NCBI RefSeq assembly: GCF_001194135.2
Contig: NC_068994.1
Span: 21,920,114-21,976,300 of the forward strand
Source of the DNA: Octopus bimaculoides
Taxonomy: Eukaryota
Reading direction: 5' to 3'
DNA: 56,187 nucleotides
Shown: positions 1 to 56,187 of the stretch, piece by piece
How positions within the stretch are numbered: the first letter of the stretch is position 1
Layout: each line of letters opens with the position of its first letter
Notes under the pieces: model-generated
Seen by the model: the letters and a program-made list of their open reading frames with translations, nothing else
Told to the model about the DNA's origin: nothing
Databases searched by the model: none
Position numbers and translations under genes: made by a program

Positions 1-34559: not shown

Positions 34560-34920
34560 TGCAGGGCCACGAAGGTCTTGGCGGCTAGCGGGAAAAATGA
34601 ACAAATTACCTTCTTTACTTTGCAGTAGAAATATTCAGCAGTCAAATCACTACACCCGATGTCGCGATTCGCTAGAATGTCACCCACGTGATAAAATGTA
34701 ACCAATCACGACTTCGCGTGAATTGAGATCCATCCCAACATATCAGATACAACACATGACTGTTGCAAAATCAATGTTCCTCTTTGTGATTAATGCAATT
34801 ATTAAATAGAAATCAATGTTGTACATTATAAATCTAGCTATTTTAGAGAGATAGCTACACGAAGAATAGGGAGGAAAGGGTAACCGGGTGAAAAAGATTG
34901 CTAACAGAAGGTGAGTGACC
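34560..34920. promoter_or_regulatory. Candidate bidirectional promoter with divergent first exons
   Basis: CpG-rich; CACGTG at 34685, CCAAT at 34702; minus-strand donor AAG|GTAATT at 34610/34609 and plus-strand donor AAG|GTGAGT at 34910/34911. Confidence 0.4.
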
Positions 34921-35118
34921 GGAATGACAAAACACGTGGAAAAGTTAGTAACGAATAAAACAGACGAAAAAACAATCGCAGTCAGAGAAGCGCTAAACGG
35001 TGTAGAGATCGTAGAAGTGTTGTAACAATCTAAACATAAATGTCCAAATAGCACACAATTAGCTATTTCAAAAAATTTCAGAAAAATCATTTGGTTAGAA
35101 AATAATGAAGGTCATATC

Positions 35119-35257
35119 TCAGTAACTCCGCCGCGGTCGATTTTGCCTTTCGTCCTTTCGGGGTCGATAAAATAAGTACCAGTTAAGCATTGCGGTTGGT
35201 GTAATCGACTTACCCGCTTCCCCTAAATTGCTGGCCCTGTGCCAAAAATTTGAAATC
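35119..35257 (+). mobile_element. SINE family B, 5'-truncated
   Basis: CORE-like segment and tail match the consensus. Confidence 0.85.
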
Positions 35258-35978
35258 AGTAATTATATTTGTATCGGTCGGGAGGTGGGTCGTGTGAACC
35301 TTTTTCTCACATCTAGCTGCGGGAATGCAGCATAAGTAAACAAAGTAGTAAAGTTAACTCTGAATAGAACAAATATCAAACTTTAGTAAATTCAGGTCTC
35401 TAAAAGCTACTGTAAGCTCTCCAGTTCTCCATAATATGCATACAGACACATATCTAGACCCATACCACTTTGCTGACAACAGCATTCCTTAGTGAAAGTA
35501 ACGTTTAAACAATTTTTGAAAACTTTTTGATTATAAATAACAAAAACTAAAATAAAAAGTGATTATACATCATCTGATGGAGTACAAATGCATAAGAATA
35601 AGTGGACACAGAGTCGTTAATCAATTTAAAAAGCCCCCAAACCATGACATAAACAGAAGCAAAGCATTCCTACCTGTCAACGAACCGATATCCTAGTATT
35701 TTTACTTCGTGAAGTCATGTTTACATTTTGGTAGTTTAGTTTAGGAAAATGCAAGCAAGTTTGTACTACAACTACACGGGAAAATTCCACAGAATGACAT
35801 ATCTACAAAAGATTTTAAAAAATTGAAGGATTAGTGCAAAAATCAGTATTCTAATTGTAAGGGGTTCATTTCATGAGCATGATTCCCTATATATATATGT
35901 CATTATATGTAATAAATTGTCAAAAGCTTGTGGAATAATGTTTGTCGAAGCCGGTAAACATTTTAACAGAATCATCCA

Positions 35979-36034
<56 letters not shown>

Positions 36035-36380
36035 ACAACTGCTTCGAAACCTCCAGCTTTTATACCCATTTATACCAATATACCAATGATAATTAGTGCA
36101 CTTGGTTTTGTGAGTAAATGTCAGTGATAATTGGGATAAGCTAGGGCTTTCAGTAAAAGAAATCAACCAGCTAACTCGCATATTACGAATACAATCAGTA
36201 AATGGAACAGGAAAAATATGCAAAACTTTTCTCAGGTTTAAAATGCGATAGTGTTTTCATTGTCTAGATTTCAACGATGAAACAGTCTTTGTTAGAAACC
36301 AGTTCCTTTCTCAGAGGAAGAATTTAAATAAATAAAAAACAAAAGAAAATATGTATCGATATAAATACACACGCACACAC

Positions 36381-36505
36381 GAGAGGATGCTGAAAAGTCC
36401 CTGGCTTTAAGAGTATCGCGAAAGACCTGGCTGGAGGCCCAATCTTCCAGGTTCTTTTACAGGGCTTAGAAAAGCTGAAGGACCGCTATAATAAGTGTTT
36501 GAAAT
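36381..36505 (+). mobile_element. Partial mariner-derived element, same family as 24321
   Basis: CGAGAGGATGCTGAAAAGTCCCTGGCTTTAA..GGGCTTAGAAAAGCTGAAG. Confidence 0.8.
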
Positions 36506-36810
36506 TGCTCACCTTTTCACCCCATTAACTTTAAAAGGTGCAAACCATCTACCATCTACCACCTACAATCCTCAACACAATGCCGAGAAACTTTTTTTTA
36601 TCTATGAGCATGCATGGAATTTCCATTCTTAAAACCACGCGTATTCCAGAACAGTGACCGTCAAAACAATTTCCTTGTGTGCGCGCGCGCGTGAGTACGT
36701 GTGTATGTGTATTGCTAACTTCATCATTGGTAATCTTATTTCTCAAACAATTGTGATATCTATATGGTCATAATCATTGATCACTAGCTTCAAAATTTTT
36801 AACGTCTATA

Positions 36811-37150
36811 GGCGAGGCTGTGTAGTAAGAAGTTCCGAGTTTAGTCCCCCTGCGTGACACGTTAGGCAACGGTCTTCTGCTATAGCCACGGGTCGACGGA
36901 AACTGAAAGAAGTATGTGTGTGCGTATGCGCGCGTTTGTGTCTGTTTGTCCCCACCACCACTGCCACCACCGCTTGACAACTGGTGTTGGTGCGTTTATG
37001 TTCTCGATACTTAGTGGTTCGGCTAAAGAGCACGACAGAATAAGTACTAGGCTAAAAAAAATCAATAAAACTAGAGTCGATTCGTTCGACTAAAATTCTT
37101 AAAGGCGGCGCCCAAGCATGCGCGCAGTCTAATGGTGAAAGCAAGTAGGT
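36811..37150 (+). mobile_element. SINE family A, diverged with deletions
   Basis: Consensus blocks GACGGAAACTGAAAGAAG, CGCTTGACAACTGG, GAATAAGTACTAGG. Confidence 0.8.
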
Positions 37151-38267
37151 CGAAAAGATATCTAGCTAGCTTGGTAGGAGTACTCTGTTACCAGAGGATT
37201 ATTAATGGATACACCCCTTCATCATTGCCTTCGTCATATTTCAAAGAAAATGCATAGCGTAAGTCTGAAACTGTTTAACATCATACGAGAGTTTGTAAAC
37301 ACTCGCGTCACCGAAGCACAAGCTTCTGCCTTAGATTGTTACTTTTACTTGAAATTATAGTGAAAAGTTTACACCATAGTTTACAGTTTACACCATAATT
37401 TACACTGTAAACCATAAGGTTGCTTAAGCCTTGGAATAACGAAAACTGGAGATTGGGATTAATTGCACGTGATGGTTATTTTCACACTGTAGCTGCACTA
37501 TCGTGTCAAACTTAGTCCACTCTAAATTAAGTATTAGACAAAAATAAATGTGCAAACTATAGGCTACATCGACCTGATTTGATATATGTATTTTGAGGCA
37601 GATATTATCCGATCTAAAAGGAATTACCGTCAGATGATATTTTGGTATACAAAAGAAAATCAGTTTCAGATAATGAACGAATTTATAGGTACAACTGTAC
37701 ACCACGGAATCTTTGTGCTTATTAGAAGTGTGAACACAAAGAAGAGTAAATTTCATGAAACAAGTTAAATATAGATAGAAAAAAAATTAAGGCGGAAAGA
37801 GGGTGAATGAATTCGAATAATAGACGGATTAAAAGGTTACTTAAGATGAGTGTAGTGTGCTAGAGAGAATGTAATATCCGCTTAATACATATCTTGATTC
37901 GACAAGCTCTGGGCCGCACAGTGCTTTCTCAGAAAAATGCTACAATATTTTTCAATATAGTACAGTAAAAATCTGTTTCCATAGAATATAAAAGCTTTCT
38001 GTGGAAGACTGATGGGAATATTATCTGCATGAACTTCAAGGGCTAGGTTGCTATTTAGTTAGATAATTTAGGAGTTAGTTATAGGTTTACTATTGAACTT
38101 AATTACCGACACTGTTTTTGTACATAGGGTAAATGTGTTTCTTTGTTGTAGCTTAATTGATAATGTTAGTGCTTAATCTTCCCTAGAATTAAGATGGAAT
38201 GAATGTAGTGATATATATGGGATGTTTGTTCCCAAACAACACTTATTTTAGTGGTATTGATATCGCC

Positions 38268-38515
38268 GATTGAATGGTACTGCCCAGGTGTCGAAACCAT
38301 AGTGATATCCGTGGGGCAGCTGATGATGGAGGTATGTTGGATTGTTGGTATGCCCATTATTGTATGTGCGGAATAGTTTTATAAGACATCTAGTTGATAT
38401 ATATATATATTCTGCACATACAATAACGGCCATACTAACAAACCAACATACTTCCATCATCAGCTGCCTCACGGATATCACTATGGTTTCGACACCTGGG
38501 CAGTACCATTCAATC
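38268..38515. repeat. Fold-back with 108-bp arms
   Basis: 38268-38375 is the reverse complement of 38408-38515, roughly 90% identical by eye. Confidence 0.9.
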
Positions 38516-38558
<43 letters not shown>

Positions 38559-38829
38559 TGTTTTTGTATTTGTATGTATGCATGCATATATGTTTGTATG
38601 TGTACAATCGAGTATGTCGTATCACCATGCACAATGCTCTCACACACAACTGAGTGTATCTGCATTCTACTCTCACTCCAACATCTCACCCAGGATGTAA
38701 CTGCTGGAGTAAAGGTTGCAAAAGCACTTTAATACTTAGTTACCGATACTGAAAGTAATAAAGCAGAAGTGGACTCGGCGGGATTTGAACTAGAACGCAT
38801 GCGTGCGTGCATTAGTCGTTATAAAATTA

Positions 38830-40330
38830 ATAATGGGTGAGAGGAATAAGACATCGTTCACTGTTGAAACATCTAACTCTTCTGATAGTATATTCTTCCA
38901 ATATTGTAGAATGTCATCAAAATTGTTTCTGCTCTTGTACTTAGATAATTTGTAGAATTGTTAATATTTTTCAGTAATAGGTTCTTCATAGCATTATTTT
39001 GTTCCCTTTATATATGGTGTCAAAATCAGTGTTATATTTTTTCAAGCTACTTATGTAATTGAATAATGGTGTTATATTCTCTTTTCTATACATCAGGAGA
39101 AAGAAGCACGGTCACTTACATTTAATTTTCACCATATCTGTATAGTTTTTTACGCGCTATATTAAACTCTGTTTAATTGGAAGTAACTTTTGCTTCATAC
39201 ATAATCACTTCAGTATTGTATATCCGATTAAGGAGGGTTAAGTTTAATTTTCTGTATGTGCAGTTAACCACAATTAATTTTGTGGGTTTATGTGTTTTTC
39301 ACATTGAGTGATACTGCTGTGACATAGTTGTAAACTTTTTATATTAAATATTTTATTATATCGGTGTTGGGAAAAGGTTATCTTATAGGGCAAGGAAGTT
39401 TTTACATTTAACGCTCAAAAACGGAGTTATAAACTAGATATTTCGCATCCCTTCTTAATATTAGATGACGGAGCAATCCAGTGGCTAATGAATTATTTTA
39501 TATTATAAATAGTTACTTTATTTAAGATTAATATGTTTGATGACAGTTTGGAAACCCTTCTAAGAATATTATTAATCGGGTTTTTGAAATTATGGTTAGA
39601 TAGCAGCAGTCTCTGCAAACTTATATTTTTCACTCAGTTTACCACAAGGCTGGAGTTTGTCTCTGATTAACTGAAAGGTAACTGAAAGTTAGTAATACTA
39701 AGGTTAGTAGTGATAGTTACTTTTAGGCCGAGATTTTTGAAAATATTAACGAAGTTTTTTCAAAAGGTATTTAATATATCTATTTACACATTGAGATATT
39801 AAATATATGGATTTGAATACTGAGATACTGTCAATCTGACATTTATTGTGGTAAATTTCTTGCTGAGTACCCCTCGGATATGAAAGTGAACAAGATATGA
39901 TGTGTCAAACTACATCATATTAACGTTGAAGGAACATGTGGGGTTTGATTTTTTTAACCCAAGCAGAATCTACATCGAAGTGAAAAGTCTAGCGTGCATA
40001 ATGATATCTATGCTATTATTATCTATAATGTTATAAACTCTAGTGAAATCTCGGACATTAGTGAGTGCAAGTTGAGATAAACAGATAAAATTTGACATTA
40101 TCGTATTGTGTAAACTTGGAGTCGTATTTATTATATATATTTAATAAGCTAATTACTCAACTGTTTTTTCCCATTGCTGATGGCTTGTCGGCTTTCTGTT
40201 ATTACTGTGAACTTTGCTTAAAGCTTTCTTGCTAATTATTTTGATCACTGTTTTTGTGGAATTAATTCATCTACTTTTGTGATTGGAAACAAAATTCTCC
40301 TGTGTGGCCATAAAGTGATATAGATTTCGC
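38830..40330 (-). pseudogene. Heavily decayed Penelope-like element (RT plus GIY-YIG region)
   Basis: Minus-strand fragments KIISKKAL..HQQWEKT..FTQYDNVKFY; AWVKKSNPTCSFNVNMM*FD; KNLGLKVTITTNL; RVSKLSSN; RYNKIFNIKSLQLCHS; YEAKVTS, colinear with the 7696-9032 relic. Confidence 0.7.
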
Positions 40331-42656
40331 ATTTAGCAACGCATTCTAATATATCTTCTAATTAAACTCTGTGTGTGTATGTGTGTATGAGAGAGAGAAA
40401 GAGNNNNNNNNNNNNNNNNNNNNNNNNNNNNNNNNNNNNNNNNNNNNNNNNNNNNNNNNNNNNNNNNNNNNNNNNNNNNNNNNNNNNNNNNNNNNNNNNN
40501 NNNNNNNNNNNNNNNNNNNNNNNNNNNNNNNNNNNNNNNNNNNNNNNNNNNNNNNNNNNNNNNNNNNNNNNNNNNNNNNNNNNNNNNNNNNNNNNNNNNN
40601 NNNNNNNNNNNNNNNNNNNNNNNNNNNNNNNNNNNNNNNNNNNNNNNNNNNNNNNNNNNNNNNNNNNNNNNNNNNNNNNNNNNNNNNNNNNNNNNNNNNN
40701 NNNNNNNNNNNNNNNNNNNNNNNNNNNNNNNNNNNNNNNNNNNNNNNNNNNNNNNNNNNNNNNNNNNNNNNNNNNNNNNNNNNNNNNNNNNNNNNNNNNN
40801 NNNNNNNNNNNNNNNNNNNNNNNNNNNNNNNNNNNNNNNNNNNNNNNNNNNNNNNNNNNNNNNNNNNNNNNNNNNNNNNNNNNNNNNNNNNNNNNNNNNN
40901 NNNNNNNNNNNNNNNNNNNNNNNNNNNNNNNNNNNNNNNNNNNNNNNNNNNNNNNNNNNNNNNNNNNNNNNNNNNNNNNNNNNNNNNNNNNNNNNNNNNN
41001 NNNNNNNNNNNNNNNNNNNNNNNNNNNNNNNNNNNNNNNNNNNNNNNNNNNNNNNNNNNNNNNNNNNNNNNNNNNNNNNNNNNNNNNNNNNTACAATTTC
41101 GCACCGTTTATCGTTGATATTTTTCACTCTTTGGTAGCACCAGTGACAAAATCTACTGGGGACAGCTAACGAACATACAGGACTATGACGAAAACCAACA
41201 CGACGAAATAAAATAATTATGATAGTTATACATATACAAAAAAACTTTAAAAAAATGTTGTGTGGCTACCAGACAAAATGTCCTGTAGGACAAGAAATGG
41301 AAAGATAGAAAGTCAGAGCGAAGAAAGAAGTAAACAAACCGTGTAGGAAAGGGGCGAAAAAGCACAAAGAAGCGCGACTGACCTGGTCAACAGCAAAGCC
41401 AAAAAGTGGATGAGAGAGGTTTAGGTGGTCACGAGTCACGTGGTAGCGGGAGGAAAAAGAAAGAGTCGTGAAGGACAGAGAGACAGAAGCAACAGAGGAA
41501 AGAATAGAGGGCGGGGAAGAGAGAGAGAGAAAGGGAGAGAGGAGATAAAAGAGAGGCAAGGAAAGAGAGAGAAAGAGAGAGGGGAGAGAGAGGAGGTAAA
41601 AGAGAGGCAAGGAAAGAGAAAGAGAAAGAGAAAGAGAAATTGTAATGATCTTTTAGATGTTGACTGATGGGGAATTAGCTACGAATTTTCTATTATATTT
41701 TTGTTAAATTTTCCGTTATGCATGTAAAATCTTTGAAACGCACACACACCCACACACACAAGCATGCGCGCACAAACACACACGCACAAACACACACACA
41801 TACACAAAGCAACACAAATGGGGTTGAGGTACCCTACAGCTGTTTCATAGTGTTCTTTTTTAATTATGAACAGATCAATTACATCATGTAAAAAACCGTT
41901 TTCTTCAGGAGAATTAAAATTAAAATAAAAAATTTGACATATAGGATTTTCACATAAAAAAGATAGAATGTATTTAGCATGTATTTTGACTCTTAAAGTA
42001 CATACTAAATACAATCTATGCTTTTTGAAGTCCACATCATATTCGAGGCACCCAACTTCGCGAGTCCACTGCGTCTTATAGCTGAAATCTATCTATCTAT
42101 CTATCTATCTATCTGTCTGTCAGACTGACAGACAGACTGACAGACAGCTAGCTAGCTAGATAGATAGATAGATATTGGCTCACTTTCGAGTTTCACTACA
42201 TTTTGCATTCCATTCTTCCTTTCTTTCGTTTTAATATATAGTGCCTTCTCGTCATAAGTCCCCACGATGACGAAGGTGTACACCATTAGGAAAGTATTGA
42301 AAGCGCAATTCTCCACTTCCCAGTCTTCGCCGAAAGTAAGATGGAAGCGCAGCCGTCCAGGTAACAAGAGAAATTGTATGTGCGCTTACGAATGCGTAAA
42401 CTCTTGTAACACATGTAATACAGCGAGTCGGAGACCTTCGATTAACTTCGATTATTCTTGACATTAGCAGACAAAAAATCTCATTCTCAAGGCGGAGGTA
42501 ATAATAAGACATATGAATAATACTGGAAAAATGGAGATAATATAAATCGACTCTTCTCTAAAAGATATACCTATTCCTCTTTAAAATGTTTATATACATA
42601 TACATACATACATACATACATACATACAAACATACATACATGCATATATATATATT

Positions 42657-42659
42657 TGT

Positions 42660-42745
<86 letters not shown>

Positions 42746-42752
42746 GCGTGTG
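42657..42752. repeat. (TG)n microsatellite
   Basis: Direct reading. Confidence 0.95.
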
Positions 42753-43199
42753 TAAGAAAATCCTTGATAATTCAACACGTGGATGCTAAATTATCAAGGC
42801 ATTACAATTATCCAAAGTTCTGCAATCACTGGTCGTTGCTATTAAACACCTCACCAAAACTTGTAACACCACTTTACTTCTGATAACGTACAATTCACAT
42901 CGGGCAATATGCATTATTAAAAATGCACACAGCAGGCGATACTTTATCAGTATTGCTCTTTGTCCTCTCGTTAAACCTATCATCACCAGCTCAGAAAACA
43001 GTTTTTTTTTTTTTTTGAAATGGATACCCTTACTTCAGAAACATATTTTTACTTTGTGGCCGATCTGCGTGTGTCAAAAGTAATTGGATCTTATTACCTG
43101 ATATTTCTCAAGGATTGAAGGAAATTTTTGAAATCAAATGTGCGTTTTTTAATTTTTTTTTTTTTTTTTTTTGGTAAGACATAGAAAAGTTGTGCCCTC

Positions 43200-44445
43200 T
43201 CGTAAATGATCATGAACAGCTTGACATACCAAACTGTACAGGATATTATGAAGTTTATTTTCATTGGACCATATCGCGCTTATCCCGACACCTAAATTTG
43301 ACCTTCCGAATTCGTCACTGCAATAACTTGATCATAGAGGTGAGAAAAAGTTGGAAACTGCTCGGTGTTACTGGAAATTTGAACATGACAAGTAATTCCC
43401 GTCACCACGAAGTTATAATGGCCTTAAATCTGTATTAACATCATGTGAAGTCCGGATTTTAACACTGAAACATCTTCAAATGAAAAGGCTCGGCAACTAT
43501 TTTGTTGGAATACGAAAATAAGCCATAGTTAGAATAGCTAATAAAGCTTGAAAACACACTTTAAATATAAACTGACACAACGAACACAGGCTATCCTACA
43601 ACAAAATCAAAACAACTAGATATCCTACGACAAAATTAAAACCTAGATCATTTCATTCAGAATAATGTATATGAGTGATTGAAATAAGAAAAAAACAAAA
43701 CGCAGTACTAGGTGAAATAAACTGCACAAAAGCTTGTGATGGAGTACTGACAACTTACCATCTCACCTTGAAAGATACCTTCATTCAATTCAAGAGCAAG
43801 AAATTCCCCACCAAATACCTTCTCACACAAATCATAGAATGTGTCAGCTGAGAACAAATGTAGGTAGGCTATGTAAAACAAAAACTGAAGACCACATCAT
43901 TGCCAACTGATTAAGAATTCCTCTGGATACTATCTTCGCAGTAGCCAGAGCAATCTGGAACAGAGTAAAAACAAAAATTAAAGTAATGAACAACAAATAA
44001 AGATGAACATAAGAAAACGGATGGTTAAAAGAATACTGACTGATCTTGAGAGAAAAGTAGTTATTAAATTAAAATTCAACTAACTCGATGTTGTTAGGGC
44101 CCACAAAATAAAATATCTTTTGTTGTGAAGTTAGCTTCTTACTTGTCGTTAATGCAGCAAGAAAATAGGAGAGAAAGAAGATACTACGGATCATTGATGA
44201 AGAGCCTGCAAATTCAGTAGCCAAAATAATATTCAGCTTAAATCGCTTTCTTATTGGAGAATTTTTGGAGATAGGACGCAACTGCACAATCCATTCGTTA
44301 TAGATAAGATTTTAAAAAAACTCTCATAGTTTAAAATGTGGATGATTGCGTAAAGAATGGCAAAAAGAACAATATTGCGACATGAAAAATGATAGATCAT
44401 TATGAACGCTAAAACTCCATTCAGCAAGAGAATACATACATACAT
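43200..44445 (+). pseudogene. Older decayed R4/Dong-like LINE fragments
   Basis: LGVTGNLNMTSN; YLHSIQEQE; NKC..LCKTKTEDHIIAN; KILRIIDEE, resembling post-RT and zinc-knuckle regions. Confidence 0.55.
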
Positions 44446-44514
44446 ACATACATACATACATACATACATACATACATACATACATACATACATGCATACA
44501 TACATACATACATA

Positions 44515-44985
44515 AAGCACTTGTCCGAAAATGTCATCACGGTATTATCTACCAATGAGACATGATGTTGTAGCTAGGACACTCTATAATGAAATCCGTC
44601 AGAAGGATAATCCCGAGGACACAGTATGGTAGAAGCCATAGCTACTCATAATGAAAAGGAGTACTGATGGAATGTCTCAATGAAGACCTCAATAAAATGT
44701 AAGCACAACAGACCTGATATAATGATTTGGGATAGAGAAAAGAAACTGCGCACAGTTGTGGAAATTAGTTGCCCAGCAGATGTTAACTTCAAGCTGAAGA
44801 TCAGTGAAAAAGAGAATACCTACGCTGAACTATCAAGAAATCTGCAGTTACTCTATCCAGGTTACAAGTTCAGGTTTATACCTGTAATTATTGGGACCCT
44901 GGGATATGTAACACGCTACCTAAATACTAATCTTGAGAAATCAGGCTTCTTAAAATCAGAAAGGAGAAAGCTAATTCGAAGACTA
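44515..44985 (+). mobile_element. R4/Dong-like LINE, RLE domain, 5'-truncated directly after (CATA)n; runs into a gap
   Basis: KHNRPDIMIWD..VVEISCPAD..KISEKENTY (RPD..E..K restriction-like endonuclease motif). Confidence 0.9.
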
Positions 44986-45893
44986 NNNNNNNNNNNNNNN
45001 NNNNNNNNNNNNNNNNNNNNNNNNNNNNNNNNNNNNNNNNNNNNNNNNNNNNNNNNNNNNNNNNNNNNNNNNNNNNNNNNNNNNNNNNNNNNNNNNNNNN
45101 NNNNNNNNNNNNNNNNNNNNNNNNNNNNNNNNNNNNNNNNNNNNNNNNNNNNNNNNNNNNNNNNNNNNNNNNNNNNNNNNNNNNNNNNNNNNNNNNNNNN
45201 NNNNNNNNNNNNNNNNNNNNNNNNNNNNNNNNNNNNNNNNNNNNNNNNNNNNNNNNNNNNNNNNNNNNNNNNNNNNNNNNNNNNNNNNNNNNNNNNNNNN
45301 NNNNNNNNNNNNNNNNTAAAAATTTTTGTTAAAGACAGAAATCTATCGTTGATATTTGATATTTTCTCTGAGACAAATTTGACCAGTTGTCAAAAAAAAA
45401 AAAGGCAAAAAAGAAAAGAAAATACAACAGAAAGTAAAATATTGATAAGCCTTGAAAATATGGAAAAAGAAAAATCTATGATCAGTTAATTTGAGACCTG
45501 TTGTTGCTGCAAAAGGAGGAAGAGCAAACATTTCTAACAGGACTATTGTTTGTTAGCTCGACGCTAACTACCTTATCTGGACTGAGTGTTTGTCAACGCT
45601 AACTACCCGTATAACTCATGTGATTATTTCCGACTGTAGCAACTGTATCCTGGTTGCAGAACTCAATGTATGCCTCTCTTAATCATTAGCCTTATTGGTT
45701 ACATTTACACAGTAGCAATTAAAAGCTTGGGTTTTTAAAGATGACTACATAAACGATAGTGCCATATTCCTCGAATAAAATCGATTAATGAAACATTGAA
45801 AATATGTATTTTCTTGAAGTTATTATTGCCTCACTGTCAATGAATGGTATTTTTAACCGACTTCCTTTCTATCTGCAAATGCGCATGAACAAA

Positions 45894-45912
<19 letters not shown>

Positions 45913-45928
<16 letters not shown>

Positions 45929-45929
45929 A

Positions 45930-45973
<44 letters not shown>

Positions 45974-46023
45974 AGAGAGAGAGGGAGAGAGAGNNNNNNN
46001 NNNNNNNNNNNNNNNNNNNNNNN

Positions 46024-46078
<55 letters not shown>

Positions 46079-46118
46079 AAGAGAGAGAGAGAGTGCATGC
46101 GTGCGCGTGTAGGGATAG

Positions 46119-46153
<35 letters not shown>
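45913..46153. repeat. (GA)n and (GATA)n microsatellites
   Basis: Direct reading. Confidence 0.95.
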
Positions 46154-46174
<21 letters not shown>

Positions 46175-46540
46175 CTTTCCAATATCAGGTTTATAAATTT
46201 GAGAAAAAAAGGAGTATTAACGTCCTCGGTATATCGAAAGTAGATACATATTAAGTTTGTTTGTTCATCATTAAGATAGTAGTACAATCTTCCTGAATAG
46301 ATGAAACTGAGTGGGTCTCAACCATTATGTTGTGACTCCTTTCACTCGCAGCATGTTTTCAAAATTGAGAAAGACAATTCAAACGAAAAGCGCGATGGTT
46401 CGTTATTAATATTTTCTTACAATATTCCAAACGGCATTTGTCACTTTCTAGATAACTTTGTGTATTAATGCCTCTTTTGGCGATTCTCTATGGAATACTA
46501 AAAAAAAATGAGGACTTCTATAATTATAATTTTTATATTT

Positions 46541-46870
46541 CATTTGTTTCAGTCATTAGACTGCAGCCATGCTGGGGCACCACCTTGAAGAATTTTTAGT
46601 CCAATGAATCGACTGCAGTATTTTTTTAAAGCCTGGTACGTATTCTATCGAAATCTGTAGCCGAACCGCTATGTTACGTGGACGTAAACACACCAACACC
46701 GGTTGTCAAGCGGTGGTAGGGGATAAACACACACAAACACATAGATATGTATACATACACGACGGGCTTGTTTCAGTTTCTGTCTACCAAATCCACTCAC
46801 AAGTCTTTGGTTGCCCCGAGGGTATAGGAGAGGACACTTGCCCAAGGTGTCACGCAGCTACGCCTACGCC
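46541..46870 (-). mobile_element. SINE family A with head deletion
   Basis: Reverse complement of the consensus. Confidence 0.85.
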
Positions 46871-46873
46871 TAT

Positions 46874-46874
<1 letters not shown>

Positions 46875-46937
<63 letters not shown>

Positions 46938-47432
46938 TGTTGTTGTAGGCATCCGTCGGTCTCGGGAGGCCATGGATCTGCACTCGCAGAAATCGTTTTA
47001 TCTGCGGATGGTGGTGCAGCGTCTGATGTGGCTGTAGAGGCCCACACGGGAGTGACAGTCACGCATACAACGACTGCATTTAAAGGAGCTCTCTGCCGGT
47101 GCTACTGGCTTTTCCTTCCGTTGAGTGCGCTTTTCTTTGGTGGCAAGTCCCTGTTTTTCTTCCCTTCGTTTCATCCCCTTTCGCAGTATTTGTCTCCAGC
47201 GTGGGCGATCATTTGCATCCTCCTCCCGTCTCAGGACGTCCAGATCAAGTGACTTCATATCTCTCTTGCAGACGTCCTTGAAACGAAGATGAAGTCGTTC
47301 TCGTGCTCTTGTGCCGGTGGCCAATTCCCCGCACAGGAGGTCTTTTGGGAGCCTCCCGTCCGGCATGCGATGTACATGACTGAGCAAACGCAGACGACGC
47401 TACTGGAGCAGGGAGTATATTGGGTTTACCAT
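46875..47432 (-). mobile_element. RTE-clade (BovB-like) LINE 3' end with (CAA)n(CTA)n tail
   Basis: RRLRLLSHVHRMPDGRLPKDLLCGEL..RFKDVCKRDMK..FKCSRCMRDCHSRVGLYSH; 3' UTR GACCGACGGATGCCTAC followed by the microsatellite tail. Confidence 0.9.
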
Positions 47433-48319
47433 TATTTGCGCATGTAAATAGGAAATTTAAGAACAACAAACACTATGACTGAAATTTAAATTAATGAATT
47501 ATTAGCTTTATAGCTGGTCTTAAGAAATGTAGCACATATATAAGTATTTGGTTACCTTAAAAGCAAATGGAAAATAATTTAAGGTATTTAATGAATTATT
47601 ATATTTAAAAAACAATATTTAATTATTGAAAACTAACTTTAAGTATCGCTCTTGGTTTAAATGTGTTATTTCTAAGAAAAATCGTGTCCTCTCTAAACAC
47701 TCAGCTCCCCTATAGCACCACCTTAACAATTTCAGTCCTTTCAGGCTTCATAACGCTCATAAGAATCAACTGTCCTTAAGAATCACAGTTCAAATCGATC
47801 CTAACTGCACCAGCAACACATATGTTCAAGTTAAATAAAGAGTATCTTCAACTTAACTTATTTGCTTAAAAAAAGAAAAGAAAAAAAGAATAGATGTTAC
47901 CAGTATTAATCATAAGGATATGGTTAGGCCATGTGAAGTGTACAATAGTGATATATGGAACTAGCTGTAACAGCGTGCCAGACTAAATGCAGAACAACAT
48001 TCCGTCTATTTTGTTGGCGTGTGTATATAAAAAAATCTGGATATTTTATCAAACTGGACACTTTAACGGTGTACGGCTATGTAGATCGATGATGAAAAGA
48101 GGTGAATTCAATTTACGGAACCATTATTTGGCAATCATAGAACAATCATCTGCAAGCGTGTGTTGTAGGTCATTATGAAACTCAGCAGTGTGCCGTGAAC
48201 GACTAGTATGAGTCAGCTGTGTGTCAAACTGCAGAAGCAGTTCATAATGTTTTGTAAATGTGTTTGATAGTTTCTTGCACAAGCGAAATATATTCGGCAT
48301 AATATTGATTTCTAATATT

Positions 48320-48445
48320 GGCACAAGGCCACACAGTTTTGGAGAGAGTGGTAGAATAGATTAAACTGACTCCTGTGCTTGACTTATCAATTCCAGAAAG
48401 ATGAAACCCAGTGTGATTTGAATACAGAACATAATAGAACGTAAT
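48320..48445 (-). mobile_element. SINE family B fragment
   Basis: TTGGCACAAGGCC..GAAAGATGAAA..GATTTGAA. Confidence 0.5.
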
Positions 48446-48729
48446 TAAATACAAGGCGGTCTACCAATTCTGGCAACAGCTGCCCTTATTTTTGACGAAC
48501 TATTTATTCTTAGAAATTTCGCGTAGCTCGACTTCGGAGATACCATTTGTATGTATCGAAGCATGCATATATGTAGAGGGATGGGTTCTGCCAGCTCTAA
48601 AAAAATGCCTGAGACACGTCGTGTCTCACAACGGCCTCCTTACGACTACATCAAGAAGCTGAGGAAAGACATGTATGTACGTATGTATGTATGTATGTAT
48701 GTATGTATGTATGTATGTATGTATGTATG

Positions 48730-49712
48730 TCATTATTCAGTTTATTTCAAGGTTTCTTGCCAATAGAAAAAGAACCAATTTCTAACCTAGATCCAAAGCT
48801 CCTTCGTTGGAATTTCAACATCAACAACAGGGTATTTTTGTTTGCATATATGTATGTATGCATGTATGTATGTATGTATGTATGTATGTATGTATGTATG
48901 TATGTATGCATGTGCAGATTTGTATGTTTTATGTATGTATTCTCATGCATATAGTTGCATATCTAGACATGCTCATATATATCTAAATGATAAACTTCTG
49001 GAAAGTTTTACAGATTTTTACAGTTCCAGTGATGGATTGGATCTGTAGTCTTCGAATTAGCTTTCTCCTTTCTGGTTTTGAGAAGCCTATTTTCTCAAGA
49101 TTAGTATTTAGGTAGCGTGTTACATATCCCAGGGCCCCAATAATTACAGGTATAAACCTGAACATGTAATCTGGATAGAGTAACTGCGAATTTCTCAATA
49201 GTTCAGCGTAGGTATTCTCTTTTTCACTGATCTTCAGCTTTATGTTAACATCTGCTGAGCAGCTAATTTCCACAACTGTGCGCAGTTTCTTTTCTCTATC
49301 CCAAATCATTATATCAGGTCTGTTGTGCTTACATTTTATTGAGGTCTTCGTTGAGACATTCCATCAGTACTCCTTTTTTATTATGAGTGGCTATGGCTTC
49401 TACCATATTGTGGGTTCTTATTTCTTTGTCCTCGGGATTATCCTTCCGACGGATTTCATTATAGAGTGTCCTAGCTGCAACATGTCTCATCGGTAGATAA
49501 TACCGTGATGACATTTTCGTTCAATTGCTTATGATGTGGGTGATATCTTCAGTGTGAACTCCACAAAATCTGCATCGATTGTCACATTTTACGGCCTTTC
49601 CTGCATCTCTATCTCTTTTGTGCATTAGGTACTTGTTTGATATTTCCTGTTCCTGGATTGCAAATGTATACCCTTCAAAATGGGAGGTAGTAATCCGGCT
49701 ATTGGTCCATGA
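48730..49712 (-). mobile_element. R4/Dong-like RLE LINE, best copy, about 1-kb 3' end, embedded in (TATG)n
   Basis: C-x2-C-x8-H zinc knuckle CRFCGVHTEDITHIISN*, RPD/EISC/K RLE, stop at 48983, 3' UTR ending AATAAACTGAATAATGA|CATACATA. Confidence 0.92.
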
Positions 49713-50629
49713 TGTATGTATGTATGTATGTATGTATTGTAATGTGGTGCATATAGTGCAGTAATACCTACAACCATTTTGGATACACGTTACTGCCGGT
49801 AGCTAGTACATGTGCTGATGCAGGAGGCAACTTTCCGTGTGAGAGTCTTCCCTACTGTAACTTAGCTTCTCCTTGACTAAGACTTCTTTCAGATTCAAAC
49901 TTTAACTGAATGTTTTGTGTCAAGTGAACTTGTCAGGGAACTCGGAGATTCATTGGGCCCCAGAGTTATAGATACTGGGCTACCCTTGGGAATACGCGCT
50001 GACACTTCTCAGTTGCTACCTTGCTACCCCGCGGGTTAGTCCAGAAAGACCAAGGCTAGAGAAGTACAGTTCAAGAGAGAAAAAAAAATCTACAACTGTC
50101 AGCTTGACGACGGTTTCTGATTGATTAGGTTCCCGGCATCTTTCTATAGCTGGGATTAGTTACCTGTCATTTTGGGTTATTCTTGGTGCTGTCGCTATCG
50201 CCTTCACAGCGAAGATAATGATACTGAGAAATGTGGAAATGCGCAGTCTGATACCACGCTCATCGTTGCGTAGCTATCTTTTCCTGCAACATCGATCTCG
50301 GATCTCAGAGCTGGTCTTTGTCATTGCGGCGGCCTTGAATTTCGCACAACTCCTGCAATGAAATACCGCCACATCAGTACTTCCCTCGCGCAATAAGTCT
50401 AATATACAGGCGCAACAGTCGCGATTCTCTGGGCGCCCGGGTAGCTGTATTTTCCACAGCTAGTATGTACATAGTTTTTGGATGGTTTTTACATATTTTT
50501 AATGACTAATAATTCTCTAATTATACATGTTGTGAAATCCAACTTCTGTGAAGACTGGTATTGAAACTGTTAGTTTCATAATCATGCCTCTCGCACCAAT
50601 AATTACAACTTATGTATGTATTTATGTGC

Positions 50630-50707
50630 TGCATGCATGCATGCATGCATGCATACATACATACATACATACATACATACATACATACATACATACATAC
50701 ATACATA
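50630..50707. repeat. (CATG)n/(CATA)n microsatellite
   Basis: Direct reading. Confidence 0.95.
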
Positions 50708-50964
50708 CGATTTTGCTGTGAAACCTATTTAGCATTGGTTTTTCGAGCATGTTTTATCAGTATTGAACTTTTTCCTGTGCATTTCTTTCTTCTAAAATTT
50801 TATCTTATTTTTTCGTTTTTTATTTACCTTTGAAAAACGTAGAAATATTGTTGACACCAGTATTGTATTTTGATAAATTTAAAATATATTTATAAAAAAC
50901 TACAATTCGCTCTTAGCCTCAGGTGCATTTCCAGCTCCCAAAGTAATTATCTTTTATATATTTA

Positions 50965-51125
50965 GACACAGGCGTGATTGTGTGGTAAGAAGTTAGCTTC
51001 CTAACCATACAGTTCCAAGTTCAGTCGACAGCATATAGCATCTTGGGAAAGTGTCTTCTATTATAGCCTCAGGCCGGCCAAAGCCTTGTGAGTGGATTTG
51101 GTTGAAGGAGACTGAAAGAAGCTCG

Positions 51126-51162
<37 letters not shown>

Positions 51163-51378
51163 TGTCTGCGCGTGTCTTTGTGTCTGTATTTGTCCCCAAC
51201 AGACCGCTTGTAACCGGTGTCGGTATGTTTACGTCCCCGTAATTTAGCGGTTCGACAACAGTGGCCGATAGAATGAGTACTAGGGTTAAAATAAAATAAA
51301 TCCTGGGGTCGATTCGTTGGTCTAAAAAAACCCACCTCTGCAAAGCCGCAGTCGAATGACTGAAACAATTAAAAGATA
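50965..51378 (+). mobile_element. SINE family A
   Basis: Consensus match with internal (TG)n. Confidence 0.9.
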
Positions 51379-52283
51379 ATGGNNNNNNNNNNNNNNNNNN
51401 NNNNNNNNNNNNNNNNNNNNNNNNNNNNNNNNNNNNNNNNNNNNNNNNNNNNNNNNNNNNNNNNNNNNNNNNNNNNNNNNNNNNNNNNNNNNNNNNNNNN
51501 NNNNNNNNNNNNNNNNNNNNNNNNNNNNNNNNNNNNNNNNNNNNNNNNNNNNNNNNNNNNNNNNNNNNNNNNNNNNNNNNNNNNNNNNNNNNNNNNNNNN
51601 NNNNNNNNNNNNNNNNNNNNNNNNNNNNNNNNNNNNNNNNNNNNNNNNNNNNNNNNNNNNNNNNNNNNNNNNNNNNNNNNNNNNNNNNNNNNNNNNNNNN
51701 NNNNNNNNNNNNNNNNNNNNNNNNNNNNNNNNNNNNNNNNNNNNNNNNNNNNNNNNNNNNNNNNNNNNNNNNNNNNNNNNNNNNNNNNNNNNNNNNNNNN
51801 NNNNNNNNNNNNNNNNNNNNNNNNNNNNNNNNNNNNNNNNNNNNNNNNNNNNNNNNNNNNNNNNNNNNNNNNNNNNNNNNNNNNNNNNNNNNNNNNNNNN
51901 NNNNNNNNNNNNNNNNNNNNNNNNNNNNNNNNNNNNNNNNNNNNNNNNNNNNNNNNNNNNNNNNNNNNNNNNNNNNNNNNNNNNNNNNNNNNNNNNNNNN
52001 NNNNNNNNNNNNNNNNNNNNNNNNNNNNNNNNNNNNNNNCTCTCTCTCTCTCTCTCTCTCTCCCCCACCAATTCAGCTCCCCACTCGGCTTTACTACGCC
52101 GTAAGAAAGGTTGTTGGAGATCACTCATAACATTCATTTCTCTTGAAATAAAATTGGAGCGAGGGCTTGCAACTTCCTCATAGAAAAGCTAATACGTTGT
52201 TAAACGTATTAGTCAAAGAACAGTCCAAGAACAGTCCAAGAACAGCACCGAAATGCAGTGCTGTAACTGAACACATATATACT

Positions 52284-52494
52284 GGTTTCAAATTTTGGGA
52301 CAAGGCCAGCAATTTTGGGGCTTGGGGTAAGTCGATTATATCGACCCCAGTGCTCCACTGGTCTTTATTTCATTGACCGCTAAAAGATGAAAGGCAAAGT
52401 GAATCCCAGCTGTATTTGTGCTCAGATCGTAAAGACGGACGAAATGCCGCTAAGCATTTTTCCGGCGTGTTAACGATTCTGCTAGCTCGCCGCC
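52284..52494 (-). mobile_element. SINE family B
   Basis: Reverse complement of the consensus; GAACACATAT on both sides. Confidence 0.9.
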
Positions 52495-52665
52495 TGCAGA
52501 ACACATATTACTACTAAATATATTTAGAACTGACATAAGTTTCGTCTTGCGACTGATCAAAGACGAAATTTAAGTTACTATTCAACATATTTAGTTGCAA
52601 TACACACACATACAAAGCATGATTCCTATCTATGTGGTCATAAGTTCCGTCAAGATGGGCGGATA

Positions 52666-53187
52666 CGAAATTTTTTTCCCATGAGAGTCCTGGACTCCAG
52701 TAATGAACTTATTTGCATACAGCCAATCAAAACTCACCTTGACCTTGTTGTCAAGTTAACAAACACACTCTACCAAGTAAACTCAAGACGAAGACCGGTG
52801 TTGTAAGTCGACCGATCGCCAAGTTATACCTGATTTTAGGAGACAAGTAATTAGACAGATTTGCTTCTATACCTATTATCGGATTTTGTTAGGGCCCCAT
52901 ATGGTAAAGATGTGGATGGGGAAAATGTGGGCAGAGGGTGGTGTGCTAGCAACTCTTTCCCCCTCCTCTTTTGCAAAGTAAACGACAACACAAATAACTA
53001 CGCAGAGCCAGCCAGCAAGCATTCTTAAAAGAGAAAAGAAGCATGGTCATTCCTTACCCAGGTGACCTCATCTTATCGCCCATCACTTGTTACGAGCTCA
53101 TAAATTAGTTTGATAGGTGAGCTGTAATTGGCTGTATGCAAATGAGTTTATTACTGGGGTCCGGAAATCTTGTGGGAAAAAAATTCG
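52666..53187. mobile_element. MITE with about 72-bp TIRs containing octamer and CCAAT motifs
   Basis: 52666-52738 is the reverse complement of 53116-53187, sharing ATTTGCATACAGCCAAT. Confidence 0.8.
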
Positions 53188-53557
53188 CAGGCGGGACCTT
53201 GTGCAAGTGTCTAACGATAGCTTCGGGCCTTATGAGTGGATTTGGCAGGCGGAAATCAAAGGAAGCCCGTTGTGCGTGCGTGCGCGCGCGCGTGTATGTG
53301 TGTGTGTGTGTATGTGTATGTGTGTGTGTGTATGTGTGTGTGTATGTGTGTGTGTGTATGTGTGTGTGTGTGTTTTGATGCGCTTGTCCCTTGGAGACCG
53401 GTGTTCGTTTGTTTACATATCTGCATTTTAGCGGTTAGAGACCGATAGAATAAGTAGTAGACTTAAATTAAAAAAAAAAAATGATGAGTACTGGAGTCGA
53501 TTCAGGCGGTCCTCCAGCATGGCTGTCGTTCAATGACTGAAACACGTAAGATAAAGA
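53186..53557 (+). mobile_element. SINE family A, headless and diverged
   Basis: GAGTGGATTTGGCAGGCGGAAA..GACCGATAGAATAAGTA..CTCCAGCATGGC. Confidence 0.8.
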
Positions 53558-53566
53558 TGCGTGTAT

Positions 53567-53603
<37 letters not shown>

Positions 53604-54250
53604 AGTACGCATGTTTATCTGTAATGTATATACATACACACAGTATAGGGATAGAGATAGATATATAGACAGATGCTATAGTACATTCTAACTTGGTATT
53701 AAAATAAAGTTGACGGTTTTCGCTTCAACGAAGAAACATGCTTCCACTCACATGTGTACATGTGTATGTGCTTGTGTCTGTCTATGTATATACTTACATA
53801 TGTATGTATGTATGTATATTAGATGTTATACAAAAAAAAAAAAAAGACTGATTGAGAATGATTCCCTCACTTCCCAAGATACAACATTCAGCTCACAGGT
53901 GTTGCCTTCTGTTGTGCTACTGCAGCGAGTTATACTCCTCTGAACTGGTTTTCTCCGTCCTTCTTCCATCAGGCTCAGTACAGTCGTTTCTCCTCGTTTC
54001 TCACCTACTGCGTCTCAACACTCAGATCCGTCCTAAGTACTACCTAATTCTTTCTTCCCAGAAAAACAAACCACAAGAAACTGCTTGTTCTCAGATATTT
54101 TTCCATGATGACATCGACCTATTGATTCTCAGACTGAACTTCAGCTGCAACAGTTTGCTAGAGCTAGAAAAGGTCATAGGAATTTCCTATCCTTCTTCGA
54201 TTAACTAAAAGAAAACACACACTTACACATAAATACACACACACTCAGAT

Positions 54251-54282
<32 letters not shown>

Positions 54283-54335
54283 TATATCCCCAAAATTAAA
54301 AGATTAGATAGAAAGATTTATATATATATATATAT

Positions 54336-54492
54336 TCTTTTATTCTTTTCAGTCATATTGACAGCGGCCATGCTGGAGCACCGCCTTTAGTCGAGCAAAT
54401 TGACTAAATTACGGAGACGTAAACACACCAGCATCGATGTCAAGCGATGTTGGGACACATACACACACACACACAAACATACACAAACATAT

Positions 54493-54529
<37 letters not shown>

Positions 54530-54692
54530 CGACGGGCTTCTTTCAGTTTCCGTCTACCAAATCCATTCACAAGGCTTTGGTCGGCCCGAGGCTATAGTTG
54601 AAGACACTTGCCCAAGGTGCCACGCAGTGGGACTGAACCTGGAACCATGTGGTTGGTTAGCAAACTACTTACCACACAGCCACTCCTGCGCC
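54336..54692 (-). mobile_element. SINE family A, near-consensus
   Basis: Reverse complement match; head GGCGCAGGAGTGGCTGTGTGG. Confidence 0.92.
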
Positions 54693-54693
54693 T

Positions 54694-54726
<33 letters not shown>

Positions 54727-54728
54727 TA

Positions 54729-54932
54729 TTCTTTTATTATTCGTTTCAGTCATTTGACTGTGGCCATGCTGGAGCAAAGCCTTTAGTCGAACACATCGAT
54801 CTCAGCNNNNNNNNNNNNNNNNNNNNNNNNNNNNNNNNNNNNNNNNNNNNNNNNNNNNNNNNNNNNNNNNNNNNNNNNNNNNNNNNNNNNNNNNNNNNNN
54901 NNNNNNNNNNNNNNNNNNNNNNNNNNNNNNNN

Positions 54933-54968
<36 letters not shown>

Positions 54969-55126
54969 GACAAGCTTCTTTCACTTTCCATCTACCAAAT
55001 CCACTCACAAGGCTTTGGTCGGTCTGAGGCTATAGTAGAAGACACTTGCCCAAGGTGCCACGCAGTGGGACAGAACCCGAAGCAATGTGGTTGGTAAGCA
55101 AGTTACCACACAGCCACTCCTGCGCC
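54729..55126 (-). mobile_element. SINE family A, head-to-tail with the previous copy, contains a gap
   Basis: Reverse complement match on both sides of the gap at 54807-54932. Confidence 0.9.
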
Positions 55127-55225
55127 TTAAATATTATTATTATAGTAATGATTATTTGCCAACATAATGTGGCAGTCCTAGTTAGGACGAATGTTACTGT
55201 TATTTAACCCCAAGAAATCTATCTA

Positions 55226-55256
<31 letters not shown>

Positions 55257-55281
55257 GTCTATCTATCTATCTATCTATCTA

Positions 55282-55346
<65 letters not shown>

Positions 55347-55986
55347 ATTAAAGAGTTATTTATATTGTATATATATATGACAGTTATATAGATAGATAGA
55401 TAGATAGATAGACAGAGACAGACAGCCAGACAGACACACTTCTCAAAACCCACTGCATGCCAACAAATCGATTTCACCAATATATGAAGAACACAAATAC
55501 ATTGCGCCTCTTCGTAAGACTAAATATTCTAAAACATGCAAACAACATAGGCCTGTAAGGACCATTAAAAAGATCGCCATCTTTTCTTATATGCCGTATC
55601 CCCAGCAAAATATTCCAAATGAAGAACAACCTACAGTGGAATAATACTTCACTGATTTACAATGTATTTGTGAAATCACGTTCTCTGAGTTTCTTGTAAA
55701 TGTCACATTAACACTGAGGTGGATATCACCAGGAAAACAAAAAATCCAGTCCGTCAAAAAAATATCTGGCACATGACAATAACGACTGAATCTTCTAACA
55801 TATGTTTCACGCAGAGGATATTTGCTGAGCAACTGTCAGCTACACGACAAACAAATTTAATTAAAATGAATCGATATAAGATAGCGTAATTCATAAAAAA
55901 AAAACGTATGGAGATATAAAAATTCAGGCATGTGTGACTATATGTGTGTATGTGTGTATGTGTGTATGCATGTGTATGTGTGAGCG

Positions 55987-56035
<49 letters not shown>

Positions 56036-56187
56036 CTGCTTGGTTAGAACTAAGCTTACTTTCAATGACTGAGAAGGAAGCAGTGATTTCTTCATTTAGA
56101 CATTATCAATAAAATAACCTCGTGGTTTGTTAATTGTAACCAAAGTAGCACTTAAAACCGCGTTCCAGCATCATTTTGCGTTATTTC

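What the first reader, a model, noticed from the sequence alone, without database searches (positions are those of the whole stretch)
48730..49712. RLE LINE family apparently targeting (CATA)n microsatellites
Seen: five copies (3005+, 22462-, 26683-, 44515+, 48730-) truncate at different 5' points, yet each 5' junction abuts CATA repeats in element-sense polarity; the three visible 3' ends finish ...A|CATACATA; the 3' UTR also carries an internal CATA tract. Known: R4-clade Dong inserts in TAA repeats, while ACAY-repeat targeting is known for Waldo of the APE-type R1 clade. Inference: a restriction-like-endonuclease element with (CATA)n specificity that both exploits and propagates an abundant tetranucleotide repeat. 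A 3' tract alone could be an encoded tail; the 5' flanks are the key evidence.
Basis: partly seen in the sequence, partly recalled or inferred. Interest (0 to 1): 0.75.

Follow-up and report, generated by a model that had tools for sequence, protein, structure and literature searches.

The report
LINE retrotransposon targeting CATA microsatellites
The window holds several dead, front-truncated copies of a Dong-like jumping gene with a restriction-type nuclease; it sits, always in the same orientation, inside (CATA)n microsatellites, a new target for a known kind of microsatellite-homing element.

Summary
Five 5'-truncated copies, plus a probable sixth 69-bp fragment, of one RLE-type LINE lie in the window. 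Copy E (48731-49711, minus strand) encodes a decayed CCHC zinc knuckle and a PD-(D/E)XK nuclease. Every 5' junction abuts same-polarity (CATA)n, although copy C has only three units there. The three visible 3' ends read ...A|CATACATA. Only 0.6-0.8% of position/strand pairs in the window show such an upstream tract.

Laying genomic contigs on the element plus its 26-bp flank array raised joints from 82 to 549. Thirteen of the 15 best joints link different internal truncation points directly to the array.

Full-length or truncated relatives (39-57% amino-acid identity) in unidentified marine eukaryote assemblies are also flanked by (CATA)n. A sister family sits in (ACTT)n/(ACTG)n. More distant insect relatives sit in (TAA)n, the classical Dong target.

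The best reading is a clade of Dong/R4-like elements that insert by target-primed reverse transcription into tetranucleotide microsatellites. The octopus family is CATA-specific, present in thousands of copies, and adjoins about three quarters of the window's CATA tracts.

Not shown: empty sites, nuclease biochemistry, or a phylogeny with Repbase references. I rate it a new variant of a known kind, of moderate interest.

The parts
48731..49711 (-). Copy E. A 5'-truncated dead LINE copy. The ORF remnant (~48989-49711) encodes the CCHC knuckle and the PD-(D/E)XK RLE, with stops and frameshifts. The 3' UTR is 48731-48988.
   Evidence: Translation; homologues at E = 1.6e-93; tblastn to L001 orfB residues 154-394; repeat depth rising 5'->3'.
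48849..48940 (-). Internal (CATA)n tract in the 3' UTR of E, about 118 bp before the 3' end. It is a feature of this subfamily.
   Evidence: TRF. Read loose ends at 48835-48844 are TATG repeats in 146+415+312 reads. The tract is absent in B and in L001, L002 and L014.
48671..48730 (-). 3' flanking (CATA)15 of E. The junction reads ...AATAATGA|CATACATA.
49712..49737 (-). 5' flanking (CATA)6.5 of E. The junction reads ...CATACATCA|TGGACC.
   Evidence: A contig of the sister species (X20) spans this junction, so the insertion is shared.
44515..44985 (+). Copy D. 5'-truncated within the RLE-domain region; 90.8% identical to E; 3' part lost in the N gap at 44986-45316.
44432..44514 (+). 5' flanking (ATAC)20 of D.
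26684..27072 (-). Copy C. The last ~40 codons plus the 3' UTR, with an internal (CATA)n tract at 26799-26873; 88% identical to E. The 3' end reads ...AACAATGA|CATA and the 3' flank is 26637-26683.
27073..27208 (-). Upstream flank of C. A short CATACATACATATATACAT sits at the junction (27073-27091), followed by degenerate CA/CG repeat and then (CATA)15 at 27149-27208.
22462..22822 (-). Copy B, from an older subfamily (72% identical to E). It carries the last ~35 codons plus a 3' UTR without an expanded internal tract. The 3' end reads ...TTGATAA|CATACATACATACATGG.
22823..22875 (-). (CATA)13 lying between the 69-bp fragment and copy B; it is the 5' flank of B.
22876..22944 (-). Probable sixth copy: a 69-bp 3'-terminal fragment of a related subfamily carrying the motif CTTTGTTAGCGACCGGCT. 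It sits in tandem with B, with (CATA)28 upstream at 22945-23058.
   Evidence: Local alignment to the 3' ends of B and F scores 19-21, against a shuffle mean of 14 and sd 2-2.6, so the support is weak.
3006..3425 (+). Copy A, from a diverged subfamily (~40% amino-acid identity to L001 orfB residues 263-391). It is 5'-truncated in the RLE domain and its 3' UTR is missing.
   Evidence: Repeat depth is confined to 3036-3425.
2944..3005 (+). 5' flanking (CATA)15 of A.
36038..36342 (+). Copy F, a 5'-truncated fragment of a related RLE-LINE family (35% amino-acid identity). This copy is flanked by (AC)28 upstream, so it does not follow the CATA rule.
   Evidence: The family consensus 3' end runs on into ...GAACATACATACAAAA, so (AC)n specificity is not supported.

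Best explanation
These are copies of a non-LTR retrotransposon of the restriction-like-endonuclease (R2-like) type, most likely of the Dong/R4 lineage.

**Structure.** The full element is about 4 kb, as seen in relatives. It has one ORF of about 1,140 aa. The ORF carries a conserved N-terminal three-helix domain without zinc fingers (the putative DNA-binding domain), a reverse transcriptase, a CCHC zinc knuckle and a PD-(D/E)XK nuclease.

**What is shown.** Copies lie inside (CATA)n.(TATG)n microsatellites, always with the element sense strand on the CATA strand. The 3' end is fixed (...A|CATA). The 5' ends are variably truncated and each is joined directly to CATA repeats.

**Inferred mechanism.**
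- The nuclease nicks the TATG strand of the array.
- The element RNA reads into the downstream array, so it ends in (CAUA)n. It pairs with the nicked strand and is copied by target-primed reverse transcription.
- Premature termination gives the 5' truncations.
- Second-strand joining occurs within the upstream repeats.
- Repeated hits on the same array give tandem copies separated by CATA tracts.

**Scale.** The family has thousands of copies in this probable octopus genome. It adjoins about three quarters of the CATA-tract bases in the window, so it probably also spreads and lengthens this microsatellite. All window copies are dead.
For: **Domains.** Searches show CCHC, RH, PD, E and K invariant across 10 homologues. 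One search finds RVT_1 and zf-RVT and no APE. One search gives R2 structures at E = 9e-32, with both the RT and the CCHC/RLE regions aligned.

**LINE behaviour.**
- Depth rises 5'->3' over E, from ~2.9e5 to ~2.3e6, against ~60-70 in the unique flanks.
- The same gradient appears in raw reads, ~600-900 rising to ~2,200.
- 398 reads continue past E's 5' end into further ORF sequence.

**Targeting in the window.** Six of six 5' junctions and three of three 3' ends show same-polarity CATA, against a background of 0.6-0.8%.

**Targeting genome-wide.** Joints rise from 82 to 549 once the 26-bp array is included. Thirteen of the 15 best joints link positions 49018...49465 to 49712-49716.

**Other genomes.**
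- L001: (ATAC)59 | full-length element | (TACA)29.
- L002: (CATA)~55 | truncated copy | (CATA)~35.
- L004: (CATA)45 | truncated copy | CATACATACAT.
- L010: (CATA)41 | full-length 5' end.
- L011: 3' end | (CATA)4.5, then unique sequence.
- L014-17: intact 1,139-aa ORF with CATA at both ends, in four samples.

**Family-specific flanks.**
- L098 is a tandem array of four copies separated by (CTTA)n/(ACTG)29.
- The Loxostege element is flanked by (AAT)6 and TAATAATAATA.
- Sense (AAT)n is present in 64 of 80 loci of distant relatives, and ACAT in only 2.

**Tree.** The marine clade has 100% bootstrap support, with CATA-flanked families in both deep subclades.

**Literature.** Dong elements are (TAA)n-specific RLE elements that lack N-terminal zinc fingers (PMC7998251, PMC3812793). 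'Dong-R4' LINEs are abundant and recently active in octopus, at ~4.2 kb per recent insertion (PMC13282606).
Against: - No empty (pre-insertion) site was seen. E is shared with the sister species, and Logan unitigs cannot cross arrays longer than 31 bp.
- Copy C has only a three-unit degenerate tract at its 5' junction. Copy A has no 3' end, and D is cut by a gap.
- Copy F, from a related family, is flanked by (AC)n instead.
- The fraction of all genomic 5' junctions that abut CATA could not be computed; only a lower bound of hundreds is available.
- The N-terminal domain gave no significant Myb/SANT match by sequence or by fold.
- No conserved 3' UTR structure was predicted.
- Clade assignment lacks Repbase reference sequences.
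- There is no biochemical evidence for the nick site or for pairing of the RNA tail.
Confidence: 0.82

Rival explanations
1. The element does not seek out pre-existing CATA arrays. It merely carries a (CATA)n tail. The upstream CATA is made during integration, when the reverse transcriptase jumps from the truncated 5' end of one RNA onto the (CAUA)n tail of another RNA, or slips reiteratively. The element would then create both flanks at essentially unselected sites.
For: - R2-type reverse transcriptases are known to jump between templates (established knowledge, not tested here).
- Head-to-tail arrangements separated by repeat tracts exist: the fragment and B at 22462-23058, and L098.
- L002 has ~45 bp of filler with local duplications at its 5' junction.
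- Downstream tracts can be very short: B 3.5 units, L004 2.75 units and L011 4.5 units.
- No empty site was recovered.
Against: - Upstream tracts are long: 45-59 units in L001, L002 and L004, and 20-28 units in the window. They are not preceded by element 3' UTR sequence, which a template jump into a second RNA would usually leave.
- Orphan CATA arrays that could serve as targets exist in the window, 7 of 20.
- The accepted precedent for the closest relatives, Dong in (TAA)n, is target insertion (PMC7998251).
- This mechanism would still make the element the source of the microsatellite, so it is a variant of the main explanation rather than its opposite.
Confidence: 0.13
2. The association is passive. 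CATA microsatellites are simply very common in this genome, or they mark regions where LINE fragments survive, as proposed for Waldo-A/B near CA repeats in Drosophila. The adjacency would then be coincidental.
For: CATA-type arrays are the commonest tetranucleotide repeat in the window. Seven arrays have no adjacent copy.
Against: - Background adjacency is 0.6-0.8% per position/strand, against 6 of 6 junctions, all exactly at the junction and all in one polarity.
- The same holds in unrelated genomes.
- Related families show different, family-specific repeats.
- A LINE fragment next to an (AC)n array did not generate internal-to-array joints among the 15 best.
Confidence: 0.02
3. The pattern is an assembly artefact. 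The window is a gapped draft with 12 N runs, and scaffolding may have stitched collapsed repeats to microsatellites.
For: The window contains 2,860 N in 12 gaps. One gap cuts copy D and another lies inside copy B.
Against: - Contigs from independent runs reproduce the unique flanks up to the arrays with no differences (pieces table).
- Raw reads and unitigs show the same element-to-array joints.
- Contigs of 0.4-5.4 Mb from other organisms show the same architecture.
Confidence: 0.01

Closest known systems
Dong (R4 clade), the (TAA)n-specific RLE non-LTR retrotransposon of Bombyx, Anopheles, Biomphalaria and Darwinula
   Same: - One ORF of about 1,100-1,150 aa.
- No N-terminal zinc fingers, but a conserved N-terminal helical region.
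- RT, then CCHC, then PD-(D/E)XK nuclease.
- Orientation-specific insertion inside a microsatellite, with the repeat on both flanks and 5' truncation.
- The nearest non-marine relatives found here are (TAA)n-flanked insect elements: Loxostege at 30% identity, E = 2e-80, and 64 of 80 metagenome loci.
   Different: - The target is the tetranucleotide (CATA)n, not (TAA)n.
- The clade is separate, with 100% bootstrap support and about 26-31% RT-region identity to the TAA-flanked element.
- One octopus subfamily carries an expanded internal CATA tract in its 3' UTR.
Waldo (R1 clade), an ACAY-repeat-specific LINE of mosquitoes and earwigs
   Same: It targets essentially the same repeat class, since ACAT is ACAY with Y = T. 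It is also a target-specific non-LTR element (PMC3812793).
   Different: Waldo has an N-terminal APE-type endonuclease and two ORFs. The element here has a C-terminal restriction-like endonuclease and no APE domain. The similarity in target choice is convergent, not homologous.
Togen (NeSL/HERO-related, (TG)n-specific) and the microsatellite-specific HERO families
   Same: They are RLE-type LINEs that home to microsatellites (PMC4640811).
   Different: They have different targets and, according to the literature, belong to a different lineage. They could not be compared here because no reference sequences were available.
R2 (28S rDNA-specific; cryo-EM structures 9nl3, 9dou and 8gh6)
   Same: It is the closest solved homologue. 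The RT and the CCHC/RLE regions align, E = 9e-32 to 1e-16. Its TPRT mechanism is the model for the one proposed here.
   Different: R2 has N-terminal zinc-finger plus Myb domains and a single rDNA site. Similarity is much lower, 113 bits over the full protein, against 289 bits between the L001 ORF (N-terminal region plus RT) and the TAA-flanked Loxostege element.

Membership tests
RLE-type (R2-like) non-LTR retrotransposon | C-terminal CCHC zinc knuckle followed by a PD-(D/E)XK restriction-like endonuclease | tested here: met
   Copy E reads CDNRCRFCGVHTEDITHIISNC ... RH(D) ... RPDIMIWD ... VVEISCSAD ... K. The same residues are invariant in 10 homologues. This region aligns to the R2 RLE (domain 2).
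RLE-type (R2-like) non-LTR retrotransposon | Reverse transcriptase domain upstream of the nuclease, and no APE domain | tested here: met
   This is not present in the truncated window copies. In full-length relatives: RVT_1 at E = 3e-24 to 7e-30, no Exo_endo_phos, FVDD motif, and R2 proteins as the best PDB hits.
RLE-type (R2-like) non-LTR retrotransposon | 3'-anchored copies with variable 5' truncation and no LTRs | tested here: met
   The copies share a common 3' end and have five to six different 5' ends. Depth rises 5'->3'.
R4/Dong clade | RT phylogeny grouping with the reference Dong, R4 and Rex6 sequences | not testable with these tools
   No Repbase or GenBank reference sequences were available. 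As a proxy, the closest relatives outside the marine clade are (TAA)n-flanked insect elements. The octopus literature classes its abundant RLE LINEs as Dong-R4 (PMC13282606, PMC8967140).
R4/Dong clade | Single ORF without N-terminal zinc fingers | tested here: met
   The N-termini of 18 full-length proteins show RRNRDY..W..ELN..GY.KR.K..W...HP and no CCHH/CCHC motif. Pfam finds no zinc finger at the N-terminus.
R4/Dong clade | Diverged N-terminal Myb/SANT-like domain (PMC7998251) | tested here: inconclusive
   The AF2 model has mean pLDDT 80 and three helices. Foldseek against the PDB gave no hit at E <= 0.001, and a profile search against PDB sequences found nothing relevant.
Dong sensu stricto | Insertion into (TAA)n | tested here: not met
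   The flanks are (CATA)n in the window and in L001, L002, L004, L010, L011 and L014-17.
R4 sensu stricto | Insertion into a specific 28S rDNA site | tested here: not met
   No rDNA lies at any junction. An Rfam gathering-threshold scan of L001 and L005 found nothing.
Waldo (R1 clade) | N-terminal APE endonuclease | tested here: not met
   There is no APE domain, and an RLE is present.
Microsatellite-specific LINE (functional class) | The same repeat on both flanks in fixed polarity, and independent 5' truncation points each abutting the repeat | tested here: met
   Window copies; genome-wide joints; other genomes.
Microsatellite-specific LINE (functional class) | Empty sites carry the uninterrupted microsatellite | not testable with these tools
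   E is shared with the sister species. Unitigs break inside arrays, and raw reads exist only for the same species.

The most novel reading that the evidence does not exclude
An old, widespread clade of Dong-like RLE retrotransposons in marine invertebrates uses tetranucleotide microsatellites as its address. The address has switched between families, with (CATA)n probably ancestral and (ACTT)n/(ACTG)n in a nested family. A switch may happen because the RNA's own read-through tail pairs with the nicked target, so that landing in a compound array re-programmes the specificity. In octopus this clade would be the main generator of the genome's most abundant tetranucleotide repeat.
Probability: 0.3. 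Interest if true: 0.65.

Novelty: new variant of a known kind. Interest (0 to 1): 0.5.

Why it matters
Microsatellite-homing RLE LINEs are known: Dong in (TAA)n, Togen in (TG)n, and some HERO families. I found no published description of an RLE or Dong-type element that homes to (CATA)n. Repbase Reports could not be searched, so prior curation there cannot be excluded.

If the finding holds, it matters in three ways:
- It explains why (CATA)n is so abundant, and so often embedded in repeats, in octopus genomes. That affects marker design and assembly.
- It identifies what the abundant 'Dong-R4' elements of cephalopods actually do.
- It provides natural sister families with different simple-repeat targets (CATA, ACTT/ACTG, TAA). 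That is a clean comparative system for asking how R2-like retrotransposons, now being engineered for site-specific gene insertion, read their target.

Tried and rejected
1. **Consensus 3' UTR structure across eight copies and families.** RNAalifold predicted no pairs. Only a short sequence motif, GTTAGA/GTTTGGGA...TCGG, recurs 45-60 nt before the 3' end, and I make no structural claim from it.
2. **HDV-like ribozyme or other Rfam family in the 5' UTRs of L001 and L005.** None was found.
3. **N-terminal domain as Myb/SANT.** A profile search against PDB sequences and Foldseek on an AF2 model gave nothing significant.
4. **Reading 5' junctions genome-wide from the 'loose ends' table.** The table was dominated by subfamily divergence points and Hi-C ligation junctions. 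I replaced it with the joints comparison.
5. **Genome-wide consensus of the 3' flank.** Alignments clip before the terminus, so the 3' flank was not listed. The call did confirm the internal tract.
6. **Empty site in the sister species (X20).** The insertion is shared and the unitigs stop inside arrays.
7. **(AC)n specificity for copy F.** Rejected, because the family consensus 3' end runs into CATACATACA and the best joints do not reach the AC array.
8. **(ACTG)n specificity from L005-L008 alone.** These are one locus seen in four samples. L098 later supported the idea independently.
9. **Reference sequences for a formal clade phylogeny from paper supplements.** None are held.
10. **Identifying the host of the ENA and Logan contigs.** Only L015-17 could be traced, to marine biofilm metagenomes.

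Full report
**What the window is.** It is a gapped draft eukaryotic scaffold: 12 N runs, 34.6% G+C, dense in microsatellites and SINE-like repeats. The best named protein match of the element is an Octopus bimaculoides locus, so the source is probably an octopus. Species names of the sequencing runs are coded.

**Observation.**
- E (48731-49711, -) matches D (44515-44985, +) at 90.8%, C (26684-27072, -) at 88.3% and B (22462-22822, -) at 72%.
- A (3006-~3425, +) is recognisable only at the protein level.
- In element sense, every 5' junction is preceded by CATA repeats: A (CATA)15, B (CATA)13, D (ATAC)20 and E (CATA)6.5. C has only CATACATACATATATACAT, with a longer array 60 bp further up.
- The three visible 3' ends read AATAATGA|CATA (E), AACAATGA|CATA (C) and TTGATAA|CATA (B).
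- A has no 3' end, because repeat depth stops at ~3425. D runs into a gap.
- A 69-bp piece between (CATA)28 and (CATA)13, just upstream of B, is probably a sixth, extremely truncated copy. Its similarity to the other 3' ends is weak.
- Only 0.6-0.8% of position/strand pairs in the window have three or more same-polarity CATA units ending within 10-20 bp upstream. The pattern is therefore far beyond chance.
- Of 20 CATA tracts in the window, 13 adjoin a copy, which is 74% of the tract bases.

**What it encodes.**
- The minus strand of E reads, through two frameshifts and several stops, into a C-x2-C-x8-H-x4-C knuckle, an RH(D) motif and RPD...E-I-S-C...K. This is the CCHC plus PD-(D/E)XK module of R2-like elements.
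- Homologues are found at E = 1e-93 and below, and those residues are invariant among them.
- Full-length relatives of about 1,140 aa carry RVT_1 and zf-RVT and no APE domain.
- The closest solved structures are R2 proteins, E = 9e-32, with both the RT and the nuclease region aligned.
- The N-terminus is conserved (RRNRDY..W..ELN..GY.KR.K..W...HP) and has no zinc finger.
- It is predicted to form three helices, mean pLDDT 80. It gave no significant Myb/SANT match, so its proposed DNA-binding role is an inference from the Dong/R4 literature (PMC7998251).

**LINE behaviour and abundance.**
- Contig word depth over E climbs from ~2.9e5 at the 5' end to ~2.3e6 near the 3' end, against ~60-70 in the unique flanks.
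- Raw reads show the same gradient.
- 398 reads continue past E's 5' end into more ORF sequence, so E is a truncated member of a family with thousands of copies.
- The internal CATA tract of the 3' UTR is family-wide in this subfamily.
- It is absent in B, where the homologous stretch is a short CATAC/ACAC-rich segment, and in non-octopus relatives. It therefore looks like an expanded internal proto-microsatellite rather than a universal feature.

**Genome-wide junctions.** Laying one run's contigs and one run's raw reads on the ORF part of E alone gave 82 joints. Adding only the 26-bp flanking array gave 549. Thirteen of the 15 best-supported joints connect different internal positions (49018, 49068, 49099, 49139, 49174, 49184, 49220, 49290, 49323, 49349, 49433, 49459, 49465) directly to the start of the array. 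These are other genomic copies, truncated elsewhere, that also abut CATA. A comparable stretch, a LINE fragment next to (AC)n, gave 72 joints, and none of the 15 best reached the array. This is a lower bound, not a fraction.

**Other genomes.** Contigs carrying homologous proteins show the same architecture.
- L001: (ATAC)59 | near-full-length 3.95-kb element | (TACA)29.
- L002: CATA arrays on both sides of a truncated copy, with ~45 bp of filler at the 5' junction.
- L004: (CATA)45 upstream and 2.75 units downstream.
- L010: (CATA)41 directly before a full-length 5' end. That end shares the motif GAAGAGGA.GGAGCTC with L001.
- L011: 3' end, then 4.5 CATA units, then unique DNA.
- L014-17: an intact 1,139-aa ORF with CATA at both ends in four independent assemblies. 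Three of these (L015-17) are marine biofilm metagenomes.
- These families share only 39-57% amino-acid identity, so the association is old.

**Flank repeat is family-specific.**
- L098 holds four tandem copies of a sister family separated by (CTTA)n/(ACTG)29. Its 3' end is ...GTGATACC|CTTA and its full-length 5' end follows (ACTT)n.
- L005-8, which is one locus in four samples, has (ACTG)56-172 upstream.
- A moth element (30% identity, E = 2e-80) is flanked by (AAT)6 and TAATAATAATA.
- Of 80 distant relatives from JGI metagenomes, 64 carry sense-strand (AAT)n. Where match coordinates were tabulated, it typically lies 170-270 bp after the matched ORF segment. Only 2 carry ACAT.
- Two relatives end in poly(A).
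- In NJ trees the marine clade has 100% bootstrap support. CATA-flanked families lie in both deep subclades. The ACTT family is nested with weak internal support, and the TAA and poly(A) elements fall outside.

**Mechanism.**
- Shown: position, polarity, fixed 3' end, variable 5' truncation, tandem reinsertion and the nuclease/RT domains.
- Inferred from R2 and Dong biology: the RLE nicks the TATG strand, RNA with a (CAUA)n read-through tail pairs with it and primes TPRT, and the 5' end is joined within the upstream repeats.
- Undecided: whether the address is read by the protein (N-terminal domain or nuclease), by the RNA tail, or by both.

**Rivals.**
- Creation of both flanks by tail synthesis and template jumping is not excluded without empty sites. 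It is disfavoured because upstream tracts are long and are not preceded by 3' UTR sequence.
- Chance association and assembly artefact are effectively excluded.

**Comparison and novelty.**
- The element works like Dong and is most likely a member of the Dong/R4 lineage, but it fails the defining (TAA)n target of Dong proper.
- Its resemblance to Waldo (ACAY target) is convergent, because Waldo has an APE nuclease.
- Searches of the open literature found Dong with (TAA)n, Togen with (TG)n, microsatellite-specific HERO families and Waldo with ACAY, but no RLE element with a CATA target.
- Octopus repeat papers list Dong-R4 as abundant and recently active without discussing targets.
- Repbase Reports could not be searched.
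- I therefore rate it a new variant of a known kind, with interest 0.5.

Noticed in passing
L098:1800-10646 (ENA ERZ25067561 contig; same species as L005-L008): A tandem array of four copies of a sister family (P0034, ~47% amino-acid identity). It holds two ~780-bp 3' fragments, one full-length copy and one copy truncated at the equivalent of position 4807. The copies are separated by (CTTA)n/(ACTT)n and a compound (ACTG)29 tract. This points to a family that homes to ACTT/ACTG repeats.
   Followed up: partly
L005-L008:3200-3992: One locus seen in four samples (flanks 99% identical). The (ACTG)n array upstream of a truncated copy varies from 56 to 172 units, so the flank microsatellite is highly length-polymorphic.
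   Followed up: partly
window 36038-36342 (+): A truncated copy of a related RLE-LINE family with (AC)28 upstream and ACACACGCACACAC downstream. The family consensus 3' end in reads continues ...GAACATACATACAAAA, so this copy's AC flanks are probably not the family's target.
   Followed up: yes
L019-L097 (JGI metagenome contigs, many with related accession prefixes): Distant Dong-like relatives usually end in a compound tail, (ATG)4-10 followed directly by (AAT)n, about 170-270 bp after the matched ORF segment. L012 and L024 end in poly(A)36-53 instead.
   Followed up: partly
L002:6955-7000: About 45 bp of filler lies between the upstream CATA array and the truncated 5' end. It is built from locally duplicated bits (GATTTTAT...TTGGTTTTATATAGATTTGGTTTTATATG), as expected from template slippage at 5' joining.
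   Followed up: no
window 10073-10458, with related copies near 17607, 22117, 27564, 30886, 35112 and 52279: A ~200-bp SINE-like repeat is present as a tandem dimer at 10073-10458 and as at least seven dispersed copies.
   Followed up: no
window 54495-54728: A copy of a second SINE-like family ends ...CCTGCGCCTAT directly before (ACAT)8. A homologous copy near 6191-6461 instead abuts an (AC)n array at 6165-6191. The 3' end is unlike the LINE's, so no partnership is evident.
   Followed up: partly
window 24162-24239: 14-bp repeats (TAGGGTTTTAAGGT / GTTAGGGTTTTAGG) lie on both sides of an N gap. They contain TTAGGG-like units.
   Followed up: no
window 29590-30127: An inverted duplication (29590-29828 against 30115-29883, 78% identity) of GT/CA-rich sequence with CATA tracts in opposite polarity at 29729-29762 and 29947-29962. 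It lies between two N gaps and may be an assembly or palindromic feature.
   Followed up: no
window 48731-48790 and the 3' UTRs of L001, L004, L011 and L014: A short motif recurs 45-60 nt before the 3' end across families that share only 40-57% protein identity: GTTAGAAAT/GTTTGGGATCGG/GTTTAGAATCGGG/GTTGAGAATCGG. In the octopus copies a small TTCTT...AAGAA hairpin (TTCCT...AGGAA in copy F) can be drawn by eye downstream of the motif. No consensus structure was predicted.
   Followed up: partly
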